Source of the DNA: an uncultured Candidatus Saccharibacteria bacterium
GTDB taxonomy: Bacteria; Patescibacteriota; Minisyncoccia; Phycocordibacterales; UBA9973
Assembly (NCBI GenBank): GCA_964606285.1
Contig: CAZSFP010000001.1
Span: forward strand, 133,376 to 197,375
Direction of reading: 5' to 3'
DNA: 64,000 bases
The number at the start of each line of letters is the position of its first letter. Within the stretch, counting starts at the first letter, position 1. Shown in pieces: positions 1 through 64,000 of the stretch. The notes beneath the pieces were generated by a model. That model worked only from the letters and a program-made list of their open reading frames with translations, did not search any database and was not told the origin of the DNA. Both the position numbers and the translations under genes were made by a program.

Positions 1-175
1 ACATTGCGTATATAATTTTTATTGAACAAACCCGTCTCTACCATAGAGGTACTGGTCGAAACCATGAAATACTGACAGGAGAAAATATTCCGATTAAAAT
101 AATACTGTTTTTTACAAAAAAGTCAAATAAAAAAACTGCCGTTTAGTACGGCAGTTTTTGTTTAAACAATATAAC

Positions 176-1117
176 TTATGAACCAGCAGGAACCTCAGGT
201 TTATCTACCAGTAAATCTAACTCAGCAAGCTCAGTTATAATATCAAGTGCTTTCTTTGAGTGTTCCACCATATGAATATGATTCTTGGCCCAATCACGAA
301 ATTCAACAAGTTTTAACCTAATCTGAGACTCTGTATCAGTGTCTGTATAATCCCGATGATACAATTCAATGTAGTCATCAAAATTACCAGTGTTATCTGC
401 TTTTAATTTCTCAAAATCTTGCTTGGTCACAGATATTATTTTTTCAAAAAATAAATTACTAGGGTCAATCCCGGAATTCTTTTGAGAAATAAAATCTCTA
501 TAGAACCACAACATACCTTGCCATTCCATTTGATCACTGGGACCAACGGGCCTAGTATCAATATTGCGATACATTCCAAGTAAACCTTCATAATCAGCTG
601 TTTGCAACCATTTCGAAAAAAGATTATAGACGTGATCTTTGGTTCGTTCTGAAATTTCAGTTACTAGTTTATATCTGAAATCATTGTATTCCTGCCAGAT
701 ATTCAAAACATATCCCAAATAATGCATCGCTTCTTTTAAATTTCTCCTCTCAAGAATTTGAAGGGTCATAAAATTTAAAAATGCAGTATGATAAACATCT
801 TTATAATGTTCTCTTTGGTCTGCATTCTGCACCTCAGTCATGATTTTATGAAATCTTTTACCAAGTACTGCGGCAGGATTAGTATGGCATTCCAAAATAA
901 ATATTAACCATTTCATATGTTCTGCTTCAGTACGAAAAAGCAAATATTTTGTTTCTAATCGGTCTTTTTGTTTCTTTTTTGTTATTCCATAATAAATAAG
1001 ATATATAGATAAAAGAATAAAAAAGACAAGAAGACAAAGTAATGTGATTCTTTTATCATGAGATCTTTCCAATGCCAAATAAAGTTGTTCTATAACAACA
1101 GATGAAGGAGTGTCCAT
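176..1117 (-). CDS. hypothetical protein with one N-proximal transmembrane helix
   Basis: 313-aa ORF; hydrophobic segment LLCLLVFFILLSIYLIYYG; no recognisable catalytic motif. Confidence 0.45.
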   Translation of the reverse strand: MDTPSSVVIEQLYLALERSHDKRITLLCLLVFFILLSIYLIYYGITKKKQKDRLETKYLLFRTEAEHMKWLIFILECHTNPAAVLGKRFHKIMTEVQNADQREHYKDVYHTAFLNFMTLQILERRNLKEAMHYLGYVLNIWQEYNDFRYKLVTEISERTKDHVYNLFSKWLQTADYEGLLGMYRNIDTRPVGPSDQMEWQGMLWFYRDFISQKNSGIDPSNLFFEKIISVTKQDFEKLKADNTGNFDDYIELYHRDYTDTDTESQIRLKLVEFRDWAKNHIHMVEHSKKALDIITELAELDLLVDKPEVPAGS

Positions 1118-1242
1118 AGTCGAGTGTTTTTATGTAAATGTTCTAGTGAATTATTTGGTTCAAATAGTATAGTATTTTACAAAAAAGTCAATTTTACATA
1201 GAAACAAAAAAAATCACCTTTAAAAAGTGATTTTTATAATTA

Positions 1243-1932
1243 TTACAAAATTTGTAATTGACGAAATGTATCTTTATACAGATCAAGCCTGCGTTCATAG
1301 AAAATATTTACCCTATCAGTAATTTCAAATTCATTAACCAAATCAGAATGACCACCGGGAGCAGAATCCAGGACGATATGTCTTTCCAGATAATACTTGA
1401 AAGCAAGCAAATGTTCAGGAAGGTTCTTTTCTTTAAACAATTCTATTTTGTTTAACATATTGGAGAATATTTTGGGAAGTTCTTTTTCTCTTGAAAAAAT
1501 ACTCATTGTTCTGTCCCGATGATACATCGAATCTATTCTTTCTTGATATACACCAGCATGCAACACTACTCTTTTGGGAATATTCTTTACATAATCATCT
1601 TCACAGACATCTGTCGCATAATAAGCCTTTAGATGTCCAGCTTTTTTTAAAAAATAAAACAAAAATTGATAGTGATCTCCTTTTTGATTGTAATCTCCAA
1701 AAGTTAAGTTATCTGTTTCAAGTTCTTCTGCTGCCATTTGGATAAGGCGAGGATTATTATTGTGCAATACCAACGCAATACGAAGAGATTTTGCAAATTC
1801 AATAGCTGATACCAGTGAAATATACATAAGGGATGTGAGCTCTGATTCTGTTGTGAGTTTCCCCCACTCTATAGCAAGTAGTTTGTCGACTGTTTTTTGA
1901 TATTCCATCTTATTTTTTTTATAAATATGCAT
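1243..1932 (-). CDS. hypothetical protein (229 aa)
   Basis: Long ORF with an all-alpha-like composition; no motif I can assign. The antisense ORFs 1258..1455 and 1491..1745 are judged spurious. Confidence 0.45.
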   Translation of the reverse strand: MHIYKKNKMEYQKTVDKLLAIEWGKLTTESELTSLMYISLVSAIEFAKSLRIALVLHNNNPRLIQMAAEELETDNLTFGDYNQKGDHYQFLFYFLKKAGHLKAYYATDVCEDDYVKNIPKRVVLHAGVYQERIDSMYHRDRTMSIFSREKELPKIFSNMLNKIELFKEKNLPEHLLAFKYYLERHIVLDSAPGGHSDLVNEFEITDRVNIFYERRLDLYKDTFRQLQIL

Positions 1933-1978
1933 GTGTTTATTTCAGTAGATAATACAAAATTATACGGAAAAGTCAATA

Positions 1979-3715
1979 TTATACAAAGAGTCGTGCGAGA
2001 CGTATTTCATCAAAAGTCGCATGTGTTCCCTGCTTTTCCAAATACTGTTTGATAGGAGTTAATTTATCTTCTCCTGTCTTCTTTATCGCTTCCGCTATTT
2101 TCTTTACAAGCTTTTTGTCTACTTTTATTTTCTTTGTTGAGAATTTTATCTTTTCTTCTTGGAGTTGTTCGAGATGTGAAATGATCGTCCCTAGAGCAAA
2201 GCCGCGTTCATCGGCAACTTCTGCGAGCGTCATACCTTTGTCGAGTAATTCTTTGGTGATCAAATGCGTTTTTACTTTTGCTTCACCACTCTTCATTCCC
2301 TTCTTTTCTTTTATTTTTTTCTGATTTTTTATAATCTCTTTTTCAATGACTGTTCCACCTGATCGTACAATAAAATCCCGTTCGAGTTTTTCTCGTTCTG
2401 TTGTATTTCTTTTTCTGAGGATATCTTCCATATCTTCTGACTGAATTTGGAGGTCTTCATCAAACCGAAGAACATTTGGATCGATCTGAAGCGCGTCCGC
2501 ATGCATACCCATGATCGAAAGTCCTGCGAGTGACTTCACCCGAGAAAGCGCCACATAGCCCATACCATAGGTAAAAGACTTTGAGAGATCTATTACAGCA
2601 GCGTCCAGTGACATGCCCTGACTCTTGTGAATCGTGATCGCCCACGCATGACGAAGCGGGATCTGGGTCACAGACGCTTTCTTTTTTCCATTTTCTTCAA
2701 TAATCCATTCTGCGGTAACAACTTCGATTTTCGATCCATTTACTGTTTCTACAACAGGGGTATTATCTGAAAGAAATTCACGAACGACTCCACGAGTGCC
2801 GTTCGCATATCCGGCTTCAAAATTATTCTTGACGAACATAACCTGTGCACCAACCTTGAGCCGAAGTGTTTCGTGAGCCAAAACGCTTTTTCTGAGAGAT
2901 GTCACGAGTGTATCACGCCCCATCGACGTCATTTCAAAAACCTTTTCTTCTCCGGGAAGTTTCGCGAGCTCCTCATGGTTCATGATATCGACATCGACAT
3001 TGTGCGTATACAGCTTTGTCGGTTCAATAAAAAATTCAATTCGTTTTTTATATCTCAGCCGAAGTGGTGCCAAAACCGTTTCATTGATGACACCAGTTCT
3101 GATACCGTTCAAAACCTTGAGGAATGCATCATCCTCCTGGCGGTGCTGTTCTGTAAGATAACAGATCGCAAACCGGGCATTTTTCCAAGCACTTGATTGA
3201 TATGCATTCTGTGCCAAGTTTTCAAGCGTTCCATCACGATTGACGGGCGGCAATTGGAAAAAGTCTCCACAGACAACGATTTGCATACCCCCGAACGGTT
3301 TTTCTGTGCGTTTGAACGCACGACAAACACGATCGATCATATCAAATCGATGACCATGCATCATCGAGATCTCATCAATGATCAATACTTTTGTTTTTTC
3401 GAATCGATTCCACAAATATTCTCTTGCTTCCAATTCGTCAATATCTTGATCAGTAAGGTATTCACGAATACCAAGTCCACTCCATGAATGAATTGTCACC
3501 CCCTGCATATGCGTTGCGGCAATACCAGTCGTTGCGGTCACAGCCACGACAACATCACGAGCTTTGAGATAGTCGATGTATTGATTGAGCACATAGGTTT
3601 TGCCGCTGCCGGCACTACCAGTCAAAAAGACATTTGCCCCTGTTTTTAAGATATGCAATGCATCAGCCTGAGTCATTATCAAACCAGTATAACAAATATG
3701 ATCACTGTTTAACAT
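1979..3715 (-). CDS. Pif1/RecD-family SF1 DNA helicase with C-terminal helix-turn-helix domain
   Basis: Walker A TGSAGSGKTY, Walker B LIIDEISM, Pif1 motif GDFFQLPPV, C-terminal YVALSRVKSLAGL plus an HTH tail; the true start may be the internal Met (MTQADAL). Confidence 0.85.
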   Translation of the reverse strand: MLNSDHICYTGLIMTQADALHILKTGANVFLTGSAGSGKTYVLNQYIDYLKARDVVVAVTATTGIAATHMQGVTIHSWSGLGIREYLTDQDIDELEAREYLWNRFEKTKVLIIDEISMMHGHRFDMIDRVCRAFKRTEKPFGGMQIVVCGDFFQLPPVNRDGTLENLAQNAYQSSAWKNARFAICYLTEQHRQEDDAFLKVLNGIRTGVINETVLAPLRLRYKKRIEFFIEPTKLYTHNVDVDIMNHEELAKLPGEEKVFEMTSMGRDTLVTSLRKSVLAHETLRLKVGAQVMFVKNNFEAGYANGTRGVVREFLSDNTPVVETVNGSKIEVVTAEWIIEENGKKKASVTQIPLRHAWAITIHKSQGMSLDAAVIDLSKSFTYGMGYVALSRVKSLAGLSIMGMHADALQIDPNVLRFDEDLQIQSEDMEDILRKRNTTEREKLERDFIVRSGGTVIEKEIIKNQKKIKEKKGMKSGEAKVKTHLITKELLDKGMTLAEVADERGFALGTIISHLEQLQEEKIKFSTKKIKVDKKLVKKIAEAIKKTGEDKLTPIKQYLEKQGTHATFDEIRLARLFV

Positions 3716-3726
3716 TCTTGATTTTT

Positions 3727-3760
3727 AAATCTGCGCCATGGCTGAGATTTAAAAATTCGT
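3727..3760. repeat. imperfect palindrome TTTTTAAATCTGCGCCATGGCTGAGATTTAAAAA (GCCATGG-core family, copy 1)
   Basis: seen directly; overlaps the stop of the Cas2-fold gene. Confidence 0.7.
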
Positions 3761-4132
3761 ATACGGTTTCGAAATTTTGAATGTTTTAAATTTGTCTCCT
3801 ATTTTTATTTCTTTCAGGTATTCTAAGAAATGTTTTGGAAGTGGTGATGGTCCAACCCAAACACTTTTTTGAATCATGACATATCCAAACTTTATCAAAT
3901 GTCGACGAAACCAATCGCGCTCCTTTTTCATCTCATGCGGGACGTCATACATGACAATAAGATTCTTTGGACTATCTTCTTTAAAAGGAGATGCGAACGC
4001 AGTACGATAGACGCCTTTCTTTTTAGAAGTACTTTTACTTGTTTCTTTTTTATAATCATCAAAAATTGGTATTCCAAATGCATTGACCCGTACCCCTTTA
4101 TAATAAAATGTTTTTCTCTTTGTTTGAGACAT
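3749..4132 (-). CDS. Cas2-fold / PaaX C-terminal-like domain protein with a Lys-rich N-terminal extension
   Basis: Segment LIVMYDVPHEMKKERDWFRRHLIKFGYVMIQKSVWV matches the Cas2 beta1-alpha-beta pattern (YDI...R...L...G.RvQ.SVF); start placed at the internal Met MSQTKRK; no CRISPR array nearby. Confidence 0.55.
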   Translation of the reverse strand: MSQTKRKTFYYKGVRVNAFGIPIFDDYKKETSKSTSKKKGVYRTAFASPFKEDSPKNLIVMYDVPHEMKKERDWFRRHLIKFGYVMIQKSVWVGPSPLPKHFLEYLKEIKIGDKFKTFKISKPYTNF

Positions 4133-4152
4133 AATAAATCTATTATATATAA

Positions 4153-4184
4153 TTTCTAAATGTGCGCCATGGCGCACATTTAGA
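4153..4184. repeat. 32-bp perfect palindrome TTCTAAATGTGCGCCATGGCGCACATTTAGAA (GCCATGG-core family, copy 2)
   Basis: seen directly; lies between the ogt-like gene end and the Cas2-fold gene start. Confidence 0.75.
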
Positions 4185-4205
4185 ATAAGTACTATTTATC
4201 GAATT

Positions 4206-4457
4206 TTATCGAGATTCTTGGTCTAAGATTTTCTTTTTTATAGCAATGCCGCCACGATTGTACCCACCCATTTTGCCATCTGATCGGATCACGCGATGAC
4301 ATGGAATTTTGGGATCGTAATTTTTACTGAGAACTGTACCGACAGCACGTGCTGATTTTGGACTTCCGATCTTTTTTGCGACTTCACCATAGGTCATAGT
4401 CTTTCCTTTGGGAATTTTTCGAACAAGGTCATAGACTTTTTCACCAAAGGATTTCAT
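4206..4457 (-). CDS. methylated-DNA-protein-cysteine methyltransferase DNA-binding domain protein (Ogt/MGMT C-terminal domain only)
   Basis: Active-site motif PCHRVI and the downstream GGY..G pattern typical of the MGMT family; 83 aa. Confidence 0.75.
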   Translation of the reverse strand: MKSFGEKVYDLVRKIPKGKTMTYGEVAKKIGSPKSARAVGTVLSKNYDPKIPCHRVIRSDGKMGGYNRGGIAIKKKILDQESR

Positions 4458-4777
4458 TTGACTATTTTACTGTATTTTTGTAGTATCCTCAACGGAAATC
4501 AAAGCAACAGAAAGCCAAGTGGTGGGGTTCAATGCGAAAGCAAGGAACAGGGGTTCGATCCCTCCTATTATGGGGTTGCGATAGAAATTTAAAGTGTAGA
4601 ATAGCTGGGAGACTATGAAACGGCATTACGGTGCTTAGTGGAGTCACACATGAAATACCAGTCTTTTTATTTCGAAACTATTTTAACCAAGAACGATTCT
4701 GTCGTTTAAGGGTCCTAAGTACGGTAAAACCTGCTTTGATTTCCATCTTTTGATCTTTCATTATTGTATATACAAAC

Positions 4778-4810
4778 AAAAATCGCCTTTATTTCGAGGC
4801 GATTTTTTAT
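4778..4810. terminator. bidirectional intrinsic terminator AAAAATCGCCTTTATTTCGAGGCGATTTTTT
   Basis: GC stem flanked by an A-tract and a T-tract. Confidence 0.6.
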
Positions 4811-4818
4811 TGGAAAAA

Positions 4819-5232
4819 TTATTTCTTTTTTATTTTTGGTTTTTTATTCACTTTTCTTTTCTTGTAAATATGAAGAATTTGTTCTCCTGTTGCATAAAAC
4901 TTCAATGTACATTTCTTTGTCGTGCTATCAGAAAGTTTTTTGCTTTTTTCTTTATTGATCCATCCTTTCACAATCAAAACTTTTTTAAGCTTTTCATTAT
5001 TAAATACAGATGGAGGAAGTTGCCATATCTTTGCATCAATATTTTCTATCACCATTTCAAAATTAGTTTTTTCCTTACCTTTACTTTTTAATTCTATAAG
5101 AGGCAATGGAAAGCCATAATTGATAGAATGAGAAAAAATTTTAAGAATATTATATACTGAAGGGCCAGTGACAATAATTAATTTCATGGGAACAGATTTA
5201 AAGATTTTTCTTAAAAATACTCCTCTTGTCAT
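4819..5232 (-). CDS. hypothetical lysine-rich protein (137 aa)
   Basis: ORF with a strongly basic C-terminus (KKRKVNKKPKIKKK); no assignable domain. Confidence 0.35.
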   Translation of the reverse strand: MTRGVFLRKIFKSVPMKLIIVTGPSVYNILKIFSHSINYGFPLPLIELKSKGKEKTNFEMVIENIDAKIWQLPPSVFNNEKLKKVLIVKGWINKEKSKKLSDSTTKKCTLKFYATGEQILHIYKKRKVNKKPKIKKK

Positions 5233-5289
5233 GAAAAGTCAACAAAAGAAAAACTCCTTCGCATGAAGGAGTTTTTCTATAAAGATTAC

Positions 5290-7179
5290 TTATTTTGTTT
5301 CTGCATCTCGAACATTTGGTTCTTCTCCTTCTTTTTTTGGTTCAGAACTTTCAGTTGGAGGGGTTTGGGATTGTTGATTCTTCATCATTGCTTCACCAAT
5401 TTTAGACATTTCAGACGAGAGTTCTTCTGTGGCTTTCTTTATCGCATCTGTATCAGTGCCATCTTTGACTGCTTTGAGTACATCGATCTTGCCTTGAACT
5501 TCAGTTTTCAAACTATCTTCAATTTTTCCTTCGGCATCCTTGAGAGATTTCTCGGCAGAATACATAATCATCTCTGCGGTATTTTTAACATCGACTGCTT
5601 CTTTTTTCTTTTTGTCTTCTTCTGCATATTTCTCGGCATCTTCCTGCATACGTTTGATATCTGCATCAGTGAGTCCTGAACCTGCTTCAATACGGATAGA
5701 TTGTGACTTACCACTCGTCTTTTCTTTTGCAGTAACATTAAGAATTCCGTTTGCATCAACGTCGAATGTAACTTCGACTTGCGGCATACCACGCGGTGCT
5801 GGTGGCACACCATCGAGAATAAATCGTCCAAGTGATTTGTTGTCAGATGCCATTTGGCGTTCACCTTGAGTGATATGAATCTCTACAGAGGTTTGATTGT
5901 CAGCCGCGGTTGAGAAGACTTGTGAACGAGATGTCGGGATAGTTGTGTTTCGTTCGACGAGCTTTGTCGCGACACCACCGAGTGTTTCGATACCAAGTGA
6001 AAGTGGGATCACGTCGAGGAGAAGGACATCTTTGACATCACCTTGAAGGACACCAGCCTGAACTGCTGCACCGAGTGCAACAACTTCATCAGGGTTGATT
6101 GTACGATTTGGTTCTTTGCCATTGAAAAGCTTCTTTACTGCTTCAACGATTGCTGGCATACGAGTTTGACCACCAACCATGATGATTTCATGGATTTCAT
6201 TCATTTTGAATGGCGATGCTTCGAGTGCACGCTTTGTGATTTCGATGGATCGTTCGATATATTCAGATGCGATTTCTTCGAGTTTTGCACGCGTCATCTT
6301 GATGAGCAAGTGTTGTGGGCCATCTGCACCAGATGTGATGAATGGTATATTGATTTCTGTTTCAGGAACAGTTGAGAGTTCAATTTTTGCTTTTTCAGCT
6401 GCTTCATCGAGACGCTGGAGCGCGAGTGGATCTTTTGTAATATCGACACCGGATTGCTTTTTGAATTCAGATGCAAGCCAGTTGATGATTTTCTGATCAA
6501 TATCGCGTCCGCCCATATGTGAATCACCATCGGTTGATTTCACTTCGATGACATCACCGGAGACCTCGAGAACTGACACATCAAATGTTCCACCTCCAAA
6601 GTCATACACCACTATTTTCTCATCTTTCTTTGTATTGAATCCATATGCAAGTGCGGCTGCTGTTGGTTCGTTGATGATACGTTTGACATCAAGTCCGGCG
6701 ATTGCACCAGCATCCTTTGTTGCTTTACGTTGTGCGTCGTTGAAATATGCTGGAACGGTAATAATTGCTTCAGTAATTTTCTCTCCAAGTTTTGCTTCAA
6801 CATCAGCTTTAATCTTTGCAAGAATCATCGCAGAAATTTCTTCCGGACGATTAAATTTGTCACCGATCTTTACTTCAACACCACCATCAGCGCCTTTTTG
6901 CATTTGAAACGGCGCGGTTGTTTGTGTTTTCTGAATTTCAGCATCTTCAAACCGGTGGCCCATGAAGCGTTTGATACCATAGATCGTGTTTTGTGGATTC
7001 GTGACTGCTTGACGTTTCGCAAGAAGACCAACGAGACGATCGCCATTTTTTGCGACAGCAACGATAGACGGTGTCGTACGGTTTCCTTCGATATTTTCAA
7101 TAATTTTCGGCTGCCCTCCTTCGATAATCGCGACAGCACTGTTTGTTGTACCCAAATCAATTCCAATTATTTTACTCAT
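5290..7179 (-). CDS. dnaK: molecular chaperone DnaK (Hsp70)
   Basis: N-terminal [28 protein letters not shown], and a substrate-binding domain with an acidic C-terminus. Confidence 0.97.
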
Positions 7180-7305
7180 ATTTTAAATAATTAATTAATA
7201 ATTTAATTTCAATAATTTGATTATATATAAATGTTTTATTTTATGCAAGTTTTTCGTGGTCGCGAAATACTTGTCTAATTTAAATATACTTGATACTATA
7301 TAGAT

Positions 7306-7869
7306 ATGTCAAGAAAACCTGACTATTCAAAGAAAATAATTCGAATTTTAGGCCAAAAAACGGCTATTTCCCTACCTGAATTGACGGAACGTATAATGCC
7401 TCTAGATGGCTCAAAAATCGCTGTACCCTACTCCGCCAAGGCTTCGCAGGGCAAGTATGCTCTTGCGCGCTCTCTCAAAGGGCTTCGGGAAGCTGGGTTG
7501 GTGGAACATATTTCCTCCGGGCAAAATGAATATGCCCGCCTAACAAAGGACGGTCGCAAAAAAATGTATAGTCTCAAACTCGATAATGAAAATACCCTCG
7601 TTCCAACAACATGGGATGGTTTTTGGCGAATGATTATTCTCGATCTTCCAGAAGAAAGAAAGAATGAACGCGAATCACTCCGGTATCTCCTCAAAAAAGC
7701 TGGGTTCATTTGTTTAAAAAATTCCATCTGGATTTCCCCTCACCCATTTGAACATCTATTCATCAATATTAAAAAAGATCTTGGTCTCACGACAGAGCTC
7801 ATGATTCTCGTCACGGATAAACTTGATCCAGAAACTGAACAGGAATTTCTTAAAGTTTTTGGAAAATAA
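7306..7869 (+). CDS. PaaX-like protein: N-terminal winged HTH plus C-terminal Cas2-fold/PaaX_C-like domain
   Basis: The C-terminal WDGFWRMIILDLPEERKNERESLRYLLKKAGFICLKNSIWISPHPF matches the PaaX_C (WDG.W ... Q.SVW) pattern; paralogous to 3749..4132. Confidence 0.6.
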   Translation: MSRKPDYSKKIIRILGQKTAISLPELTERIMPLDGSKIAVPYSAKASQGKYALARSLKGLREAGLVEHISSGQNEYARLTKDGRKKMYSLKLDNENTLVPTTWDGFWRMIILDLPEERKNERESLRYLLKKAGFICLKNSIWISPHPFEHLFINIKKDLGLTTELMILVTDKLDPETEQEFLKVFGK

Positions 7870-7897
7870 AAAAATCCGGTTTATCACCGGATTTTTA
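7868..7897 (+). terminator. intrinsic terminator AAAAAAATCCGGTTTATCACCGGATTTTTAT
   Basis: hairpin followed by a T-run immediately after the 7306..7869 stop. Confidence 0.65.
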
Positions 7898-8429
7898 TGT
7901 ATCAATAATAATTTCTACTTCTTTTCACAGGATCCGGTAATTCAGCAAAAGGATTTTTGCCAGTTGTAAAAAAGACAAAAGCAGTTGCAATAAGCATAAT
8001 GGAACCAACTGTTCCTAAAAAGGAAACTCCGATAATAAATAATATTGCGTATTTAATAACATTTCTAAAAATAGAGGGAATTGTATTATTTTTCATTATA
8101 AATAACGATTTTTGTTTAAAAATACTATATCACAAAATACCATAAATACAAGGGCAATAAATAAAAAAAGTGCACCCGGGTTACTTGTTTTTAGTGGATG
8201 CACTTTTATACGGAGCATCAAGGATTTGTAAATAGAAACTGCAGTGTTTCCCTGATCTCTCAAAGTGAGGAATGCAACCAAGTAAATTGACAAAATCGAT
8301 ACATATCTGGCATCATCGATCTGTCCTTGGCTCTTTGTTTTATTGTTGTCTAAAGATCCGTACTTGTTCATTGTATCACACAACACTACTCTCTATGCAG
8401 AAATATACAAAAAGTGATAGAATATCATC

Positions 8430-8807
8430 ATGCGAGAAACACCACAGAAAAAATTAGAAATTTCCAAAATTCCCTTCAATAACGGAAGCCCTGTCCCTCC
8501 AGGAATCAATGCTGAAGATTTTTATGCAGCGGCAAGTATTGTTGCGAGAGAAGAAACTAAAATAAAACCAAAAGGTCCTGCCGACAAGGGTCCGACCTAT
8601 TTGGAGAAAATATACAAGAAAACAATACAAAAACTACCTGAACTTTTAAAGAAAATAGAAGATCATAAAGCAGGACATATCACAACAAAAGAAGATTTAA
8701 TGGCATACATCAAAGGTACACACATAGAAGAGACTGAAGAAGAAATACTAGGATTTATAAAGAAAGACATTTTGGACAAAAGTCATCCTGGAAAAAATAT
8801 AAACTAA
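8430..8807 (+). CDS. hypothetical protein (125 aa)
   Basis: ORF preceded by a -10-like TAGAAT; no assignable domain. Confidence 0.4.
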   Translation: MRETPQKKLEISKIPFNNGSPVPPGINAEDFYAAASIVAREETKIKPKGPADKGPTYLEKIYKKTIQKLPELLKKIEDHKAGHITTKEDLMAYIKGTHIEETEEEILGFIKKDILDKSHPGKNIN

Positions 8808-8824
8808 AAAGATACATTATAATA

Positions 8825-8853
8825 AAAAATCCCTACTTGATAGGGATTTTTTA
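8825..8853. terminator. bidirectional intrinsic terminator AAAAAATCCCTACTTGATAGGGATTTTTT
   Basis: perfect hairpin with A/T tracts between convergent genes. Confidence 0.7.
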
Positions 8854-8860
8854 TTATAAT

Positions 8861-9346
8861 TTATTTATCAACAGCAATGCCGTCTTCAAAAAACTGTGTT
8901 TTCTTGAGCTGTTGTTCGATAAACCAGAGAACAATAAAAATGAAGAGTGTTAGAACTGTCGCTATAATTGCGAGACTATATAGTCCGAAACCTGTCGCCA
9001 TACCGATACCCGCCGCAACCCACATACCTGTCGCTGAAGTAAGACCAAGAACATGAGATTTGTGCACGATAACCATACCAGCACCGAGAAATCCAATACC
9101 CGTGACAATTTGTGCCGCCATACGGAGAGGATCAAAATCCTGACCAAAAAATCCCTGTCCGACCGACAATGAAATGATGACAAACAATGCCGCACCCATA
9201 GACACGAGTGCGTATGTTCGAATGCCAGCGGTTTTGTGCGCAAAAAGTCGCTCCGTACCAATAATCATTCCGAAAAACATCGCCCAAAAAAGTTTCAATG
9301 CAACATCTACTGTTGATGCATCAAAAAAAGATAAAAATGTGTCCAT
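8861..9346 (-). CDS. MgtC/SapB family membrane protein
   Basis: Multi-TM protein with the GIGFLGAGMV motif characteristic of the MgtC family. Confidence 0.75.
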   Translation of the reverse strand: MDTFLSFFDASTVDVALKLFWAMFFGMIIGTERLFAHKTAGIRTYALVSMGAALFVIISLSVGQGFFGQDFDPLRMAAQIVTGIGFLGAGMVIVHKSHVLGLTSATGMWVAAGIGMATGFGLYSLAIIATVLTLFIFIVLWFIEQQLKKTQFFEDGIAVDK

Positions 9347-9399
9347 GAAAAAAGTATATCAGAAACAGCTTAGAGGTAAAAGGTTATATGGATTAGTAT

Positions 9400-9457
9400 T
9401 CACCCTTCCGTCTTTTTGATTACAAAAATCCACCTCCCCTTCGCAGGGGAGGAAAAA
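9400..9457. repeat. 58-bp inverted-repeat arm (left), partner of 11421..11478
   Basis: CACCCTTCCGTCTTTTTGATTACAAAAATCCACCTCCCCTTCGCAGGGGAGGAAAAAT; its reverse complement matches 11421..11478 with 1 mismatch; contains a terminator-like hairpin CCTCCCC-TTCGCA-GGGGAGG. Confidence 0.85.
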
Positions 9458-9460
9458 TTC

Positions 9461-10534
9461 TTACTTCACAATTCCCCCACCAAGACAAATTTCACCATCA
9501 TATATGACAACGGATTGTCCAGAAGAAATGAGTACAGGTTGTGAAAATGTAATATTGTCATTGGAGATAGTGCAATCAAAAAATTCTCCATGATAACGAA
9601 TTTGGGCTTGATACGATTTTGCAGGATCTGGAACTATTCGCTTATTCGCGCGAATAAGCGAATAGTTCGTCCGGGCTTTGGAAGATTCGTTTGGAGATAC
9701 ATGCGACACGGTAATCGTATTTTTTTCAATATCCTTTGCAATGACAAAATATCGAGGATCGTCACTTCCCTTTTTGGTAATCGTAAATCCGTGTCGTTCA
9801 CCAAGTGCAAAAAGAAATGCACCATCATGATGACCGATACTCTCGCCGGATTCATCAATAACATCTCCTGTCTTTGAAGAAATATAATGTTTGAGAAATG
9901 CCTTCATGTCGATTTCTCCGATAAAACACACACCCTGGCTATCCTTTTTTGTCGCAGTCGGCAAACGATATTTCTCTGCCAATTTCCGCACCTCTTTCTT
10001 TTCCAAATGACCTATAGGAAACAATATATGAGACAGATCATCTTGTGTTAGTGTCCAAAGAAAATAACTCTGATCCTTTGTGATATCCTTTCCCTTTTTT
10101 AATAAATATTTCCCAGAATCAATTTCATTTCTTGTATAATGCCCCGTGGCGATAAAATCTGCACCACGAGATTTTGCAAATTCCCAGAAAACACCGAATT
10201 TCACTTCTCGGTTGCACATAACATCCGGATTCGGTACGCGACCTGCACGATATTCGGCAATCATATAATCGGCAACACCCTTTTTATAAGCATCTTCAGC
10301 ATCACAATCAAGAAATGGGATTTGGAGATGGGCACAGACTCGCATTGCATCACGACGTTCATCACGCCATGTGCAGTCGATCCATTCAGGTGTCCAGGTG
10401 CGGATAAACACACCAACGACATCATATCCTTGATCTTTGAGGAGTGCCGCAGATACAGATGAATCAACACCACCTGAAACTCCGACAAACACTGTTTTTT
10501 TCTTTTGTTCCTGCGAAATCATATCCATAGTCAT
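9461..10534 (-). CDS. mnmA: tRNA-specific 2-thiouridylase MnmA
   Basis: PP-loop VGVSGGVDSSVSAALL; C-terminal VVIYDGEICLGGGIV typical of MnmA. Confidence 0.9.
   Translation of the reverse strand: MTMDMISQEQKKKTVFVGVSGGVDSSVSAALLKDQGYDVVGVFIRTWTPEWIDCTWRDERRDAMRVCAHLQIPFLDCDAEDAYKKGVADYMIAEYRAGRVPNPDVMCNREVKFGVFWEFAKSRGADFIATGHYTRNEIDSGKYLLKKGKDITKDQSYFLWTLTQDDLSHILFPIGHLEKKEVRKLAEKYRLPTATKKDSQGVCFIGEIDMKAFLKHYISSKTGDVIDESGESIGHHDGAFLFALGERHGFTITKKGSDDPRYFVIAKDIEKNTITVSHVSPNESSKARTNYSLIRANKRIVPDPAKSYQAQIRYHGEFFDCTISNDNITFSQPVLISSGQSVVIYDGEICLGGGIVK
9631..9668. repeat. 38-bp perfect palindrome GAACTATTCGCTTATTCGCGCGAATAAGCGAATAGTTC inside the mnmA coding sequence
   Basis: seen directly; shares the TATTCGCGCGAATA core with the 41516..41545 palindrome. 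Confidence 0.9.
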
Positions 10535-10588
10535 ACCATTATTTGTATAAAAATAAAAATCGCTTTCGTATAAAAGGTCAATATATGA

Positions 10589-11362
10589 CTATTCATGCGT
10601 AAGCGATTTTTCTGTTTCCAGATCTTCGTTTTTTTTCTTTTGTATTTCCAAAAGCAATATTTCTCCATGGATATATGCATTACAAATACTTTTTATACAT
10701 CCAATACCAGATTCCAATAGATACTCCTTTGGTATACTCACACCGGGAACATTGGGATATTTTTTCCCATGTTCGTGCAACCTCTTCAAGGATGACTTCA
10801 CCTGTAAGGGAATCTTGTCATGGCGAACTCCATGATCATCGATAAAATCTATCCAATAATCAACACCGTTCTTTTTATCATCACGGTCATTCGATCGATA
10901 AAATGTAAAGATTCGAAAAAATGGTGTGTACCCGGTTTCTGATTTATCTCCGAGTTTTTTAAGTTCGGGAGTAGTATCTACCAAGGCATTCTCACCTGCG
11001 GTTTTCATAAAAATGAGAAGTTCTTCTATATTTTTTTCAGATTCATATCCGTAGAGCTGCTCATTAATTTTTTTTTCCGCAAGATTCCATCCGACAATTA
11101 GATCATCGATTTTGAAAATATTACTTCCTTCGTTGATTCCATCAAAAGTACTTACTTTTTTCAATAAAATTCTTATTGTGTGATCTCCACGAAGTTTAGG
11201 AATAACATCATAAGGAACACTTTCATTTTCTTCATATTTTGAAAAATTTGAAATTTTCCCTTCTCTTTGCAAATAATCCAATTTTTTTGTAAATCTCTCC
11301 TGAAGTTGTGTATATATAATCTCATCTATAACATAGAATGTTACTAATGCTTTAATGTGCAT
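10589..11362 (-). CDS. hypothetical protein (257 aa)
   Basis: ORF between mnmA and the right inverted-repeat arm; segment WIDFIDDHGVRHDKIPLQVK is weakly reminiscent of a PD-(D/E)xK core (speculative). Confidence 0.45.
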   Translation of the reverse strand: MHIKALVTFYVIDEIIYTQLQERFTKKLDYLQREGKISNFSKYEENESVPYDVIPKLRGDHTIRILLKKVSTFDGINEGSNIFKIDDLIVGWNLAEKKINEQLYGYESEKNIEELLIFMKTAGENALVDTTPELKKLGDKSETGYTPFFRIFTFYRSNDRDDKKNGVDYWIDFIDDHGVRHDKIPLQVKSSLKRLHEHGKKYPNVPGVSIPKEYLLESGIGCIKSICNAYIHGEILLLEIQKKKNEDLETEKSLTHE

Positions 11363-11420
11363 GACTTTAGTATAAAGTTTTACACATAATACACGAAGTC
11401 AAAGGTTTCGTCAAGAGGGA

Positions 11421-11478
11421 TATTTTTCCTCCCCTGCGAAGGGGAGGTGGATTTTTGTAATCAAAAAGACGGAGGGGT
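11421..11478. repeat. 58-bp inverted-repeat arm (right), partner of 9400..9457
   Basis: ATTTTTCCTCCCCTGCGAAGGGGAGGTGGATTTTTGTAATCAAAAAGACGGAGGGGTG; followed by two further related hairpins up to 11556. Confidence 0.85.
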
Positions 11479-11556
11479 GGTATTTGTTTGTGTGGTATTT
11501 TTTCACCCCCTCGGCTTTTCAGCCACTCCCCCTTCACAGGGGGAGAAAAATACAAT

Positions 11557-12117
11557 CTATACCCTCTTGTAATTCATCATTTTTTCATAGACAAGTGCGA
11601 GCATTCTCGTATCTGCAAGTGCAGTATGCGCATTTTTGTATTCAATCTTGAAAAATTCACAGAGTGCGCGAAGTGAAAATCGTTCGATGTCGTTCCCGTG
11701 ACCAAGACGAGCAAAGGCTATAGAGATAGTATCAATCTTGTGATAATGCATTTTATTTTCAATACCAGTGGCCCAAAATGCCTTATCGATAAACATATAA
11801 TCAAAACATGCATTGTGTGCCACAAAGATACAATCCTTCGTTTTGTCGGCGAGCATCTTCATCGCCTCAGGAAGTGTGTAGGCAAATATCCAGTCTGCAG
11901 CATTGTACCCATTGACACGAAGTGCTTGCGGATCAGCATCAGCAATACGTTCCGGTTTTACTTTATATTCACATTCTTCGATATGGACAAGTTCGACACG
12001 ACCATCCGGATGCCATATCTGATCCATGAGTACACAACCAATTTCGATGATTTCATGCCGATCTGGATTGAGTCCTGTAGTTTCTATATCTATAAATGCA
12101 AGGCGGTGTGTTTTCAT
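11557..12117 (-). CDS. DEDDh 3'-5' exonuclease (DnaQ/epsilon-like)
   Basis: Exo I motif AFIDIETTGL, plus downstream Exo II/III-like acidic residues; 186 aa. Confidence 0.8.
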   Translation of the reverse strand: MKTHRLAFIDIETTGLNPDRHEIIEIGCVLMDQIWHPDGRVELVHIEECEYKVKPERIADADPQALRVNGYNAADWIFAYTLPEAMKMLADKTKDCIFVAHNACFDYMFIDKAFWATGIENKMHYHKIDTISIAFARLGHGNDIERFSLRALCEFFKIEYKNAHTALADTRMLALVYEKMMNYKRV

Positions 12118-12120
12118 AAA

Positions 12121-13140
12121 TTATTTTAAATATTTTTTCTTATTAGCAAGATGTCCAGCGTATGTTTCAGCATAATAAACGTTTCCATCAGGGGCATGAA
12201 GGTAATACAGATATGGAGATGAGACCGGAAACAATGCAGCTTTGATGGAGAGGAGTCCCGGACTTGCGATTGGTCCCGGCGGGAGACCTTTGTATTTATA
12301 CGTATTGTATTTTGAATCAAGAGCGAGATCGTCATGAGTCAGTTTACTGCTTTCTTTTCCGGTCACATAGTAAAGTGTTGCGTCAGCCTGGAGCGGCATA
12401 CCGAGTTCAATTCGTTTCCATAATATACCGGAGATAATACCCCTATCTTCATCACCAGATGCCTCACGTTCAATGATCGATGCCATCGTAATGATATCTT
12501 TGAGTGACGCACGTGACCGCGCAATGTCATCTTTGATCGGTTGGATCTTTCTATTAAATCCGGATTTAAGCGTACTCACAACATCTTCCATACTGACTGA
12601 TGGAAAGAAAAAATAGGTATCTGGAAACAGGTAACCTTCATCTGATTCAGTCATCGCAAGAAAAGTTGGTATATCTATCTGTGGAAATTTTTCATTGAGC
12701 AAACGAGCGATATCAGATCGTGAGTATCCTTCTGGGATCGTTACTTTGATCTGTTCCGTGCCATATTGGCCGCGTGTCATGCGGTATGCGATGACATATA
12801 CCGGTGCAGGAGATTTGAAAAGGTAATCCCCTGCTGCAATATTTCTGTCACTGCCAAATATGACCACCATGTGTTCAAAGAGCGGCACTGATCGGATTAC
12901 ATGTGCATCACGGAGTTCTTCAGAAACCGACCGCAGTGTTTCTCCTTGCTCAACGGTTATTGTTGTCGGAGCGATGAATTCTTTTGGTGCACGAATTAAT
13001 GAGAGATATATACCGACAAGGAGAAGAAAAAGGATTGTTACTCCAAGCAAAATACGGAACACGCGAGACAATACCTGCTCCTCTTCGATAATGCGGTCCA
13101 GGTCTTCGGACTGTCGAATGTTAAAAAAATTTTCTGACAT
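12121..13140 (-). CDS. mltG: endolytic murein transglycosylase MltG (YceG family)
   Basis: N-terminal TM helix; C-terminal YYVTG...YNTYKYKGLPPGPIASPG signature of YceG/MltG. Confidence 0.85.
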   Translation of the reverse strand: MSENFFNIRQSEDLDRIIEEEQVLSRVFRILLGVTILFLLLVGIYLSLIRAPKEFIAPTTITVEQGETLRSVSEELRDAHVIRSVPLFEHMVVIFGSDRNIAAGDYLFKSPAPVYVIAYRMTRGQYGTEQIKVTIPEGYSRSDIARLLNEKFPQIDIPTFLAMTESDEGYLFPDTYFFFPSVSMEDVVSTLKSGFNRKIQPIKDDIARSRASLKDIITMASIIEREASGDEDRGIISGILWKRIELGMPLQADATLYYVTGKESSKLTHDDLALDSKYNTYKYKGLPPGPIASPGLLSIKAALFPVSSPYLYYLHAPDGNVYYAETYAGHLANKKKYLK

Positions 13141-13143
13141 AAA

Positions 13144-14406
13144 TTAGAGAGGGAGATTCGCAGGGGCATCAACTTTTTTGGAATCAATACGCTGGAAGCT
13201 TGGTGTTTCAAGTACACGACCTGGGAAGTGAAATATCGTCGCTAATTCTTCGGTATTGAGTACATACGGCTTCCGATTGAACGGGTGATAAAACCACCCC
13301 CGGAGACGGTATGCTTTAAGCAATCCTGATTTCTTTTTTGGAACAACAGTACCAAAAAGATCTTCCCATGGAAAATCAACACCGGTTCCACGATCTCCTT
13401 TGAAACTATTGAAGTCAGTGGTCGTGTATTGACGAAGTATACCTCCCAATCCAGATGCAATACCGGCATTGTATTTTTCTTTACGACCGATATAAATTGC
13501 ACGGATACCAACATCAAAACCGAGTTTACTGATACTACGTTCGATAGCGTCGACAAGAAGTTTCTCATTTGGTGGCATATTTGAATATCCGCCGACCTTG
13601 TGTTTTTTCTTTTCACCCTTGTCGTCGTATTCGATTTCCTTGTCAGAATATTTCTTAATCATAGAAGAAACAAGATCTCGACCTTGTTTTTGCCAGCTTT
13701 GCAATTCACCTTTGCTATTCATCCAGCGATCTTGTGCAGCCCGAACAATGATTTGAAACCAGATTTGCTCTCCAGTACCAATGGAACCCATATATTCGAG
13801 AGTTGATGTGATCGGATCGATGCGCTCCGCTTCTTCGAGCCGTCCTACCGCCTGATCAAGACCGAAATCAATATAGGTCTTTATCGGATACGGATCTTCT
13901 TTTGCAAGGATGAATTCGGTACCTGACATTTCCCATGGACCGTCTTTGACATACGGCGGTACCACTCGGGTATAATCATCCACCTCAGCAACTTCAGCCT
14001 GCGGATACTGGGCATAGATCTGTGATTCGATGATCGATTTGAATTTCGTCTGTGTTCGGATAAAAAAATGAATATGACCTTCGATCGATGCGATCTCGAG
14101 TGAGAACCATGACCGGACACCACCCTGCCAAAACTTTGCCAGCCAGTTACCATGACCACCTGTCTGATAGAGCGCATTGAATACAAGTTCCATAGCAAGC
14201 GGTGACTTGAACACATCCTTTGGTATTTTAATCTCCATGAGCGACCATTTCATTTCAGAAATATAATGTGCGTTCACATACCGAATCCAATACTTCCACG
14301 CAAAGTAAACAAGCACCCCGAGAAGAATAATCGGCAAAACATATGAGGTTATAAGTGCGATATATTCTTCAGCGTAAAAAATAGGCGCATCAATAGTTGA
14401 AAACAT
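13144..14406 (-). CDS. hypothetical membrane-anchored protein (420 aa)
   Basis: N-terminal TM (ALITSYVLPIILLGVLVYFAW); large soluble domain with no assignable motif. Confidence 0.5.
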   Translation of the reverse strand: MFSTIDAPIFYAEEYIALITSYVLPIILLGVLVYFAWKYWIRYVNAHYISEMKWSLMEIKIPKDVFKSPLAMELVFNALYQTGGHGNWLAKFWQGGVRSWFSLEIASIEGHIHFFIRTQTKFKSIIESQIYAQYPQAEVAEVDDYTRVVPPYVKDGPWEMSGTEFILAKEDPYPIKTYIDFGLDQAVGRLEEAERIDPITSTLEYMGSIGTGEQIWFQIIVRAAQDRWMNSKGELQSWQKQGRDLVSSMIKKYSDKEIEYDDKGEKKKHKVGGYSNMPPNEKLLVDAIERSISKLGFDVGIRAIYIGRKEKYNAGIASGLGGILRQYTTTDFNSFKGDRGTGVDFPWEDLFGTVVPKKKSGLLKAYRLRGWFYHPFNRKPYVLNTEELATIFHFPGRVLETPSFQRIDSKKVDAPANLPL

Positions 14407-14454
14407 GCCTCAAGTATACCAAATAGAAAAGTCCGCGTGAAGCAAGGTGTGGAG

Positions 14455-14490
14455 AATAAAAAAAATCCCCGTGTAATACAGGGATTTTTA
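14455..14490. terminator. bidirectional intrinsic terminator AAAAAATCCCCGTGTAATACAGGGATTTTTA
   Basis: hairpin with A/T tracts. Confidence 0.65.
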
Positions 14491-14516
14491 TTGGATATAA
14501 ATTATTTGTTAAGGTG

Positions 14517-14978
14517 CTAAAGTTTACGATATTTTTTGTATGTAATAATATACATTCCTACAACAAACAACAGTATTTCTCCGCCAGCAATATACAAGAA
14601 ATTAAAATTTATGTCTGTGGTAACAGAAAAAATATCTCTTCCCACAAATACCGCTGCTGTTATAAACGGCACATGCAGTATAGCGATTGCAATACATGCT
14701 ATCAGAGCGGTTATACCATGACGGAATATTGAACTTCTTTTCTGAAAATCATTTTTTACAACATTACTAAATTCCTGAGCAATTTTAACAGTTAATATTA
14801 CTGTTCCGGCAATTGCAATCAATGTAATCGGACTGCGGTAGTTCACTGCCATATATACAACAGCGGATATCCATAAAAATGGAGAGAATAATCGGAACAG
14901 AGATACAAAAAGTTCTCCGATAAATTTTACATCTTCGTTTTTAAAGATAGTAATAGATAGAAATTGAATAGTTTTCAT
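14517..14978 (-). CDS. small multi-pass membrane protein (153 aa)
   Basis: Four predicted hydrophobic helices; start set at the internal Met MKTIQF because the upstream part of the long ORF overlaps the 15097..16134 gene. Confidence 0.5.
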   Translation of the reverse strand: MKTIQFLSITIFKNEDVKFIGELFVSLFRLFSPFLWISAVVYMAVNYRSPITLIAIAGTVILTVKIAQEFSNVVKNDFQKRSSIFRHGITALIACIAIAILHVPFITAAVFVGRDIFSVTTDINFNFLYIAGGEILLFVVGMYIITYKKYRKL

Positions 14979-15096
14979 GGTGCGGGGGTTTTGTTTTTGA
15001 TTTCTTCTAGATAATATCATACATAATAAATATGTCAACAATCTTATCTTTATATAAAAAATCCCCCATTTTGTGGGGAATTTTTTATGAGGAGTA

Positions 15097-16134
15097 TTAC
15101 GCAATCGTATATCGTCCGTCTTTTGTTTTTTTGAAATACTTTGGATTCTGGAGGTTGACAAGGATTGTGTTTTTCTTGAGGAAACGTTCCTTGAGAACTC
15201 GGTCAACGATTTCATCACGTGTAAGTGGTCCTTCTTTTTCGATGATGTCACGGATGACTTCTTTGACGATACCCGGCTTGTAGCCCCATTCTGAGAGACC
15301 GTAGGTACCACGGCCGACGAGGACGAACCGTTTGTCCTTGATGAGCTCGTTGTGGCATGTTGCAGGATGTGTACGTTTTGAAAATGTTTCAGAGATTGCT
15401 TTTGCAACTTCTCGGAAATGCATTGGAGAACCATGTTTTCGCATCATAAGAAATGCATAGTCTTTGATACCACGAACACGAACATTTGAAGATTCGGCTT
15501 TACCCCATTCACCAAGAGGATTCTTGCTCATCTTTTTTGAAATATTGAGATGACGACGTGCAATTTCTGCGTTTTTGTAATCAGCACTGATATCTTTGAC
15601 ATGAGAAAGGAATCGTTCAATCATTTCTCCTTCTGGGATAAGCGCGTCATCTTCGAGAGATGCGTAAAGATTTTTGAGTGATGTATGAATACTGTCTGAA
15701 ATATCAGTATCGATAGTCCAGCGAGATTTGAAATGTTCATCTTCTTTGTGTTTTGTAAATTCATCACCAAGCACGAGATAGAGGTGTACGTGGTTTTGAA
15801 TAGCAGGATCTTTTGAAATATGAGAGAGCAATTCTTCTTCGGCCAAAACACCACCGAGAGATTCGATGACATCGCGAAGTTCCTTGAACGATGCTTGTTC
15901 AGATTTGAATTCGTCAGATTTTTTGATTGCAGCAATTGCCGCATTCTCGATCTGGCGAACACGTTCTCGGGTAATACCATACGTATCGCCGATAGATTCA
16001 AGTGTTTTGCGTTCTGCGTCAGAAGTCAAGCCGAAACGATTGACGATGACATCATATGCCCGATCTTGGAGCGGTGAAAGAATCTTCTTTGTGACCTGTT
16101 TTGGTTTGAATGTAAGAGTTATTGCCATAAACAC
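15097..16134 (-). CDS. DNA-binding protein with an N-terminal sigma-70 region-4-like HTH and a C-terminal HARE-HTH domain
   Basis: LESIGDTYGITRERVRQIENAAIAAIKK resembles the sigma-70 region-4 signature; C-terminal RFVLVGRGTYGLSEWGY is the HARE-HTH (RpoE-delta-like) signature. Confidence 0.55.
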   Translation of the reverse strand: MFMAITLTFKPKQVTKKILSPLQDRAYDVIVNRFGLTSDAERKTLESIGDTYGITRERVRQIENAAIAAIKKSDEFKSEQASFKELRDVIESLGGVLAEEELLSHISKDPAIQNHVHLYLVLGDEFTKHKEDEHFKSRWTIDTDISDSIHTSLKNLYASLEDDALIPEGEMIERFLSHVKDISADYKNAEIARRHLNISKKMSKNPLGEWGKAESSNVRVRGIKDYAFLMMRKHGSPMHFREVAKAISETFSKRTHPATCHNELIKDKRFVLVGRGTYGLSEWGYKPGIVKEVIRDIIEKEGPLTRDEIVDRVLKERFLKKNTILVNLQNPKYFKKTKDGRYTIA

Positions 16135-16332
16135 TAAATAATTAAAAAATGATAATAAATTGATAATCCTGCCCTCCGTTTGCTCTATTTACAATATCAC
16201 ACTACAGAAAGTAAGTCAAAATACATTACCATACTATCTGTGGATAAGCAAGTTTTTGCCATAAGGCGAAAACTTGTCCTGAGGAGCTCCCCTCTAGTAC
16301 TCAGGGAGCGACGTAGGGCAAATGTAAATATA

Positions 16333-18111
16333 CTACTTACTTACCTGTTTCTTCCGTAACCGCACTGATTTTGGTGTGACTTCGAGATATTCATCCTCGG
16401 CCATAACCTCAAGTCCACGTTCAATCGAGAGTGTATACGGCGGTTTGAGTGTAATCGCTTCATCATTTCCAGATGAACGAACGTTACTCAAATTTTTACC
16501 CTTGATAGGATTCACTGCCATTTCTTCGCCCTTGGTGACGTTACCGACAACCATACCTTCATACACTTCTGTACCGTGTTCGATATAAAGAATACCGCGA
16601 TCTTGGAGGTTCCAGAGTGCATATCCTGCGGCCTTGCCGGCAACCATGGAAGTCATGGATCCGACATCACGCTTCTTGATCTCGCCGGCATACGGACGGA
16701 AGCCGATAACACGGGAGCCCATAATCCCCTCGCCTTTCGTATCGACGATGAACTGACTGCGGTATCCGAGAAGTCCGCGTGTTGGTATATCAAAGACAAC
16801 GCGAACCATGCCGTCTTTTTCTTTCATTGTAGTCATGAGACCGCGGCGCTTGGTGATCTTTTCAATAACCGCACCGGATACTTCACTCGGAATATCGACA
16901 GTGAGTTCTTCGTATGGTTCTTGGCGTTCACCATCGATTTCTTTGATGATAACTTTCGGTTGAGATACTTGCATTTCATATCCTTCACGGCGCATATTTT
17001 CGAGGAGAATCGCAATATGGAGTTCACCGCGACCATAGACAAGGAAACCTTCCGGTCCAGACTTTTCAGTTCGTTCCGGAGAGAAATCCACCTTGAGTCC
17101 AACGTTGATTTCGAGTTCGCGCTCGAGACGTTCACGGATCTGACGTGATGTAACAAATTTTCCTTCGCGACCAGCAAGCGGTGAGTCGTTGACGAGGAAT
17201 TGGAGGGAGATAGTCGGTTCATCGATAGCGATAGATGGCAGTGCTGGTGTTGCTTCATTGTCGACAAGTGTCTCACCGATATACACATCGGGAATACCTG
17301 CAACGAGAACGATCTCGCCCGCTCGCGCACTCTCAACATCTTTTCGAGCAATACCTTCAAATGTACAGAGTTTTGTGACTTTTGCTTTTCGGATTTCGCC
17401 GTTTGCTTTTTTTACAAACAAATTTTCAGCAGCAGTGATGTTTCCTTCGTAGACACGACAGATTGCGAGACGACCAAGGAAGTTGTCATAGCCCAAGTTG
17501 AATACCTGTGCAGAAAGTGGTTTGTCTTTTGCATCAACAGGAACTGCTTTGACGTGTTCGAGGACGACATCGAGTAATGGAAAGAGATCTTTTGATTCAT
17601 CTTCCATTTTTCGTTTTGCAATACCAGAACGACCGATCGCGTAGACTGTCGGGAAATTGAGTTGTTCATCGTTCGCACCGAGTTCCATGAAGAGTTCGAA
17701 CACCATATCGTGCACACCGACAGGATCTGCTGCTGGCTTGTCGATCTTGTTGATAACAACGATTGGTTTCAATCCGAGCTCGAGAGATTTCTTCAACACA
17801 AAACGTGTTTGTGGCATCGGACCTTCTTGGGCATCAACAACGAGCAATACTGAGTCAATAGATCGGAGCACGCGTTCAACTTCAGAACCGAAATCCGCGT
17901 GTCCCGGTGTGTCGACGATATTTATCTTTGTATCGCGATAATACACTGATGTATTTTTCGCATAGATAGTGATGCCGCGTTCTTGTTCGAGTGCGTTCGA
18001 ATCCATGGTGACATCATCGCCTGACATGCCGCACTGCTTCATGAGCTGGTCAGTAAGCGTTGTTTTGCCGTGGTCAACGTGAGCGATAATTGCGATGTTT
18101 CGGATTTCCAT
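16333..18111 (-). CDS. typA: translational GTPase TypA/BipA
   Basis: G1 [11 protein letters not shown]3 DTPGHADF, G4 NKID, and an EF-G-like domain architecture. Confidence 0.95.
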
Positions 18112-18725
18112 ATGTTAGTACGTAGTTGGTAGTGAGTAGTAAGTAGTTAATACAAGTTGTATCAAATAAAAAAACGCGTTGAGCGCTTATTACAAGGAAG
18201 TATTCTACACGAAAATGATTTTAAGTCAAACAAAACTGTTGGCTGAAAAGTAAAAAAGCCCCCACGATACTTTCACATTCTTCCGATCCTTTGTCGAAAG
18301 AACAACGAGAAAATATTTTGTGTGGGGGCTTTTGTTTTGAACGTGCCTTAGATAGATGCAGTGCGCAGCAATAAAGAAGATTCTGAACGCTGTTTTTTTG
18401 CATCTGACCTGTTGTCCGTGGCTCTGGATACACAACATGTAAATTAAATAAAAGAACTTTTTCTTCTTTTTGAACATGTTTTTCATCACATGCGAGATGG
18501 CTAGTCTCATTGATATCTCCAAGAAGTTTCAGCCGTTTTTGGTTTTGCGATTACTTTTCAGTAATCTGGTTTGTAAATATACTATAAAGAAAAATACAAG
18601 GGATGCCGCTGGGACTCACTGAGTCTGAGCTTACACACGATTAACATCCAAGGACATCATATACTATTCGAGTCTATTTGTCAAGTACTTTGTAGATTAT
18701 TCAAAAATCCCCTTTATTTCCAATA

Positions 18726-18902
18726 TCACCTTTCTTCATCAGGATGCCAATCCCATTCACATCTTCTGTCTATTTTTTTGCGTTCAATTCTTGCGTCTTC
18801 TCTTATTCGTTCTTCTGCTCTTTTGTTTACTTCTTCAAATCTTTTTTCAAAAGAACCCTCTGTAGGACGATATATATCTACATCATTGGAATTTTTACTC
18901 AT
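18726..18902 (-). CDS. possible small highly charged protein (58 aa) MSKNSNDVDIYRPTEGSFEKRFEEVNKRAEERIREDARIERKKIDRRCEWDWHPDEER
   Basis: ORF below the 60-aa track cutoff, read manually from the minus strand in an otherwise gene-free 850-bp gap. Confidence 0.25.
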   Translation of the reverse strand: MSKNSNDVDIYRPTEGSFEKRFEEVNKRAEERIREDARIERKKIDRRCEWDWHPDEER

Positions 18903-18964
18903 GACAAAACGGTATTTGTGATTTTTGTTTCAGTCTAGAATTTTACCCCACTGTTGTCAATAAA

Positions 18965-20050
18965 TTAGAAAAGACGTGCGATGTCTTTGTAGGTGATGAC
19001 AACCATGAGAAGGATAAGTAATCCGAAACCAATAGTATTCAAGAGATTCACAATTTTATGATTGATAGTTCTACCAGTCATTTTTTCTATGAGAAGGAAA
19101 AGGAGTCGTCCCCCGTCGAGTGCAGGAAATGGAATGAGATTGATAACCGCGAGATTGATGGAAAGAATTGCGGTAAAGAAAAGGAGATACATAAAGCCGA
19201 ACTGATACGCATCGCGAGTCATACCGGCAATACCGATCGGACCAGACACTGCAATACCTGATGATGATCCGCCAAAGATACTGCTGACCAAGTGACCAAA
19301 TGAAATGATCGTATCCTTGGTCAATCCATATGTTGAAAGAAATCCTTGATAGATCGCTTTGTGGATCGGGAGACGAATGGTCCCGATCGTATCCATCGCG
19401 ATACCGATACGGGCGACACCGTCAGTGACATGCGGTGTCACTTTTTGTTCATAATCTTCCCCACCGCGTTCATATGTGATCGTGATCGCTTCTTCGGGGT
19501 GCGCAAGAATAAATTCTGTCACTGTTCGCGGATCGAGATCTTTTGAAATGATTGTATCTTCGTCACCGACACCGATAATCACATCACCTGACTGGAATCC
19601 TGCGTACGACGCAGGAGATTCAGGTGTGACATTTGTGATAGTGAGTCGTGGTGGCGCGATAAATGCGGACGTGCTTGCAGAACCTGATGCTGGCATACCG
19701 GCCATGAATCCGACTGAGAGTAGCAACCATGCAAAAACAATATTGAATACGACACCAGCCACGAGAACAGCGGCTTGGATATGTCGTGGCTTTTTGATAA
19801 AGCTTCGCTTCTCATCACCACTGATATCATCCCCTGGATTTTCACCAAATATTTTCACAAATCCACCAAATGGAATCCAATTAAGCGTGTATTCCGTATC
19901 ACCTCGTTTCCACAGTCGTGCCACGCGTGGCGGAAATCCGAGTCCAAATTCATCAACACGGATACCAAAATATTTCGCTACGAGAAAATGTCCGCATTCA
20001 TGAACAAATACGAGGATAAACAATATAACGATAAAAAGAATGGCACTCAT
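18965..20050 (-). CDS. rseP: RIP site-2 metalloprotease RseP (M50 family) with a PDZ domain
   Basis: HExxH motif HECGHFLVAKYFG, internal PDZ-like segment, C-terminal TM helices. Confidence 0.9.
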   Translation of the reverse strand: MSAILFIVILFILVFVHECGHFLVAKYFGIRVDEFGLGFPPRVARLWKRGDTEYTLNWIPFGGFVKIFGENPGDDISGDEKRSFIKKPRHIQAAVLVAGVVFNIVFAWLLLSVGFMAGMPASGSASTSAFIAPPRLTITNVTPESPASYAGFQSGDVIIGVGDEDTIISKDLDPRTVTEFILAHPEEAITITYERGGEDYEQKVTPHVTDGVARIGIAMDTIGTIRLPIHKAIYQGFLSTYGLTKDTIISFGHLVSSIFGGSSSGIAVSGPIGIAGMTRDAYQFGFMYLLFFTAILSINLAVINLIPFPALDGGRLLFLLIEKMTGRTINHKIVNLLNTIGFGLLILLMVVITYKDIARLF

Positions 20051-20601
20051 ACGGTCATGACTTCTTTTTCTTTACTCGCTGCCGTATCTTCGAGCTTGGC
20101 ATTGATGTCGTTGGTAAACTGCTGTAGCTGTTCTTTTGCCCTGAAACGTTCGTCTTCACTGATATCACCGTCTTTTTCTTTTTGTTCGATGTCTTTCATG
20201 ATACCGTCACGAGTCTTGCGAACGGTGATGCGCGCGTCTTCGAGTTTTTCTTTGACGATCTTCACGAGCTTCTGACGATTCTCAGTCGTGAGCATTGGGA
20301 AAATAGCGCGAACACCATCAGAATCTGATACAACAGAAAGTCCGGTGTTTGATGTTTGAATCGCCTTTTCAATACTCTTGATAGATGATTTGTCCCACGG
20401 TGCGATGCGGAGTGTTCTAGAATCTTCGATAGAAATAGATGCGATATTTTTGATCGGCATCATAGAACCATAGGATTCAACCATGATACTGTCGAGAATC
20501 ATCGGTGTTGCACGACCAGTGTGGAGTTGTGAATATTCTTTTGCGAGCCATTCATGCGCTTTTATAAAATCTGCCGGAAGTGTTGAGAAAATGTATGCCA
20601 T
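20047..20601 (-). CDS. frr: ribosome recycling factor
   Basis: The MAYIF...EYSQLHTGRATPMILD... RRF fold signature; start moved to the internal Met because the 5' part of the long ORF overlaps the upstream gene. Confidence 0.9.
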   Translation of the reverse strand: MAYIFSTLPADFIKAHEWLAKEYSQLHTGRATPMILDSIMVESYGSMMPIKNIASISIEDSRTLRIAPWDKSSIKSIEKAIQTSNTGLSVVSDSDGVRAIFPMLTTENRQKLVKIVKEKLEDARITVRKTRDGIMKDIEQKEKDGDISEDERFRAKEQLQQFTNDINAKLEDTAASKEKEVMTV

Positions 20602-20680
20602 ATATGGAAAAAGTATAGCAACAATGTCGTGTCCATGCAACAAAAAAAGCTCCGTTAAGAGCTTTTTTATTAAAAGACAT

Positions 20681-21394
20681 TTATTTTGTTTCAGATTTAC
20701 AAGAAAGAAATTGATTTCCTGCTGCATTGTGTTGCCATGGAGGCCATGCACGAATAGTCCAATGATTAGCAATAGATTCCCAGGTACAACTAACAGAATA
20801 AATACGTCCTGATTTTAATTTAAAAACACCAATAGCGTTTGAGTAATCGTTAGTTGTTAACAAATTTCCAATTTCGCCCTTCGGTTGTTTTCTAAGTTCA
20901 AAATAAAGATAATTTAGTCGTCTTTTAGCTTCTTCCCTATCTTTATAATTACTCAGGTCAATAATTTTCTGACCTATTTGAGGCCAAATAATATCGTCAT
21001 GTGCCTTTACAACGTTTCTGTACCAATGAAAAGTAACTTTTTGTTCAGAAACAGAGTCATGATCAGAAAAAACATCATTCAGAAAATCAGCAAAATCAGA
21101 ACCTACGATTGATATATTTAGATATTTTGTATCAAATTGTTTTACATGTAAACCGTCCAATTTTACAGTAACTTTTTTCATAAATTCAGTTACTTTTTTC
21201 TTTGCACTTTCAGTAACTTTCACAATTTTGTGTGTTCCATTAAGAAGTCCGAGTACATCATCCTTGTGAAGCTGATGAAATAGATCAATTAACTTTTTAA
21301 AGTCAATTTTCCAGTCAATGAACCACTTTTTGCAGAGTTCGAGCAAAATTGCAGGATTCTCACCCAACAACTCAACGACTTTTTGATAAGCCAT
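20681..21394 (-). CDS. hypothetical protein (237 aa)
   Basis: ORF with no assignable domain. Confidence 0.45.
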   Translation of the reverse strand: MAYQKVVELLGENPAILLELCKKWFIDWKIDFKKLIDLFHQLHKDDVLGLLNGTHKIVKVTESAKKKVTEFMKKVTVKLDGLHVKQFDTKYLNISIVGSDFADFLNDVFSDHDSVSEQKVTFHWYRNVVKAHDDIIWPQIGQKIIDLSNYKDREEAKRRLNYLYFELRKQPKGEIGNLLTTNDYSNAIGVFKLKSGRIYSVSCTWESIANHWTIRAWPPWQHNAAGNQFLSCKSETK

Positions 21395-21537
21395 TTTGTA
21401 TTGCCTTATTATCTCACTTTCGCTACCTCATAAGGGCTTTTTTTGTTTTTAAATAACTATACCAATATCACCACACGTGATACTTCGTAGTCTTTACACA
21501 CAGTACTATTTTTTATTAAAAAGTCAAATATATAAAA

Positions 21538-21572
21538 TTCTATATCTACGCCATGGTGTAGATATAGAATTA
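21538..21572. repeat. palindrome AATTCTATATCTACGCCATGGTGTAGATATAGAATT (GCCATGG-core family, copy 3)
   Basis: seen directly, upstream of the 20681..21394 gene. Confidence 0.7.
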
Positions 21573-21582
21573 TAATAAAACA

Positions 21583-22221
21583 TTATTGAGAGAGTAACAC
21601 TGCCAACATCTCCAAAATCTGTTTTGGTGGATTACCGGGTTCACGGAGGAGCTGTTTTGCTTTGAGGCAGGCTTTGATTGGTTCCAGATTATTTTTATCT
21701 TTATACTTTATATAGAGTGCTCGTTCGAGATCATCGAGAAATGAAAGGAGAGATTGTTTTGCCGTCGGTGTTTCATCTTTGAGTGCATCGAGATAAGGTT
21801 CTACGATTTTAAATCGTTCTGGAATGGAACTCGTGATAAACGCTTGCGCATCTTTTTTTACTGCGTGTTCATCATCGAGGACGATGACTTGCATACGTGA
21901 TCGTAGTGTCGGAAGAATATCGATATATGGCATAACAAAGAAAAATGTCACCGCCGGATTTGGTTCTTCACAGAGTTTGAGTAGTGCATGCATCGCCTGG
22001 TGCGTCATACTGCCGGTTTGGATAATAAAAAATTGTCGGCCACCAGCTTCAATATCAGAAACAGTCAGTGCTCGCGCATCATCGATACTGAACACATCAT
22101 GTGTTTGAAAAATAATTTCTCCGTCCGGAATATGCGTCGTGATCCATGTCCTTATGTTTTCTCCAGAATAACCCTCAGCAATATATGCGTGATGTAGTTG
22201 TGCAGGATTTAGCGTTTTCAT
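21583..22221 (-). CDS. DNA polymerase III delta-prime (HolB)-like clamp-loader subunit
   Basis: HAYI...G N-terminus and an LRSRMQV sensor-2-like motif with a degenerate P-loop, as is typical for delta-prime. Confidence 0.55.
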   Translation of the reverse strand: MKTLNPAQLHHAYIAEGYSGENIRTWITTHIPDGEIIFQTHDVFSIDDARALTVSDIEAGGRQFFIIQTGSMTHQAMHALLKLCEEPNPAVTFFFVMPYIDILPTLRSRMQVIVLDDEHAVKKDAQAFITSSIPERFKIVEPYLDALKDETPTAKQSLLSFLDDLERALYIKYKDKNNLEPIKACLKAKQLLREPGNPPKQILEMLAVLLSQ

Positions 22222-23240
22222 TAGAGTGTTGGCTTGCTCAAAATAGCGCGTTTATATTCATCGATGTGTTCGATCACCACACCAGTTCCCTTTGCGACAC
22301 ACAGCAGTGGTTCATCGGCGAGTCGGGCTTTGACACCAGTTTTTTGATAGACAAGCTCAGGAAGATTGCGAAGGAGTGATGAACCGCCGGTCATGATGAT
22401 GCCGTGATCGATGATGTCTGATGCGAGTTCTGGTGGTGTATCAGCAAGCACGTGTTTGATCGCCTTGATGATTTGTTTCAATTCATGATCGATTGCTTTC
22501 GTGATCTCATTTGTTGAAACGATCGCTTGACGCGGAAGTCCTTGGACAAAGTCACGACCTTTGATCGTTGCGCGGATTTCTTCATCGAGCAGTGTTGCTG
22601 AGCCTATTTTTATTTTAATCTCTTCGGCTGTCCTGTCGCCGATCGCGAGATTGAAAGTCTTTTTGATATAGTCGGCGATCGCCGCATCGATTTTATTGCC
22701 CGCATGTTTGACCGATGTACATGACACGATACCTCCGAGTGAAATCACGGCGACATCTGTCGTACCACCACCAATATCAACGATCATGTAGCCTGCGGAC
22801 TCATATATAGGTATACCCGCACCGATAGCCGCGAGAACTGGCTCTTTGACGATATAGGCGTTCTTCGCCCCTGCACGAATCGCAGCTTCGACAACTGCAC
22901 GGCGTTCAGTCGAAGTAATACCAGCCGGTACGGAGATGACCACATCCGGTTTCCAGATATTCCATTTACCGAGCGCTTTATGGATGAAGTACCGGAGCAT
23001 TGCTTCGGTCACGCCATAGTCTGCAATGACACCATCGCGGAGGGGTCGGTGGGCAACGATACTGTCCGGCGTTTTACCGATCATCGCTTTTGCTGCCAAA
23101 CCAATCGCGACGATTTTGTTTTCTTGCTCAGAGACAGCAACAACCGACGGTTCATTGAGGACAATTCCCTTTCCAGGCACGAAAACAAGCGTTTGTGTGG
23201 TTCCCAAATCTATGCCCAATTTTGGTGAAAAAAGTCCCAT
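22221..23240 (-). CDS. mreB: rod-shape determining protein MreB
   Basis: IDLGTTQTLVF, DIGGGTTDVAVIS, and an actin-fold phosphate 1/2 and adenosine motifs; the N-terminal 88 codons of the long ORF are rejected. Confidence 0.9.
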   Translation of the reverse strand: MGLFSPKLGIDLGTTQTLVFVPGKGIVLNEPSVVAVSEQENKIVAIGLAAKAMIGKTPDSIVAHRPLRDGVIADYGVTEAMLRYFIHKALGKWNIWKPDVVISVPAGITSTERRAVVEAAIRAGAKNAYIVKEPVLAAIGAGIPIYESAGYMIVDIGGGTTDVAVISLGGIVSCTSVKHAGNKIDAAIADYIKKTFNLAIGDRTAEEIKIKIGSATLLDEEIRATIKGRDFVQGLPRQAIVSTNEITKAIDHELKQIIKAIKHVLADTPPELASDIIDHGIIMTGGSSLLRNLPELVYQKTGVKARLADEPLLCVAKGTGVVIEHIDEYKRAILSKPTL

Positions 23241-23328
23241 ATAATGGCGAAGTATAGCAGGAATTCTAGTAAGTAGTAAGTAGTTTGTAGTGAGTAGGAA
23301 TACGGCTATTTCATGGTATGGTAGATAT

Positions 23329-25218
23329 ATGAAAGTCGTTACGGTCATCCCGATTACCAAATACAAAGAACAACAAACTTTATCGTATTTTTCTGATGAC
23401 ACCGTCGAAGTTGGTATGATTGTCATAGCACCAATCAGAAAGACTGACACCCGCATGCTCGTCATCGAAGCAATACCGGCAAGTATGCAAAAAAGTGCAC
23501 TCAAACAATCTGCATATCAATTGAAAAAAATAAAAAAGTCTGCCGGTTATCTGCCGATGTACACGACACTCCTTCCTGTTCTTCATCAGTGTGCGATATT
23601 TTATCGCGTGTCAGACAGTGTTCTCCTGCGAATGTTTTTACCGGAACGAATTATGGAATCATTGCAATCATTGCGCCAACCACTACTTCTTCCAAAACAA
23701 TCAACGCTCATAGAAATCTACCAAGCATCACTTGCTGAACGAATTCTATTTTACAAAGTAAAAATCCGCACACTGATCGCAGAAAAAAAATCCCTCTACA
23801 TCGTGGTCCCCACACAGAGCGATGCGTTATTTTTTGAAAAAGAATTGTCACACGGCATCGAACCGCACGTCATCCGGCTCGATTCATCACTCACAAAAAA
23901 AGAATGGCGAACAGAAACAGACAAAACAATTCCTGGTACGCCGATCTGTGCGATCGTAACACCTGCCTTTTTTTCATATCCGCTCGACAACGTCGGTCTC
24001 ATCATCATGGAAAGCGAAGGTCACAGCGGCTATCGGTCTCGGGACAAATCATATGATTATCGGATGATCGTCGAAACCTATGCAAGAACGTGTGGTATTC
24101 CACTTATTTTTAGTGATACATTTCTCCGGTTTGAAACACTTATCCGGCTCGAGCAAGGTATTATCGGCATGATCCAGCCACCGTCATTCAATCTCCCTCA
24201 AAACAATCACCAGATCATTCAGTTTATTCAAAAACCAAAAGAAAAACAATTTTCACTTCTCATGCCAGAAGTTCGCGACATGATTCGCACATCAATCGCA
24301 AAAGGAACATCGGTATTTTTATTTGCGAGCCGAAAAGGGATTGCACAAACAACCGTCTGTCGTGATTGTGGTACTGTTGTTTCCTGTTCAACATGTGCAT
24401 TACCACTCACACTTTCTGTCACTGAAAAGAAAGAGAGAATTTTTACCTGCCGGCATTGCAATCGTGTCTACGACACACTGACGACATGCGTCAGTTGTTC
24501 GAGCTGGCATCTACTGCCGCTCGGCAGCGGTAGTGCACGAATCGAAGAAGAATTACAAACTCTATTTCCTGAAACTACAGTCTATCGACTCGACAAAGAC
24601 AGCGCACCGACAGAAAAAAAAGCACAAGCAATATATGATGCATGGCAGGAAAATTCCGGAAGTGTTCTCATCGGAACAGAATATGTATTTCAATACATGC
24701 GCGAACGATTTCAAAAAACCGTCATCATATCGTTCGATAGTTTAACCGCAATCCCGTCATACACGACAAACGAACGTGTTCTTCGCCTTCTCGACATCAT
24801 CGGTACCGCGACAGAAGAATTGTTCGTACAAACTCGACATACGGATGATCCAATTCTTACTTCATACGAAACTAGATCATGGTTGCCGCTCTATACACAA
24901 GAAAAAGAATTACGAAAAACATTCAATCTCCCACCATACGGAAGAATCATCGCGATGACGCTCACCATTCCAGAAAAAAATGAAGATTCGATACTCGCTG
25001 ATCTCGAACAAACATTCACTCCATGGAAACCACTCGTTAAAAAATCCCGAGGATTGCGTGAACGAACCTCCGACATCACACTCGTGATCCGAGCAGCAAA
25101 AGAAGAGTGGCAGATCAACAAACACGGCATATTTGAAGGAAACGAAGACCTCCGTGAGAAAATAGACAGTATTCCGGCTATTAACCTGTTCCGAATCGAC
25201 CCAGATCACTTGCTCTAA
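23329..25218 (+). CDS. priA: primosomal protein N' (PriA)-like, with apparently degenerate helicase motifs I/II
   Basis: Zinc-binding CRDCG...CSTC...CRHCN...CVSC insertion and PriA-type C-terminal domains, but no GxGKT Walker A and ESEGH instead of DExH. Confidence 0.6.
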   Translation: MKVVTVIPITKYKEQQTLSYFSDDTVEVGMIVIAPIRKTDTRMLVIEAIPASMQKSALKQSAYQLKKIKKSAGYLPMYTTLLPVLHQCAIFYRVSDSVLLRMFLPERIMESLQSLRQPLLLPKQSTLIEIYQASLAERILFYKVKIRTLIAEKKSLYIVVPTQSDALFFEKELSHGIEPHVIRLDSSLTKKEWRTETDKTIPGTPICAIVTPAFFSYPLDNVGLIIMESEGHSGYRSRDKSYDYRMIVETYARTCGIPLIFSDTFLRFETLIRLEQGIIGMIQPPSFNLPQNNHQIIQFIQKPKEKQFSLLMPEVRDMIRTSIAKGTSVFLFASRKGIAQTTVCRDCGTVVSCSTCALPLTLSVTEKKERIFTCRHCNRVYDTLTTCVSCSSWHLLPLGSGSARIEEELQTLFPETTVYRLDKDSAPTEKKAQAIYDAWQENSGSVLIGTEYVFQYMRERFQKTVIISFDSLTAIPSYTTNERVLRLLDIIGTATEELFVQTRHTDDPILTSYETRSWLPLYTQEKELRKTFNLPPYGRIIAMTLTIPEKNEDSILADLEQTFTPWKPLVKKSRGLRERTSDITLVIRAAKEEWQINKHGIFEGNEDLREKIDSIPAINLFRIDPDHLL

Positions 25219-25245
25219 AAAAAGAAATATGCTACTGTTTGGTCT

Positions 25246-25473
25246 ATGTCAACAACCAATATTGAAGTCAAAAAGAATGGCAACGAAAACGGCATGTCTC
25301 TCATCCGCCGCTTTTCACGACGCATGCAAGAATCTGGCATTATCATCAATGTCAAAAAGAACCGCTATGTCGTTCGAAAACCTTCAAAACTCGTAAAGAA
25401 AACAGGTGCACTCAAGCGCCTCAAGAAGCGAAAAGAAATGGATGCGCTTCGCAAAATGGGCAAAGCAAAATAA
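25246..25473 (+). CDS. rpsU: 30S ribosomal protein S21
   Basis: 75-aa basic protein with an S21-like LIRRFSRR...KRLKKRK pattern. Confidence 0.75.
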   Translation: MSTTNIEVKKNGNENGMSLIRRFSRRMQESGIIINVKKNRYVVRKPSKLVKKTGALKRLKKRKEMDALRKMGKAK

Positions 25474-25476
25474 TCC

Positions 25477-25914
25477 ATGAAAAAAGAGATCGGAGACTGC
25501 ACAGTTTCAAATCAGACAAAAGGCACGCTCCCTCGCGTGCCTTTTGCTCGTATCAAAAATGAAATCTTAGGCGAAACATATCAACTCTCCATTGCACTCG
25601 TCACACCACCGCACGCAAAAAAAATAAATATACAGACCCGCAACAAAGATTATATTCCGAACGTTCTTTCTTTTTCTTTGTCGAAAACTTCCGGAGAAAT
25701 TATTTTGTGTCCGAGTGAAATAAAAAAACAGACGAAAGAATTTCAGATGACAGCAACTGAACTCTTGATATACATGGTTATCCACGGATGCCTGCATTTG
25801 AAAGGATACGATCATAGTAGTAGAATGGACAAACAGGAAGTGCGATATCTCACAATGTTTGCACCAACCGTATCTCATGGCATCACTCACCACAAAAATA
25901 ATCACAAGTATTGA
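25477..25914 (+). CDS. ybeY: rRNA maturation endoribonuclease YbeY
   Basis: Metal-binding motif HGCLHLKGYDH. Confidence 0.85.
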   Translation: MKKEIGDCTVSNQTKGTLPRVPFARIKNEILGETYQLSIALVTPPHAKKINIQTRNKDYIPNVLSFSLSKTSGEIILCPSEIKKQTKEFQMTATELLIYMVIHGCLHLKGYDHSSRMDKQEVRYLTMFAPTVSHGITHHKNNHKY

Positions 25915-27031
25915 TATCGGCGACGCAATGACCAAAGTCGTCATTGCGCAAATGGATAGTACTTCGCCGTATCCAACCATCTTGGGAACCGGAAATGCAC
26001 TGACGAATGGCATGAAAGACGGTTATATCGTCAATCAAAACGATGTTGAAAAAAGTCTCAAAAAAGCAGTCAAAGAAGCAGAGAAGACTGCCGGTATAAA
26101 AATCAAGCGCGCCGTCGTCGGTATCAATAGTTTCGGACTCACATCACACATCGCAGTCGGCAGCGCGATCGTCTCACGTGCCGACGGTGAAGTCTCATCA
26201 CATGATATCGATAAAGCGATCAAAGAATCCGCAAAAGATTCGATCGATCCGAACAAGAAAATTCTTTATCATCTCCCGATCGAATTTAGGATTGACGGCA
26301 AAGATATTTTGGGAACACCAGAAGGAACCAAAGGTATCAAACTCGAAACCCGTGTTCTCTTTGTCACCGCATTTACAAAACACATCGACACACTCTTTGA
26401 GACGATAGAAAACATCGATATCGAAGTTTCTCGAATTATTCCATCACCCATCGCCCTTGCTGCTGTTGCGCTTTCTGAAAAACAAAAAACAGTTGGTTGT
26501 CTTCTCGTCGACATCGGCGGCGACACTGTTTCAGTTGGTCTTTATGAAAATGGTATGCCGCTTGGTATTCACGTATTTCCTGTCGGATCAAGTGACATCA
26601 CAAATGATATTGCGATCGGACTCAAAACAAGTCTCGAAGAAGCGGAGCAAATCAAACTCGGCTCCTATGGCCTCCATCCAAAAAGAAAAGTTGACGACAT
26701 CATCAACGCACGACTCGATGACATCTATGACCTCATCGACCGCTATTTGAAAAAAATGAAGCGAAGTGAACTCTTGCCTGCTGGTATCATCCTCGTCGGT
26801 GGCGGCGCAATGCAATCCGGTATCGAAGAACGAACAAAAGATGCATTGCGACTTCCTGCACGCATCGGATTTACCGAATTTTTCATACAATCAAAAAACA
26901 AATGGCGCGATGCGAGCTGGGCATCAGCATACGGTCTCATTTTGTATTCATTCAATCGTACTGACGACACAGAAAAGAAATCGACACTCAAAGAATGGTG
27001 GACGCGACTTTTCAAACAACTCATGCCGTAA
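25877..27031 (+). CDS. ftsA: cell division protein FtsA
   Basis: Actin-like ATPase: SIDIGDAMTKVVIA, DIGGDTVSVG, LVGGGAMQSGI; start uncertain (it overlaps the ybeY 3' end). Confidence 0.85.
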   Translation: MASLTTKIITSIDIGDAMTKVVIAQMDSTSPYPTILGTGNALTNGMKDGYIVNQNDVEKSLKKAVKEAEKTAGIKIKRAVVGINSFGLTSHIAVGSAIVSRADGEVSSHDIDKAIKESAKDSIDPNKKILYHLPIEFRIDGKDILGTPEGTKGIKLETRVLFVTAFTKHIDTLFETIENIDIEVSRIIPSPIALAAVALSEKQKTVGCLLVDIGGDTVSVGLYENGMPLGIHVFPVGSSDITNDIAIGLKTSLEEAEQIKLGSYGLHPKRKVDDIINARLDDIYDLIDRYLKKMKRSELLPAGIILVGGGAMQSGIEERTKDALRLPARIGFTEFFIQSKNKWRDASWASAYGLILYSFNRTDDTEKKSTLKEWWTRLFKQLMP

Positions 27032-27131
27032 CGTTTTTTGTGTCTTGTAAAGAGATTCCTTTTTTGACAAGGGTCTGATATGATAGTTCCGACGAGAGAC
27101 TTTCTCCCGCCTTACGAATAATCATTATCTT

Positions 27132-28382
27132 ATGCCAAAACTCAATCCTGATATCGAAACGTTTGCCCGAATCAAGGTTGTCGGCGTTGGCGGCTCCGGA
27201 AAAAACGCCCTCAATCACATGATTTCGTCCAAGGTCAAAGGCGTTGGTTTCATTTCAATGAACACCGATACGCAAGACTTGCACAATTCTCTTTCCGACA
27301 AAAAAATACACCTCGGTAAAAACCTCACTCGCGGTCTCGGTGCCGGTATGAATCCGGAAATCGGACGACGCGCAGCAGAAGAAACAAAAGCAGAAATCCA
27401 AGACACACTCAAAGGTTCGAGTATGGTGTTCATCGCCTGTGGTATGGGTGGCGGTACCGGAACTGGTGCAGCACCGACCATCGCACGTTGTGCAAAAGAT
27501 CAAGGCATCCTTACTGTTGCTGTCGTGACGAAACCATTCTTCTTTGAAGGTGCACAACGTATGCGACTCGCAGAAGCCGGCATCAGTGAACTCGAAAAAG
27601 AAGTTGATGCGATCATCGTGATTCCAAACGACCGACTCCTCACACTCGCTGGCAAAGATATGGGTATCAAAGAAGCATTCGGCATGTGTGATGAAGTGCT
27701 TCGCCAAGCCGTCGAAGGTATTTCTGATTTGATCACCATTCCTGGTACGATCAACAACATTGACTTTGCTGATATCAAAGCGGTTCTCCAAGACGCAGGA
27801 TCTGCGCTCATGGGTATCGGTAATGCATCTGGTGAAGGACGTGCTGAAAAAGCTGCCCTCGAAGCGATCAACTCTCCACTTCTCGAAACATCAGTCAATG
27901 GTGCTCGCGGTGTTCTCTTTGCTATCTCCGGCAGTGATGATGTCACGCTCAACGAAGTTCAGACTGCTGCGAAAATCATCACTGAATCTATCGACAAAGA
28001 CGCAAAAGTTATCTTTGGAACGACATTTGATGACCGTCTCAAAAAAGGTGAAATCAAAATCACAGTCATTGCCGCTGGTTTTCCAAACGACGCACCAAAG
28101 AAATCTCTTTTTCATGCAGCACCAAGCAGTCAAAAATCCGAACCGATGCGTCCAATAGAAAAAGAACAGACGAAAGAATCAATCTTTTCTGCCCTCTCTC
28201 CTGAACCAAAAAAAGAGGAACCAAAAACGATCCACAATTCCCTTCCATCACAATCCGAATTCATCCGCAAAGCGGATCAAACCCCGAAACCAACGATCGA
28301 AATCAATGATGATGATATGGGTGGTGACGGTGAAGAAGATGACTGGAGCGCAGTTCCCGCATTTCTCCGAAGAAAGAAATAG
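27132..28382 (+). CDS. ftsZ: cell division GTPase FtsZ
   Basis: Tubulin signature GGGTGTG, plus NTDTQDL and IKVVGVGG; acidic and disordered C-terminal tail. Confidence 0.97.
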   Translation: MPKLNPDIETFARIKVVGVGGSGKNALNHMISSKVKGVGFISMNTDTQDLHNSLSDKKIHLGKNLTRGLGAGMNPEIGRRAAEETKAEIQDTLKGSSMVFIACGMGGGTGTGAAPTIARCAKDQGILTVAVVTKPFFFEGAQRMRLAEAGISELEKEVDAIIVIPNDRLLTLAGKDMGIKEAFGMCDEVLRQAVEGISDLITIPGTINNIDFADIKAVLQDAGSALMGIGNASGEGRAEKAALEAINSPLLETSVNGARGVLFAISGSDDVTLNEVQTAAKIITESIDKDAKVIFGTTFDDRLKKGEIKITVIAAGFPNDAPKKSLFHAAPSSQKSEPMRPIEKEQTKESIFSALSPEPKKEEPKTIHNSLPSQSEFIRKADQTPKPTIEINDDDMGGDGEEDDWSAVPAFLRRKK

Positions 28383-28481
28383 AAGAACAGTACAGAGTAC
28401 GAAGTACATAGTATTAAAAGAAAAAATCTCACCTAGGTGAGATTTTTTCTTTTAATTTTCTATGGTACACTGTTTTTTATG

Positions 28482-29414
28482 CAACAATTATACGATCTCA
28501 TAATCATCGGCGGTGGACCAGCAGGATGCGCGGCGGCAGTCTATGCAGCCCGCAAACGCATGAAGGCGCTGCTTATCGCGGCAGAATTTGGAGGCCAATC
28601 CATCGTCTCAGAAAAAATCTACAACTGGATCGGCACACCGGAGATCAGTGGTCCTGACCTCGCTCACAGTCTCGAGGCCCACGTCCGTGAATATGTCAAA
28701 GATGGTGAGACACTCAGTCTTGAAAAAGGTATTTATGCTGAAAAAGTAGAAAAAACAACTGACGGATATATCGTTACGGCGGGTGGTAAATCATTTGAAA
28801 CAAAAACACTCCTCATCACAACTGGTAGCTCTCGAAAGAAAATTGATGTTCCCGGTGCGGCACAATTTGAAAACAAAGGTATCGTCTATTGTGCGTCATG
28901 TGACGGTCCACTCTTTTCAGGTATGGATGTTGCAGTCATTGGCGGCGGGAATGCAGGTTTTGAATCTGCGGCTCAACTCCTCGCATACACGAACTCTGTC
29001 ACACTCTTTAACCGCACCGATCATTTTCGTGCAGATCAAACCACAGTCGATAAAGTTCTCGCCCATCCAAATATGCGCGTCATTACACACGCAAAACCTG
29101 TCGAAATCGAAGGTGAAAAATTTGTCAGTGGTATCAAATATGAAAACACAAAAACTGGTGAAATAAAAACATTGCCCGTCAGTGGTATCTTTGTTGAAAT
29201 CGGTCAAATTCCAAATACGGGATATGTTGCCGATGTCGTAAAACTCACTGAGTTTGGCACTATCGTCACTGATCCAACAAATCAGCAAACCTCAGCCCCG
29301 GGTATCTGGGCAGCCGGTGACTGTACCGACGGCATCTATCACCAGAACAATATTGCTGCCGGTGATGCGGTCAAAGCTATTGAAGACATCTATCAATACC
29401 TCAATGCAAGATAA
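28482..29414 (+). CDS. trxB: thioredoxin-disulfide reductase
   Basis: FAD motif IIGGGPAGCAAA, redox-active CASCDG, NADPH site GGGNAGFE; start set at MQQLYD. Confidence 0.9.
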   Translation, partial: QQLYDLIIIGGGPAGCAAAVYAARKRMKALLIAAEFGGQSIVSEKIYNWIGTPEISGPDLAHSLEAHVREYVKDGETLSLEKGIYAEKVEKTTDGYIVTAGGKSFETKTLLITTGSSRKKIDVPGAAQFENKGIVYCASCDGPLFSGMDVAVIGGGNAGFESAAQLLAYTNSVTLFNRTDHFRADQTTVDKVLAHPNMRVITHAKPVEIEGEKFVSGIKYENTKTGEIKTLPVSGIFVEIGQIPNTGYVADVVKLTEFGTIVTDPTNQQTSAPGIWAAGDCTDGIYHQNNIAAGDAVKAIEDIYQYLNAR

Positions 29415-29419
29415 AGTAT

Positions 29420-29452
29420 AAAAAAATTCCCTCAGTATTGAGGGAATTTTTA
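29420..29452. terminator. bidirectional intrinsic terminator AAAAAATTCCCTCAGTATTGAGGGAATTTTT
   Basis: hairpin between convergent trxB and a membrane-protein gene. Confidence 0.7.
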
Positions 29453-29454
29453 TT

Positions 29455-30003
29455 TTATATTACATACAGTTTTTCTTTGTATGCCATTTTCATCGCAAAT
29501 ATCCAGTAGATAAAACAAAATACTGGAAATACCATATTTTGATCAAGGTATGCAGTTCTTGCAACAGAAAGACCGGTTGTGAGAAAAAATAACACGCACA
29601 TTTGTTTCGTATCGGCATCGATATCCGGCTTAAACAAATCTTTGATGAATGGAATACCTGCAACCGCAATCGCGATGCTTCCCGCCCAAATGATCTGATC
29701 AGCATCCCCGAAATACATAGCAACAAGACAGATGACCACAAGGAAACATGTACCGATTTCAATCCATCCAAATGCCCAGTGTCTTTTCAAAAGAAGTAAT
29801 AATGCGACCGCACCTGTTCCTGCAATAAATATCCAAAGCAGTGTCGCATCCTCACCTTTTTGTATCGTTCCATAGAGTGCGACACCATCGAGAATGAGCC
29901 AGAGAACCCAGGTAACAGCATTCATTTCTTTTCCTTTCCATATAATTCCATAGATAATAATAAGGTATGCAAGCAGCGCAAAAACAATCATTGCGTATTT
30001 CAT
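29455..30003 (-). CDS. multi-pass membrane protein
   Basis: Six or so hydrophobic helices; start set at MKYAMIVF. Confidence 0.5.
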   Translation of the reverse strand: MKYAMIVFALLAYLIIIYGIIWKGKEMNAVTWVLWLILDGVALYGTIQKGEDATLLWIFIAGTGAVALLLLLKRHWAFGWIEIGTCFLVVICLVAMYFGDADQIIWAGSIAIAVAGIPFIKDLFKPDIDADTKQMCVLFFLTTGLSVARTAYLDQNMVFPVFCFIYWIFAMKMAYKEKLYVI

Positions 30004-30130
30004 CAGAGTAACTTCCATTTCGTGTAGGTTTTTAGTGAACTGTATTTGAAAGTAATTTACCAACAAAATAACTATTTGTCAATAAAAAAATCCCGCGGTA
30101 TACGCGAGTTTTTTTACCTATTGTTTGATT

Positions 30131-30382
30131 TTATTTTCCAGTTGCAGAATAATCAAAATCTGTTCCATCTCCGTTTCTGGGTGTTCCGTCTGGATTGACA
30201 CCGGCCGATCCCGAGACATCAACACCGGCATTGATACCTGTATTGGTGTTGTTTTGAGAATTCTCCAAATTTTCTGCGATTTGATTTCTACTTGAATACA
30301 ACCACCATCCTCCAAACGCGAGAATAGCGACTATGACGATACCGAGAATAGTATTCAATACTCCGTTATTTTCTGGATTCAT
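30131..30382 (-). CDS. small membrane-anchored protein with Gly/Asn-rich tail
   Basis: N-terminal TM helix ILGIVIVAILAFGGWWLY. Confidence 0.35.
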   Translation of the reverse strand: MNPENNGVLNTILGIVIVAILAFGGWWLYSSRNQIAENLENSQNNTNTGINAGVDVSGSAGVNPDGTPRNGDGTDFDYSATGK

Positions 30383-30394
30383 AAAAGGAAGAAA

Positions 30395-30586
30395 TTATTT
30401 TATAGGATTCTCTCCACGAATCAATCTAATAAGAATCATGACGATTGCAATAATCAAAAGAATGTGAATAAAGCTACCAATAGTAAACACGCCGACGATA
30501 CCCAACAGCCAGAGGATCAAAAGAATAATTGCGATTGTTGTTAACATAAATATATAAAAATTAAATATAATAAGACCTATATACAA
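30395..30586 (-). CDS. small two-helix membrane protein
   Basis: 63-aa hydrophobic ORF. Confidence 0.3.
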   Translation of the reverse strand: MYIGLIIFNFYIFMLTTIAIILLILWLLGIVGVFTIGSFIHILLIIAIVMILIRLIRGENPIK

Positions 30587-30689
30587 CTAAACGTTTCATC
30601 TCCCCTGTTATGACATAGATATATTACAAAAGAATATATATTAGAAATGTCAATAAAAAATCACCCGAATATAGGGGTGATTTTTTTAC

Positions 30690-31115
30690 TCAGATAATAT
30701 CATTCGCTGATGCGGTTGACTCTCTCTCTGGAGCAAAGTGCAATTCTACATGACAATTAAATTCTTTTCTTATCTTTTCTGCAAAATCTCTGACCAATAT
30801 ATCATCGCTCATTTTTTGATATGACAAATAGATCTCATTGCTTTTAATATTGACATACGCAACAGTTCGCGGAAAATGTCTCCAAAATATAAACCAATAA
30901 AGACGAAATTTTCCTAGTGGTTTTTTCTTTAACTCTTCTGATTTCTGTTCTAATTTTTGAATTTGTTCTTCCGTTTCATATTCAACAGGCGATGAAAATG
31001 AGTCAGAAAATGAAACAGAAAAATTACGAAATTCATCTTTTCCCATTATTTCTTTCAATCTTTCTCTTGTTCTGTATCTCCAATCATCTGTAAAAATGAT
31101 AGCTGTCTGTGTCAT
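30690..31115 (-). CDS. hypothetical protein (141 aa)
   Basis: ORF followed by a terminator; no assignable domain. Confidence 0.45.
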   Translation of the reverse strand: MTQTAIIFTDDWRYRTRERLKEIMGKDEFRNFSVSFSDSFSSPVEYETEEQIQKLEQKSEELKKKPLGKFRLYWFIFWRHFPRTVAYVNIKSNEIYLSYQKMSDDILVRDFAEKIRKEFNCHVELHFAPERESTASANDII

Positions 31116-31272
31116 AGTGCTGTTTTTAAGTTTTATAAAACAATATCACAATATGAAATAGAGTCAAATTGATGAATCTCAATAATTTACTTTCCATCAA
31201 AAGTAAATCTCGATCCCCAGCCTCAGTTTTTCTGATTGATATCAGAACATACCTCCGACTTCACCGTGTAGC

Positions 31273-31300
31273 AAAAAATCCCACGCAGGTGGGATTTTTT
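31273..31300 (-). terminator. intrinsic terminator AAAAAATCCCACGCAGGTGGGATTTTTT downstream of tRNA-Glu
   Basis: hairpin with T-tract on the minus strand immediately 3' of the tRNA. Confidence 0.65.
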
Positions 31301-31307
31301 GTCGCGG

Positions 31308-31379
31308 TGACCTCACGGAGAATCGAACTCCGATTAGCGGATTGAGAACCCGCTGTCCTAACCGTTAGACGATGAGGCC
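31308..31379 (-). tRNA. tRNA-Glu (anticodon CUC)
   Basis: Manual fold: acceptor GGCCUCA/UGAGGUC, D-arm GUCU-AACGGUUA-GGAC, anticodon arm GCGGG-UUCUCAA-UCCGC, T-arm CGGAG-UUCGAUU-CUCCG, discriminator A; CCA is not encoded. Confidence 0.85.
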
Positions 31380-31410
31380 GAACAAAACAATAATACTTTT
31401 ATTAAATATA

Positions 31411-31608
31411 GGGTTCTCAATGATTGAGGTCACTGATAATTTTCTACTGAAAATTTCATCGACCCCGGCTCGGCTCGTCAGCCTCCGCCCTTGCGAAATG
31501 GGTCCCTACCCCATTTCTCACCCGCTGTCCTACCTGCCTCGACTCGCAAACACGAGACCTTGAAACTAAAGTGAGTCGACGCGAGGCGGGCCGTTAGACG
31601 ATGAGGCC
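31411..31608. other. rearranged partial tRNA-Glu copy / tRNA-like remnant
   Basis: Exact 18-nt direct repeat of the tRNA 5' end (GGCCTCATCGTCTAACGG) on the minus strand at 31591..31608; an inverted anticodon/acceptor-like fragment GGGTTCTCAATGATTGAGGTCAC at 31411..31433; GC-rich structured filler between them. Confidence 0.5.
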
Positions 31609-31750
31609 AGAAACAAACACAAATATATCATTTTTTTACAAAATTCCCAAAGAAAGACATTATTTGGGATTATTTTCCATGTATTGACTTATTGATATAT
31701 TCATTATAATATTCTTTAAAAGAATTATTGTTGCACCTAATACAATTCCA

Positions 31751-32161
31751 ATGAAAAAATCATGGAACTATATTCCTTTTATTTTACTTCTTATAATAAG
31801 CTGTGAAAAAAATGATTCTATTCCCCAGCATATTGAATATTTCTCGATGACATACAGAGTGTATGGTATTGCTGACAAAAATCAACGTATAGAAAGAAAT
31901 ATTAGCTACGGTATCCCACATGGACAATTCCCCATGGAATACCGAGATACTGTTTATGCTGGTGATTTTTCAATAACTATCGACAGTGTTCCGGTTCTTG
32001 GCACCAAAGACCGTCAAATTCCCGTCTATCTTCACTGGGAAACACGAGAACCATCACTCACCGGCATGGAAATTATTTGTGAAGATACGCGTTTTTATAT
32101 GAGCGAGGGTTCATGCCCTATCAATAGAAAAACGTGGAGTAGTTATGTCAAAATAGAATAA
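31751..32161 (+). CDS. putative lipoprotein
   Basis: Signal peptide with lipobox LIISC; 136 aa. Confidence 0.5.
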   Translation: MKKSWNYIPFILLLIISCEKNDSIPQHIEYFSMTYRVYGIADKNQRIERNISYGIPHGQFPMEYRDTVYAGDFSITIDSVPVLGTKDRQIPVYLHWETREPSLTGMEIICEDTRFYMSEGSCPINRKTWSSYVKIE

Positions 32162-32202
32162 ACAATAAAATCCCCTTCATCTTTGTTCAGGGGATTTTTA
32201 TT

Positions 32203-33924
32203 TTACCGATCCGGTGGCACGTCATAATAACTGAGGAGGAATTTTGCGGTTGCAAAAAATGGATCAGCGAGGGTTGTTGCTGCAAATGGGGATCCTTTCG
32301 GATTCTCGGCAAAGAAGAAGACGACAAACCGCGGATTACTTGCCGGATAAAATCCAAAGAGTGAATGCATGTTGCGATCATCATAGTATCCCTTGCCATC
32401 TTCACGGGCAACCTGCGCGGTGCCTGTTTTTGCTGCAATACTATAGTGTTCAATCTTTCGTGTACCGTTGTTCATAACATCTGCCACGTGCACCATCATC
32501 TTTTGAATTGTAGCCGCAGTCTCAGGATTTGAAAACACTGACGATTCACTCTTGATCCGCTCTGGTGTCTTGTCTGCGCCATCTGGATACTCGATAGATT
32601 CAACGACATGAGGTGTGACGAGATATCCACCATTTGCGAGTGTAGCAAACGCGCGGACCGCGGCAATCGGTGTCAGTGCGATACCCTGCCCGAATGCTGC
32701 GTTGGCATACTCAACATCACCGTTGGTTTTCAAGTTACTGATGAGCCCCGTCGTCTCACTCGGCAGATCCACACCTGTTTTCTCACCAATCCCATATCGA
32801 AGCATGCCGTCACGGAATTTTTCTTTGCCGAGTCGTTGTTGAGCGAACACCATACCCGTATTAAGAGATTGATCGAGTGCTGTTTGCATTGTCGCAAGAC
32901 CTCGTCCCTTCTTGTCAAAGTTGTTGATGGTTTTGTCTTTGACGACGACGAACCCACGGTCGGTATACGTCGTCTCCGGTGTCACCACACCGGCATCGAG
33001 CGCGAGCGCCATCACCAACGGCTTGATAACGGAACCAAATTCATACACGTGTTCGACAAACGGATTACCGAATTGTTTCGCATTTTTAATCGTAGAAAAA
33101 TCATTTGGATCAAACGGTGGATAGACAGACATCGCGAGAATCGCACCCGTCTGTGGATCCATGACAATAGCCCCCAATTGGTCCGGATGATACTTTTCAT
33201 TGATCGAAGCAAGAGAGCTGTCGAGATACTGTTCAACAGTCGGTTCAATCGTCGTTATGACATCTCCTTCACGAACAGTATTCACAAAGAGTGATCGTGC
33301 GATGTTCGTGAATACTTCGGCAAATGGATTGATATAGAGCGTTTCTGCACGCCGTGCAAGTGTCTCGTTGTATGATCGTTCGATACCGTAGCGACCCGCG
33401 AGATCATTGCCCTTGAATCCGACAAGACCGAGTATATGAGCACCGAGTTCCCCTCCTGGATAGAAACGCCATTTCTGCCGGATGACTTGGACACCTGCAA
33501 TTTTGAGTTCTGAAATCGCTGCTGCTTGTTCTTCGGTCAAACGATCTGGAAAATCAGCATACGTATCGGTCGTATCAGCCGTTCGAGACATGAACAATTC
33601 TTGTTCAACCGGCACAATACCGGCGATCAATGCATATGCAGCAGCGCGATCTTTGATGCGCGATGGATTTACTGTGAGCTTGTATCCGGACACAATACTC
33701 GCTGCCGCAATATGCGTGCCATCTTTCTTTTGAAAATAAATAATACCGCGATCAAAGACACCTTCACTCGCAGACACATAGCGACGATCCGTTTCTTCTT
33801 TATATTCTTCACTATGAATGACCTGCACAAAAAAAAGCCGCACCACACAGATAAGTGCAATGAGGATGACACCGAGAGAGAGCAGTCTGATGCGAAGTGG
33901 CGCGTTGGTATTAGCGGTTGTCAT
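32203..33924 (-). CDS. ftsI: penicillin-binding protein (FtsI-like transpeptidase)
   Basis: N-terminal TM helix; SxxK SVIKP, SxN SLN, KTGTA; position downstream of ftsL. Confidence 0.9.
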   Translation of the reverse strand: MTTANTNAPLRIRLLSLGVILIALICVVRLFFVQVIHSEEYKEETDRRYVSASEGVFDRGIIYFQKKDGTHIAAASIVSGYKLTVNPSRIKDRAAAYALIAGIVPVEQELFMSRTADTTDTYADFPDRLTEEQAAAISELKIAGVQVIRQKWRFYPGGELGAHILGLVGFKGNDLAGRYGIERSYNETLARRAETLYINPFAEVFTNIARSLFVNTVREGDVITTIEPTVEQYLDSSLASINEKYHPDQLGAIVMDPQTGAILAMSVYPPFDPNDFSTIKNAKQFGNPFVEHVYEFGSVIKPLVMALALDAGVVTPETTYTDRGFVVVKDKTINNFDKKGRGLATMQTALDQSLNTGMVFAQQRLGKEKFRDGMLRYGIGEKTGVDLPSETTGLISNLKTNGDVEYANAAFGQGIALTPIAAVRAFATLANGGYLVTPHVVESIEYPDGADKTPERIKSESSVFSNPETAATIQKMMVHVADVMNNGTRKIEHYSIAAKTGTAQVAREDGKGYYDDRNMHSLFGFYPASNPRFVVFFFAENPKGSPFAATTLADPFFATAKFLLSYYDVPPDR

Positions 33925-34258
33925 ATGACAACAGTATACGATGTGAAGCACTTGCAAGTCCACTCACACGGGAGACAAATGATACACTTTTTGGATCAGA
34001 GAATGATGCGCGAGCAGTCGCATCGTTTTCCAATGCATTGATACCTTCAAAATATTCGGCATTTGCGAGTGCAATGCGAGATTGGATCTTCAACACATTT
34101 TCTGTGATACCTTTTGTGGACACGATAACAAACGTCGTCTTCGTCACAAGTCCGACATATACCGCAAAGAGAACGACTGCTGTTACACCAAAGACGCGGT
34201 ACAAAATCTTTGTACTGGTGAGTGCTGCTATGTGGTTTTGGATATAGTGTTGTGTCAT
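33911..34258 (-). CDS. ftsL: FtsL-like cell division protein
   Basis: Small bitopic protein (single TM) between rsmH and ftsI. Confidence 0.55.
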   Translation of the reverse strand: MTQHYIQNHIAALTSTKILYRVFGVTAVVLFAVYVGLVTKTTFVIVSTKGITENVLKIQSRIALANAEYFEGINALENDATARASFSDPKSVSFVSRVSGLASASHRILLSYDNR

Positions 34259-35139
34259 AGTTTTTTTATTATTCGTAATTTAGCACTTCGTGACCGGGGA
34301 TTTTTTTCTATTTCATCATCTGTCGGTACAATCGGCTTTTTTGTAATAACCTGTCCCCGACCTTCTTCTTTGAACGTATTGAAATAATTCTTGACGATGC
34401 GGTCTTCGAGACTATGGAACGAGATGATCATCATCTGTCCGCCGGGAGCTAAAAGTTCAAACAGTGACGTAATACCTTCTCGAAGTGCACCAAGCTCGTC
34501 ATTGACTGCGATGCGGATCGCTTGAAAAATCTTTGTTGCCGGATGAATTCGTCCGAACCGCGCAAAGACTGGTACGGCATTCTTTGCAATCTCGGCAAGC
34601 ATCGTCGTTGTAGTGATCGGTGCAGTTGCCCGTGCGTCGACAATTGCCACCGCGATACGTTTTGCAAATCGTTCTTCACCATAGTTTTGAAAGATCGTGA
34701 CCAAATTTTCTTCTTCCCAACCATTGACGACATCGTATGCTGTCATTGCATCACCAGCCTCCGCCGTGAGTGTCATCTGCAATGGCTCCTCTTGGCGAAA
34801 TGAAAATCCGCGTTTGTCCGTATCAAACTGAAACGAACTGAGACCAAGATCAAGGAGAATCAGGTCAGGTCGTGGCAATGACCGCTCAGCAAAGATACTG
34901 CTCGCCTGGCGGAAATTTGAGACAAAGAGCGTTGCTTGGCAACCAGCATCCCGAAGGACTGCTTCTGCTCGGGCAATCGCCGTCTGGTCCGCATCACAGC
35001 CGATGACCGTGATCGGTGCGTATCGTTCGTACATCGCTTTCGCGTGTCCACCGCCACCCATTGTTCCGTCAAAATAGACTGAACCAGGAGCAAGGTTTGC
35101 GTGATCAACTATCTCGTGTAAAAGGACTGAAATGTGCAT
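34255..35139 (-). CDS. rsmH: 16S rRNA (cytosine1402-N4)-methyltransferase RsmH
   Basis: SAM motif DGTMGGGGHA, plus VIISFHSLEDRIVK. Confidence 0.9.
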   Translation of the reverse strand: MHISVLLHEIVDHANLAPGSVYFDGTMGGGGHAKAMYERYAPITVIGCDADQTAIARAEAVLRDAGCQATLFVSNFRQASSIFAERSLPRPDLILLDLGLSSFQFDTDKRGFSFRQEEPLQMTLTAEAGDAMTAYDVVNGWEEENLVTIFQNYGEERFAKRIAVAIVDARATAPITTTTMLAEIAKNAVPVFARFGRIHPATKIFQAIRIAVNDELGALREGITSLFELLAPGGQMMIISFHSLEDRIVKNYFNTFKEEGRGQVITKKPIVPTDDEIEKNPRSRSAKLRIIKKL

Positions 35140-35576
35140 CAGAGTATGCCGACGTGGCTCAATTTTTCCGCAAGCTGATCTGCTTGGCCATCAACAGCAG
35201 CTTTGTAGGTCTGCCATGTTGCATCGTGCCAAATCTCTGCTCGCGTCTGCATGCCCACGAGCGCAACTTTCTCCCCGATTATCCCTGCGTACGTTTTTAA
35301 AAAGTCAGGGAGAAGAATGCGCCCACTGGCATCGACATCGACTTCTGTCGCACTGCCGAACATGAATCGGTTGAAACTACGGTTATCTGCGGAGAGAAGC
35401 GAATGCTCTCCGAGTCGGCCCGCAATGTCTCTCCACTGGTCGATTGTGAAGACAAAGATACAGCGATCGAGACCGCGTGTGAGTACCAATTTCTTTCCCA
35501 ATTCCTTGCGGAATTTTACCGGGAGAGAAAGGCGGTTCTTTTCATCAACTGTATGGATATATTCGCCGATTAACAT
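35139..35576 (-). CDS. mraZ: transcriptional regulator MraZ
   Basis: Tandem MraZ domains (DEKNRLSLP and a second DxxGR-like repeat); start set at MLIGEY. Confidence 0.85.
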   Translation of the reverse strand: MLIGEYIHTVDEKNRLSLPVKFRKELGKKLVLTRGLDRCIFVFTIDQWRDIAGRLGEHSLLSADNRSFNRFMFGSATEVDVDASGRILLPDFLKTYAGIIGEKVALVGMQTRAEIWHDATWQTYKAAVDGQADQLAEKLSHVGIL

Positions 35577-35599
35577 GGTCGTATGAGATGAAAAATTAT

Positions 35600-35615
35600 T
35601 CCCCACTTCATCCCA
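35600..35615 (-). promoter_or_regulatory. putative MraZ operator: two GTGGG direct repeats at 10-bp spacing upstream of mraZ
   Basis: The minus strand reads GTGGGATGAAGTGGGG; MraZ is known to bind GTGGG repeat arrays. Confidence 0.4.
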
Positions 35616-35976
35616 CTATCTGACATTATAAACCACTTAGTTCCCTTTTCAAAAGGAAAATAAAGGTTTTTGTGGATAAGTAGTTGCTTGCACAAAATAC
35701 AAAACTAGTATATAGTCTTGTCAAATCATTCATTAATTATTAAAACCATGAACAACAGGCCAAGCGTGACCCAAAACCTTAATTTTGGATCAAATAACAA
35801 CTATTGGCGCTTTGACTATCAAAGCGCTTTAGAAAAAGGAACACTGGAAAACAACCGCGAAGAAATAAAGAAAATTCTCAATCCCCCTGGCCATGATCGC
35901 TCAAAAATATACGAAAAAGATCTAACTCATGGCAAACCGTATTTTGCTTGCGAATAATCTTGTCCGCGGCTGCGGC

Positions 35977-36010
35977 AAAAATCCCCGATCACATCACGGG
36001 GATTTTTTAT
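35977..36010. terminator. bidirectional intrinsic terminator AAAAATCCCCGATCACATCACGGGGATTTTTT
   Basis: hairpin with A/T tracts. Confidence 0.65.
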
Positions 36011-36081
36011 TGGAATAGTATAGGAATCTTGATTTTTTTAAATTTTACTGTATAGTACGGAAAACTTAAAAAAACAATACC

Positions 36082-36972
36082 ATGCCTGTATTAGAAAAAG
36101 AATTAACAGAGAAACGCATTGTTGCGTCTATTGAATTTGGTAAAAAAATTAAAGATTTAGCAAAATTAGATTTTGCAAACTTTGTCATAGGATTGAAAAA
36201 TCTTATAAAAGACATTGAAAAAAATCCTGATTTTACACCCGAAGTTGTATTTGTTCATCATGCACCAAAATACTACGGACACCCTCCATTAGTTGAAAAA
36301 ATACATTCCATTCCAAAACTAGCAGCACGCGCGTTCATCGCATCATGGAAAGAAAACGAAACAACGGAACAAGCTCAAATACTATTGGCCGGACTCATTG
36401 AATTCAAAAAACAATGCGACTGCATAACAGAAAAAATCGGGAAAAAAGTTTGGTCCTCTATCAGTCCAGACGATCGTTTTATCTGTTTTGAAAAAACAAC
36501 AGATGAATATTCACTGTTTTTAAAATTCATTGAATCCCTCACCGCAAAAGAAATAACTGCACTCATTGCGGTGTATCCTTTTTCAAACACGACATGGATT
36601 CAAAAAGAAATTGTAAATGTCATTCTTTCTGAAAAAATTCAGAACATAAAATCGAAGATAAAAAATCATTTTCAAAAGATTAATGCAAAAAATGCAATCA
36701 ATAGTATTGCAAATGATAAACCGTATCAGTTAAAAGAAATGCTTCCTGTACCATTCACAAAAGAAGAACTCTACGCATTTGTCACAGAAGGACCAAGGTT
36801 TGAACACATAGATATGGTCAGTTTAGAAATATTGGTCAGCAAAACACGATCAGTAACACTTGCCAAAGCATTACTAAAAAGAGAGCGATTTTTAGACTCA
36901 TACGAAGCATTCCTGCTTTCTGTAAAAATGAGTTTATTGAGAGAAGAAAAAAAGAAAAAAATACTGTCATAA
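36082..36972 (+). CDS. hypothetical protein (296 aa)
   Basis: ORF followed by the terminator at 36977..37006. Confidence 0.5.
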   Translation: MPVLEKELTEKRIVASIEFGKKIKDLAKLDFANFVIGLKNLIKDIEKNPDFTPEVVFVHHAPKYYGHPPLVEKIHSIPKLAARAFIASWKENETTEQAQILLAGLIEFKKQCDCITEKIGKKVWSSISPDDRFICFEKTTDEYSLFLKFIESLTAKEITALIAVYPFSNTTWIQKEIVNVILSEKIQNIKSKIKNHFQKINAKNAINSIANDKPYQLKEMLPVPFTKEELYAFVTEGPRFEHIDMVSLEILVSKTRSVTLAKALLKRERFLDSYEAFLLSVKMSLLREEKKKKILS

Positions 36973-37014
36973 CAGCAAAAAATCCCCGAATATCGGGGAT
37001 TTTTTATTTGTACT

Positions 37015-37446
37015 TTATATATTTCTTGATTTTAGTCCTATATATCCGAGAAGTACCGCATAGATGATATGTTCATCAACAAACGGATTGTTTGCAGGCC
37101 ACAAAAGTGCCAAATACATGAGGATCATCAACAGTATCCCAGCAATACTTCCCCATTGCACAAAACGATTCACGAGCAATGTCACACCGACAAACAAAAG
37201 TCCGAACATGAACAACCAATCAACCAACAGAACTCCGGAAAGACTGTTAAAAAATGACATGAGGGGTCCTTGTGCCGCATGAGCAAGGAATCCTGATGTC
37301 GGCGAACCGCCATTGATCCACGCATTTGCAGAGGTTGTCGCAATCCCGAAACCAAACAACTTATCCAAAAATGCCCACAAAAATATAAAACCCATGAGCA
37401 AACGCAGTGTTGTCACAGAAAACAACTTTTCAAAAATGTTTTTCAT
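37015..37446 (-). CDS. DoxX family membrane protein
   Basis: LRLLMGFIFLWAFLDKL N-terminal DoxX-like motif; four TM helices. Confidence 0.65.
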   Translation of the reverse strand: MKNIFEKLFSVTTLRLLMGFIFLWAFLDKLFGFGIATTSANAWINGGSPTSGFLAHAAQGPLMSFFNSLSGVLLVDWLFMFGLLFVGVTLLVNRFVQWGSIAGILLMILMYLALLWPANNPFVDEHIIYAVLLGYIGLKSRNI

Positions 37447-37554
37447 AATTCCATCATATACCCGTTCCCTGTTTTCTACTTGTGGATATTTTACATCTCC
37501 TAGAAAAACAGATTCCGCACTTGAAAGTGCGGAATCTGTTTTGTTAGTAAAAAA

Positions 37555-38127
37555 TTATTTCTTTTTTGCTTTTCCTTTCTTTTCTGTGGTCTTTTTTACT
37601 GGAGATTTCTTTGCTGGAACTTTACTGACAGGAGCCGCTGCTGGTTTTTTCTTTATTTCTTCTTTTACTTTTTCTGGCACAAAAGAAGTTTTTGGTGCAG
37701 GATTTGATTCTTGTCGAGCACGGGTGAGTTTTTCAATTGATTCAATCAGGCGATCAAGCTTGATATTGATATCACGCAATTGTTTCTTTGTTTCTTCATG
37801 TGGTGGCACAAGGTGTCCGAAATCACGATGTGGCGACGGACGATCATTGAAATCCCGTTTTGGTCCACGGTTGCCGAAATCTGGACGTGGTCCTCGGTCT
37901 CCTCCTTCTTTTTTCGCACCAAAACAGTTGTTGCAATACACCGGTTTGTCACCAGACGGACGAAACGGCACTTCACAGCTTTTGCCACATTCACCACACA
38001 CCGCTTTATGCATGACTGTTTCTCTGTCACCGCCTCGGTCATTGTTCCATGGTTTCTTTTGAAAACCTGGACGTCCTCCGCCAAAACCACCCTTGAACCC
38101 TCCTCCCCCTCGGTTAAAATTTCCCAT
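37555..38127 (-). CDS. Gly/Arg-rich zinc-ribbon protein with a lysine-rich tail (possible nucleic-acid binder)
   Basis: N-terminal GGGGFKGGFGGGRPG; CGECGKSC-x17-CNNC zinc ribbon; C-terminal KK-rich tail. Confidence 0.5.
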   Translation of the reverse strand: MGNFNRGGGGFKGGFGGGRPGFQKKPWNNDRGGDRETVMHKAVCGECGKSCEVPFRPSGDKPVYCNNCFGAKKEGGDRGPRPDFGNRGPKRDFNDRPSPHRDFGHLVPPHEETKKQLRDINIKLDRLIESIEKLTRARQESNPAPKTSFVPEKVKEEIKKKPAAAPVSKVPAKKSPVKKTTEKKGKAKKK

Positions 38128-38334
38128 AGATATATTGTTTATGATTATGCTCCGATACTACGCTGTTTGAGACTAAAAAGCAACGAATCACACCGACAAC
38201 AATCACATTGATATTTTGTCTCCTTAAAAAAATAAATTGTTTTTATGGAACATATATGGTACCGTTACGATTGTAGCAGTTGGTGTAGTCGATTGGCTGT
38301 CTATATGTTTTGATATTCACTAACGATACACACT

Positions 38335-38478
38335 ATGGACGACACAACAAAATGCGCAGTATGCGGTAACAACCCATGTACTTGCCCAGTAGCACCAGCA
38401 GAAGAAATTTCAACTCCAGAAACTGTAACAGAAGCTCCTGTTGCAGAAACTCCGGTCGAAGAATCAGCAGCTCAATAA
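38335..38478 (+). CDS. possible small Cys-rich protein (47 aa) MDDTTKCAVCGNNPCTCPVAPAEE...
   Basis: Manually read ORF below the track cutoff; CxxCGxxPCxC cluster. Confidence 0.3.
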   Translation: MDDTTKCAVCGNNPCTCPVAPAEEISTPETVTEAPVAETPVEESAAQ

Positions 38479-38533
38479 ATATATTGATAAAAAATAACCC
38501 TCTCGAGGGTTATTTTTTATATATTTGTAAAAA

Positions 38534-38818
38534 TTATTTTATGTTGAACGCAACACTGACGCCATCACCTTCCCAAATATCTTCCTTTTTGCGAACTTGT
38601 GTTTTTATGGACAACAGATATGCACCTGATTGCTTGTGCGGAAACAGAGATGTTTCCCATGTGACCGCACCAATAGTTGCTAAAATTTTCACAAATCCCT
38701 TGGGGTATGCTTTTCGAATATTTTCTGAAATCTCTTTTGGTACATTCACAAAATACCAACCCATGTCTCCCGGCCATCGCCATACTTTTGCTTTAAATAC
38801 AAAATTCTTTTTCTTCAT
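38534..38818 (-). CDS. DUF1905 domain protein
   Basis: WRWPGDMGWYFVNVP...TIGAVTWETSLFP...YLLSIK pattern of the DUF1905 family. Confidence 0.7.
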   Translation of the reverse strand: MKKKNFVFKAKVWRWPGDMGWYFVNVPKEISENIRKAYPKGFVKILATIGAVTWETSLFPHKQSGAYLLSIKTQVRKKEDIWEGDGVSVAFNIK

Positions 38819-38824
38819 ATGAAT

Positions 38825-39091
38825 TTATCTCAAAAAAACCTCAAGCGCTCCTTCACCACCATTATTGATCTTTGACTGATTGTATCTGACACCGTGCGAG
38901 TGCAAGTACGACCGGACAAAATCCGGGAGTACTGCACCACCAACACTGTGCCTACCTTTACCGACAATAATCCGAACAATGACATATTTCTTTTCTTTCA
39001 ACAAAGCATCCAAAATTTCTTTCGATTCTGCAGTCGTATACCCATGCAAATCTATTTCGATCTCCGCTTTTTGTTCGTATTTGTTTACCAT
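38825..39091 (-). CDS. Smr domain protein
   Basis: IDLHGYT...IVRIIVGKGRHS motif of the Smr domain. Confidence 0.75.
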   Translation of the reverse strand: MVNKYEQKAEIEIDLHGYTTAESKEILDALLKEKKYVIVRIIVGKGRHSVGGAVLPDFVRSYLHSHGVRYNQSKINNGGEGALEVFLR

Positions 39092-39102
39092 GACCGTATA
39101 AA

Positions 39103-39336
39103 TTATTTTTCTCCTGTATCATTTTCCAAAACAGTATCAATATAGAGTTCTTCTACTTTTGTCCGCGCCCACGGCGTTCGACGAAGAAATGTCAAACTAG
39201 ACGTGATACTCGGATTACTCAAAAAGCAATTGATCCGTATGCGGTTTCCCAATTCTTCAAATCCATACTGATCAACAAGATATGTCAGTATCATTTCGAG
39301 TGTTTTTCCTTGTAGAACATTTCGCGGATTGGCCAT
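39103..39336 (-). CDS. VF530/DUF2132 family protein
   Basis: TYLVDQYGFEELG...INCF..PSITSSLTFLRRTPWAR pattern. Confidence 0.65.
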   Translation of the reverse strand: MANPRNVLQGKTLEMILTYLVDQYGFEELGNRIRINCFLSNPSITSSLTFLRRTPWARTKVEELYIDTVLENDTGEK

Positions 39337-39354
39337 AATAAATAATGTTATATA

Positions 39355-39390
39355 ATAACATTCTCACATTCTTGAGAATGTTGGAATATT
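39355..39390. promoter_or_regulatory. ~38-bp palindromic operator-like element, copy A (AATAACATTCTCACATTCTTGAGAATGTTGGAATATT)
   Basis: One of three near-identical copies; centred on CATTCTTGAGAATG. Confidence 0.6.
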
Positions 39391-39670
39391 ACCATGAATG
39401 AATAAATTCACAGAACGATTTGCCGTATGGAGAAACGACATGTTTTACTGTTCGCCCGACATAATTTTTATTGAGTAATCCTGCCTGCACAAGACGTCGT
39501 GTATGTTCAGATAATGTCTTCATATTGCAGTTAAGTTGTTCTGAGAGATTTTCAAGTGTCACTCCTTGCTGTTTGTATACAAGTAACAATATAGAAATCC
39601 GCCAATGATTGGCGACACCTTTGAAATGTCGTTCGAATTGCTTTGCAATTTTTACCGTATCTTTTTTCAT
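39389..39670 (-). CDS. ArsR/SmtB-family winged-HTH transcriptional regulator
   Basis: HWRISILLLVYKQQGVTLENLSEQLNCNMKTLSEHTRRLVQAGLL HTH; start set at MKKDTVK so that the operator lies upstream. Confidence 0.7.
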   Translation of the reverse strand: MKKDTVKIAKQFERHFKGVANHWRISILLLVYKQQGVTLENLSEQLNCNMKTLSEHTRRLVQAGLLNKNYVGRTVKHVVSPYGKSFCEFIHSW

Positions 39671-39683
39671 ACTTCCAATATAC

Positions 39684-39717
39684 AACATTCCAATATTCTT
39701 GAGAATGTTGGAATGTT
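39684..39717. promoter_or_regulatory. palindromic operator-like element, copy B (CAACATTCCAATATTCTTGAGAATGTTGGAATGTT)
   Basis: Immediately upstream of the arsR-like start; near-perfect 30-bp dyad. Confidence 0.6.
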
Positions 39718-39734
39718 AATTGTATAGAGAGAAA

Positions 39735-39980
39735 TTATGAGACAGTGGAATCGGAAGGAGAAGAAGATTCAGGAGATGGAGCTGAATGAGATACCGGATG
39801 ATCAGGGATGACAAAGATCGCGATGATGTAAGTCAAGACACCAGGAACCAAGCCTGTAGCCAGGACAAAAAAGATAAAGATGATCCGCAGTAAAACTGGG
39901 TCAATATCAAAGTATTCCCCCAATCCACCCAGTATTCCCTGCCACACTCTGTTCGTTTTGCTTTTGTATAGTTTTTTCAT
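39735..39980 (-). CDS. PspC domain membrane protein
   Basis: LYKSKTNRVWQGILGGLGEYFDIDPVLLRIIFIFF is the PspC domain signature. Confidence 0.75.
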   Translation of the reverse strand: MKKLYKSKTNRVWQGILGGLGEYFDIDPVLLRIIFIFFVLATGLVPGVLTYIIAIFVIPDHPVSHSAPSPESSSPSDSTVS

Positions 39981-40039
39981 ATATCTATAGTATATCAAAT
40001 TTTACGATATTTTGAGTAAGCCCCAGAAAACAGCCCTGA

Positions 40040-40561
40040 TTAGAGTTTGCGAGAATCATATGCCCAATGAAGCAGTGCTTGTCGTTGGCGAGGACGGCAG
40101 TGTATATCGCCCGGTCGGCAGTGCGCCACGATTTGTCCGATATGGCGACGCATTGCCTTCCATCGCTTGATTTGTTTGCTGTCTTCTGCGGGAATTCTGC
40201 GACCCATATAATACCTGCAGTACCACTCGAACCATCCGCGAGGATCTTCTTTTGATATCCATCCTTTTGCTCGCCACACGGAAAGCGGTTGTGATGCATT
40301 CACACCAAAATAATTCAATTCTGCGAGATGTTTTGTTATACCCTTTGGTGCAAATTTTGCACGCGTAAACCAATCTGCAGGAAATTCCTTGACGCAATCA
40401 CGCATATAGACACCGCCGAACACTCCCAGTGCGAGCAGCTGCTTTGGAGTGAGATCAGGCTTGAATTCTGGATCAAACTGTTTCCCTATCGGTGCAACGC
40501 ATTCGTACCGATACCCTTTTTGCATTTTATTGTTGACGCGAATAATTCGTTTTGATGTCAT
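40040..40561 (-). CDS. hypothetical protein, atypically GC-rich (about 50% versus about 35% in the surroundings)
   Basis: 174-aa ORF (start set at MTSKRII); Trp/Arg-rich composition; no assignable domain. Confidence 0.45.
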   Translation of the reverse strand: MTSKRIIRVNNKMQKGYRYECVAPIGKQFDPEFKPDLTPKQLLALGVFGGVYMRDCVKEFPADWFTRAKFAPKGITKHLAELNYFGVNASQPLSVWRAKGWISKEDPRGWFEWYCRYYMGRRIPAEDSKQIKRWKAMRRHIGQIVAHCRPGDIHCRPRQRQALLHWAYDSRKL

Positions 40562-40599
40562 AAAAATAATTTTCAATATATCAATCCTTAAAAGAAACT

Positions 40600-40998
40600 C
40601 TAAAGATTTAAATATGTAATAGACAACTGGAGGACTGTCGCAAATGATACCCATCCAAGGTATGGGATATTTGCATACACGATCCAGTGTGCATGGGGCC
40701 ATATAGCAATCAGTGCCCAGATGAGCGTGCCGAGTACGAGGAGAATATCAATAGCAGCCAATAGATTGTTTTGAAGTCCAAACTGGAGTGGAGTGAAAGC
40801 AAAGTTGAAGATGAGATTGAGTACGAACGGCAATGCCACTATCCACGGAATCTGCTTTGTAAAAACTTTGTAAAATACTGTACCGAACGATAGCGCAATA
40901 ATCACATACAGTACCGTCCACACCGGCCCAAAAAGCCACGAAGGTGGTGCCCATGTCGGCTTGATAAGTTATGAGTACCAGTTGTATGTATTGTTCAT
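40600..40998 (-). pseudogene. tspO: TspO/MBR family protein interrupted by an in-frame TAA at codon 10
   Basis: ATG at 40998, then MNNTYNWYS-TAA(40969..40971)-LIKPTWAPPSWLFGPVWTVLY... continuing in the same frame into ORF 40600..40923; this matches the TspO N-terminal WY..L.KP.W.PP motif. Confidence 0.6.
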
Positions 40999-41016
40999 AA
41001 ATATAATTTTATTTTA

Positions 41017-41445
41017 TTATCCTAGTAAAAACACAAACGACAAGAGAAGTCCCCACCAAGAAAGAAACGATGTGATGAAAGAAAACACGATTTTAGTTTG
41101 GAGATTTTGAGGAAGGAGCTCTGTCGGACGATTTTCACGTTCACGACGAATAAGTTCTGGACTCACGACAAATGAGAGAAAACATCCGTTCAGAATCATG
41201 ATTCCCATAACCACAAATTTCCAGAGAGCGATATGCATACCTGATGCAGCGAGAAGTATATGTCCTACTATGACAAGCAGCATTCCAATCCAGATAAGCG
41301 GTTTGGTAACCTTGTGTGTACGGATCGTTGCCTCGGTCCAGTATCCAGACTTGCGACCCAAAAATCCATGGAGATCAATAACGGTCACCGCCCCAAGTCC
41401 GATCACAAATCCTGCCATTGTTAAAAAAATTGAAAGTGTGTGCAT
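41017..41445 (-). CDS. hypothetical multi-pass membrane protein (142 aa)
   Basis: Four hydrophobic helices. Confidence 0.5.
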   Translation of the reverse strand: MHTLSIFLTMAGFVIGLGAVTVIDLHGFLGRKSGYWTEATIRTHKVTKPLIWIGMLLVIVGHILLAASGMHIALWKFVVMGIMILNGCFLSFVVSPELIRRERENRPTELLPQNLQTKIVFSFITSFLSWWGLLLSFVFLLG

Positions 41446-41515
41446 AGATCACTAATTATATAAGAATGATTATATTGTAACAGAAAAATGAAAAGAAATA
41501 GTATGCTTATTGTTG

Positions 41516-41545
41516 TATTTACCTATTCGCGCGAATAGGTAAATA
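41516..41545. repeat. 30-bp perfect palindrome TATTTACCTATTCGCGCGAATAGGTAAATA
   Basis: seen directly; shares the TATTCGCGCGAATA core with the mnmA-internal palindrome. Confidence 0.85.
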
Positions 41546-41556
41546 GACACACCATC

Positions 41557-41596
41557 ATAATAACATTCTCATATTCTCAAGAATGTTGGAATATTT
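41557..41596. promoter_or_regulatory. palindromic operator-like element, copy C (ATAATAACATTCTCATATTCTCAAGAATGTTGGAATATT)
   Basis: About 92% identical to copy A; upstream of the 41017..41445 gene. Confidence 0.6.
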
Positions 41597-41604
41597 TTGT
41601 GGAT

Positions 41605-42522
41605 CTAACGGTAGGAAAGTTCTTTTTCGACACCGGCGGCAAAAGATCCGACGTTCGGGAGGCGGTCCTGGAGGAAGTACAATCCTTCGTTGAGTAATGT
41701 CAGATCTTTCCAGTGAATGATATCTTCTTTTGTTTTAAATTGAGAGAGAATACTTTTGCGATACCCAGAAATGTATTCAGTCCGTTCACTTGGTGACATG
41801 GTTCCTATCGCACCGATACTGAATTGCATAAATGGATCTGTCCGCATCAACGACACGACGTCGTCATCAGAAATTTCAGGAAAATGACTCACGTCGATCG
41901 ATGCACCAAAATCCACGAACCGCACGTCGCCGTCCGGTGTGAGAATGACATGGGATTTGCCAAAATCATTGGTTAACAACTGGTCATTGACCAAGATATT
42001 TTTTTCATGCAGTGCCTTGAGTGCTTTTCCAAATTTCTGTCCCAAGTCTTCCATAAACGCTGGTGTACAGATATCGGCTTCGAGATTGAGGAGCGGCGTG
42101 CCATCGACAAACTGTTCGTGCATCATGCCTTCCGGCGCCTTGTACTGCTCCGGTCCGATCCCCATGTCCGCCGCCGTCTGTGCAATAGATTTTTCCGCAA
42201 TTGATTCGAGTGGCTTGATGATCCGACTCTCATGTTCAAAAGACGCCTTGATGCCCGAACCGCGAGTCGGTGCCGACAATTTCGTTATCAACGGTTTCCC
42301 TTCCGGCATATCTGGCGCCTGTCGAATTCTTGATTCTAAATGTAAATACGAAAGATATGCGGCATATTCTTTGGGATATGTCGCCTTCAATTCTTCTGTG
42401 CTCATCGCAAGTAATGCTTCACGAACCGATTCGGACTGGATTCTCCCCTTGAAAAAATGCTCCGATCGGCCGAGTTGAGCATCCAATTCCTCCGGTGTTT
42501 TCGATTTTCCAAATGATTCCAT
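41605..42522 (-). CDS. protein-kinase-like fold protein (atypical or possibly inactive), GC-rich
   Basis: LHEKNILVNDQLL catalytic-loop-like segment followed by VDFGAS (DFG); about 50% GC. Confidence 0.4.
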   Translation of the reverse strand: MESFGKSKTPEELDAQLGRSEHFFKGRIQSESVREALLAMSTEELKATYPKEYAAYLSYLHLESRIRQAPDMPEGKPLITKLSAPTRGSGIKASFEHESRIIKPLESIAEKSIAQTAADMGIGPEQYKAPEGMMHEQFVDGTPLLNLEADICTPAFMEDLGQKFGKALKALHEKNILVNDQLLTNDFGKSHVILTPDGDVRFVDFGASIDVSHFPEISDDDVVSLMRTDPFMQFSIGAIGTMSPSERTEYISGYRKSILSQFKTKEDIIHWKDLTLLNEGLYFLQDRLPNVGSFAAGVEKELSYR

Positions 42523-42638
42523 AAGATTAGTATATCACTATCTTGATTCATCAAATATCCAATTTATGCATCTTTGCATGTGGTCATGAATTATTCACAT
42601 TTCCACAAGGACGGTCCTTGCGAACCACTTAATTGAAA

Positions 42639-42968
42639 TTAACCTGTATATTTCCCAGGCTTCAAATAGAATGTTATCCTACTGATACGCTCATTCTTTT
42701 TTAAGAATCCTAGTTTTGAAAAAACTCCAGTACCTAATCCTAAAACTTTTATACCTGCACCCACAGAACCATTAGAAGAGTCTTCAACGGTTACTGCAAT
42801 ATCAAATATTATTTTACCAGCATCACCGTTATATGGTCCCATTTGAAAATGTGCTTCTTTATCTAAACCTAGAGTACCGCCTTCAATTTTTGCAATTTCT
42901 TCATTTGCTGACCTTACTCCATTCCTTATGTCTAACAGTGATTGTTTTATAAATTCATCTAGTTTCAT
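42639..42968 (-). CDS. hypothetical protein (109 aa)
   Basis: ORF downstream of the PIN-like gene. Confidence 0.4.
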   Translation of the reverse strand: MKLDEFIKQSLLDIRNGVRSANEEIAKIEGGTLGLDKEAHFQMGPYNGDAGKIIFDIAVTVEDSSNGSVGAGIKVLGLGTGVFSKLGFLKKNERISRITFYLKPGKYTG

Positions 42969-43070
42969 ATTATTTATCTAAATACTTTTAATTATTCCAA
43001 AGTTTAGTGATTGTTTCTTTGATTTTTTGATCGTGTTCACAAGCACAGTTATTGCTAATCCGCTTGCGAA

Positions 43071-44123
43071 TCATGGAGATAGTCTCATTGACGTTAATCC
43101 ACCATTCTTACAGTTATCACATAATCCATTATCAGCAAAGACGGATGTTGGGCTATATACATAAGCTCTCAGACAATTCCTACAAGATCTTGCTGAAATT
43201 GATATAGGATTTACAGTTTGAAATGATTCGGACAATCTAATATCTGTATTCATGATCGAATTCCTTAAATCTGTAGTTTTTAGTACTGCAGGAGAATTAT
43301 TAAGGATAATGGGGTTCGCAGATTGTAATGAAACCAATGCGTTCTCATAATCTACACTGAAAACCCCTGAGGATTGATTCCTCTTCTCTTCAAATTGCTC
43401 AATGGTTTGTTTTTTGTATCCAGCAGAGAAATTCTTATTTAACATTTTCAGTGGATCGAAGTAATAACTAACATCTTTGAATAAAGTCTGAATACTAGTT
43501 GCTAGAATTAAATCATCTCGATTTTTAATCTTTGGATTTTCGGTAAAATCAAAAATATTACCGGTACTAAAAAATAATTCATAATCTTTTTTGTTTTCCA
43601 AGTATTTAACGACCGAAGCAATAATCAAACAGTCTGGCTGTATGTTTTCGTAATTTTTTTTCTCACCCGTAGATTTCTTATAAGGCTTACTTCCTTTTAG
43701 GAACATACAGTAGGCCTGAGTTAAAGCTTCAGGAGTTAGCCTTAAATCATCTCGGATAGTATTAGGGTGTTCAAAAATACTTCTAACATCTTTTTTAATT
43801 TTTTGAATCTCTTTTAAGGTAGTTTCCTTGCCTTGCTGAATTGATTTGGTTAAATTATCTTTAGCTTTTTTGCTTCCGATTGTATTGCTCTTTTGAATAA
43901 TTGTAACCAAATCATTCGCTTCATTATTTATCAACTCAATCTTTTCATTAAACTTTCTTTCAAATTCAAGTTCTATTATTTCCGGTAAAAGAAGTTTAAA
44001 TTTGTTTGCATTTAACAACTTGTTAATTTTTTCTAAAACATCATCACTATTAAATTCAAGATCTAAAAAACATAGGTGTATATAAATATTTGAGTCTATT
44101 AAAACAAATTTTTCTTTTTTCAT
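43071..44123 (-). CDS. PIN-like nuclease domain protein with C-terminal CxxC-x17-CxxC zinc ribbon
   Basis: N-terminal FVLIDSNIYIHL (first PIN acidic residue) and later DCLIIASV; C-terminal CRNC...CDNC. Confidence 0.55.
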   Translation of the reverse strand: MKKEKFVLIDSNIYIHLCFLDLEFNSDDVLEKINKLLNANKFKLLLPEIIELEFERKFNEKIELINNEANDLVTIIQKSNTIGSKKAKDNLTKSIQQGKETTLKEIQKIKKDVRSIFEHPNTIRDDLRLTPEALTQAYCMFLKGSKPYKKSTGEKKNYENIQPDCLIIASVVKYLENKKDYELFFSTGNIFDFTENPKIKNRDDLILATSIQTLFKDVSYYFDPLKMLNKNFSAGYKKQTIEQFEEKRNQSSGVFSVDYENALVSLQSANPIILNNSPAVLKTTDLRNSIMNTDIRLSESFQTVNPISISARSCRNCLRAYVYSPTSVFADNGLCDNCKNGGLTSMRLSP

Positions 44124-44130
44124 ATATTAA

Positions 44131-46149
44131 TTATAGATCTTCTAAAACTCTTACTACGACTGCTTGGACGATCATTTCTTCATTCTCAGTAAACTTCATG
44201 GGCTGGTGTTTTGGATTTGTGGAGCAAGGCTTTAATACAACAACCCCATTTTCTCTATAATACTCTTTTATTGTAGCATCCTCGCCAATAAGTGCGACAA
44301 CTCTATTCCCTATTTCTGGATGATAATTTTTACGGCACAAGACGAGGTCTCCATCATTTATCCCTGCTTTATTCATGGAATCTCCAGTAGTACGAAGTAC
44401 AAAATATTTTGAACCTTTAGAAATATATTCTACTGGAACATCTATCATTTCCTGAACGGTAGAGTCCGCAAACATCAATTCCCCGCAACCAGCCGAATCA
44501 AAAAGCGGAAGCTTTACCATCTGGCCAGCATATGGAGACTTTATTATTTTTGAAGTAATTTCTTTTTTAATGGATGTAACTTCTTTATTTATTATTTCAT
44601 TAAAATAATCTCTCAAACCTTGATCAACGATATAAATATAAGTTCCTTTTATACCGCGAGTTAACAATGTTTTATAAATATTTATTACATATCTTTCAAG
44701 TTCATTTGGGTCAGTAATGCCATTTCTACCATTTATATCAAAATATTTCTCACGATCAACTTTAAATTTTTTATTTACAGGGTCATATGAAAACTCAGGT
44801 CCAATAATAACCCCAACATAGTTCAAATCATAACCTTGAACTGTATGTATACAACCAACTTCATTTATAGCATTGGGTGAATTAACCCAGTCTTGAGCAA
44901 CGGAATTCCAGACCAATTTCAAGTCACCTATTTCAATATCATAATCACGAGTTCCCTTTGCGGTGTGCCATGGCCACGCATAACCAGCAACAACGCGGGC
45001 CAATTTATGCTTTTTGTCTTTTTCTTTAATTTCACTAACCATTTGCTCTGCATTATCGAATATTTTAAAATCATAATTTGAGAAACTTGTATTTTGGGGT
45101 ATTTTTAAATCAAAAATGTCTTCAATAAATTTAATGTACTCTTCGCCTGCTTCAACACGCATCTGAGAATTCAATTCATATTTTTTAGCATTTAATTTTC
45201 TAAAATCTTCAGGACGAATATCAGCTGGTTTTATACTTTGATTTTCATCATAAAAGAAAATTTGGTTTTTTGACGACTTCATAATCCAATCAAGTTGTGT
45301 GCCATTATTATCCAAACCAAGTCCCCGACTTACATTATCAAAAGCTCCATAACCCATAATACCTTTTCGTCTTTGTAGTCTATGTGATTCATCAACAATC
45401 AATAAGTCATATTTATCTTTTACAACATCATTTGGACCAATAACCATATTTGATTTTAATCCTTTTATTTTAGAAAAAACTCTAGCAATTGTTTTTCTAA
45501 GTGAGGCCATTGGTACAACAAGACCAATATTCATATTTTTTGTTTCTTCCTGTTCTTTGAGGTATTTAAAAAGATATGTAGCTAAAATTGTTTTACCTGT
45601 ACCCGGTTTACCATTTACAATAAAAGTATTGTATTCATTCTTTTTTATATCCTTAAAAATCTGTCTAGCGACAGTAAACTGATCTTCTGTTAGAGACTTG
45701 TATGGTGAGTATTTAAATAAATCACTATTTTTTAAATCCTCGAGAGTATTTTTTACTAAACCCATCTGTCGTAAATTTTCCCAAGCTATTTCAAACTTTG
45801 CTTTGTACTTTACCTTGTCGTAATAATTATGATTCTTTAAACCCCCATTACTATTCTGTAAAATAAACTTTTCGTCAGCAGAAATATACTGAATTAACCA
45901 AGACTCGATATCAAAAGCGGCAGAAATGTTAAATTCTTCATCAGTAATAATATGAATTTCTTTTAACTTCGCTCTTTCCGGATTTTCATAATGTTGCTTA
46001 CTTCGAAAATAAGCGTTCACTGTTTGACCAATATAAACTTCCTTCTTGTCTTCTAAAATGTAAACAACAGGCCAATTTTTACCAAATTTAAAATTCTTAA
46101 TTTGATCAAAATCCTCTCTATTAAATGGAAAAGTTTTTATTTCAGACAT
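44131..46149 (-). CDS. three-domain fusion: GIY-YIG nuclease + DUF2075-like SF1 helicase-type P-loop NTPase + LexA/UmuD-like S24 peptidase
   Basis: GIY-YIG: VVYILEDKKEVYIGQTVNAYFRSKQH...E. NTPase: Walker A GKPGTGKT, DExH-like LLIVDESHRL, IHTVQGYDLNYVGVII. S24: candidate Ala-Gly cleavage site (DSAG/CG) about 35 aa upstream of TGDSMNKAGINDGDLVL...TIKEY (Ser/Lys dyad). Confidence 0.7.
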   Translation of the reverse strand: MSEIKTFPFNREDFDQIKNFKFGKNWPVVYILEDKKEVYIGQTVNAYFRSKQHYENPERAKLKEIHIITDEEFNISAAFDIESWLIQYISADEKFILQNSNGGLKNHNYYDKVKYKAKFEIAWENLRQMGLVKNTLEDLKNSDLFKYSPYKSLTEDQFTVARQIFKDIKKNEYNTFIVNGKPGTGKTILATYLFKYLKEQEETKNMNIGLVVPMASLRKTIARVFSKIKGLKSNMVIGPNDVVKDKYDLLIVDESHRLQRRKGIMGYGAFDNVSRGLGLDNNGTQLDWIMKSSKNQIFFYDENQSIKPADIRPEDFRKLNAKKYELNSQMRVEAGEEYIKFIEDIFDLKIPQNTSFSNYDFKIFDNAEQMVSEIKEKDKKHKLARVVAGYAWPWHTAKGTRDYDIEIGDLKLVWNSVAQDWVNSPNAINEVGCIHTVQGYDLNYVGVIIGPEFSYDPVNKKFKVDREKYFDINGRNGITDPNELERYVINIYKTLLTRGIKGTYIYIVDQGLRDYFNEIINKEVTSIKKEITSKIIKSPYAGQMVKLPLFDSAGCGELMFADSTVQEMIDVPVEYISKGSKYFVLRTTGDSMNKAGINDGDLVLCRKNYHPEIGNRVVALIGEDATIKEYYRENGVVVLKPCSTNPKHQPMKFTENEEMIVQAVVVRVLEDL

Positions 46150-46150
46150 T

Positions 46151-46489
46151 TTATAATTCAGTATACTTACTATGTTTATTTTTAGATTTTTTTACAGGAT
46201 ATTTTTTATTATTCTCTTTCATCTTTAAAATAAAAGCTTTTTCAAGATCAACATTTAAATCATTAGACATTAACAAAACCCAGTACAAAACATCAGCAAG
46301 TTCTTTTGCTATTTCTTTTTTATTTTTCTTTACATGAAGTTCCATTTCCTCCAGATTTTTCCATTGAAAATGTTCTAATACTTCTGAGGATTCTAAACAT
46401 AGAGAAATAGCAAGATCTTTTGGATTATGAAATTGCTTCCAATTACGAGCATTTCTAAATTTAACAATTTGTTCTGTAAGCTTTTTCAT
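46151..46489 (-). CDS. DCTPP1/MazG-like all-alpha NTP pyrophosphohydrolase
   Basis: RNWKQFHNPKDLAISLCLESSEVLEHFQWK and ELADVLYWVLLMSNDLNVDLEKA...KYP match the dCTP pyrophosphatase 1 / YpjD motifs; its stop is separated by 1 nt from the next start. Confidence 0.75.
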   Translation of the reverse strand: MKKLTEQIVKFRNARNWKQFHNPKDLAISLCLESSEVLEHFQWKNLEEMELHVKKNKKEIAKELADVLYWVLLMSNDLNVDLEKAFILKMKENNKKYPVKKSKNKHSKYTEL

Positions 46490-46510
46490 AATTTTATCTT
46501 AAAAGTTCAT

Positions 46511-48010
46511 TTACTCTCTCGGTTTCATTATTGGGAAAAAGATTGTATCACGGAGGTTTTTTTGTTCGGTAAAGATGGCAACGAGGCGGTCGATACCCAT
46601 ACCAAATCCCGTCATTGGTGGCATACCGTGCTCCATTGCCGTAAGAAAATCTTCATCGATCTCCATCGCCTCCGCATCCCCGCCCTCTTTCGCTTTCATT
46701 TGTTCCTCGAGAAGCATGCGCTGGACGAGCGGGTCAACGAGTTCGGCGTACTGATTCGTGATCTCGGCACCGCCGATGATGAGCTGGGCGACTTGTGCTG
46801 TTCCGTCTTCGTTTTGCTGGGCAAGCGGTTTCAAATCACCTGGGTAGTTGATGACAAATGTTGGATTGATAAGTTTCGGACGAGCAGTGTGTTTGTAGAT
46901 GAAATCAAGGAGATTTGCACGACTGGTTTTCGCGGCTTCTTTGGCGTCCATTCCATATTTTTGTGATTCTGTTTGCAATTCTTCGATCGTTGCTGTCGTC
47001 ATCTCAACCCCTGCATATTCACGGAGAAGATCGGCAAAGGTCTTGCGTTCCCAAACGCCATCAAAGTCGACAATAGTTCCCTGTCCTTCTTTGTCATAGA
47101 CAGTAAACGATGTCTTGCCGACGACATGTGTCGCCAAATATTTCAAAAGCTCTTCGGTCCACGCGATATTGTCTTCGAGGGTTTTGTACGCGGCATACCA
47201 TTCCATCATGGTAAATTCTTGGATATGGGTCGGATCGGATCCTTCGTTGCGGAAATTCTTGCCGATCTCGTAGACCGCAGGAAAACCGCCCGCCATGAGC
47301 ATCTTGTGCTCGATCTCAAGCGAGATACGAAGCTTCATGTCAATATCGAGATCGTTGTGATGCGTCAGAAACGGCTGTGCCATCGCACCACCGGCTTTGA
47401 GTTTCAATATTGGTGTTTCTATTTCGAGAAAACCGCGTTCATCAAAGAATCGGCGGATCTCAGAAACTATTTTTGAACGGAGTGTGAACCGATCAAAGAC
47501 TGTTTGATCAGAAAGGAGTTCGAGGTAGCGCTTGCGATACCGCTCATCGGTGTCTTGGAGTCCTGCCCATTTTTCCGGCAATGGCAACAATGCTTTCGTC
47601 GCCATCATCCATGAACGGACGAGGATACTTTGTTCACCACGCTGCGTGACAAACAGTGTGCCGGTGACTGATATAAAGTCGCCCATGTCGACAGTGTCGG
47701 TAAAGAGAGCGAAGGCTGATTCATCGATTTCGTCTTTTTTAAACACGGCTTGAAAACGGTCAGTACCATCAGAAAGCACAGCAAAAAGAATCGCGCCCTG
47801 GCCACGGAGGACCATAACACGACCAACGAGAGATATTTCTCGTTCGCCAAAACCGTCAAAACCTTTTTTTACTTCTTTGAGAGAATAATCACGAGGAACG
47901 GTTGCTGGATACGGATCCATGCCCGCCATGCGCAATCGTTCCAATTTTTCTACGCGAATCTGTTTGAGTTCTTCAAGTGATGCCATTTGTCTATAGTAGC
48001 ATACGCCCAA
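46511..48010 (-). CDS. lysS: lysyl-tRNA synthetase, class II
   Basis: Class II motifs FRNEG, GGFPAVYEIGKNFRNEG and ...GIDRLVAI; N-terminal OB-fold anticodon-binding domain. Confidence 0.95.
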   Translation of the reverse strand: MGVCYYRQMASLEELKQIRVEKLERLRMAGMDPYPATVPRDYSLKEVKKGFDGFGEREISLVGRVMVLRGQGAILFAVLSDGTDRFQAVFKKDEIDESAFALFTDTVDMGDFISVTGTLFVTQRGEQSILVRSWMMATKALLPLPEKWAGLQDTDERYRKRYLELLSDQTVFDRFTLRSKIVSEIRRFFDERGFLEIETPILKLKAGGAMAQPFLTHHNDLDIDMKLRISLEIEHKMLMAGGFPAVYEIGKNFRNEGSDPTHIQEFTMMEWYAAYKTLEDNIAWTEELLKYLATHVVGKTSFTVYDKEGQGTIVDFDGVWERKTFADLLREYAGVEMTTATIEELQTESQKYGMDAKEAAKTSRANLLDFIYKHTARPKLINPTFVINYPGDLKPLAQQNEDGTAQVAQLIIGGAEITNQYAELVDPLVQRMLLEEQMKAKEGGDAEAMEIDEDFLTAMEHGMPPMTGFGMGIDRLVAIFTEQKNLRDTIFFPIMKPRE

Positions 48011-48123
48011 GTATCTGTGAAAGATTAAGAATGTCTAATTTCTAATATCTAAATCAACCTCACCTCAGTCCTCTCCTAGATTAGGAGAAGGTGCCTGAAA
48101 GGCGGATGAGGTTGAAATTCAGA

Positions 48124-48579
48124 TTATTCAATAGAAACAATAGTATATTCGATTGTTCCTGCTGGAGCGTGAACAGAGACAGTGTCTCCTTTCTTTTTCC
48201 CAAAGAGTGCAGCACCGAGCGGTGACTGGTTTGAGATCTTGCCTTGGATCATGTCCGCTTCTTCGGCACCGACGATCTTGTAGACTTTTTTATCACCTCC
48301 CTTTTTTGAAACAGTCACAGTAGTCCCAACTTCAACGAGATCTGCATGGTGTGATGTCACAACAGTAGAATTTTTCAAAATGTGTTCGATCTTTTGGATG
48401 CGATCTTCGAGCTTGCCCTGTTCATCGCGAGCTTCGTGGTATTCCGCGTTCTCAGACAAATCACCGAGTGACTTTGCGTACTCGAGTTTTGCCAACACTT
48501 CCTTGCGGTCAACACCGGCAAGACGTGCGAGTTCTTTTTCGAGTTCAATTTTCTTTTCTGCGGTGATATATTCCGTCAT
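48124..48579 (-). CDS. greA: transcription elongation factor GreA
   Basis: Coiled-coil N-terminus with DLSENAEYH, plus a C-terminal FKBP-like domain. Confidence 0.9.
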   Translation of the reverse strand: MTEYITAEKKIELEKELARLAGVDRKEVLAKLEYAKSLGDLSENAEYHEARDEQGKLEDRIQKIEHILKNSTVVTSHHADLVEVGTTVTVSKKGGDKKVYKIVGAEEADMIQGKISNQSPLGAALFGKKKGDTVSVHAPAGTIEYTIVSIE

Positions 48580-48617
48580 AGTTTGGGTATTCTAGCATTC
48601 TATGACCCAAAGTCAAT

Positions 48618-50309
48618 CTAGCGTATTTCCGTGTATTCAGGGGTATTTATATCCATCCAATAGACAGTTTTCCCCATGGCATAGGCAGCACCGGTCGCAC
48701 TGGCCACATTCGGTGCACTCTCCATGAGAACTGCAAAGGCATAGCGCGGTTTTTCATATGGAAAGAAGCCGATCGCCCATGAGTTGACGAACTGGTTGCG
48801 GGCACCGACCTGTGCGGTACCCGTCTTTGCAGCGACAGAAACTCCGGGGAAATTGAGGTAATGACCCGTTCCTTCGGTCACCACCAGACGCATACCGTCG
48901 TAGACGACTTGGAGGTCCGACGGATCAAGCGGGATCGTTTCGATCACTTCCGGCGTCTGACCGGCGATAATATGCGGTGTGAGTAGCTTGCCATTGTTCG
49001 CAAGTGCGGCGACCGCGCGAACCATCTGGACCGGCGTCACCTGTACGCCATACTGACCGATCGCAGTGTTGTAGCTATCACCAATACGCCAGATGTCGCC
49101 TTTGAAATTTTTTGCTTTCCATGTGGGATTTGGGATCGTGCCATCTTTGTCACCGAGCGAAATATTTGTTTTTTCCCCCATACCAAAAAGTCGGAAATAT
49201 TTTTCCATGCGCGTAATACCCAATCCTTCCTGTCCCTGATATCCCCCACCAATCGTATAGAAATAGACGTTCGATGACACAGCGATCGCTTGTCGCATGT
49301 CGACCCATCCATGTGCTTTGTTGTCTTTGAACACCGTTTTTTGTCCCGGATTGTACGGATTTGGAATCGAGATCGAACCGGAACTAAAAATTTGTTTCGT
49401 TGGACTGATGATATTTTCTGTCAACGCACCGATCGCGAGAAACGGCTTCACAATGGAACCCGGCGTGTAGAGTCCGGAGAGTGCGCGATTGAGAAAAACC
49501 TTGCGCTTGTCTTTGTTGTAGAGATTGATCGTTGCAGTGTCTTCACCTTTCGATAAAATATTTGCGTTGTATTCTGGATAACTTGTCAGCGCGAGTAATT
49601 CTCCTGTTTGCACATCCATAATGAGTCCTGCACCGCCAGTGTAGCCAGATTTCTCGGCAAGTTCAACAATCGAATTGTACAACTGTTCTTGGACGCGGCC
49701 GTCGATCGAGAGATTGAGTGGTGCACCGTCAGTCGGCGGGTTCACGATATTTTTCGATTGAATTTCTCCATGCACATCAGTTTCCAAAACTTGCGCACCA
49801 TTCACACCACTCAAGTCATCATTGTAAAGTTTCTCGACACCACCGCGGCCGACAAATTCTGTCTGCCAAAACCGCCCAGAGGAGTCTTTGTCAGGATAAC
49901 TGACGTAACCCAAGATATGTGAGAACCCGTTCTTTGCGATGTAGGTCCGATCAGGAATATCCCTGTTCTCGACATCTGTATTCCATGCAAGTAACATCTG
50001 ATTTCTGTCGTAGATCATGCCACGATCTGCAAAGAGTGGAATCTTGTCAAAGCTGTTCTGTTCGCTCTTTGTCAGATACCAGTCGCCGCGCGCGATACTG
50101 ACATACCCGACGCGTCCCAGAAACAAAATACCGATGACGAGAACAGCGAGCGAGAAAAATTGGATCGTCTTTTTTGAAATTGGTTTCTCGATGCGACCTT
50201 CGAACTGCTGCACGTCAAAGTCCGGCAAGTTACGTGCATCGAGCAACACCTCGTCGGGATTGATCTCATACAGCGGAATCTTTTTTGAACGGCGGAATCG
50301 TATCATCAT
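48618..50309 (-). CDS. mrdA: penicillin-binding protein 2-like transpeptidase
   Basis: N-terminal TM helix; SxxK GSIVKP, SSN, KTGTAQ. Confidence 0.88.
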   Translation of the reverse strand: MMIRFRRSKKIPLYEINPDEVLLDARNLPDFDVQQFEGRIEKPISKKTIQFFSLAVLVIGILFLGRVGYVSIARGDWYLTKSEQNSFDKIPLFADRGMIYDRNQMLLAWNTDVENRDIPDRTYIAKNGFSHILGYVSYPDKDSSGRFWQTEFVGRGGVEKLYNDDLSGVNGAQVLETDVHGEIQSKNIVNPPTDGAPLNLSIDGRVQEQLYNSIVELAEKSGYTGGAGLIMDVQTGELLALTSYPEYNANILSKGEDTATINLYNKDKRKVFLNRALSGLYTPGSIVKPFLAIGALTENIISPTKQIFSSGSISIPNPYNPGQKTVFKDNKAHGWVDMRQAIAVSSNVYFYTIGGGYQGQEGLGITRMEKYFRLFGMGEKTNISLGDKDGTIPNPTWKAKNFKGDIWRIGDSYNTAIGQYGVQVTPVQMVRAVAALANNGKLLTPHIIAGQTPEVIETIPLDPSDLQVVYDGMRLVVTEGTGHYLNFPGVSVAAKTGTAQVGARNQFVNSWAIGFFPYEKPRYAFAVLMESAPNVASATGAAYAMGKTVYWMDINTPEYTEIR

Positions 50310-50316
50310 AAGTTGC

Positions 50317-50598
50317 TTATAGAGTTATACGCTTGAGACGTGGACGAATGAGTTGATAGATGATGAAAATAACAGCCGCGAACAGTGTGACGATGTATTG
50401 AAAATTGAAAAATCGCAACTGAGGAACCCCGAATATCAGATCGATGAGGAGACTAAAGAAAAAGAGTTCAACAAACCATGGAAAAAGCACCGTGCCAGCA
50501 ACGAGCAAAATAGCCGTTATCCAAAACGGTAGAAAAAAAACACTGACAATAAGTATGAGATCAAAGACAACGCGTTTCCACATGGGTCTAGTATACAA
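50317..50598 (-). CDS. small membrane protein, possibly MreD-like
   Basis: Three hydrophobic helices; sits directly downstream of the PBP2 gene. Confidence 0.35.
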   Translation of the reverse strand: MYTRPMWKRVVFDLILIVSVFFLPFWITAILLVAGTVLFPWFVELFFFSLLIDLIFGVPQLRFFNFQYIVTLFAAVIFIIYQLIRPRLKRITL

Positions 50599-50645
50599 TA
50601 CAAATAAAAAAAGCAGGAATTACCTGCTTTTTCAGACTATAATAA

Positions 50646-51011
50646 TCAAGTCGTGGCGATTGTTTTTTCACCAATAAGGTGTTTAAGAAGAAATTTTCCT
50701 TTATAATTTACATAAGAGTCTTTTGTAACAAAGGCATCTCCGGAACCTATTTTTTCTACTTTTTCATTACCGTAGAAATCTTTTATTTTTTCTTCTTGGA
50801 TAAATGCATCCCAAATAAATCCTTTATCACATACCAACGCAAGACTTCCATTGGCCATTTTTTCAATAGTTAAAGTTCTTTCTGTGGGAATTAATATTCT
50901 TAGACAATTCCCGTCACCAACCAAAAAATCTTCTGTATTTATAACGATTAAAAATTTTATATGAGAAAACTTTTTTAAAAGTTCATTACCATAAAATGAT
51001 TCTGATCCCAT
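50646..51011 (-). CDS. hypothetical protein (121 aa)
   Basis: ORF with no assignable domain. Confidence 0.4.
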   Translation of the reverse strand: MGSESFYGNELLKKFSHIKFLIVINTEDFLVGDGNCLRILIPTERTLTIEKMANGSLALVCDKGFIWDAFIQEEKIKDFYGNEKVEKIGSGDAFVTKDSYVNYKGKFLLKHLIGEKTIATT

Positions 51012-51076
51012 GATTACTATAATTTAATATATTTTTTATTATAGTATCAACATTATTTTAAAGTGTCAAATAGAAT

Positions 51077-51895
51077 TTATTCCTCTTTCTTTTTAAACAA
51101 TCGGAAGATTTTGCGGATGATGACATAGAGAATGATAATTCCAACAACATAGAACACTGCTTTTATTTTGAAAATGAAACCAAAGAGCGTCATGAAAAAT
51201 AATCCGACATACGCGAGGGGTTTTTTGAGTTGTACGTCTTTCATTTCTCCATTGTTCGTAATCGCATCTGCGCCGTTCGTGATGTCTGCATCAAACGCGT
51301 CTTTGATGTTTTGCTTGTATTCTTGGCGCTTGAGTTCGATATCGACTGCTGTTACTGTTCGAAAATCTTCGACACTTGAAAAAATAGTATCAACTTTTTG
51401 TTCGATCGGATCCGGCAAAACACTGGAGATTTTTTCTGTTACTGTATCAAAACCTTTTTGAATCGTTGGAAATGTTTCGGTTTCCCCGTCCGCATTTGTG
51501 GAAAGTTTCTTTGGTACAGTCACACGGAGCGTCGGGACGTCTTTGGGATCAAGCGTCACAGGTGTTTTTTCTTTGTTGTCGAGCGTCGCATTGACCAATG
51601 TAACTGAGAGATCGTGTGCACCTGCGGTCGGTGTCCAACTGATCGAGACGTCTTTTGATGATCCAGCAGGCAATGTCACTGGTTTCTGACCGAGAACAAC
51701 TTTGCCGTCAAAGAAAAATGCCGTGCCAGAGAGTCCGACTGTTTCGCCATTGTAGAGTAGTGCATGCACAGTCACCTTTTGGCCTTCGACCAACGGTTCC
51801 GGAGAAAACCAAATCGGATCTGTCACAAAAGATACAGATGATGCAAATACTGATGACGCAAAGAAAAAGAGAGAAATGAAAAAAGAAGAGATCAT
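51077..51895 (-). CDS. hypothetical secreted/membrane protein with a signal peptide and a C-terminal TM anchor
   Basis: N-terminal SLFFFASSVFASS; C-terminal hydrophobic helix followed by a basic tail. Confidence 0.5.
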   Translation of the reverse strand: MISSFFISLFFFASSVFASSVSFVTDPIWFSPEPLVEGQKVTVHALLYNGETVGLSGTAFFFDGKVVLGQKPVTLPAGSSKDVSISWTPTAGAHDLSVTLVNATLDNKEKTPVTLDPKDVPTLRVTVPKKLSTNADGETETFPTIQKGFDTVTEKISSVLPDPIEQKVDTIFSSVEDFRTVTAVDIELKRQEYKQNIKDAFDADITNGADAITNNGEMKDVQLKKPLAYVGLFFMTLFGFIFKIKAVFYVVGIIILYVIIRKIFRLFKKKEE

Positions 51896-51942
51896 GTGAT
51901 CAGTATAGCAAATGATTGGAACAGGACGAGCGAAAACTGTGA

Positions 51943-52668
51943 TTATCTCATCCGAAATGTAGCTTTCACTGTAACCATGATGTCTTTCTCAATCTTTGAC
52001 GTATCATATGATCCATAATCAGACACATCAGTTGAACCATGTGACATGACTTGAACAACACCAGAAGATGCACTCTTGAGTGCGCCGATTTTCGATCCGC
52101 CGGCACTCGCGATCTCACTCGCGCGAGCCTGTGCGTCCTTGATCGCATCTGCGAGCAATGTCACACGTGCTTCGGGAAGCTTGGAATAATAGTATTCAAG
52201 CGATGCGGTCGAATAGAGCAAACCTTTGTCGATGAGCGGACTGATGTTTTTTGCAACAGCAGTGATCTTTGCGACGTCGGATGACTGGATCTCGATCGTC
52301 TGACGGAGTGTGTATTCTTTTTCTGGTTGCTGGTACTGCTGATACACCTCATCCATAAAAACAGGTGTGATGACAATTTGATCTTCAGAAATACCTTGCG
52401 CAACGAGAAATCCTTTGACTTCAGCAAGATCACGAGACAATAATGCGTATCCTGCTTTGAGTGTACTTGCTTTCGCTGGACGACTAAGCGTTGAAACCCA
52501 TTTGACGGTGTCAGCGGTGACTTGCTGTTTTGCTGAACCGGTAACAGAAAGCGTGTTATTCGACAGTGTTACTTTATAGACAACAAACGCACCAATACCA
52601 ACCGCGATGACGATACTTGCACCGAGAATCCAACCGAGAATAACCAATGGAGAAATTGTTTTGTTCAT
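51943..52668 (-). CDS. SIMPL (DUF541) domain protein
   Basis: N-terminal TM helix; SIMPL-like alternating beta pattern; weak assignment. Confidence 0.5.
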   Translation of the reverse strand: MNKTISPLVILGWILGASIVIAVGIGAFVVYKVTLSNNTLSVTGSAKQQVTADTVKWVSTLSRPAKASTLKAGYALLSRDLAEVKGFLVAQGISEDQIVITPVFMDEVYQQYQQPEKEYTLRQTIEIQSSDVAKITAVAKNISPLIDKGLLYSTASLEYYYSKLPEARVTLLADAIKDAQARASEIASAGGSKIGALKSASSGVVQVMSHGSTDVSDYGSYDTSKIEKDIMVTVKATFRMR

Positions 52669-52691
52669 AAAAAATATATGAGGAATAATAC

Positions 52692-53378
52692 CTATTGTAC
52701 CACAGGCGGTTTTCGCATGGCAATTTTGTAGACTATATATATACCGATGCAGGCAACGAGAGCAATAAAGACGATGTTTTCATAATGAGAAATTTTTTCC
52801 GCATATATCTGATATGCGACACCGAGCTGCCAACCGAGAAAACCGAGGATGTATGCACGAACAATCGTCCCAAAGAATGTCACGACGAGATACCGGAGGA
52901 ATGATATACGCGATACCGCGCTATACGTACAGACGATGATCGACGGCAACATTGGGATAATGCGGAGAAAAAAGATGAACCAGTATTCGTGTGTATGCTT
53001 TTTGAACACGAGCGATTTTTCCTTGATCGCATCCCACGACACACCGAACCATTTTCCATAACGATCAACAAATGCCTTGCCGCCATGGCGGAATACAAGA
53101 AAGATAACGCTGGCGCCGATTGTCACACCGACCGCTGCCGGAATCGCCACAACAAAAAAGAGTTTGCTGAAATTCGCTGCAGTCAATGCACCACTGACAA
53201 GAAAAAATCCTCCTCCCATCTGGACAAGTGCCGATGGAATGATAGCGACCACTTCTTCGATAACAGATCCGAGTAATACTCCCCAACCGCCGAGCGGCAA
53301 AAGAACGGATTGGATAAAAGTGATGACGTGTTCAATCATGATGAAAGTATACCAGAAAACATGATAGAATAATCCCAT
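52692..53378 (-). CDS. DedA/TVP38 family membrane protein
   Basis: Membrane topology and FLRIIPMLPS reentrant-loop-like motif. Confidence 0.7.
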   Translation of the reverse strand: MGLFYHVFWYTFIMIEHVITFIQSVLLPLGGWGVLLGSVIEEVVAIIPSALVQMGGGFFLVSGALTAANFSKLFFVVAIPAAVGVTIGASVIFLVFRHGGKAFVDRYGKWFGVSWDAIKEKSLVFKKHTHEYWFIFFLRIIPMLPSIIVCTYSAVSRISFLRYLVVTFFGTIVRAYILGFLGWQLGVAYQIYAEKISHYENIVFIALVACIGIYIVYKIAMRKPPVVQ

Positions 53379-54273
53379 GAATCATTTCTTTCATCGAACG
53401 GGAGTTCAGGTTATCATCGGAATCATCGCACTGGGTGGAATCGGCTATGGCGTCTATCAATATCGCCATACAACTATCCGTCTCACAAATACCGTTCAAA
53501 CACTTGAGCAGACAAAAAATAGTTTTCAAACAACAATCGATGAACTTGTAAATCGTGTTGTCGACCTCGAAACAAAACAAAAAATCATCATTGATTCTCT
53601 TACCAGTACACAGCAAGACGCCGGTTCAATCGCGCTTCGACTGAGTCAGATCGATAGTACGGTCGGCACGCTTTCAAAACTCAGTGAAACTGATCCGGAA
53701 CTTTTGAAAAAATATTCGAAAGTGTATTTTCTCAACGAACACTATGTTCCGCTATCACTAACAAACATCGATCCGATATATTCAAATGAAAAGAGTCGCA
53801 CATATCAGATTCATAGTTCCGTTGCTCCGCACCTCACTGCCCTCCTTGCTGCAGCAAAAGCAGATGGTCTCAATCTCCTCATCGGATCTGCATATCGATC
53901 GTTCGGTACCCAGGCCGCACTCAAAACACAATACAAAGTCACCTATGGTGCCGGCACCGCAAATGCGTTTTCTGCCGATCAGGGATATTCTGAACATCAA
54001 CTCGGCACAACCGTAGACTTTACGACAAGCACTTCTAACGGTGCACTTTCTGGTTTTGAAAACAAGCCTGAGTATCCATGGCTTCAAGCAAACGCACACA
54101 AATACGGATTTGTTCTCTCGTATCCACCGAACAACATATATTACAAATTTGAACCATGGCACTGGCGCTATGTCGGCGTCGCTCTCGCAACAAAACTCCA
54201 CAACGACAACATGTATTTCTACGACATGGACCAGAGAATCATTGATGATTATCTCGCACAGATTTTTGATTAA
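53377..54273 (+). CDS. D-alanyl-D-alanine carboxypeptidase, peptidase M15 (VanY-like)
   Basis: SAYRS, SEHQLGTTVDF and EPWHWRY zinc-binding motifs; N-terminal TM helix. Confidence 0.85.
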   Translation: MNHFFHRTGVQVIIGIIALGGIGYGVYQYRHTTIRLTNTVQTLEQTKNSFQTTIDELVNRVVDLETKQKIIIDSLTSTQQDAGSIALRLSQIDSTVGTLSKLSETDPELLKKYSKVYFLNEHYVPLSLTNIDPIYSNEKSRTYQIHSSVAPHLTALLAAAKADGLNLLIGSAYRSFGTQAALKTQYKVTYGAGTANAFSADQGYSEHQLGTTVDFTTSTSNGALSGFENKPEYPWLQANAHKYGFVLSYPPNNIYYKFEPWHWRYVGVALATKLHNDNMYFYDMDQRIIDDYLAQIFD

Positions 54274-54319
54274 GAAAACAAAAAAAGCAAACAAGTTGTT
54301 TGCTTTTTTATTTTGAAAA

Positions 54320-55135
54320 TTATTTTTGCTTTAAAGGATCAAGAACACTTACTCGGACTTCGTGGACAGGAAACCCGCCACCTTCACATGCATAGACATT
54401 TTTGGGAATCTTGTCCAGCATGTTCTCAAATTCAGTTCCCTTGCTATCCCATCCATTTCTCACAATACCGTATAGCAACGTTCTATTAAAATTATACCAA
54501 TATGTTTCATATCCACTATCAGCATAAAAATTGATAATCCCATCGACTTTCTTTTTCTGAAGAAGCACATAGAGAAGCTTGGATATATCATGACCGAGTC
54601 GCAGTCTCAAAACAGATGATCCACCAAAGCCTTCGTTTTCCAAAAATTTTATGACCGGATAATCAAATCCATCATTGAGACTACCTGGAAACAACAAAAT
54701 AAAATTTTTTGGATTTTTTGATTCTCCGGGAACCTGATACATATCGAGGAATGGGTATGCCAGTATCACGCTTTCAAAAAAATCACCTTTTGAGAGTGCG
54801 TTTTCGAGTCGTGCAAATGATTGACTTTCCAATTCACGGTACGAAAACTTTTTTTCCAGATGAACAATACCTTGCTTTATTTTATTGAATTCCAATTCAC
54901 ATCTCTTTTTGATTTCCCGTGCGTACAAAATATTTGTCATCATTTCATCAGTAAATCCATATATTGATGCAAATTCTTCAAAGGAAACGGGTACTATTTT
55001 TGATGAAAAAGCGATAGATTCACGGACCTCAAAATTGTCTTTGTGAATAAGTTCATATGCAGCATAATTGTTTAATATATCCGCAATTTTTTCTGTATTA
55101 ATGTGCATGATGTCATGTTTTAACGTTTTCAACAC
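54320..55135 (-). CDS. hypothetical protein (271 aa)
   Basis: ORF with no assignable domain. Confidence 0.45.
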   Translation of the reverse strand: MLKTLKHDIMHINTEKIADILNNYAAYELIHKDNFEVRESIAFSSKIVPVSFEEFASIYGFTDEMMTNILYAREIKKRCELEFNKIKQGIVHLEKKFSYRELESQSFARLENALSKGDFFESVILAYPFLDMYQVPGESKNPKNFILLFPGSLNDGFDYPVIKFLENEGFGGSSVLRLRLGHDISKLLYVLLQKKKVDGIINFYADSGYETYWYNFNRTLLYGIVRNGWDSKGTEFENMLDKIPKNVYACEGGGFPVHEVRVSVLDPLKQK

Positions 55136-55160
55136 AATATATTATTTTTGACAACATGTC

Positions 55161-55194
55161 AAAAATCACCCGCGAAAGTACGGGTGATTTTTTA
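55161..55194. terminator. bidirectional intrinsic terminator AAAAATCACCCGCGAAAGTACGGGTGATTTTTT
   Basis: hairpin with A/T tracts. Confidence 0.65.
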
Positions 55195-55419
55195 TTTGCC
55201 AGATACCATTTCTCAGTTGATTGCGAAACTCTCTTATGGATTCTTTTTGTTTTTGTATTAGATGATGAGCAGTAGAACGAACTACAGGATTTTGTATTAC
55301 GAGGATAATAACGAAAGAAAAAATAAGAACAAGCATCAGACGGTGTTTGAAACTGGCTATTGTTTTCATGGGGAAACTTTTTTCTTTATTGTAGCAAATT
55401 TCCAAACTCCAGCAACCAA

Positions 55420-58035
55420 TTATTCTTGTTTCAAAATAGTAGATTTACTGCTTATTCTAAACCAATATTTCACTCCTTCAACCAATACGATATTTATGAT
55501 AAGCCATCCCCCGACAAACAAGAGCCAGACAGCTGGGAAAAGCACGAGATCAAACAAATCACGGAGTGCCGGAATCATCATCGTTGCGATCAACACAGTG
55601 ATTGCGATCAGAATACTTTGATTGAGCTTCTTGTTTGAAAATGCAGGATAAGAAAACAACGGTTTGTGCAAACTACGAAATGAAAAAGATACGACGAGAA
55701 TATATGAAGCAAAACAGACAAAGAAAACAGATCGTGCGATCGAGACTTCTACACCCCAGAGAATCAATGCATAATACATCAGGAACAACAACAATGAACT
55801 GAGGACACCAATACCAAATATCAAAATATTGACCTCTTTTGTAAATATCGATTTGAGGGTTTGCTTTTTCAATGCTTCATGATCAAAGTCCTCGTCATAC
55901 GCGAACGCGAGTGCCGGTAAGCTACCGGTAAAAAGATTGACCCAAATGATCTGAAGTGCAGTGAGCGGCAATGCGATACCGACGATCAAACTTCCCCCAA
56001 CAACAAACACTTCATCGAGAGAATTCGACATGAGGTAGACAAATGTCTTTCGAATATTTGCCAATATTCTACGTCCTTCTTGGATCGCCATGCCGATCGT
56101 ATGGAAATTGTCATCGAGGAGGACGAGGTCTGCGGCACTCTTTGCGACATCACTACCCGAACCGAGTGCAACACCGATATCCATCGCTTTGAGGGATGGG
56201 GCGTCGTTGACACCATCACCGGTCATCGCCACGACATCACCAAGTTTGCGATACAAGAGTCCTATACGCAATTTGTCTTCTGGTGTCACACGGGCAAAGA
56301 TCTTTATGGATGGAATAATAGCAATCAGTCTTTCATCGTTCATTTCCCGCAAATCATGTCCAGTAAGAATCTGATTTTCGGAAATCTGCCATCCCAACTC
56401 ACTCGCCACCGCCATCGCAGTTCCCTTCAAATCACCAGTAACCATGACGATTCGAATACCCAGTGATTCAATCTTTTTTATTGAATCTGGAACTTCGGCG
56501 CGCACGGGATCATGAAATGCCAAAATTCCCATAAATGTGATTTTATGCACGTCATCAATAGTGGCAACAGGAGACTCTGTCGTTGCAAGCGCGATGAGAC
56601 GCTTGCCTTCGGAGCTCGCTTTTGTGATCCATGATTCTATCGCTTGATAGGTTTCAACGGATATATTCGATCGGGCAAGCAAAATGTCTGGTGCCCCCAT
56701 GACTATATACGATGATCCGGATGACGACACAGAGAATTTGTGCGTTGAGTTGAACGGAATAATAATCGATGATGTACTTCCCTTTGCAAAACGAGAAACA
56801 TCGAGACCGTTGTCCCGAGCAGTTTTGACGATATTGACTTCGAACGGTTTACCTTTGAATGTCCACGACGAGATAGCGTCATCGGGATTTTCAACCAGAA
56901 TATCGACATTGCCAAGTGCCATCTCTAAAAGAGTTCTGTCATGTTCAATATATGGTCGTGCCATCGTATCGTCTCCAGCACATGCGTCCACATCATATAC
57001 ACCAACCAATCGCATGTTCGCTTCGGTCAGTGTCCCCGTCTTGTCCGTCATGATGAGACTTGTCGATCCGAGGGTTTCTGCTGCGATAAGTGTTCGAGCA
57101 ATCCCACGCTTTTTTGCAATTCGTTCTGCACCAATAGACAAAATAACCGTTAGTGCGATCGGTAATGCTTCGGGAACAGCACCGACAGAAACCGCAACAG
57201 AAAGGATGAGCATCTCAATGATCGGCTCTCCACGGAAAATACCGAGAACAAAGATACCGATAACTATACAGATAACAATCGCAAAAATAATCCATGCGAG
57301 TCTCGAAAGTCCTTTTTGAATCGGCGTTTTTGCACGATGAGTACCGGAAACCAATCCGGCTATTTTTCCAATTTCAGTCACATCACCTGTTGCGACAACA
57401 ACAGCCGTGGCAAAGCCATCAACCACCAATGTTCCCGCGTGTATCATAGATGTCCGTTCGGCAACCGTTGCAGAGATCGGTACCGCATCAAAAGATTTCT
57501 CTACGGGTACTGATTCGCCAGTCAAAATCGATTCATCGACACGAACATTGTTCACATGCAAAACGCGCACATCAGCAGGAACACGGTTACCATACGAAAG
57601 CTTGACGATATCCCCTGGTATGAGGAGTTCTGAATCTATCTCTTGTTCATGACCATCACGAATAACACGTGAGCGATCTTTGATGAACGTACTCAATTTT
57701 TCCAGTGTATTTTCTGCATGGTACTCGCGATAAAATCCGAGGAATACATTGACCAGAACCGCAATACTGATAACGATCACTTCTGGCCATTCACGAAGTA
57801 CTGCCGTAATGATGATGGCAAGCACGAGAAGAAATATGAGAGGACTGGCAAATTGCTGAAAAAAGATAGACACTACACTTTTCTTTTCACGTGCATGGAA
57901 AACATTGTTGCCGTACGCACCGAGACGATCAGTAACTTCTTGTTCCGACAATCCCTCATGTGATGTTTCAAATGATTTCAAAATATCATCGGCATCAATC
58001 GACCATGCATGTTCAACAGATAAGTGATTTTTCAT
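55420..58035 (-). CDS. cation-transporting P-type ATPase (P2/P3-type; Ca2+ or Mg2+-like)
   Basis: DKTGTLT phosphorylation site, MVTGD, GDGVNDAPSLK, ten TM helices. Confidence 0.95.
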   Translation of the reverse strand: MKNHLSVEHAWSIDADDILKSFETSHEGLSEQEVTDRLGAYGNNVFHAREKKSVVSIFFQQFASPLIFLLVLAIIITAVLREWPEVIVISIAVLVNVFLGFYREYHAENTLEKLSTFIKDRSRVIRDGHEQEIDSELLIPGDIVKLSYGNRVPADVRVLHVNNVRVDESILTGESVPVEKSFDAVPISATVAERTSMIHAGTLVVDGFATAVVVATGDVTEIGKIAGLVSGTHRAKTPIQKGLSRLAWIIFAIVICIVIGIFVLGIFRGEPIIEMLILSVAVSVGAVPEALPIALTVILSIGAERIAKKRGIARTLIAAETLGSTSLIMTDKTGTLTEANMRLVGVYDVDACAGDDTMARPYIEHDRTLLEMALGNVDILVENPDDAISSWTFKGKPFEVNIVKTARDNGLDVSRFAKGSTSSIIIPFNSTHKFSVSSSGSSYIVMGAPDILLARSNISVETYQAIESWITKASSEGKRLIALATTESPVATIDDVHKITFMGILAFHDPVRAEVPDSIKKIESLGIRIVMVTGDLKGTAMAVASELGWQISENQILTGHDLREMNDERLIAIIPSIKIFARVTPEDKLRIGLLYRKLGDVVAMTGDGVNDAPSLKAMDIGVALGSGSDVAKSAADLVLLDDNFHTIGMAIQEGRRILANIRKTFVYLMSNSLDEVFVVGGSLIVGIALPLTALQIIWVNLFTGSLPALAFAYDEDFDHEALKKQTLKSIFTKEVNILIFGIGVLSSLLLFLMYYALILWGVEVSIARSVFFVCFASYILVVSFSFRSLHKPLFSYPAFSNKKLNQSILIAITVLIATMMIPALRDLFDLVLFPAVWLLFVGGWLIINIVLVEGVKYWFRISSKSTILKQE

Positions 58036-58139
58036 GAAAACAGTATATCAGAATTTTTCTGAAATATTTTCATCCAGAGACACATTTGACTTTATTTTAT
58101 AAATATTTTAAAGTATAAAAAAACCATAAATCTACTGCC

Positions 58140-58416
58140 ATGGAAGATCCTTTATATGAAAACGAACCAAGCTTTTTTGACCATTTACTGCTTCAAATTT
58201 TAACAACTATCGGGCTTGGCGTTCTTTATACAATAGACGCCTGCAGATATATAAAAAGAAAACTGACCTTTAAAAAATAAGATCATGAGCTACCCTTCTT
58301 CCCATGAACGATGCATCTGGCCACTTGAAAAAATTCTTGATTTTCTATTCATACTATTGATGTGCTGGCTTTGGACAAAAGACCTCTTCATCAAAATTTG
58401 GAAAAAGATTTTTTGA
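58140..58416 (+). CDS. two tandem small hydrophobic ORFs (46 aa at 58140..58280 and 43 aa at 58285..58416)
   Basis: Manually read: MEDPLYENEPSFFDHLLLQILTTIGLGVLYTIDACRYIKRKLTFKK and MSYPSSHERCIWPLEKILDFLFILLMCWLWTKDLFIKIWKKIF; followed by the terminator at 58438..58468. Confidence 0.25.
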
Positions 58417-58473
58417 ACAGTTTAGGTGTCCGACAGCAAAAATCCCCGCATAACGGGGATTTTTTATTGCACA

Positions 58474-59055
58474 TTATATTTTCCCCACCAAGTCGATTCC
58501 TGGTTCAAGTGTGTCTGCGCCCGGTTCCCAACTCGCCGGACAAACAAGGCCATCATGTTCTGAGACGAATTTTGCCGCACGGAGTTTGCGGAGGAGTTCC
58601 CGTCCGGAACGACCAATACTGTTGTCATTGACCTCCATCGATTTGATTTCCCCTTCCGGACTGATGATGAATGTCCCACGAAGTGCGAGGCCTTCCACTG
58701 GAATATACACACCGAACATTTTTGCGAGATTACCGGTCGGATCTGCCACCATCGGAAAGTTCACGAGTTTGATCGCCTCGGAACTATCATGCCATGCTTT
58801 GTGGACAAATTTCGTATCGGTTGAAACAGAAAGAATTTCTGCTCCTTCTTTTTTGAATTCTTCATAGAGTCCTGCAAGTTCCTGCAATTCTGTCGGACAA
58901 ACAAAAGTAAAATCAGCTGGATAGAAAAAGAGGATCAGCCACTTGCCAGCATAGTCAGCAAGAGAGACGTTTTTGAATTCGTTTTCGTAAAAAATATCGA
59001 ATGAGATATTTTCAACTTTTTTACCGATCATCGGCGGAGTGTAATTTGTTTCCAT
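58474..59055 (-). CDS. peroxiredoxin (2-Cys Prx / AhpC-TSA family)
   Basis: Peroxidatic site FTFVCPTE and resolving Cys in GLVCPASW; the start may be the internal MIGKKV. Confidence 0.9.
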   Translation of the reverse strand: METNYTPPMIGKKVENISFDIFYENEFKNVSLADYAGKWLILFFYPADFTFVCPTELQELAGLYEEFKKEGAEILSVSTDTKFVHKAWHDSSEAIKLVNFPMVADPTGNLAKMFGVYIPVEGLALRGTFIISPEGEIKSMEVNDNSIGRSGRELLRKLRAAKFVSEHDGLVCPASWEPGADTLEPGIDLVGKI

Positions 59056-59121
59056 AGTTTTTTAAAATTGATTGTTAAATGTATGCATCATGATAGCTCG
59101 TACCAGAATCTTTCGCAAGAA

Positions 59122-59913
59122 TTATGTATTTTCAACCATATCCCGTAATACTGGCTCGTGCATAATTGCATGTGTGCCGCCATAAATAATAAAGATACTT
59201 TTTCCTTCTTTCCAAAACTTTTCTATCTGTTCAAGAATATACACATCTCGCAGATACGAACCCATAAATCTACTAACTTTGTTTATAGTGGTTTTTTCTG
59301 TCAGTGGACTAGCTACATCTTTGAAAAAATCTTTATCATTTTTATCAAAGTCTGTTCCAAAAATTTTTTTATGAATAACTGTGAGGTTATTGATTGAAAA
59401 TTCAAAATCTGTCCACCCACTATCTTCCGCATCCCTTGAAAGATACTTGTTCATAAATGTTTCAAAATCCTCTCTTACAACCATGCGGTTCCATTGATAA
59501 CACATTCTTGCAAAATAATAATAGGCTATTTCTTCTTTTGAAAAATGTTTTAAGGTTTCACTAAACAAGAAATTGTCAGGTGGCTCAGGAGAAAATGTTT
59601 TGATATCTTTCTGTTTGGCAAGATATGCACCGAAATTACCTTCTCCTCCTTCTTGTATAGATTTTTCTTTTGTTTCAAATGCAGTACGTTTACCACCTTC
59701 GAGAAGTACTATTTTTTCTTTTCCTTCTGTGTTTTTTATAAATTCATTCCAAAAATCTTCAATCGTATTAAACTGTTTGTCCGTAGGATCATACGAATGA
59801 CGAGAGCCAAAGTAATAGAGATATTGATCACCACGTTGAAGAATATACGAATACGGCGCAGAGAGTTTCGAATTATTATATTCATCGTATGTCATCAATA
59901 ATTCTTTTTTCAT
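59122..59913 (-). CDS. hypothetical protein (263 aa; weak resemblance to the TraB/GumN/Tiki superfamily)
   Basis: ORF; GGTHAIMHEPVLRDM is faintly GumN-like; speculative. Confidence 0.35.
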   Translation of the reverse strand: MKKELLMTYDEYNNSKLSAPYSYILQRGDQYLYYFGSRHSYDPTDKQFNTIEDFWNEFIKNTEGKEKIVLLEGGKRTAFETKEKSIQEGGEGNFGAYLAKQKDIKTFSPEPPDNFLFSETLKHFSKEEIAYYYFARMCYQWNRMVVREDFETFMNKYLSRDAEDSGWTDFEFSINNLTVIHKKIFGTDFDKNDKDFFKDVASPLTEKTTINKVSRFMGSYLRDVYILEQIEKFWKEGKSIFIIYGGTHAIMHEPVLRDMVENT

Positions 59914-59919
59914 AATTTT

Positions 59920-60420
59920 TTAATATTTTAAAAATCGCACACTGCCATTTCCGCCCAAAAATTCCATTTTTGCTTTTCTGTATTCGGCGTATGGTTTGCC
60001 TTCGTACATTTTCTTCATATCATTATATTGTTGCAAAAGATCTGGGTGCGTAACGAAATAATCTCTAACTCTATAAAAATCATCATGTCTTGAGTCAATA
60101 ACAGTTACGACATAATCTATAGGCGGATTATCATCATTTTTAAATATAGCAAATTGTTCTGTCCAAAGTTCGGGATGTTTTTGAATAAAATTATTATTCA
60201 TAATTTCAACAGTTTTCTTAAAATTATCCTCCGATACACGTATTTGAATATCAATATCAAATTTTGCTAATGCACCCAAAATTGCACAACTTCCAACATG
60301 TTGTATATCAGCTTCTGGTAATAATTTCTCCAGTATTTCCTTTTGTGTATTGAAAATAGCTTCAGCTTCCTTAAAAATCTGATCTGAGGGGATAAAGTGT
60401 ACTAAATCAGTGTCTTTCAT
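59920..60420 (-). CDS. GrpB/UPF0157 family nucleotidyltransferase-fold protein
   Basis: IQHVGSCAILGALAKFDIDIQI matches the GrpB (I.HIGSTAV.GL.AKPIIDI) signature. Confidence 0.65.
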   Translation of the reverse strand: MKDTDLVHFIPSDQIFKEAEAIFNTQKEILEKLLPEADIQHVGSCAILGALAKFDIDIQIRVSEDNFKKTVEIMNNNFIQKHPELWTEQFAIFKNDDNPPIDYVVTVIDSRHDDFYRVRDYFVTHPDLLQQYNDMKKMYEGKPYAEYRKAKMEFLGGNGSVRFLKY

Positions 60421-60495
60421 AAATCAAAGTATACCATGCAGGGTCACAAATAGAAGCGTCGTTGGACACTTCTATTTTTATCACATGCACAAGGA

Positions 60496-61125
60496 TCACT
60501 TTCCGAGAATCCACGCATGATCGTGTTGCCAGTTTGAATCATAGACGGCAAATTCGACTTCGAGTTTCTTGCCGATCATGATTTCGAATTGATGCTCATG
60601 AAGAAGCGACAATGTTTCGGTTAGTTTGCCCTGGAATACACAAAACGGGCTCACGTAGTCTCTGAGTGTCACCATCGATACGGCATAGCCATCACCGGAT
60701 TTGAACGGATTGCGTGAGATACGGGCATCGGTACGGGACATGATATTCGAGAGTTGTGATTCCCTACCAGTAAAGACTTGGACTGGGATATGAGATTCGA
60801 AATAGCAATTTGTCGGCATGCTATCCCTGAGTGTCTGCGGTGCAGTCGGGTGGAACGGATCAGACTCGATCTTGACCCGACAGACAGCAAAGCCTAGGGT
60901 TGTCAGCGCGCGGTACAGGCAGTAGGCATAGCCAAAGACCTCTTCTTCAGTCACATAGAACTGTGAAGAGGTCATGACATCACGCTGGGTTTTTCGGGCA
61001 TGAGCATAGAGATCAATGATGATCGGTTTGACTCCACAAGAAGTACAAACGTGTTGGAATCGAGCAAGTTCAGATTCGTGAGAGAGAAGGACCGTGAGGT
61101 GGACTTCGTAGTGATTTTTTTGCAT
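60496..61125 (-). CDS. hypothetical protein, atypically GC-rich (about 52%)
   Basis: 209-aa ORF; N-terminal HLTV could be a 2H-phosphoesterase H-x-T-x motif, but no clear second motif. Confidence 0.4.
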   Translation of the reverse strand: MQKNHYEVHLTVLLSHESELARFQHVCTSCGVKPIIIDLYAHARKTQRDVMTSSQFYVTEEEVFGYAYCLYRALTTLGFAVCRVKIESDPFHPTAPQTLRDSMPTNCYFESHIPVQVFTGRESQLSNIMSRTDARISRNPFKSGDGYAVSMVTLRDYVSPFCVFQGKLTETLSLLHEHQFEIMIGKKLEVEFAVYDSNWQHDHAWILGK

Positions 61126-61230
61126 GGGAACGGGATATTTGATTGTGAGGTAATTCGGAATTTAATTATAGCACTGAGATAAGGAATTGCAAAATACGAA
61201 CTTCTAACAAAGATTTTCCTTGTCGGTTTT

Positions 61231-62457
61231 TTACAGTGAACCAATAAACTTTCTCGTTACTGGACCAAAAATACCAGTACCCTTGGTAAGACCTTGTGGA
61301 GTAAGCAATATGTCAGCGTGTGCTTCCTGGAATTTCGCAAGCGCACGAGCGGTTGCTTTGCCGTAAAATGTCGTTTCATTTCCTGGGGAACCATCTCCGG
61401 ATGAAGCTATGACAAAACCATTTTTATTGAGGAATTGTTGCAATGCTTTTACATCATCTCCAGTACTTCCTTGACGAAGATTTCTCGTATACGTTCCCGT
61501 TTTTGAAACCTCAGAGATATTTCCTGTACCTGATCCATACTGAATACTTTTTGAGAGTTTTACTGAATCCCCGGTTGGTGAAAAGAACATCACATACACA
61601 GTGTATATGCCCGGGACATCAGGTAGTGTGAACTGAGTGCTCGGTGTGTAATCAATCTGTCCAACATCAGCGAAACTCGGATCGAGAGATATTGCGTATC
61701 GTATAACACGCAAAGGATCCGCATTGAACGTGAGATTCACTGTTCGAGAATTTGTCTTTGAAGCGCCGTTGTTGATCAAAAAATCAAGGTTTTTATTTTC
61801 AGTACCCAAAGGAATAACCTGAATGATTGGCACACTCGGCAGATTGAGTGTCGATGCATCAGCAAGCGTTATCGATGCGTCATCAAAGTGCGTTCCGTAA
61901 TGCCCCGCCCAAACACTACTATCTGAACCACCAAATTCTATATACGCATATCGTACTCCTGCGCCATAGTTCGTAAATGTATATGAACGAGCTGTATAGG
62001 GACTATTTGCATCAAGTGCAATAGTTGATCCTGAATTACCATGGGTGTTTCCTGAGCTTGCAATAACAGTTGTTCCGTCACCCGCGAGAAGCTTGTATGT
62101 AATATAATAATATCCAGCCTGATCACTTCTTGTCCGAGTATACACGTTCATTGTAATGGTTGGTTGAAGAGTATCAATTCGTTCTGCACTATATCCAGCA
62201 CTCGAGAGATTGACTGTTTGTGAAATTCTGCTCAATCCATATGAAGGCATGAATGCATATGAACCAGATCGAACATCACTATCAAAGTTAACGCTCCAGC
62301 CATCACCAACATTTGCAATAACATCCCATCCGGTCGTACTTCCGGATTCTGCCCCAGGATTGGTAAGTATATTTGTCTCAGCAAAAACAGACGATGAAAA
62401 TGCAAAGGTGCCAAAAACAAGAATAGTGGCAAGAGAGAAAAACTTTTGTAATTTCAT
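61231..62457 (-). CDS. secreted protein with a C-terminal peptidoglycan-binding (PG_binding_1) domain
   Basis: Signal peptide ending VFAETN; C-terminal GSTGDDVKALQQFLNKNGF...YGKATARALAKFQ. Confidence 0.65.
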   Translation of the reverse strand: MKLQKFFSLATILVFGTFAFSSSVFAETNILTNPGAESGSTTGWDVIANVGDGWSVNFDSDVRSGSYAFMPSYGLSRISQTVNLSSAGYSAERIDTLQPTITMNVYTRTRSDQAGYYYITYKLLAGDGTTVIASSGNTHGNSGSTIALDANSPYTARSYTFTNYGAGVRYAYIEFGGSDSSVWAGHYGTHFDDASITLADASTLNLPSVPIIQVIPLGTENKNLDFLINNGASKTNSRTVNLTFNADPLRVIRYAISLDPSFADVGQIDYTPSTQFTLPDVPGIYTVYVMFFSPTGDSVKLSKSIQYGSGTGNISEVSKTGTYTRNLRQGSTGDDVKALQQFLNKNGFVIASSGDGSPGNETTFYGKATARALAKFQEAHADILLTPQGLTKGTGIFGPVTRKFIGSL

Positions 62458-62517
62458 ATTTTTTATTTTAAAGGAATATTTTTCGAAAAGAAAGTTTTTG
62501 TGGGGATATTTATAATT

Positions 62518-62859
62518 TTATTTAAAAGCAACCGCGGCAAATTCTTCAGTTAAACTTTTGGCAAATTCCAACAACGTTGGTGGATAATTTCGTTTACCAA
62601 GCTCAGCTTCTTCCACAAGGCCATCAAGTACTTGTTCAAAAATATCTAGTTTACTCAAAAATAAATCTCCGAAAGCTTCAGGTTGTTCGCGGGCTATGAC
62701 CAAAGTAGATCGAATAGATTCCAAGTTTTTTCTATCCTCAAGAAGAGATATCATATAAATATATGTATGATCATTTTTATATGACGGTTCACTGTTGAGC
62801 TGATTTGATGTTTCTGGTGATTTCATTTTTTTTAGAAATAAACTATAACACATTACCAA
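62518..62859 (-). CDS. hypothetical protein (113 aa)
   Basis: ORF overlapping the next gene's 3' end by 17 nt. Confidence 0.4.
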   Translation of the reverse strand: MVMCYSLFLKKMKSPETSNQLNSEPSYKNDHTYIYMISLLEDRKNLESIRSTLVIAREQPEAFGDLFLSKLDIFEQVLDGLVEEAELGKRNYPPTLLEFAKSLTEEFAAVAFK

Positions 62860-63439
62860 ATATTTCTTCCAATTCTTGTATCTTTTTCAAAAGAATCGGA
62901 TGCGTGATTTTTGGACGAGAATAGTCGAGAAATTCTTTGAACAACGGAATATTTTGGAACCGTTCGTATTCCAGTGCTTTTTCAATCGCTTGATATTTGT
63001 CCAACTGTCTTCCAAATGATGCCGCCGGATCATCCGAAGTTTCGAATCGCACAAAAAGATCGATAATTTCCTGACCTTTCTTGTCGAGCTCCTTACAAAG
63101 AACTGCAAGCGCTGATTTTTCTTTTTCAAATTTATCTGCTTTCAATGTTCTGAATTCAGTTTCATCAAATGTTAAAATAACCTGATCACCGACAATAGCT
63201 TCAGGCCAGTCATGAACTTCAAGCATATCCAACAACCCGTCTCTTTCTTCTGCTGATAGCAATTCTTCAAAAGAACGTGCGAGCTCTAGTAATGAAACGA
63301 TATGCTCCTGCACGGATTCAGGATTTTCTACTCCCCTGTTCACCCATCCAGTCCGCTTCAAATCACCAAGTGCATTCCATACTTCAGGTGCCAGTGGTGC
63401 ATATTTTAGTTCAATGGGTTTTTCTAAACGAGTATCCAT
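62843..63439 (-). CDS. HD-domain phosphohydrolase (YfbR-like 5'-deoxynucleotidase family)
   Basis: ESVQEHIVSL and LEVHDWPEAIVGD HD motifs. Confidence 0.7.
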   Translation of the reverse strand: MDTRLEKPIELKYAPLAPEVWNALGDLKRTGWVNRGVENPESVQEHIVSLLELARSFEELLSAEERDGLLDMLEVHDWPEAIVGDQVILTFDETEFRTLKADKFEKEKSALAVLCKELDKKGQEIIDLFVRFETSDDPAASFGRQLDKYQAIEKALEYERFQNIPLFKEFLDYSRPKITHPILLKKIQELEEIFGNVL

Positions 63440-63440
63440 G

Positions 63441-63851
63441 TTATTTAGTCGGATTCCACAATTTCTTTTCTGCTATTTCAACATTGTTTCCTGCGGGATC
63501 TCGGAAATAAAACGATCGTGCACTGTTGTTTCTCTCTGGCCATGTAATTTCTTTTTCTATTGGAATTCCTTTTTCGATAAATAATTTCTTCCAATTGTCA
63601 TATTCTTCATCCGGCGCTTCAAATGCAAAGTGTTGGGCACCAGTAACTCCGTGCGGCGGAACAAATTGACCTTCTTGGGATGTGAGAGATCGATTGAATA
63701 TGATTAAAATACTTTCTCCTGCTTTCAAGAAAACAGCCCGAGGTAATGACTTTTGAATAACTTCAAAATCAAAAACACTTTGATAGAAATCAAACATTTC
63801 TTCAACATTGTCGCAATATATGGCCGTTTCGATAATTTTATTTATTTTCAT
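63441..63851 (-). CDS. VOC/glyoxalase-bleomycin resistance family protein
   Basis: beta-alpha-beta-beta-beta modules with HFAFEA and a C-terminal metal-binding E. Confidence 0.7.
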   Translation of the reverse strand: MKINKIIETAIYCDNVEEMFDFYQSVFDFEVIQKSLPRAVFLKAGESILIIFNRSLTSQEGQFVPPHGVTGAQHFAFEAPDEEYDNWKKLFIEKGIPIEKEITWPERNNSARSFYFRDPAGNNVEIAEKKLWNPTK

Positions 63852-64000
63852 TGATATCAGTATACCAGATTTAAATCCTACCCAATCGCTTGAAAAATCA
63901 AGACTTTTAGTAGTTCACAAAACCCGTTCTTCTGCCATATTGTTTCGCTGCTTCTATATCTTCTAGCTGATGTTCTCCATCAAGCTCACTTTTGTATTCT

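Follow-up and report, generated by a model that had tools for sequence, protein, structure and literature searches.

How did a perfect 38-bp palindrome come to lie inside a coding sequence, and what could it do there? The window (the whole stretch of DNA analysed here, 64,000 nucleotides) carries a perfect dyad of 19 + 19 bp at 9631-9668, within mnmA, which reads GAACTATTCGCTTATTCGC followed by GCGAATAAGCGAATAGTTC. A second perfect palindrome, of 15 + 15 bp (30 bp; TATTTACCTATTCGC followed by GCGAATAGGTAAATA), is located at 41516-41545 in the gap between the ORFs 41605..42522 and 41017..41445, both on the minus strand, and the two palindromes have the 14-bp core TATTCGCGCGAATA in common. An earlier note on this DNA had described both, had judged them related and unlikely to have arisen by chance, and had proposed that they were either binding sites for a dimeric DNA-binding protein or copies of a mobile palindromic element, one of which had inserted in-frame into mnmA.

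We found both palindromes at these positions, and the judgement that they are related and not due to chance holds. When the sequence was shuffled 100 times with dinucleotides preserved, the longest perfect palindrome usually measured 16 bp and in no case more than 24 bp; four palindromes of the window, of 44, 38, 32 and 30 bp, lie outside this range. The core has two matches in the window with up to two mismatches allowed, namely the two palindromes, against 0.24 expected. The genome had also been called AT-rich, which is true only in moderation: the window has about 40% G+C and is not strongly AT-rich.

The palindrome in the codons of mnmA

The gene and the parts of its palindrome are as follows.

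9461..10534, minus strand: mnmA (tRNA 2-thiouridine synthase), identified by NCBIfam NF001138, Pfam domains and homologues
9631..9668, unstranded: 38-bp perfect palindrome, equal to an idealised four-box site (defined below) plus 5 further complementary bases per side
9650..9668, minus strand: 5' arm in mRNA sense (NYSLIR), with 16-17 of 18 nt as in L003 and L004; essentially ancestral
9631..9649, minus strand: 3' arm in mRNA sense (ANKRIV), which holds all the lineage-specific changes, with 11-13 of 18 nt as in L003 and L004

The identity of the gene, as given in the earlier note, is backed by a score of 372 bits against the equivalog NF001138 (cutoff 284) and by matching Pfam domains. The names of the homologues place the organism among the Paceibacteria/Parcubacteria, in the candidate phyla radiation (CPR). 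The palindrome encodes NYSLIRANKRIV (codons N290-V301), where the C-terminal domain begins, and the dyad centre coincides with a codon boundary. In an alignment of 25 MnmA sequences, the check that had been suggested for an insertion, this 12-residue segment has the same length throughout. Its counterparts in the 24 orthologues read NYSLIRTNMRII, NYSLIRTNMRTA and TYSLVHVNMRTD, and distant members have x-F-T-L-I-N-T-N-W-I. The alignment and the orthologous DNA of both arms rule out an in-frame insertion into mnmA, and this part of the earlier proposal falls. The mnmA palindrome is written in orthologous codons and is not an inserted element.

Comparison at the DNA level located the changes that produced the symmetry. 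At the equivalent codons of seven orthologues, 6-11 of the 19 pairs are mismatched. The 36-nt segment is identical to its orthologues at 22-29 of 36 positions, a likeness on a par with that of the rest of the gene, since whole-gene DNA identity is 73-78%. The lineage-specific codon changes are all in the 3' arm: ACR>GCG (T>A), ATG>AAG (M>K), ATY>ATA and ATT>GTT (I>V). A further 3'-arm difference is CGA in the window for CGC in the nearest relatives. Each of the 3'-arm changes creates a complementary pair. The resulting peptide LIRANK was found in this MnmA alone among the best 120 MnmA homologues.

The four-box site and a small ArsR/SmtB-type protein

A pattern scan for YTATTCGCGCGAATAR, with one genome per species, returned at least 118 stretches. 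Among the matches listed, 49 of 80 record titles name Patescibacteria lineages, several contigs have two to four copies of the core, and about 55 of 129 copies are perfect palindromes of 26-46 bp (arms of 13-23 nt). The shared architecture consists of four boxes in an 8-bp register, ATTC-N4-ATTC-N4-GAAT-N4-GAAT, with a span of 28 bp. Over 32 bp, intergenic copies in L083, L139 and L148 (CTATTCGCTTATTCGCGCGAATAAGCGAATAG) do not differ from the mnmA palindrome, and over 28 bp the same is true of a copy in L205. From the centre to position 15, complementarity is about 97%; it falls to 0.74-0.52 over positions 16-19 and is no higher than background from position 21 onward. The copies have no excess of G-T pairs, and Watson-Crick symmetry is usual. 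The 19-nt arm seen in mnmA is the commonest among the longer copies (arms of at least 13 nt).

Nearly all copies among the matches listed are intergenic and close to gene starts or ends; many lie just past gene ends, some of them between convergent genes. By a loose test, 8 of 131 sites are in long open frames, and those other than the mnmA copy look like overlaps with the ends of regulator genes or like spurious frames. The mnmA copy departs from the intergenic habit of the family, with 308 open codons upstream and 57 downstream. The genes adjoining the sites are heterogeneous (among them class-V aminotransferase, MsrB, Rrf2, heavy-metal P-type ATPase and a treble-clef zinc protein) and give hints of metal, sulfur or redox themes, nothing firm.

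Several known kinds of site were considered for the family and rejected. The LexA box of Patescibacteria was dropped, as no SOS genes were seen beside the sites. At one locus (L191), palindrome copies lie between the units of an array of toxin-antitoxin-like cassettes, which brought integron attC-like sites to mind; the flanks are without the conserved AAC/GTT boxes. A phage origin was rejected as well: the four-box GCGC site is absent from the collection of 2.9 million viral contigs. The 66 single matches of the 14-mer in viral contigs are read as background.

The small genes adjoining several copies are mutually homologous. By tblastn, a homologous gene for a protein of about 86 aa stands beside the site in 18 of 118 loci among the matches listed; in these 18, the site is usually 20-50 bp 5' of the start, often with a second copy just 3' of the end. 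The protein is of the ArsR/SmtB winged-helix type, with 34-40 bits for Pfam HTH_5 (cutoff 22). The L148-type protein scores 34 bits for HTH_5 (cutoff 22) and 65.8 bits for NCBIfam NF033788 (cutoff 55). The nearest solved structures, from PDB sequence matches, are HlyU, CzrA, NolR and CadC. No cysteine is present in an example sequence of the regulator, which may therefore lack the usual metal-sensing sites. In the literature searched, we found no description of the core sequence, of a CPR palindromic or ArsR motif, or of this regulator in CPR bacteria.

The association was also profiled independently of the motif, in 80 metagenome loci picked by protein alone in a search from six close sequences. 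Here, a site was defined as a match to the four-box template with at most two mismatches. Within 150 bp upstream of the gene, 46 of 77 loci have such a site; within 150 bp on the other side, 54 of 74 have one over the stop codon or past it. In total, the 237 kb of these loci contain 126 sites where about 0.6 are expected from the shuffle rate of the window (0.17 per 64 kb). The centre is GCGC in 82 of the 126, with the variants GCAC/GTGC, GCTC/GAGC and GTAC in others. GTAC is also the centre in the mnmA genes of L004 and L005.

The positions of these sites relative to the gene are close to fixed. The centre of the upstream site is most often 43-46 bp 5' of the ATG, with a TATAAT-like hexamer just downstream; placement of the autoregulation type, with the site over the regulator's own promoter, holds for the family and also for the second-type site of the window at 39687-39714. 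For 26 of 57 downstream sites, the centre is exactly 8 bp beyond the last codon, a spacing set by the final codons (...CTT CTC TAA TTC), which encode the left boxes. The boxes of the gene-anchored sites are nearly invariant, but full complementarity of the outer spacers is seen in only 18 of 95 unique sites. The boxes are thus kept and the pairing is not, which favours recognition of the boxes in double-stranded DNA over recognition of a hairpin.

We interpret the four-box site as most likely the place where the small ArsR-type regulator binds. It would be the operator of this protein of about 86 aa, probably bound by two dimers, one per box pair. Of the two proposals in the earlier note, the dimeric DNA-binding protein has become a good candidate, as the core is part of a CPR-wide four-box site that brackets ArsR/SmtB-type genes.

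The window contains five matches to the four-box template (0.17 expected). They are listed here with the neighbouring genes.

9636..9663, unstranded: four-box core of the mnmA palindrome, ATTC-GCTT-ATTC-GCGC-GAAT-AAGC-GAAT; no mismatches to the template, 16 of 16 specified bases
39360..39387, unstranded: second-type four-box site downstream of the regulator, directly 3' of the winged-helix stop and 24 bp 5' of the VF530 gene
39389..39688, minus strand: gene for a small ArsR/MarR-like winged-helix regulator, probable start ATG 39670, bracketed by two TTGA-type sites
39687..39714, unstranded: second-type four-box site directly upstream of the winged-helix gene, followed by a TATATT hexamer and then the ATG
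41017..41445, minus strand: gene for a 142-aa membrane-like protein with no family assigned, downstream of the composite site pair
41516..41545, unstranded: 30-bp perfect palindrome with the core ATTCGCGCGAAT and outer boxes ATTT/AAAT; template match at 41517-41544 with 2 mismatches
41565..41592, unstranded: second-type four-box site with the centre TCAA, 48 bp from that of the 41516 palindrome (centre to centre)

The three second-type sites in the window have a TTGA/TCAA centre. A profile of 18 CPR ArsR-like proteins matched one ORF in the window, 39389..39688 (E 7.7e-9), the product of which scores 27.3 bits for Pfam MarR (cutoff 24.6), 18.9 bits for HTH_5 and 33 bits for NCBIfam NF033788, under the cutoff of 55. 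TTGA-type sites flank this gene as GCGC-type sites flank the other regulator. Homologues of its product are found in L185, L187 and L240, and in L240 the gene is directly followed by a TTGA-type site. In L257, a TTGA-type and a GCGC-type site are 47 bp apart upstream of the gene for the first regulator; the window pair at 41517-41592 has the same order, with 48 bp between the two. The 64-kb window has no gene for a regulator with the LSFKSTSKHL type of recognition helix, the type tied to GCGC-centred sites. It encodes only a paralogue, at 39389-39688, flanked by TTGA-centred sites.

Origin and possible role of the mnmA copy

The ancestral codons (YSLIRTNMRI) already formed a quasi-palindrome resembling the four-box site. 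In two relatives, L004 and L005, mnmA has a perfect 14-bp centre, TATTCGTACGAATA, and mnmA of L004, L005 and L007 matches the four-box template with one or two mismatches. In this lineage, the 3' arm came to complement the 5' arm exactly, at the price of three residue changes (T>A, M>K and I>V). One possible route is a single fold-back template switch, in which the central hairpin acts as a primer and the 5' arm is copied into the 3' arm. Alternatively, the change may have come by a short conversion from another copy of the palindrome, or stepwise, through selection for binding. All three routes fit the data at this distance, the nearest relative being only 80% identical. Neutral drift is unlikely, as it would have had to turn five differences into exact complements and leave 13 paired positions untouched. 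The marks of a template switch are seen here: the repeat of the relatives is imperfect, and the derived changes are in one arm and all restore pairing. For the family at large, the data suggest a symmetrising process that acts on DNA, because many copies elsewhere have outer arms that are arbitrary yet exactly complementary.

We saw no convincing promoter-like element adjoining the mnmA palindrome. A scan placed a terminator-like hairpin of mnmA itself at 9452-9433 and a promoter-like site of the next gene, MgtC, at 9380-9353; both elements are elsewhere, and the palindrome is therefore neither. A function as the operator of the downstream MgtC gene was ruled out by the terminator of mnmA, by the promoter-like site of MgtC itself and by the distance of about 285 bp from the palindrome to the MgtC start. 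An intrinsic terminator was likewise rejected, given the lack of a T-run, the position inside the ORF and the separate terminator-like site. The palindrome folds with -26.4 kcal/mol as RNA (mRNA strand; z = -6.4) and with -18.1 kcal/mol as DNA. In Rfam 15, no family matched at the gathering score, and the hits were microRNA models only, with 16-22 bits against cutoffs of 70-144; a known RNA family was rejected on this basis. If the palindrome is occupied, its simplest effect would be that of a transcription roadblock within mnmA, though it may just as well be a neutral, tolerated extra site. Intragenic copies are rare, and the mnmA copy may therefore have no function.

Our preferred reading, held with moderate confidence, is that the mnmA palindrome is a predicted operator of the regulator that lies in coding DNA and was made symmetric by template switching, conversion or selection. 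Outer arms that are arbitrary and exactly complementary, without an excess of G-T, are not predicted by a pure protein-recognition model. In-frame insertions at other loci are not predicted by the evolution of a binding site in situ. The L143 protein (family PF26298/PF26299) has 11 extra residues, INYSLIRANKR, that are absent in homologues and contain the palindrome; its sister has an insertion equal in length and different in sequence. In a DUF763 protein of L093, a variable loop is extended by 14 residues, SNPSLIRANKGIDG, again with the palindrome. Both intragenic copies are read in the same frame as in mnmA (LIRANK). It follows that copies of the family are able to arrive as units, and the mobile palindromic element of the earlier note, which fails for the mnmA copy, keeps some ground through in-frame insertions in two unrelated genes of other CPR lineages.

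These insertions speak for the main rival reading, a selfish or mobile palindromic element of about 30-42 bp that spreads in CPR genomes and can land in-frame in genes. Such an element would have replaced or converted a similar stretch in mnmA, and the regulator would be its master unit and not a case of simple autoregulation. The identical 32-bp copies in different genomes, the two copies that flank the regulator gene and the L191 cassette array separated by copies agree with it. However, mnmA has no change in length and both its arms are orthologous to the DNA of relatives, the window has just two GCGC-type copies in 64 kb, and the copies keep set positions with respect to the promoter and stop codon of the regulator, as regulatory sites would. 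Nor was there any sign of target-site duplication (the 2-mers on the two sides agree in 3 of 53 copies, with 3.3 expected), of a transposase among the genes adjoining copies, or of the four-box GCGC site in the viral contigs. We regard this reading as unlikely, though one to be taken seriously. A more speculative proposal, which we also doubt, is that CPR genomes harbour very small (30-42 bp) copy-and-paste elements that carry an ArsR-type site, owe their symmetry to fold-back copying and enter genes in-frame; the regulator gene with its two copies would be the source unit, and the mnmA copy would be the conversion of a look-alike stretch.

Quasi-palindrome correction, that is, one fold-back template switch during replication, might have left the mnmA palindrome as a functionless by-product whose likeness to other palindromes is secondary. 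The lineage-specific changes in one arm, each of which restores complementarity, the 14-bp perfect centre of the relatives, which could prime the fold-back, and the perfect Watson-Crick symmetry without G-T pairs that is usual in the family are all in keeping with this. It accounts for the symmetry but leaves the sequence unexplained: over 28-32 bp this is the same as in sites of other genomes, and all 16 bases specified by the template agree. The product equals the conserved site, so the 5' arm must have been a double half-site beforehand. As a complete explanation it seems quite improbable to us; as the route of origin, a template switch is compatible with the operator. An RNA hairpin that signals processing, stability or termination, both in the mRNA of mnmA and in transcripts from intergenic copies, could draw on the folding energy of the mRNA strand (-26.4 kcal/mol, z = -6.4) and on the many intergenic copies just after gene ends, including those between convergent genes. 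We consider it very improbable, given the lack of a T-run, the separate terminator-like hairpin of mnmA at 9452-9433, the gene-anchored sites that keep boxes but not pairing, the lack of G-U enrichment, and Rfam results with no family and microRNA models far under their thresholds. Two unrelated chance palindromes, produced by a coincidence of codon choice, would fit an encoded peptide that is near that of the relatives. This explanation has a negligible chance and is already contradicted by the shuffles, which never exceeded 24 bp, by the 0.24 matches expected for the shared 14-mer, by the copies in other genomes that are identical to the one in mnmA, and by LIRANK, which no other of the best 120 homologues has.

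Implications and comparison with known systems

The CPR/Patescibacteria cannot be grown on their own, and to our knowledge their gene regulation is almost unexplored. Our analyses point to a pair of regulator and site that has been kept across many CPR lineages and has a simple signature, searchable in any genome. For a test of the pair, an 86-residue protein and a 38-bp duplex could be used. The mnmA copy would be a clean natural case of a protein-coding segment and a DNA site on the same bases, with three residue changes accepted for a perfect site. Given the in-frame insertions in two other genes, one may ask whether such sites move, and the interest would be higher if the palindrome family proves mobile.

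For the symmetry, the closest mechanism is the quasi-palindrome template switch of the Ripley model, known from E. coli and proposed to give perfect hairpins in one step. As in that model, a repeat that is imperfect in relatives is perfect here, and the changes are in one arm. The model deals with origin only and leaves the match of the product to a conserved site unexplained.

For palindromes that sit in-frame in genes, the closest precedent is given by the Rickettsia palindromic elements (RPE). Like these, REP/RAYT and Correia elements, the CPR family consists of palindromic repeats able to sit in-frame (in L143 and L093), and, as in REP-RAYT, a gene is flanked by two copies. Unlike all three, the CPR elements are much shorter (30-42 bp), with only two GCGC-type copies in the 64-kb window, and come with no transposase and no target duplication; the mnmA copy is no insertion.

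Operators inside coding sequence are established experimentally, as lac O2 within lacZ and the PurR site within purB. The mnmA copy resembles these as a candidate site in an ORF without an adjacent promoter, and differs from them in that its occupancy and effect are inferred only.

The closest kind of system overall is the autoregulated operators of the ArsR/SmtB family (SmtB, CzrA, CadC, NolR, HlyU). Matches to Pfam, NCBIfam and PDB sequences place the CPR regulator in this family of small winged-helix homodimers, and its site is likewise AT-rich, dyad-symmetric and located over the regulator's own promoter. Classical ArsR/SmtB sites are 12-2-12 inverted repeats, whereas the CPR site has four ATTC/GAAT boxes in an 8-bp register. 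The CPR system differs further in the second copy of the site, fixed over the stop codon of the regulator, and in a very small protein of about 86 aa.

Intragenic copies of the palindrome

The 38-bp perfect palindrome inside mnmA (9631-9668) has counterparts in other CPR lineages, where two conserved proteins, unrelated to each other, carry the same palindrome within in-frame insertions.

Intragenic palindromes of the mnmA type in other CPR lineages
L143, 7741-7770: inside an in-frame insertion of 11 residues in a conserved protein
L093, 2000-2025: inside an in-frame insertion of 14 residues in a conserved protein

All three intragenic copies (mnmA, L143 and L093) are read in the frame that encodes LIRANK. 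Proteins identical to those of this organism were found on short contigs from several other sequencing runs (L276, L277 and L278, which are Logan assemblies SRR16481187, SRR21677132 and SRR32910811; also L273-L275). The three MgtC-bearing contigs from other runs all begin about 90-112 bp upstream of MgtC, close to the mnmA terminator hairpin, and none of them reaches the mnmA palindrome.

Genes adjoining the sites

In the loci chosen by the ArsR-like regulator gene alone (L193-L272), the left boxes of the downstream four-box site (ATTC-N4-ATTC-N4-GAAT-N4-GAAT) are encoded by the final codons and stop of that gene, ...CTT CTC TAA TTC. The C-terminus of the regulator therefore overlaps a copy of its presumed site.

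In L191 (900-5800), four palindrome copies lie between small toxin-antitoxin-like and other cassette-like genes, all on one strand, and the conserved stretch CCGCCGGCAC(C/T)TCA follows three of the four. Among the site neighbours in L209, L210, L246, L171, L162 and L172 are a class-V aminotransferase (cysteine-desulfurase-like), a heavy-metal P-type ATPase, MsrB and an Rrf2 regulator. Since MnmA requires persulfide sulfur, a sulfur or metal theme for the genes adjoining the sites is conceivable but unproven.

Other palindromes and features of the window

The sole Rfam match at gathering score within the window was a tRNA gene (31308-31379, minus strand). The region 43000-46200 is low in G+C (about 31%), contains large minus-strand ORFs of 350 and 672 residues, and may be foreign or defence-related DNA.

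The longest perfect palindrome of the window (44 bp, 28413-28456) has ftsZ on one side and a thioredoxin-reductase-like gene on the other. With its A-run, G+C stem and T-run it resembles a two-way terminator. Similar AAAAAATCCCC...GGGGATTTTTT hairpins occur at many gene ends in the window.

A second palindrome family is centred on CGCCATGG(C/T)G, and two of its members bracket a regulator gene.

Second palindrome family and the bracketed gene
3721-3756: palindrome, flanks the PaaX_M/Cas2-like regulator gene
3749..4177, minus strand: PaaX_M/Cas2-like regulator gene
4154-4185: palindrome, perfect 32-mer, flanks the same gene
21533-21574: palindrome

The PaaX_M/Cas2-like gene thus placed repeats the arrangement of the four-box sites, a regulator gene between two palindromes.

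Follow-up and report, generated by a model that had tools for sequence, protein, structure and literature searches.

A broken tRNA-Glu copy with a hairpin insert upstream of an intact tRNA-Glu(CUC) gene at a strain-variable locus of a Patescibacteria genome

Palindromic elements that insert into genes include the REP/REPIN sequences with their RAYT transposases, and the Rickettsia palindromic elements (reportedly described by Ogata et al. in 2000); elements of the REP/REPIN-RAYT or IS200/IS605-derived kind combine a palindrome that is present in multiple copies in the genome with a Y1 (HUH) transposase. Among islands that reside in tRNA genes, those catalogued by Islander (Hudson, Lau & Williams 2015, PMC4383910) are delimited by a full tDNA and a cognate end fragment of matching orientation (one from the 5' end if it lies upstream, one from the 3' end if it lies downstream), span 2-200 kb and have a tyrosine integrase gene that sits inside the interval or overlaps it. 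It is the 5'-end fragment that is displaced in 159 of the 3919 islands, and crossovers are known from three sublocations (the anticodon loop, the T loop and the T/acceptor junction; PMC4383910). Disrupted tRNA genes of archaea comprise, in the portion of the work of Fujishima/Kanai that is relayed in PMC10714607, genes with non-canonical bulge-helix-bulge (BHB) introns and the split tRNAs of Nanoarchaeum; in genes of this type every exon is present, the BHB motif marks the boundaries of exon and intron, and tRNA software detects them in intron mode. Here we describe a locus that resembles each of these systems in part, found in a window (i.e. the whole stretch of DNA analysed, 64 kb in length) from the genome of an ultra-small bacterium of the CPR/Patescibacteria.

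ARAGORN called a single tRNA across the 64 kb, a tRNA-Glu(CUC) on the minus strand (31306-31379), which was also recovered by the Rfam tRNA model (31308-31379, 58.2 bits, E 5.7e-10) and which we regard as the functional gene of the locus; together with its immediate flanks it is 95.7% identical over 93 nt to its counterpart in strain L008. Glutamate is encoded in the genes of the window by 490 GAA and 107 GAG codons. The 3' end of the tRNA overlaps, by the shared bases TCACCG, a long palindromic hairpin without assigned strand (31258-31310; perfect 13-nt arms at 31272-31284 and 31289-31301), which is the probable terminator of the gene. As this palindrome is kept in L005 with longer arms and with no tRNA joined to it, the alignment suggests that the shared TCACCG is a deletion junction. 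Directly upstream of the intact gene lies an AT-rich leader (‘X’, 31380-31410, minus strand), which may provide the tRNA with a promoter of its own (promoter-like site GTGACC-17-TATATT, 31433->31405); in no other strain does X stand upstream of the tRNA.

Further upstream, the same strand carries a broken second copy of the gene, the anatomy of which had been rightly described in an earlier note on this DNA, where a tRNA pseudogene with a large D-loop insertion was offered as an alternative to an integration scar. The note's central observation, that the 18-nt 5' end of the tRNA is repeated exactly and in the same orientation, holds: the 18-mer GGCCTCATCGTCTAACGG (tRNA positions 1-18, i.e. the acceptor 5' strand, the D-stem 5' strand and part of the D-loop) has two exact occurrences, separated by 229 bp and each on the minus strand (31362-31379 and 31591-31608), while two such matches were seen in 0 of 100 window shuffles and a repeat of 18 nt was reached in 0 of 2000 dinucleotide shuffles of the flank. 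The extent of the copy had been underestimated, and a second exact direct repeat has to be added, the 13-mer TAGGACAGCGGGT (tRNA positions 20-32, i.e. the D-stem 3' strand, the anticodon-stem 5' strand and the first loop base; 31520-31532, minus strand; 13 nt reached in 1 of 2000 shuffles). The two pieces are split by a GC-rich hairpin insert of 58 nt (31533-31590, minus strand), which, by sequence reading and predicted fold, lies in the D-loop of the pseudo-copy and replaces a single base (T19). The retained bases are identical to the neighbouring tRNA-Glu(CUC) at 31 of 31 positions, the copy stops inside the anticodon loop (position 32/33), and it lacks a T arm as well as an acceptor 3' strand. 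The distance between the two 18-mers amounts to 211 bp, and that from stub position 32 to the start of the intact gene to 140 bp. The upstream copy thus combines tRNA homology, failure in tRNA models and loss of essential parts, i.e. the traits by which a tRNA pseudogene is defined. Its D-loop hairpin, taken with the flanks, folds no better than shuffled sequence (z = -0.2).

The DNA between leader X and the stub begins with an inverted mini-copy of tRNA-Glu(CUC) on the plus strand (31411-31433), built of positions 29-39, the bases GAT and positions 66-74. The inverted anticodon-loop and acceptor-3' fragment reported previously is hereby confirmed as two exact matches, the 11-mer GGGTTCTCAAT (tRNA 29-39, 31411-31421; 11 nt in 5 of 2000 shuffles) and the 9-mer TGAGGTCAC (tRNA 66-74, 31425-31433), which sits just 3 nt from the former (9 nt alone occurred in 95 of 2000 shuffles). 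An AT-rich hairpin (GGUCGAUGAAAUUUUCAG...AUUAUCAGUGACC, 31428-31464, minus strand), present in both the MFE and the centroid folds, is not a clear terminator because no T-run comes after it. It is succeeded by a GC-rich segment (31465-31519, minus strand, 59-60% GC) with the local hairpin GAAATGGG/CCCATTTC at 31495-31517, in agreement with the earlier description; GC content reaches 59-60% over 31450-31599, as compared to 20-31% in the immediate flanks and 40% in the whole window. Against shuffles, the fold of the segment scored z = -2.2 on the minus strand (marginal) and -3.0 on the plus strand. No relatives of the GC-rich DNA and no second copies of the hairpins were found in the 64-kb window. 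Exact-pattern scans with the insert had no match in IMG/VR or JGI metagenomes, blastn against phages and plasmids yielded nothing meaningful, and a 63-aa ORF that spans the insert has no homologue and is absent from the protein collection. Rfam, applied to the whole window with gathering scores and to 31200-31750 with E values of up to 10, recovered the tRNA only.

The stub is preceded by what appears to be the ancestral tRNA-Glu promoter and leader (‘P2’, 31609-31655, minus strand; extended -10 TGATATATT), with a promoter-like site at 31650->31622 that includes a TG motif; its proximal part is weakly resembled by leader X. Together with tRNA positions 1-18, P2 is 98% identical over 53 nt to strain L004 and 95.7% identical over 70 nt to strain L011. 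In L004 (PBP gene 97% identical at the nucleotide level) P2 leads directly into an uninterrupted tRNA of the CUC type (GGCCTCATCGTCTAACGG TTAGGACAGCG), and in L011 into an uninterrupted tRNA-Glu(UUC) (the composite of L011 and L009, from one sample, was called as tRNA-Glu(ttc)), from which it follows that the window sequence is broken precisely behind position 18. Both strains present an empty site in the sense of Islander, the 5' part of the tRNA being intact after P2. In L008 and L003 the tRNA is inverted and stands behind another promoter, without the 141-aa gene and without the GC-rich DNA; in L009 and L010 the tRNA is separated from the 141-aa gene by two extra genes (188 aa; MBL-fold, 213 aa), and L004 has a different gene beside P2. 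The adjacent PBP gene shows 84-97% nucleotide identity among the compared strains, and a search of genome contigs with the neighbouring PBP protein returned relatives at 25-27% identity only. Since the sister strains have either P2 running into an intact tRNA or the tRNA inverted, the 229-bp block between the 18-mers is, on this comparison, a strain-specific indel flanked by 18-nt direct repeats, and the question raised earlier of whether the segment is an insertion relative to related genomes is answered by close relatives that do not have the arrangement; the state of L004 could instead be due to a deletion between the 18-nt direct repeats. Judging from the same alignments, the locus is a recombination hot spot, at which the orientation of the tRNA, its isoacceptor type and the neighbour or cargo genes vary among strains, and where tRNA-Glu isoacceptors evidently swap promoters and positions between strains in a streamlined genome.

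Taken together, the block is an indel, P2 is the promoter of the sister strains, the locus is variable and a second tRNA is lacking; with confidence slightly better than even, we read 31380-31608 as a non-functional rearrangement product, i.e. an insertion-duplication at the 5' end of tRNA-Glu that leaves one working gene at the locus. DNA with homology to the tRNA-Glu 5' end (either what is left of a larger element, or a small circle or piece of DNA that came in by a Campbell-type single crossover) would have recombined with the chromosomal gene, whereby P2 and the first 18 bases (32 counting across the hairpin) would have been pushed upstream to form a dead stub, some 211 bp of GC-rich DNA that forms hairpins and includes a scrambled inverted tRNA piece would have come to lie between the repeats, and the gene would have been restored downstream behind a new AT-rich leader. 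Transcription from P2, perhaps together with a weak promoter in the new leader, would be expected to read through into tRNA-Glu(CUC), and in case it does, the sole consequence would be a 5' leader longer by ~230 nt, cut off by RNase P. The 100% identity of the repeats and the 59-60% GC of the filler amid flanks of 20-31% GC fit a recent event. Several points speak against this account: no recombinase of any kind was found in the 64 kb, and no source of the GC-rich DNA in the collections searched; 211 bp is far below the size of an autonomous element; the indel may have the opposite polarity, with L004 as the product of a deletion; the 13-nt piece (positions 20-32) beyond the hairpin indicates that a simple crossover inside the 18-mer does not explain the event; and the layout is matched in a distant contig (L015, see below), which a one-off accident does not predict. 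As to the claim of an integration or recombination footprint in the earlier note, the recombination part stands, as a strain-specific indel at a hot spot, but the classic att-site scar is not supported: the displaced piece is a 5' one, 211 bp separate the repeats, the 18-mer ends in the D-loop (the stub as a whole in the anticodon loop), and the integrase sought elsewhere on the contig did not turn up in the 64 kb, where no ORF scanned had integrase, recombinase or transposase domains (Pfam). We thus consider this broken tRNA-Glu copy as ordinary in kind and unusual in detail.

A search of JGI metagenomes for positions 1-18 followed by a non-tRNA base produced 13 loci, L015 (on a distant CPR contig) being the only real analogue; nine are normal tRNA-Glu(CUC) genes with variant D-loops, including L016, which has a tRNA-Glu fragment just downstream. 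Discarded were L013 and L017 (chance matches of the pattern within coding genes, for G6PD and a beta-lactamase-family protein), L022 (a stub after tRNA-Arg, without an integrase) and L020 (an odd tRNA-like sequence), while the same pattern in IMG/VR returned just a phage tRNA-Glu with a variant D-loop. In L015 the order of parts is a promoter, positions 1-18, a D-loop hairpin, the next D-stem and anticodon-arm positions, and an intact tRNA-Glu(CUC), which differs from that of the window; positions 22-33 of the L015 pseudo-copy match the tRNA of L015 itself. The L015 hairpin (43 nt) occupies the same place as the 58-nt insert of the window and has similar ends (5' CCGCCT..., 3' ...CAGG), and the bases of the two hairpins are alike (2 bp, a 1-nt bulge, 6 bp), with the common 5' junction being imposed by the search pattern. 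Unit 2 of L015 and the fragment of L016 both break off in the anticodon loop (33/34), and in both loci 5' parts and 3' parts are found apart. The tRNA-Glu(UUC) fragment of L016 has, in its anticodon loop, a hairpin of the L015 build whose apex is almost the same; as this apex, CCCGACTTARTCGGG, is met with in viral contigs that are unrelated, where it forms an ordinary stem-loop (once in a terminator-like setting), it is no family marker. Past the tRNA-derived bases and the hairpin ends, no conserved sequence was found between the window and L015. A Y1 transposase gene (Y1_Tnp) beside the L015 locus is flanked by a different palindrome, TTAGGGGTTAAACCCCTAA, and has no relative in the 64-kb window. 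At the related loci, Rfam recovered nothing but the intact tRNAs, and the Lon protease gene adjoining the L016 tRNA is not in conserved synteny. We hold it to be decidedly unlikely that a hairpin module (a tiny, site-specific mobile palindrome or an intron-like insert) recurs in tRNA-Glu loops of CPR/Patescibacteria, with the promoter-stub-hairpin unit possibly maintained; in such a case, the module may occupy the D-loop at 18/20 (window, L015) and the anticodon loop at 33/35 (L016), and a unit kept upstream of tRNA-Glu(CUC) might be, e.g., a processed leader RNA or a decoy occupying the integration site.

Among the alternatives to a recent rearrangement, we consider as possible, though unlikely, that an old tandem tRNA-Glu pair behind P2 (e.g. 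UUC then CUC) is decaying, its redundant upstream copy having taken the hairpin insertion and lost its 3' part, and L004 being derived by deletion between the shared 5' segments. CUC and UUC genes do adjoin in many tRNA arrays (L014, L018, L019, L021, L023, L024), the presence of P2 before UUC in L011 and before CUC in L004 amounts to an exchange between paralogues that are alike at positions 1-26, broken UUC-type copies accompany the intact CUC gene in L015 and L016, and the weak likeness of leader X to proximal P2 points the same way. With truncated tRNA pseudogenes beside paralogues (tandem tRNA-Glu CUC/UUC) the stub has in common its tRNA-Glu homology, its failure in tRNA models, the loss of T arm and acceptor 3' strand and an adjacent functional paralogue, but it departs from them in the 58-nt D-loop hairpin, in a GC-rich filler with no relative found, and in pieces perfectly identical to the neighbour (18/18 and 13/13), whereas an old dead copy in an AT-rich setting should have drifted; the filler, too, is still at 59-60% GC. 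Moreover, the 13-mer is of the CUC and not of the UUC type, and past position 32 there is no likeness to a tRNA 3' half. It is distinctly unlikely, in our view, that the locus goes back to a tyrosine-integrase island that belonged to the rare 5'-displacing type, crossed over in the anticodon loop, gave the gene a new promoter and positions 1-32, and was reduced to ~140 bp by deletion of its interior (integrase included), the stub gaining its D-loop hairpin later. As in Islander islands, an intact tRNA gene is accompanied by an end fragment of the same gene, upstream and in the same orientation as is correct for a 5' fragment, and the stub (32/33), like unit 2 of L015 and the fragment of L016 (33/34), breaks off in the anticodon loop, where crossovers are known to occur (PMC4383910); the locus is strain-variable, with strain-specific cargo genes beside the tRNA, and the inverted piece consists of the anticodon stem-loop and the acceptor 3' end, parts that att sites retain. 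On the other hand, the fragment is a 5' one, the 140-211 bp are far under the 2 kb minimum, no integrase was found in the 64 kb, searches of IMG/VR and of the phage collection revealed no attP-like partner, the D-loop in which the 18-mer stops is not among the known crossover sites, and an extra hairpin and an inverted mini-fragment are present; nor would such an island explain why L015 has a hairpin at the same place in the D-loop.

The latter is what an insertion of small palindromic elements (REP/RPE-like or intron-like) into tRNA-Glu loops of CPR would account for, the upstream copy having been killed in this way and the rest being secondary decay, an origin that we judge very unlikely. 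Like REP/REPIN and Rickettsia palindromic elements, a short imperfect palindrome is set precisely in a gene (here in the loop of an RNA gene), and another genome (L015) has, at the corresponding position of the D-loop, a hairpin of similar ends with the same architecture at its base, the build of which recurs in the anticodon-loop hairpin of L016. In contrast to REP/REPIN-RAYT systems, the 64 kb examined contain neither a multi-copy family (the window hairpins have no further copy) nor a cognate transposase; a RAYT link was rejected, as the palindromes that belong to the Y1 transposase of L015 are different ones and no Y1 gene lies in the window. The common 5' junction came from the search pattern, the apex CCCGACTTARTCGGG is an ordinary stem-loop in unrelated viral contigs, and the examples number only three. 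A functional structured RNA (i.e. a leader or small RNA that derives from tRNA-Glu and bears an additional D-loop arm, co-transcribed with tRNA-Glu(CUC) and under selection in CPR) is highly improbable: the same order of parts in distant L015, with a pseudo-copy (22-33) matching the local tRNA, a GC-rich segment in an AT-rich setting and a fold that modestly beats shuffles (z = -2.2 minus, -3.0 plus) would agree with it, but all four sister-strain arrangements are without it, conservation between the window and L015 is limited to tRNA-derived bases and hairpin ends, Rfam gives no match, and the predicted acceptor-like closing stem of the window has no L015 counterpart. Scarcely credible are a second bona fide tRNA with introns, a split half and an assembly artefact. 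As in disrupted archaeal tRNA genes, the inserts lie in the D-loop and anticodon loop, where they recall non-canonical introns, and 5' and 3' parts are separate in L015 and L016; unlike in these, the host is bacterial, an intact conventional gene is adjacent, there is no pair of complementary leader and trailer, the fold has no BHB motif (a plain hairpin with flanking unpaired bases at its base), and no 3' half or 3' exon occurs in the right orientation. ARAGORN at default threshold found the intact gene only, with intron mode (-i) or without it, and, where a bacterial group I intron of a tRNA anticodon loop would bring a catalytic core and a 3' exon after it, Rfam had no Intron_gpI match in 31200-31750 up to E 10, in keeping with the earlier note, for which a second tRNA call would have undone its reading. 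The source is probably a metagenome assembly, which could favour an artefact, but assembler k-mers exceed the 18- and 13-nt repeats in length, the junction flanks on both sides match the organism's own tRNA, and L006 is identical to the window nearby (100% over 1538 bp). A contig of SRR16481187 matches the window at 100% over 31203-29666. Further candidates were dismissed: a hammerhead-like CUGANGA motif, seen by eye, is without Rfam support, and an integron attC/attI site in the D-arm (GTCTAAC...GTTAGGA) is contradicted by an insert that does not start with TT and by the lack of IntI. The homing spacer of a CRISPR-associated transposon is countered by P2 and positions 1-18 being orthologous to the true tRNA start in the sister strains. 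A T-box consists of a Stem I with specifier and an antiterminator, and regulates a downstream protein gene; here the reverse complements of positions 66-74 and 29-39 are only 3 nt apart and in the wrong order, no Rfam T-box match was found, and the downstream gene is the tRNA itself.

On the reading preferred here, the significance of the locus is mainly one of annotation, i.e. one functional tRNA-Glu(CUC) is present, and the GC-rich block beside it is no gene to annotate. Furthermore, the locus stands out in a CPR genome as a recombination hot spot that varies from strain to strain, and the apparent exchange of promoters and positions between isoacceptors bears on the turnover of tRNA sets and small islands in Patescibacteria. 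Should the hairpin-in-loop pattern of the three CPR contigs turn out to define a family, bacteria would have in it their counterpart to the disrupted tRNA genes of archaea.

The window derives from a CPR/Patescibacteria bacterium (the best named relatives of the penicillin-binding protein, PBP, neighbouring the tRNA locus are Candidatus Nomurabacteria and other Patescibacteria), and the locus is surrounded by housekeeping genes, with PBP, mraW and mraZ to one side of it and ftsA, ftsZ and trxB to the other. ARAGORN recovered tRNA-Glu(CUC) (minus strand, 31306-31379; also found by Rfam, 58.2 bits) as the sole tRNA in the 64 kb, and since GAA greatly outnumbers GAG in the 18 long ORFs of the window (490 vs 107 codons), a tRNA-Glu(UUC) would be expected elsewhere in the genome. 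Unrelated to this locus, a PIN_12 protein adjoins a fusion of a Schlafen-like helicase with an S24 peptidase (43071-46149), possibly as a defence pair, and two small PaaX/Cas2-like-domain proteins are encoded (3749-4177 and 7306-7869) without a CRISPR array nearby.

Read 5' to 3' on the minus strand, the locus comprises a promoter with an extended -10 (P2; TGATATATT, 31622-31650), a copy of tRNA positions 1-18 (31608-31591), a 58-nt GC-rich hairpin (31590-31533), a copy of positions 20-32 (31532-31520; the two copies form the stub), a GC-rich stretch of 55 nt (31519-31465), a hairpin rich in AT (31464-31428), tRNA positions 66-74 and then 29-39 as reverse complements separated by ATC (31433-31411, as read on the minus strand), a 31-nt AT-rich leader between these inverted pieces and the intact tRNA, and the intact tRNA-Glu(CUC), whose 3' end is overlapped by a long palindromic terminator. 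The repeat arrangement is more than chance: the exact, same-orientation 18-mer described in the earlier note occurs twice in the window and in no shuffle did so, while an 18-nt match was reached in 0 of 2000 dinucleotide shuffles of the flank, the length of the 13-mer (positions 20-32) in 1 of 2000, and that of the 11-mer in 5 of 2000, which bears out the inverted tRNA fragment claimed between the 18-mers (for the inverted 9-mer alone the figure is 95 of 2000, yet this piece lies just 3 nt from the 11-mer). The GC-rich segment (31519-31465) and its hairpin (GAAATGGG/CCCATTTC) are likewise present as claimed, GC content being 59-60% over 31450-31599, 20-31% in the immediate flanks and 40% across the window. 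A 24-nt imperfect inverted repeat (83% complementary; 31386-31409 and 31709-31732), which could be a chance occurrence in AT-rich sequence, brackets stub, filler and P2, its right arm falling within the 5' region of a 136-aa lipoprotein gene.

We retrieved same-species contigs from other samples through exact-protein look-ups. In the closest strain (L004, PBP gene 97% identical in nucleotides), the P2 block (53 nt, including tRNA positions 1-18) matches at 98% and continues directly into GGCCTCATCGTCTAACGG-TTAGGACAGCG, a normal CUC-type D-arm, and the gene upstream of P2 differs from that of the window; just upstream of P2 this strain carries a non-coding, moderately GC-rich stretch (2940-3060) with an SRP-RNA-like motif (AAGCAGC) seen by eye and no Rfam match. 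In a second sister contig (L011, SRR32910799), which shares the 136-aa neighbour gene, P2 (95.7% over 70 nt; L011 1-110 vs window 31591-31660) is followed by tRNA-Glu(UUC), and joining it to L009, from the same sample, yields a composite that ARAGORN calls tRNA-Glu(ttc). One orthologous promoter thus precedes the stub in the window, tRNA-Glu(UUC) in L011 and tRNA-Glu(CUC) in L004. Two further strains (L008 and L003; flanking DNA 84-97% identical, flanking genes unchanged) carry tRNA-Glu(CUC) inverted (L008 1294-1367, L003 8087-8130, vs window 31290-31382), with another promoter and terminator and without the 141-aa gene or the GC-rich DNA, some 100-200 bp having been inverted or replaced locally. 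The 141-aa gene, which has no Pfam match and is preceded by a long perfect palindrome (window 30662-31289; L005 1-223; L009 30-1640), is an accessory cassette, missing from L008: sister contigs L009 and L010 share it and have two extra genes (188-aa and MBL-fold) lying between it and the tRNA, and L005 encodes the identical protein with the terminator palindrome and no adjoining tRNA. The window's tRNA-palindrome junction looks like a microhomology deletion at TCACCG, common to the tRNA end and the palindrome arm.

These arrangements mark the locus as a hot spot in which orientation, isoacceptor and cargo genes vary among close strains, and the alignment with relatives suggested in the earlier note shows the 229-bp block to be an indel specific to strains, with the 18-nt direct repeats at its borders: the tRNA 5' part that follows P2 is uninterrupted in L004 and L011, and none of the close strains L004, L011, L008 and L003 has the window's arrangement. 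Its polarity may be either an insertion in the window lineage or a deletion between the repeats in L004. The UUC and CUC isoacceptors are identical at positions 1-26 and in the T arm, and they evidently swap positions by recombination, to judge from the strains compared.

The segment is neither a second tRNA nor another known RNA. ARAGORN at default thresholds, with intron search on or off, called the intact gene only, so that the second, intron-bearing tRNA weighed in the earlier note did not appear (extra calls arise only with thresholds dropped to noise level), and in Rfam, at E up to 10, the segment had no credible match of any kind, be it to a group I intron, ribozyme, T-box, tmRNA or tRNA. 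A bulge-helix-bulge intron in the D-loop was rejected, the predicted fold being a plain stem-loop, and a reading as intron, split tRNA or artefact is the sole rival that we exclude. The whole-segment fold beats shuffles only marginally, with z-scores of -2.2 and -3.0 for the minus and plus strands, respectively; a functional leader RNA is very improbable.

Scanning JGI metagenomes with a pattern of positions 1-18 followed by non-tRNA sequence, we found one real analogue (L015, Ga0315282_10096202), in which a promoter precedes the identical 18-mer, a GC-rich hairpin of 43 nt, TAGGACGTCGGG and the remaining anticodon arm with a mutated loop (positions 22-33 being those of the local intact tRNA). 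Next come a second 5' stub (GACGCTATCGTCTAGTGGTCAGGACGTATGGTT), which gives way to unrelated sequence, and an intact tRNA-Glu(CUC) whose sequence type differs. The D-loop hairpins of window and L015 have common ends (5' CCGCCT..., 3' ...CAGG, the common 5' junction being a product of the search pattern) and fold with the same base (2 bp, a one-base bulge, 6 bp). A tRNA-Glu(UUC)-type 5' part in L015 (2424-2471) comprises positions 1-33 and the start of the insert seen in a Microgenomates-like metagenome contig (L016, 1388-1472), where a normal tRNA-Glu(CUC) is followed by 3 nt, CAGGTT (positions 28-33), a hairpin (42 nt) built like that of L015, and positions 35-73 of a UUC-type tRNA-Glu. The acceptor 3' strand of the latter (TAGCGTC) is the exact complement of the L015 second-stub 5' strand, and the two joined as a composite give a tRNA-Glu(ttc) call whose acceptor stem of 7 bp is perfect; the 5' and 3' parts of one tRNA-Glu(UUC) type lie on two CPR contigs, each adjoining an intact tRNA-Glu(CUC). 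Other genomes too have broken tRNA-Glu copies with a loop hairpin beside an intact CUC gene. That this pattern, found at three loci (window, L015 and L016), reflects a real family or function is doubtful, and that the hairpin is itself mobile seems improbable; its apex is also an ordinary stem-loop in unrelated viral contigs.

Directly upstream of its tRNA-Glu locus, L015 (GC 60-74% in the left part, about 33% in the right) has a Y1_Tnp (IS200-like/RAYT-type) transposase gene (1594-2238, within 1530-2278; Pfam E 3e-6) flanked by three copies of a palindrome (TTAGGGGTTAAACCCCTAA) that differs from the D-loop hairpin. On two GC-rich metagenome contigs we observed a tRNA-like sequence with the same 18-mer start, an anticodon loop of 15-16 nt and an acceptor 3' strand that does not match (L020 10669-10753; called tRNA-Val(gac) with a 10-nt intron in ARAGORN intron mode), and a lone 18-nt tRNA-Glu 5' stub about 40 nt downstream of tRNA-Arg, followed by a partial repeat of GTCTAACG (L022 3241-3258), with no integrase found in 3.5 kb of this contig.

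The att-site scar proposed in the earlier note applies only loosely. The placement suits an island, in which a 5' fragment belongs upstream of the gene and in matching orientation, although 5' fragments are the rare type (159 of 3919 islands); the stub as a whole stops within the anticodon loop, one of the known crossover sites (PMC4383910), while the 18-mer by itself stops in the D-loop, which is not among them. However, the interval is 211 bp, as against at least 2 kb in tDNA-integrated islands, the integrase sought on the contig was not found in the 64-kb window (no integrase, recombinase or transposase Pfam domain in 74 ORFs of 63-871 aa, about two dozen of which had no Pfam match at all), and no attP-like partner was found in IMG/VR or the phage collection. 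For the filler, searches of the window, of JGI metagenomes and IMG/VR, and of phages and plasmids returned no relative, nor did one at ORF level. The locus hence falls outside the integrase islands as these are defined, and we consider a remnant of one quite unlikely. The upstream copy qualifies as a truncated tRNA pseudogene, and the alternative of a pseudogene with a large D-loop insertion holds for the anatomy (a 58-nt hairpin sits in the D-loop, and both the T arm and a correctly oriented acceptor 3' strand are lacking). A decaying tandem paralogue, of which L004 would be a deletion derivative, is unlikely, since the perfectly identical repeated pieces and the unameliorated GC content favour a recent event.

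We consider that the segment is most likely a non-functional insertion-duplication, produced by recombination that made use of shared tRNA-Glu sequence. The original promoter would have been displaced together with the first 18-32 bases of the tRNA, some 211 bp of extraneous DNA rich in hairpins would have come to lie between the repeats, and the tRNA gene would have been restored with a new leader, the event being perhaps of Campbell type or the segment a remnant of a larger element; read-through from P2 may also occur, with a leader of roughly 230 nt removed by RNase P. Variable loci at which a tRNA gene is accompanied by a pseudogene or a displaced fragment are of a familiar kind; what is unusual here is that the fragment is a 5' one, that so little DNA separates the repeats, that the D-loop hairpin has a counterpart in another CPR lineage, and that the isoacceptor behind the one promoter switches between UUC and CUC from strain to strain.

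Follow-up and report, generated by a model that had tools for sequence, protein, structure and literature searches.

The palindromes and the genes around them

The window, by which we mean the whole 64-kb stretch of DNA that was analysed, contains a small regulator gene bracketed by two palindromes, copies A and B, with a third, copy C, further upstream (Table 1). Between 38534 and 42522 every gene is encoded on the minus strand, so that every copy lies 3′ of one gene and 5′ of the next. A search for the 34-nt pattern ATTC-N4-ATTCTYRAGAAT-N4-GAAT returns three matches only in 64 kb, namely copies A, B and C, and none in 100 shuffled sequences, which rules out a chance repeat as their origin; the generalised 28-nt pattern ATTCNNNNATTCTYRAGAATNNNNGAAT gives these three exact sites again. 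The exact pattern search thus confirms the three palindromes described in the first-pass annotation and places none elsewhere in the window. The reported identity of about 92% between copies A and C is borne out over 39 nt with flanks, as is the near-perfect dyad of copy B, in which 15 of 17 positions pair, while the common core CATTCT that had been given for all copies holds for copy A, with copies B and C reading TATTCT. At the dyad centre, A and B have TTGA and C has TCAA. Copy B had also been thought to overlap the start of the regulator gene. The open reading frame list does offer an alternative start at 39688 (99 aa), but alignment of the family places the start at 39670, which leaves copy B 16 nt 5′ of the ATG and without overlap.

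Table 1. Coordinates of the palindromes, the promoter element and the genes in the 64-kb window
Feature	Position	Strand	Basis and remarks
Copy A	39357..39390	-	Exact pattern match; 1 nt past the regulator TAA stop, 23 nt 5′ of the VF530 start
Copy B, proposed autoregulatory operator	39684..39717 (28-nt core 39687-39714)	-	Exact pattern match; directly 5′ of the regulator gene
Copy C	41562..41595	-	Exact match; 28-nt core 12 nt past the TAG stop of the 305-aa gene
Second palindrome TATTTACCTATTCGCGCGAATAGGTAAATA	41516..41546	.	Repeat search; between copy C and the membrane-protein gene
-10-like hexamer TATATT	39677..39682	-	Promoter scan; 4 nt after copy B, 6 nt before the ATG
Regulator gene, 93 aa	39389..39670	-	ArsR/SmtB fold, HlyU-like; profile, structure and homologue searches
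Downstream unit VF530-Smr-DUF1905	38534..39336	-	Same order in locus L001
VF530	39103-39336	-	Pfam 1.6e-30
Smr	38825-39091	-	Pfam 2e-12
DUF1905	38534-38818	-	Pfam 4.9e-24
Unit between copies C and B	39735..41445	-	Four genes, the same four in locus L001
PspC-domain protein	39735-39998	-	Pfam PspC 9.2e-19
173-aa protein	40040-40561	-	
TspO	40600-40998	-	Pfam TspO_MBR 6.4e-26; in-frame TAA 40969-40971
142-aa membrane protein	41017-41445	-	
305-aa gene	41605..42522	-	No family match; stop precedes copy C

Copy C lies 119 nt 5′ of the gene for the 142-aa membrane protein, and better -10 elements are found nearer that gene. Loci L001 and L003 lack copy C at the orthologous junction, and a relative whose regulator is 96% identical has no copy C 5′ of the orthologous membrane gene; by this comparison copy C is lineage-specific. 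The second palindrome at this junction is predicted to form an RNA hairpin of -16.4 kcal/mol, and ATTCGCGCGAAT occurs 43-48 nt from canonical cores at four places, in the window and at loci L016, L082 and L131. A covariance-model search of Rfam over positions 37000-44000 (E <= 1) returned no match over the palindromes, so that a known RNA family is rejected as their identity, and a terminator scan found no intrinsic (Rho-independent) terminator at A, B or C, whose stems are AT-rich.

The proposal that the regulator controls the two neighbouring transcription units in addition to itself finds little or no support, as the neighbours differ between genomes and copy C is missing from the close relative. 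When the genes adjoining 155 unique sites and those surrounding 74 regulator loci were clustered, the regulator alone recurred and no conserved target genes were found; the largest other neighbour family reaches 8 of 74 loci, and a conserved local regulon was rejected. A DNA-damage regulon, considered because of neighbours such as VF530, Smr, MazG-like, SLFN-helicase-S24 and MGMT-like proteins, was likewise set aside, the association being too sporadic. No metal-resistance gene lies beside the regulator in the window.

The regulator protein

The first-pass description of the protein as an ArsR-like regulator is upheld by structure prediction. The AF2 model (pLDDT 88.8) has the ArsR/SmtB winged-helix fold of about 100 aa, in the order α1-α2-α3-αR-β1-β2-α5, and its top Foldseek match is HlyU (TM 0.87, 26% identity, full length), within a set of full-length matches that also includes SmtB, SqrR, CzrA, CadC and NolR (TM 0.76-0.87), with HlyU, SmtB, SqrR and CzrA as the best of them at TM 0.8-0.87. 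A sequence search of the PDB lists Phr (2p4w) first, at E = 1e-3, and HlyU second, at E = 0.006. Among the profiles, Pfam MarR passes its cut-off (27.3 bits vs 24.6), albeit over residues 31-74 only. Members of the MarR family have about 140-150 aa and carry dimerisation helices at both termini, around the winged-helix domain, and the family is rejected for a protein of only 93 aa to whose model MarR structures align in part (target-normalised TM about 0.5, rmsd 8-12 Å). The scores for Pfam HTH_5 (18.9 bits, cut-off 22), Pfam HTH_20 (24.3, cut-off 27) and NCBIfam HTH_metalloreg (33.1 bits, cut-off 55) all fall short, and the regulator, judged by these profiles and its predicted fold, is a divergent branch of the ArsR/SmtB superfamily. 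It contains no catalytic domain.

More than 500 homologues share 60-72% identity with the regulator. In a 24-sequence alignment the recognition helix KTISEHTRRLVQAGL is invariant and includes His56, while the other invariant histidine, His77, belongs to the wing. As for a presumed effector, none of the sensor residues looked for in this alignment (α3N CxC, α5 DxHx10HxxE or an α2/α5 Cys pair) is conserved and no Cys is invariant; Cys47 and Cys88 are frequent, each being replaced in several members, independently of the other.

Conserved layout of the regulator locus

Orthologous loci were fetched through the regulator protein alone, which gave 71 unique loci. A palindrome lies 5′ of the regulator gene in 68 of them, and a second copy abuts or overlaps its stop codon in 67, at offsets of -16, -7 or +1. 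The modal layout of the upstream side consists of the site, 4 nt, a TATAAT-like hexamer, 6 nt and the ATG. A hexamer with at least five of the six TATAAT positions follows within 8 nt of the upstream site in 40 of 68 loci, as opposed to 8 of 68 for the opposite flank of these sites; it starts at +4 in 28 loci and ends 6 nt before the ATG in 28 loci. Copy B has exactly this modal layout, and the promoter scan there returns TTCTCA-17-TATATT (39705..39677). The match to a -35 element is poor, and the short distance from hexamer to start codon suggests a leaderless or near-leaderless promoter. Since TTGA and TCAA are about equally frequent at the centre of the upstream sites, the site is not oriented relative to the promoter, and the dyad centre was rejected as an oriented -35.

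The downstream copy keeps its position at the regulator stop codon whatever gene comes next. In only 10 of 67 cases does it come with a -10 hexamer in the relative position seen on the upstream side, so that a role of copy A as operator of the following gene would not be general. Perfect arm symmetry at the regulator-flanking sites is about as common as perfect agreement between sites of one genome (33% vs 35%), which is expected from the specificity of the protein alone. A hairpin constraint at these sites was therefore rejected, and such a constraint seems confined to the dispersed copies described below.

Co-variation of regulator and site

Changes in the site are accompanied by changes in the recognition helix. 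Where sites are centred on TGCA, all four flanking regulators have the second Arg replaced by K, A or S, vs none of 63 others (Fisher p = 1.7e-5, a value that ignores kinship and may stand for perhaps two or three independent events). In three lineages with ACTC/GAGT units, KTAS replaces KTIS (p = 7.6e-5, again with kinship ignored and few independent events). These substitutions would fit a simple, testable recognition code, with Arg59 reading the dyad centre and Ile53 the ATTC unit.

Taken together, the winged-helix fold, the palindrome upstream of 68 of 71 regulator genes and the covariation of helix and operator make binding and autoregulation via copy B, as the first-pass annotation had proposed, the best reading of the locus, and one that is well supported in silico. 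We infer binding itself from this agreement of sites, conservation, fold and covariation; the three palindromes are very probably binding sites of the regulator that they surround.

Dispersed copies in Patescibacteria

The palindrome is carried by more than 120 genome stretches. Presence at many unrelated loci was the outcome that the first-pass annotation had named as evidence for a generic repeat and against its proposal, yet few copies per genome together with co-evolution with the regulator argue for a cognate binding motif, which fits these data better than a generic repeat. About 114 Patescibacteria blocks bear a site and the regulator is present in only about 20 of them, from which roughly five dispersed exact sites per genome can be estimated.

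Dispersed copies often directly follow stop codons, and 18 of the 67 classified are located between convergent genes, about twice the expectation, the context classes being based on crude open reading frame calls (longest frames of at least 45-80 aa) that left 22 sites unclassified. At least eight copies fall in frame within Pfam-matched genes, those for TsaD (twice), MnmA, TGT, MurD, a PurL-like protein, a class-V aminotransferase and HsdS, and 20 of 24 intragenic copies use a single reading frame. The proportion of perfect palindromes is 63-83% among dispersed copies in intergenic gaps and 50% among those flagged intragenic, vs 31-33% next to the regulator. A run of four or more T within 12 nt on at least one side accompanies 46% of the dispersed intergenic copies, vs 23% of control positions. 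The occurrence of copies at gene ends, between convergent genes and in frame inside genes implies that the element is more than a promoter operator. The palindrome in the mnmA gene of the window does not appear to be an insertion, as relatives have the same segment length and quasi-palindromic sequence, which looks like evolution in place.

Proposed mechanism and alternative explanations

The explanation that we consider probable as a whole, on the sequence comparisons presented here, is that an ArsR/HlyU-like regulator represses its own gene through copy B and acts at copies A and C in the manner of a roadblock. The 93-aa protein would be a dimeric DNA-binding protein of the ArsR/SmtB fold, and its cognate site a palindrome of 28-34 bp with four ATTC/GAAT units spaced 8 bp apart and a TYRA centre. 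Copy B would cover the -35 region and spacer of the regulator's own, probably leaderless, promoter, where bound protein would occlude RNA polymerase; the sign of regulation that we infer from such occlusion is negative autoregulation. Copy A most likely limits transcription running into, or starting at, the VF530-Smr-DUF1905 unit, by a roadblock, a hairpin or both. Copy C would be one of the few dispersed copies, recently acquired, for which the role of a roadblock or terminator-type site is more probable than that of a promoter operator. Extending this reading to the whole genome is a tentative step whose correctness we doubt: rather than being part of a classical promoter switch, the protein might block or terminate transcription, or handle cruciforms, at the ends of genes and within housekeeping genes (tsaD, mnmA, tgt, murD and others), with new perfect copies generated and spread by some mechanism and with paralogous specificity classes (TYRA, TGCA and possibly GCGC centres) having diversified.

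An unlikely alternative is that the palindrome is primarily a self-propagating or copy-generating element comparable to REPINs or Rickettsia palindromic elements (RPEs), with the winged-helix protein as its cognate partner, copies A and C as products of a recent duplication, and regulation as a secondary matter. Such an origin would suit the identity of A and C, which includes the non-core flanks ATAATAAC and ATT, the absence of copy C from the relative with the 96% identical regulator, the greater perfection of the dispersed intergenic copies, their placement after stop codons and between convergent genes, the preferred frame of the intragenic copies and the bracketing of the regulator in nearly all genomes. 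It is at odds with the very low copy number estimated above, with a partner that has no catalytic domain and no linked transposase or nuclease, and with the apparent evolution in place of the mnmA palindrome; furthermore, the core and the invariant recognition helix are kept phylum-wide, which points to long-term selection for binding.

Less likely still is a mainly RNA-level role, in which the palindromes would form 3′ hairpins for termination or mRNA stabilisation at gene ends and would adjoin the regulator incidentally. Copy A overlaps the end of the regulator gene and copy C comes 12 nt after a stop codon, hairpins are predicted for A (-16.5 kcal/mol) and B (-14.9 kcal/mol) with z of about -4.7, and both the T runs beside dispersed copies and the enrichment between convergent genes would agree with such a role. 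Nevertheless, no U-tract follows A, B or C, copy C folds weakly (-8.1 kcal/mol, z = -2), and the ordinary terminators of the window have GC-rich stems between tracts of A and T. The upstream copy precedes the -10 element and so would not be transcribed from that promoter, and a terminator stem would have no reason to keep its sequence phylum-wide or to covary with a recognition helix.

Repression of the regulator by DNA looping between its two flanking sites, as at gal OE/OI or lac O1/O2, is barely credible, even though the gene has a site on either side in 67 of 71 loci and the commonest start-to-start spacing, 327 bp, recurs in 13 loci and the window, because spacings range from 307 to 415 bp (307, 315-316, 327, 331, 349 and others) without helical phasing, which argues against a phase-dependent loop and led us to reject phase-locked looping.

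Comparison with known systems

The proposed autorepression through copy B has parallels in several families. SmtB, CzrA, CadC and ArsR are autoregulated; their operator, an imperfect and AT-rich inverted repeat of about 28 bp in a 12-2-12 arrangement, overlaps the promoter of their own operon. The regulator has the same fold as these classical repressors but lacks the α3N and α5 metal sites and an adjacent metal-resistance gene; its stop codon is accompanied by a second site, and further copies are scattered over the genome. Phr, a winged-helix repressor of its own gene and of a small number of others that acts via a long palindromic promoter site, is the best PDB sequence match, although this heat-shock regulator of Pyrococcus furiosus is archaeal and, at 202 aa, carries a long C-terminal coiled coil, the match covering about 55 residues only. 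HrcA and CIRCE form a palindrome-regulator pair conserved over huge phylogenetic distances, in which the palindrome is both DNA operator and RNA hairpin. The present pair resembles them in this conservation over large distances and differs in that the protein belongs to another family and that CIRCE serves a fixed chaperone regulon, while the clustering of neighbours here yielded no conserved targets.

REP/REPIN and Rickettsia palindromic elements are dispersed palindromes of gene ends, the latter occurring also in frame inside genes, and REPIN-RAYT systems have element copies on both sides of the cognate gene; the bracketed gene and the in-frame intragenic copies found here resemble these arrangements. 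Such elements occur in tens to hundreds per genome and depend on a Y1 transposase, whereas here the copies are few (three in the 64-kb window) and the partner is a non-catalytic winged-helix protein. The best full-length structural match, HlyU of Vibrio, is likewise a small dimeric α1-α5 protein, and it binds an inverted-repeat or palindrome element that is able to extrude as a DNA cruciform (PMC10325908). By analogy, this binding is a useful precedent for the present fold acting on long perfect palindromes. HlyU differs as an anti-silencer or activator at few virulence loci that senses via a Cys pair, for which the regulator has no invariant counterpart, and the regulator in turn is Patescibacteria-wide, has a site with four ATTC units and is encoded by a gene bracketed by two sites.

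Significance

At the level of sequence, the regulator-plus-palindrome pair is conserved across Patescibacteria (CPR), bacteria with tiny genomes and very few transcription factors, about whose gene regulation, to our knowledge, almost nothing is known. Among the papers searched, none mentions the motif or a comparable regulator from Patescibacteria, and the pair seems undescribed. A defined DNA site paired with a regulator that is 60-72% identical across many lineages of the phylum would offer a direct entry to transcription control in bacteria that are uncultivated. In the conserved layout two sites bracket the gene, the stop codon can fall within the dyad, and additional perfect copies occur at the ends of genes and, in frame, within essential genes. 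This layout is also relevant to the way in which compact genomes terminate and insulate transcription units, and to the origin and persistence of long perfect palindromes.

Palindrome copies and gene order in the window

Exactly three copies of the long palindrome (A, B and C; Table) are present in the window at up to three mismatches to a 34-nt consensus over 64 kb, with no fourth copy and zero matches in shuffled sequences. The generalised pattern ATTC-N4-ATTCTYRAGAAT-N4-GAAT returned the identical three exact sites, confirming the observation made in the first-pass annotation. Copies A and C share 92% identity over 39 nt, flanks outside the core included, and the dyad of copy B matches at 15 of 17 pairs. 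The minus strand holds every gene in 38534-42522, in the order 305-aa gene, copy C, 142-aa membrane protein, TspO, 173-aa protein, PspC-domain protein, copy B, regulator, copy A, VF530, Smr and DUF1905 (Pfam names). Elsewhere in the window, a 672-aa protein made up of an SLFN group-3 helicase domain and, at its C-terminal end, a LexA-like S24 peptidase is encoded beside a PIN_12 protein; its homologues, often with a MazG-like gene, neighbour the regulator in seven other loci (e.g. L004 and L007, both stretches fetched from other genomes, as are all L-numbered loci).

Coordinates of features in the window and in stretches fetched from other genomes
Feature	Position	Strand
Copy A	39357-39390	
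Copy B	39684-39717	
Copy C	41562-41595	
ATTCGCGCGAAT palindromes near canonical cores	41516-41546 (next to copy C); L016:757; L082:1870; L131:2137	
TspO/MBR gene	40600-40998	minus
In-frame TAA of TspO	40969-40971	
672-aa helicase-S24 protein	44131-46149	minus
PIN_12 protein	43071-44123	minus
mnmA	9461-10534	minus
Palindrome in mnmA	9633-9670	
58-nt inverted repeats	9401-9458; 11422-11479	
TTCTAAATGTGCGCCATGGCGCACATTTAGAA family	3721-3757; 4151-4185; 21536-21569	
Palindromes in tsaD	L039:434-461; L110:2904-2931	
Additional TGCA-centred palindromes	L177:5324-5351; L180:2350-2377	
ATTCTAAC arrays	L128:1393-1437; L131, after regulator stop	

The regulator protein

More than 500 homologues of the regulator were found at 60-72% identity, the few with a named source coming from Paceibacterota, Nomurabacteria, Uhrbacteria and Portnoybacteria. 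With 24 homologues aligned, the start falls at 39670, giving a protein of 93 aa, and the recognition helix, KTISEHTRRLVQAGL, is invariant. Sequence profiles alone leave the family assignment ambiguous: the Pfam MarR match (27.3 bits) is barely over the cut-off and confined to the HTH, and scores against ArsR-type profiles fall under their cut-offs. The AlphaFold model (pLDDT 88.8; element order a1-a2-a3-aR-b1-b2-a5) aligns along its entire length with HlyU (TM 0.87), SmtB, SqrR, CzrA, CadC and NolR, while MarR proteins give a partial structural match only, and this predicted structure settles the question in favour of an ArsR-like fold. The label 'ArsR-like' is thus correct as a description of the fold; there is no support for the accompanying idea of a metal or redox sensor, as the 24-homologue alignment contains no invariant Cys and no a5 metal site.

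Predicted binding and autoregulation

That the regulator binds the palindrome and would negatively control its own gene through copy B, as originally proposed, is well supported in silico by the conservation of the upstream site, the promoter layout and protein-DNA covariation. Among regulator loci gathered through the protein alone, with the DNA motif unused (80 metagenome loci, 71 unique), the palindrome lies upstream of the regulator in 68 of the 71. The commonest distance from the end of this site to the ATG is 16 nt, a near-consensus TATAAT begins 4 nt past the site in 28 loci, and the hexamer stops 6 nt short of the ATG in 28; such hexamers are rare (8/68) on the opposite side of the same sites. 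Such spacing corresponds to a leaderless promoter, and the layout at copy B, GAAT-GTTG-TATATT-GGAAGT-ATG, matches it exactly. All four regulators with TGCA-centred flanking sites have K, A or S for the second Arg of HTRRL, a replacement seen in 0 of 63 other regulators (Fisher p = 1.7e-5, phylogeny ignored), and in the three lineages with ACTC/GAGT instead of ATTC/GAAT units, KTAS replaces KTIS (p = 7.6e-5, phylogeny again ignored). Phylogeny-blind as these tests are, the changes sit in the recognition helix and correspond to the altered bases.

The site at the 3′ end of the regulator gene

A second palindrome marks the 3′ end of the regulator gene in 67 of the 71 unique loci, linked to that end and not to any given downstream gene, the genes that follow varying among genomes. 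It occurs in three registers: beginning 1 nt past the stop (the register of the window); with the TAA of ATTC-TAAC-ATTC serving as the stop; or with a TGA stop at the dyad centre, the protein then ending in QHS. Only 10 of the 67 downstream copies have a −10 element placed as upstream. In the window, a TATATAA follows copy A and the VF530 ATG lies 23 nt from the site, so that copy A could serve there as an operator-promoter for VF530. As a general function, gating of transcription leaving the regulator gene is more likely than a promoter role, and would operate by roadblock and/or hairpin; the predicted hairpin of copy A has −16.5 kcal/mol. The distance between the two flanking sites varies from 307 to 415 bp and shows no phasing, evidence against a phase-dependent loop between them.

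Copy C and its surroundings

Copy C lies 12 nt past the stop of the 305-aa gene. It is judged a recent, lineage-specific copy: a relative with a 96% identical regulator (L001/L003) has the same four-gene unit, at which both copy C and the adjacent GCGC palindrome are absent, and the flanks of copy C are common to copy A. The interpretation in the first-pass annotation, an autoregulated mini-regulon, stands in part. Autoregulation through copy B and the ArsR-like fold are supported in silico and the sensor label is not; control of the membrane-protein gene by copy C is the weakest part of the model, given this absence, the 119 nt between them and the better −10 elements (TGTTACAAT, TATAAT) nearer the gene.

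Codon 10 of the window's TspO gene is an in-frame TAA (MNNTYNWYS*LIKPTWAPPS), a position at which the protein of the close relative L001, reading MKTYNWYSTLIKPTWAPPS, has Thr; the gene may be a pseudogene, contain an assembly error or restart at GTG 40923.

Dispersed copies beyond the regulator

An exact-pattern scan across genomes, one per species, found the palindrome in at least 120 stretches, nearly all from Patescibacteria lineages. The regulator is present in about 20 of the matches listed, which gives a rough estimate of five dispersed exact copies per genome, so that the motif is low-copy, unlike a REP-like repeat. The dispersed copies do not resemble promoter operators. Those classifiable occupy 43 tandem, 18 convergent and 6 divergent gene gaps (gene-pair background 554, 103 and 90), numerous copies abut stop codons, and seven lie in tight convergent gaps. 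Perfect palindromes make up 63-83% of intergenic dispersed copies, 50% of those flagged intragenic and 31-33% of the sites flanking the regulator; in this last group, arm symmetry does not exceed the similarity between sites of one genome. Further sites no more than 5 kb from the regulator are imperfect as well. Selection or a generating mechanism therefore favours perfect symmetry of the dispersed copies.

Within long ORFs, 20 of 24 copies share one reading frame, encoding HSNILENVGM. Pfam searches of the ten longest site-bearing ORFs showed the site to lie in a real gene in eight cases: TsaD (twice, same loop), MnmA, TGT, MurD, a PurL-like gene, a class-V aminotransferase and HsdS. Location at gene ends, perfection and occurrence in genes together indicate a second mode of existence for the palindrome, for which a protein roadblock, a bidirectional terminator or a cruciform are candidate roles. 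The tsaD genes of two distant Patescibacteria (L039 and L110) contain the exact palindrome in frame, both in the loop that follows HxEGH; it is absent from a third tsaD (L201).

Related palindromes and repeat units

Across the fetched DNA (1.35 Mb), the ATTCGCGCGAAT palindrome has eight occurrences and other GC-centred variants 0 or 1 each. For four of the eight, the distance to a canonical ATTCTYRAGAAT core is 43-48 nt; the palindrome could be a paralogous regulator site or a companion hairpin. In L177 and L180, whose regulators are canonical (HTRRL), an additional TGCA-centred palindrome lies 57 nt past the regulator's 3′ site, suggesting that one genome may hold a second, paralogous specificity class. 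The 8-nt unit ATTCTAAC forms tandem arrays of at least five copies directly adjoining a regulator-linked palindrome, so the unit is able to expand.

The mnmA gene of the window contains a perfect palindrome of 38 bp, GAACTATTCGCTTATTCGCGCGAATAAGCGAATAGTTC, which shares the operator's ATTC-N4 unit plan (predicted hairpin −24.8 kcal/mol); it is translated in frame as NYSLIRANKRIV and falls between the M and C domains of MnmA. Only a quasi-palindrome of equal length occupies this position in L209-L211, relatives whose MnmA is 62-80% identical, and L097 has a canonical operator-type palindrome at the aligned position. Inverted repeats of 58 nt, 98% complementary, enclose a 1963-nt segment with mnmA and a 257-aa gene without family match; this segment may be invertible or mobile. 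A separate palindrome family of about 32 nt (TTCTAAATGTGCGCCATGGCGCACATTTAGAA and variants), with three copies, may be the operator of another regulator.

Comparison with known systems

The regulator is predicted to work like an autoregulated ArsR/SmtB-family repressor, whose fold it has; unlike that family, it falls under curated sequence thresholds and has none of the family's sensory sites. For the dispersed perfect palindromes, the closest precedent is HlyU, which acts on a cruciform-forming inverted repeat (PMC10325908). No Rfam family matches the palindromes, and no description of the regulator-palindrome pair was found in the literature searched. Its distinctive features are the conservation of both partners across the phylum, a four-unit site that brackets the gene and embeds its stop codon, and dispersed perfect copies of the palindrome, some within genes.

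Follow-up and report, generated by a model that had tools for sequence, protein, structure and literature searches.

A conserved pyrophosphatase and nuclease-helicase gene pair in a low-GC islet behind lysS, a candidate Nhi-like anti-phage cassette

Introduction

In the window analysed here, a 64,000-nucleotide stretch of a contig from an uncultured Candidatus Saccharibacteria bacterium, three closely spaced genes on the minus strand follow lysS. They encode a small MazG-like pyrophosphatase, a large protein in which a GIY-YIG nuclease, an NTPase and an S24 peptidase domain are fused, and a PIN-like nuclease with a zinc ribbon. The original prediction took all three as one functional module, combining nucleotide depletion with nuclease action, and named as an alternative that the MazG-like gene might be a housekeeping gene linked to lysS. 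The locus thus raises the question of which of these genes belong together, and what the resulting unit is likely to do.

Results

Genomic setting and gene content

The list of open reading frames and a direct reading of the sequence confirm three intact minus-strand frames at the predicted positions (Table 1). The TAA stop of the MazG-like gene is separated by 1 nt from the ATG of the fusion gene, and the TAA of the latter by 7 nt (ttaatat) from the ATG of the PIN-like gene; these gaps support the tight coupling that had been proposed. The domain identities assigned earlier (a DCTPP1-like MazG enzyme, a GIY-YIG/NTPase/S24 fusion, and a PIN domain with zinc ribbon) are likewise borne out by profiles and motifs, and frames of 672 and 350 codons stay open far longer than chance would allow at about 30% GC.

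The block lies directly behind lysS, as described, with 21 nt between the lysS stop and the MazG-like ATG. No sigma-70-like promoter or terminator-like site was found between lysS and the three-gene block, and in this genome transcripts that read through from lysS probably cover the whole islet. The GC content is 0.25–0.34 across about 42600–46500 (~3.9 kb, about 0.29), versus 0.47–0.49 in lysS, and is about 0.48 in the gene next to the islet. The 109-amino acid ORF, with a local GC content of about 0.32, is a member of the same low-GC islet; it returned no match in Pfam, PADLOC, NCBIfam or PHROGs, and no homologue of it was present in any fetched locus. No notable direct or inverted repeats flank the islet.

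Table 1. Features of the islet and of the proteins encoded in it (window coordinates)
Feature	Position	Strand	Remarks
Low-GC accessory islet	42600..46510	.	Begins right behind the lysS stop codon; GC profile
DCTPP1-like all-alpha NTP pyrophosphatase (MazG-like)	46151..46489	-	112 aa; cassette gene 1; PF12643
GIY-YIG / DUF2075 SF1 helicase / S24 fusion	44131..46149	-	672 aa; cassette gene 2; Pfam
GIY-YIG nuclease domain	45835..46077	-	About residues 25-105 of fusion
DUF2075 / SLFN-g3 SF1 helicase core	44623..45627	-	Residues 175-509; Walker A GKPGTGKT, Walker B LLIVDESHR
LexA/UmuD-type S24 domain	44143..44520	-	Fusion residues 544-669
Predicted scissile bond C555-G556	44482-44487	-	By-eye alignment to LexA
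S24 catalytic Ser591	44377-44379	-	73-sequence alignment
S24 catalytic Lys628	44266-44268	-	73-sequence alignment
PIN_12 nuclease with C-terminal four-Cys zinc ribbon	43071..44123	-	350 aa; Pfam
109-aa ORF	42639..42968	-	Final gene of the islet; 102 nt past the PIN stop

The pyrophosphatase

The product of the first gene matches the Pfam family MazG-like (PF12643) with an E-value of 1.1e-15 (58.1 bits against a cut-off of 27). Its closest solved relatives are the pyrophosphatase 4QGP (7e-18) and, next, mouse and human dCTP pyrophosphatase 1 (DCTPP1; 1.9e-16, about 38% identity). The metal motif ExxExxE...ExxD and the C-terminal KYP..K.KG...KY..L are both kept in at least 90% of 80 aligned MazG-like sequences. 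By similarity to DCTPP1 only, the substrate is probably dCTP or a 5-modified dCTP, and nucleotide depletion is one possible role of the enzyme.

The GIY-YIG/DUF2075 fusion protein

The fusion protein has more than 7,800 homologues, of which the best 120 are 68–100% identical and share its architecture. An AlphaFold model (mean pLDDT 83, pTM 0.67) places a disordered linker at residues 523–541 and gives the N-terminal domain a beta-beta-alpha-beta-alpha topology; the model as a whole was matched by Foldseek to the helicase domains of SLFN11 and SLFN14, to RecD2, Dda and Upf1, and to the C-terminal domain of LexA.

The GIY-YIG assignment for the window protein itself is sub-threshold in Pfam (PF01541; E 0.005, 17.5 bits against a gathering score of 22.6), while most Bacteroidota homologues of the fusion carry a precomputed PF01541 match and a GIY-YIG/KAP protein from one of the loci (L081) exceeds the gathering score. 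The best PDB match of the GIY-YIG profile is the catalytic domain of I-TevI (E 0.0034), followed by UvrC. In an alignment of 33 sequences from three phyla, residues Y30, Y39, G41, R49, H53, E82 and N99 are invariant and the catalytic spacing resembles that of I-TevI. The central region is assigned to SLFN-g3_helicase/DUF2075 (PF09848; 2.7e-70), and the motifs GTGKT, DE.HRL, QMR and IHT.QGYDLNY are invariant within it in alignments of 73 and 59 sequences.

Among the PADLOC models, the fusion is matched partially, over residues 82–380, by Nhi (5e-17, spanning only profile positions 114–376 of 470) and by AbiO (8e-16), but neither the MazG-like nor the PIN protein matched any model. That the fusion is covered in part only, and the MazG-like protein not at all, speaks against a role in defence.

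The S24 domain

The C-terminal domain matches Peptidase_S24 in Pfam with an E-value of 2.2e-23, and none of 73 sequences lacks the Ser (G[DE]SMN) or the Lys (T.K.Y) of the dyad. When aligned by eye, the fusion segment 'LPLFDSAGCGELMF' pairs with 'LPLVGRVAAGEPLL' of E. coli LexA, which sets C555-G556 opposite LexA A84-G85. The predicted scissile position is Cys-Gly in the window protein, as in UmuD, and Ala-Ala-Gly in Bacteroidota. The fold superimposes on the RecA-bound LexA C-terminal domain with target-normalised TM scores of 0.86–0.88 and rmsd of 2.1–2.4 Å (Foldseek; 1JHE, 8GMS and 8S7G).

The NCBIfam lexA model also matches this region (3e-21, LexA positions 79–199). The candidate identification as a LexA repressor proper was rejected, as the score of 75.8 lies below the equivalog cut-off of 110.95, there is no winged HTH, and the N-terminal 540 residues are instead the GIY-YIG and helicase domains.

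The S24 domain is absent from the proteins of loci L017, L044, L048, L059, L065 and L072, from the Bacillus loci and from L102/L103. Since some members of the family do without it, S24 would be an accessory regulator and not part of the core.

Conservation of the gene pair

The MazG-like gene adjoins a homologue of the fusion in all of about 92 contexts examined, which span Patescibacteria, Bacteroidota, Bacillus megaplasmids, a haloarchaeal plasmid and IMG/VR contigs. The adjacency holds in 80 of 80 genome loci, and the pair was also found on megaplasmids of the Bacillus cereus group (without S24) and on a Halalkalicoccus plasmid. Four more contexts from metagenomes and five IMG/VR contigs carry it as well, the gene order being inverted in two of these contigs. 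The junction is a 4-nt overlap of stop and start (ATGA) in Bacteroidota and a gap of 0–3 nt in Patescibacteria, and the two genes are usually translationally coupled. Catalytic residues are invariant in all four enzymatic modules. Judged from these neighbourhoods, conservation extends to the first two genes, pyrophosphatase and nuclease-helicase, and no further: that portion of the proposed module survives the comparison, whereas the addition of the PIN gene does not.

The cassette occurs in many cultured Flavobacteriia chromosomes, and its GC content lies below that of the flanks in most of 16 other hosts sampled. Fusion proteins from MAGs assigned to different Patescibacteria lineages are 68–89% identical, which suggests recent transfer. 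The slot behind the fusion gene holds 57 different Pfam families over the 80 loci, with no recurrent partner. Other defence genes often occupy this slot (Shedu SduA, Abi_alpha, AAA_15 of the AriA/PtuA/GajA-like kind, SoFic, toxin-antitoxin genes), and SocA/Panacea, HigB and Dcm are further neighbours of the cassette; many of the downstream neighbours are ordinary metabolic genes. DUF2075 is itself named among the Abi Pfams. The low-GC islet and the defence genes near the cassette support the accessory, defence-like character that had been ascribed to the block.

Discussion

Proposed function and alternatives

We hold, with slightly better than even confidence in the reading as a whole, that the pyrophosphatase and nuclease-helicase form a mobile, candidate Nhi-like anti-phage cassette, carried here in a small horizontally acquired defence islet behind lysS in which the PIN_12/zinc-ribbon gene and the 109-amino acid ORF are separate cargo. 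In such a cassette the helicase would load on foreign DNA or replication intermediates, which the GIY-YIG domain would cut, as Nhi does. The S24 domain may keep the enzyme dimeric or autoinhibited until RecA-ssDNA filaments, which arise when phages replicate or DNA is damaged, stimulate it to cut itself at Cys555-Gly556; a catalytic part of 555 residues would thereby be freed and its activity switched, either on or off. The pyrophosphatase could meanwhile hydrolyse dCTP or 5-modified dCTPs, and so either deprive phages of what they need to replicate or keep them from making nuclease-resistant modified DNA. Against a role in defence, the sole experimental test of a related pair (SG192) was negative and a second candidate, SG193, failed to clone; many genes downstream of the cassette are metabolic ones, and an S24 domain and a house-cleaning NTPase would suit a role in DNA damage or repair equally well.

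A wider proposal is advanced tentatively and with more doubt than belief. MazG-like and GIY-YIG/DUF2075(+S24) genes would together make up a widespread candidate immune system, ranging over Patescibacteria, Bacteroidota, Bacillota and haloarchaea, whose effector is switched by LexA-type, RecA*-stimulated self-proteolysis and whose partner sanitises phage-made modified dCTP or depletes dCTP, keeping the invading DNA cleavable. If true, this would be the first defence effector to read the SOS signal by cutting itself.

The alternative that fares best, though we consider it unlikely, is that the pair serves in DNA-damage response and sanitation of the nucleotide pool, the pyrophosphatase clearing damaged or modified dCTP, the GIY-YIG helicase processing lesions and S24 tying the enzyme to the SOS response in the manner of UmuD. 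House-cleaning is the classical task of DCTPP1 and MazG enzymes, to which the PDB relatives of the window protein belong; the GIY-YIG fold is that of the UvrC nuclease, all catalytic features of a LexA/UmuD-like S24 domain are present, and both the negative defence test and the many Flavobacteriia chromosomes fit this explanation. However, the cassette is patchily distributed, is borne on megaplasmids and in most hosts has a lower GC content than the flanking DNA; the high identity across Patescibacteria lineages points to transfer, defence or toxin-antitoxin genes recur as neighbours, and Nhi and Nhi-like, the closest relatives to have been characterised, act against phages.

Somewhat less probable again is a toxin-antitoxin or abortive infection system, in which the nuclease-helicase would be the toxin, S24 cleavage would free it, and the pyrophosphatase would act as an enzymatic antidote, for example by destroying an activating nucleotide. 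A small gene placed first and coupled to a large nuclease is the usual antitoxin-toxin order, loci with inverted order still keep the two genes side by side, the cloning of SG193 failed, and one Nhi homologue was toxic on expression. The catalytic motif of the pyrophosphatase, however, is like that of the dCTP-specific DCTPP1 and not like those of alarmone hydrolases. The toxin-antitoxin explanation overlaps the anti-phage cassette and does not exclude it.

That the three genes act as one operon-level system, with dNTP depletion and two nucleases, is very improbable. The 1- and 7-nt gaps, the single strand and the common low GC content would fit such a system, and nucleases of the PIN and GIY-YIG types often serve as defence effectors. 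The PIN assignment is itself sound (PIN_12, PF16289; 1e-10, 42.7 bits against a cut-off of 32), and residues D10, E48, E53, D164 and D192, together with C314, C317, C335 and C338, are invariant among six homologues. Yet in about 92 other contexts the cassette never has the PIN gene next to it, and these include relatives whose fusion is 83–89% identical to the window protein. A search of 5.8 billion proteins returned only five other PIN homologues, which adjoin a type III R-M-like pair, are flanked by ftsW and a permease gene, or lie close to an SNase, and none has MazG or DUF2075 nearby. With no recurrent partner in the slot behind the fusion, the comparison of neighbourhoods largely refutes the three-gene system, and by the same comparison the PIN_12 gene is an independent passenger in a variable downstream slot, outside the conserved cassette.

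The last alternative, a MazG-like housekeeping gene co-transcribed with lysS and followed by unrelated cargo, is scarcely credible: lysS is close and no promoter-like site intervenes, and some members of the family are housekeeping genes (in Listeria one lies beside the ribonucleotide reductase genes), but as judged from gene neighbourhoods this reading is refuted, with lysS adjoining the MazG-like gene in 0 of about 92 other contexts, the gene sharing the low GC content of the islet and not that of lysS, and always travelling with a DUF2075 gene.

Comparison with known systems

DUF2075 is the core of the validated anti-phage proteins Nhi (SERP2475 of Staphylococcus epidermidis; Bari et al. 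2022) and Nhi-like (SG141 of Bacillus cereus; Millman et al. 2022), which limit the accumulation of phage DNA (Bari et al. 2022; Millman et al. 2022). As in the window fusion, an N-terminal nuclease is joined there to a DUF2075/SF1 helicase core. The nuclease of Nhi is of the PD-(D/E)xK type, however, in place of GIY-YIG; Nhi lacks S24 and works as a single gene, whereas the window-type fusion always has an adjacent MazG-like partner. The sequence likeness of Nhi to the window fusion is confined to the first half of the helicase, and its alignment with the first 399 residues of SG141 is limited to the Walker A region (E 0.001).

Closer in gene content is the candidate listed as 'Pyrophosphatase' in Table S2 of Millman et al. 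2022, represented by SG192 from Bacillus firmus LK28 (result 'x', no defence observed) and SG193 from B. thuringiensis Lr3/2 ('Cloning failed'), and neither named nor characterised further in that study. In SG192 a MazG-like pyrophosphatase of roughly 100 residues, 47% identical to the window protein, adjoins a DUF2075 protein whose helicase N-core is 24% identical to that of the window fusion (E 3e-11). This DUF2075 protein differs in its PD-(D/E)xK-like N-terminus and in having no S24 domain.

The helicase domain is also homologous to that of eukaryotic group 3 Schlafens such as SLFN11 and SLFN14 (Pfam SLFN-g3_helicase; Foldseek 7ZEL and 9JR9). SLFN11 responds to replication stress and ssDNA. 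The Schlafen proteins have an N-terminal Schlafen RNase where the window fusion has GIY-YIG, and are without S24 and without a pyrophosphatase partner. The pyrophosphatase shares its family, metal-binding motif and C-terminal tail with DCTPP1 (RS21-C6) and the integron-borne iMazG but, unlike these, is always encoded beside a nuclease-helicase, within a mobile cassette. The S24 domain resembles those of LexA, UmuD and phage CI in its fold, in its Ser-Lys dyad and in a scissile site that is Cys-Gly or Ala-Gly; it is attached, however, not to an HTH or a polymerase-accessory tail but to the C-terminus of a 540-residue nuclease-helicase, so that cleavage would release an enzyme instead of inactivating a repressor.

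Organization and transcription of the islet

Coordinates and sequence reading show the three minus-strand ORFs exactly as originally described. The gene for the MazG-like pyrophosphatase is separated by 1 nt from that for the fusion protein, in which GIY-YIG nuclease, DUF2075 helicase and S24 domains are joined, and 7 nt separate the latter from the PIN-like nuclease gene. GC content drops from ~0.47 in lysS to 0.25–0.34 over positions 42600–46500. The search for flanking repeats and att sites around this islet returned only short, low-identity chance matches, none of which marks an insertion. The features are listed in the table below.

Features of the window and genes occupying the slot downstream of the fusion gene at other loci
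Feature	Location	Strand	Length	Description
MazG-like gene	46151–46489	-	112 aa	Pfam MazG-like 1.1e-15
Fusion gene	44131–46149	-	672 aa	Pfam SLFN-g3_helicase/DUF2075 2.7e-70, Peptidase_S24 2.2e-23, sub-threshold GIY-YIG
PIN-like gene	43071–44123	-	350 aa	Pfam PIN_12 1e-10
Fourth islet ORF	42639–42968		109 aa	No family match
ORF immediately after islet	41605–42522	-	305 aa	Host-like GC ~0.48; no Pfam/NCBIfam family
Predicted membrane protein	41017–41445	-	142 aa	No Pfam family
ORF	40040–40702	-	220 aa	GC ~0.42–0.48; no Pfam or NCBIfam family
Shedu SduA	L088			Downstream slot
AAA_15/AAA_21 ATPase	L087			Downstream slot
Abi_alpha	L003			Downstream slot
Dcm C-5 cytosine DNA methyltransferase	L044:7688–9247			Overlaps end of S24-less fusion gene by 8 nt; Fluviicola genome
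SoFic, AriA/PtuA/GajA-like ATPases, SocA/Panacea, HigB	Other loci			Downstream slot

The lysS stop codon lies 21 nt from the ATG of the MazG-like gene by sequence reading. Promoter and terminator scans detected neither promoter-like nor terminator-like sites in the stretch from lysS to the block; promoter-like sites were fewer than in shuffled sequence, and no convincing terminator was returned. The short gap and the lack of a promoter-like site suggest that the cassette in the window is transcribed by read-through from lysS. Cassettes outside the window have an upstream intergenic region of their own, such as the 137 nt at L083, a locus from another genome or contig.

The 109-aa ORF matches nothing in Pfam, PADLOC, NCBIfam or PHROGs. 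An ORF of the same length directly after the fusion gene of L083 was considered as its equivalent and rejected, there being no detectable similarity. In three patescibacterial loci (L011, L014 and L017), homologues of the predicted 142-aa membrane protein (54–64% identical) lie no more than about 2 kb from the cassette, on either side; the islets may have this cargo in common, or they may have inserted into similar neighbourhoods.

Conservation of the two-gene cassette

When 185,579 species genomes were scanned, 80 loci were found to encode a relative of the 672-aa protein, of which 18 belong to Patescibacteria (62–82% identity to the fusion) and about 60 to Bacteroidota (~40% identity over its full length). 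Neighbourhoods were compared by tblastn of all window proteins against the 80 loci, and in every one the MazG-like gene lies immediately upstream of the fusion gene, with a 4-nt ATGA overlap at essentially all of the Bacteroidota junctions and a gap of 0–3 nt in Patescibacteria. By the same comparison lysS adjoins the cassette at none of the 80 loci, which contradicts the alternative of a MazG-like gene universally linked to lysS, and the PIN-like gene likewise occurs at none. The proposed module of three genes is thus partly supported: the MazG-like/fusion pair stands, the third member does not, and the finding is re-scoped to a two-gene cassette and an independent PIN gene.

The same pair is carried by Bacillus cereus-group megaplasmids (35% identity, without S24), by metagenome contigs in which the fusion is 83–89% identical to that of the window, by a plasmid of the archaeon Halalkalicoccus jeotgali, where the genes are 5 nt apart, and by five IMG/VR contigs, two of which have the genes in reverse order, though still adjacent. 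The pair is under strong joint selection in three bacterial phyla and on one archaeal plasmid. The IMG/VR loci L102 (3520–5363) and L103 (3188–5031) have an S24-less fusion gene first and the MazG-like gene 8 nt later, adjacency surviving the rearrangement. The idea that the MazG-like family is always tied to DUF2075 was rejected, as different genes adjoin the Listeria, Polaromonas and Paenibacillus plasmid-borne copies; the dependence is therefore one-way, from this DUF2075 clade to MazG.

The GC content of the cassette is below that of its flanks in most hosts sampled. Its classification as a typical phage gene was rejected, the evidence being weak GenBank phage matches and the five IMG/VR contigs, in most of which the cassette is at or near the contig end. 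In L083, whose fusion is 87% identical to that of the window, a ~430-nt direct repeat (5081–5514 and 10280–10713; 92% and 75% identity) with a 79-aa stand-alone GIY-YIG gene flanks a 5.2-kb cassette-bearing islet, which hints at movement or duplication of the islet; a homologue of the 79-aa gene is absent from the window.

Several loci are elaborated with additional genes. On plasmid p1 of Bacillus sp. PGP15 (L081:2036–6662), a gene for a GIY-YIG and KAP-family P-loop NTPase protein (686 aa) comes between the MazG-like gene and that for GIY-YIG with DUF2075, so the pyrophosphatase also associates with another GIY-YIG NTPase; an HNH endonuclease and a small hypothetical protein are encoded upstream. 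Sediminicola sp. 1XM1-17 encodes a second, divergent DUF2075 protein of 612 aa (L029:3546–5381), with no GIY-YIG call, ~250 nt upstream of its cassette. At 12 of ~57 Bacteroidota loci (L026, L033, L037, L038, L040, L046, L049, L058, L062, L064, L068 and L073), a same-strand gene directly upstream abuts the MazG-like start (for example L033:3657–5624) and encodes a protein of 556–657 aa; Pfam scans of three members place TPR repeats at the N-terminus and assign nothing to the C-terminal half. In that Bacteroidota sub-clade the protein may serve as a third component, perhaps as a sensor; its gene is absent from the window.

Domain architecture of the cassette proteins

All four catalytic modules of the cassette are intact. 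The closest solved relatives of the MazG-like protein are 4QGP (7e-18) and mouse/human dCTP pyrophosphatase 1 (DCTPP1; 1.9e-16), and the ExxExxE...ExxD motif and DCTPP1-like C-terminal tail are kept in at least 90% of the 80 aligned sequences. The enzyme would most plausibly hydrolyse dCTP or 5-modified dCTPs.

The AlphaFold model of the fusion (mean pLDDT 83, pTM 0.67) comprises three domains, with a disordered linker at residues 523–541. In the N-terminal GIY-YIG domain, residues Y30, Y39, G41, R49, H53, E82 and N99 are invariant with I-TevI-like spacing; the best PDB match of its profile is the I-TevI catalytic domain, and a precomputed PF01541 match is present in most Bacteroidota homologues. 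The Walker A, Walker B and later motifs of the helicase are invariant, and Foldseek relates the modelled domain to SLFN11, SLFN14, RecD2, Dda and Upf1. In prokaryotes this domain is the equivalent of the Schlafen group-3 helicase, and its regulation could therefore inform the SLFN11-type response to replication stress.

The C-terminal domain of the model resembles LexA C-terminal domains, including that of RecA-bound LexA (target-normalised TM 0.86–0.88). The Ser591 and Lys628 dyad is present in 73 of 73 sequences, and the segment LPLFDSAGCGELMF aligns with LPLVGRVAAGEPLL of LexA, by which the scissile position falls at Cys555-Gly556, a site of the UmuD type; in Bacteroidota this position is Ala-Ala-Gly. 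Every feature that self-cleavage requires is therefore retained. The S24 domain is missing from some family members, and no separate S24 gene was found near these variants; it is an accessory regulatory module.

The downstream slot and the PIN-like gene

The slot after the fusion gene differs from locus to locus in size, strand and family, with 57 Pfam families and no recurrent partner among the 80 neighbours, and is often filled by defence or toxin-antitoxin genes. DCTPP1 acts on 5-modified dCTPs, and the overlapping cytosine methyltransferase of the Fluviicola locus merits attention because the partner pyrophosphatase resembles DCTPP1.

The PIN-like gene is a passenger, independent of the two-gene cassette. 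Only five homologues of its product are detectable, and their genes stand alone: next to a type III R-M-like pair, with ftsW on one side and a permease gene on the other, or in the vicinity of an SNase gene. Scans with PADLOC, NCBIfam and PHROGs gave no match, leaving Pfam PIN_12 alone. The PIN acidic residues and four-Cys zinc ribbon are invariant, from which this is probably a functional, independent nuclease gene.

Proposed mechanism and significance

We infer that the cassette is an Nhi-like, DNA-targeting defence cassette. Most plausibly, the S24 domain would render the fusion sensitive to RecA-ssDNA filaments, in whose presence the protein would cut itself at Cys555-Gly556 and so part its 555 catalytic residues from the dimerising domain. 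Defence genes often surround the cassette; against the defence reading, the single test of a related pair was negative. A role in DNA damage or pool sanitation is a live alternative, as is a toxin-antidote relationship within the cassette.

Should the cassette prove to be a defence system, the Nhi/DUF2075 class would gain a two-gene family of very wide distribution, and the small genomes of Patescibacteria another recognisable immune module. The fusion of a LexA-type self-cleaving domain to an effector would be a new control logic, in which the sensing of DNA damage or phage replication is coupled to the nuclease without an intermediate. Through the obligatory DCTPP1-like partner, editing of the nucleotide pool would be tied to DNA targeting, a point relevant to host action against modified-cytosine phages. 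With the negative outcome for SG192, the family is at present unassigned. The cassette can be tested directly through orthologues in culturable hosts, for example Flavobacterium swingsii DSM 21789 and Ulvibacter antarcticus DSM 23424.

Comparison with known DUF2075 systems

Nhi, which limits phage DNA accumulation, combines a DUF2075 helicase core with a PD-(D/E)xK nuclease in a single gene; DUF2075 is also the core of Nhi-like, and is listed among Abi Pfams by the Sorek laboratory. Assignment to a described system goes only part of the way: PADLOC models for Nhi (5e-17) and AbiO (8e-16) match residues 82–380 of the fusion, and none matches the MazG-like or PIN-like protein. Alignment of the fusion to the verified Nhi-like SG141, compared over its available first 399 aa, is confined to the Walker A region.

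A related precedent is a candidate system named 'Pyrophosphatase', comprising SG192 and SG193 (Millman et al. 2022 Table S2). SG192, from Bacillus firmus, pairs a 98-aa MazG-like protein with a DUF2075 protein of 643 aa whose N-terminus is PD-(D/E)xK-like, and its observed defence is given as 'x'; SG193, from B. thuringiensis, is annotated 'Cloning failed' (Millman et al. 2022 Table S2). The pyrophosphatases of SG192 and the window are 47% identical, and the helicase N-cores 24% (E 3e-11). Literature searches for DUF2075 with MazG, Schlafen with GIY-YIG, and S24 with defence found no description of a DUF2075-MazG pair or of an S24-fused DUF2075 protein. The cassette falls with the Nhi/DUF2075 nuclease-helicases and with this previously screened, unvalidated pyrophosphatase and DUF2075 candidate, and its truly new and testable feature is the S24 fusion.
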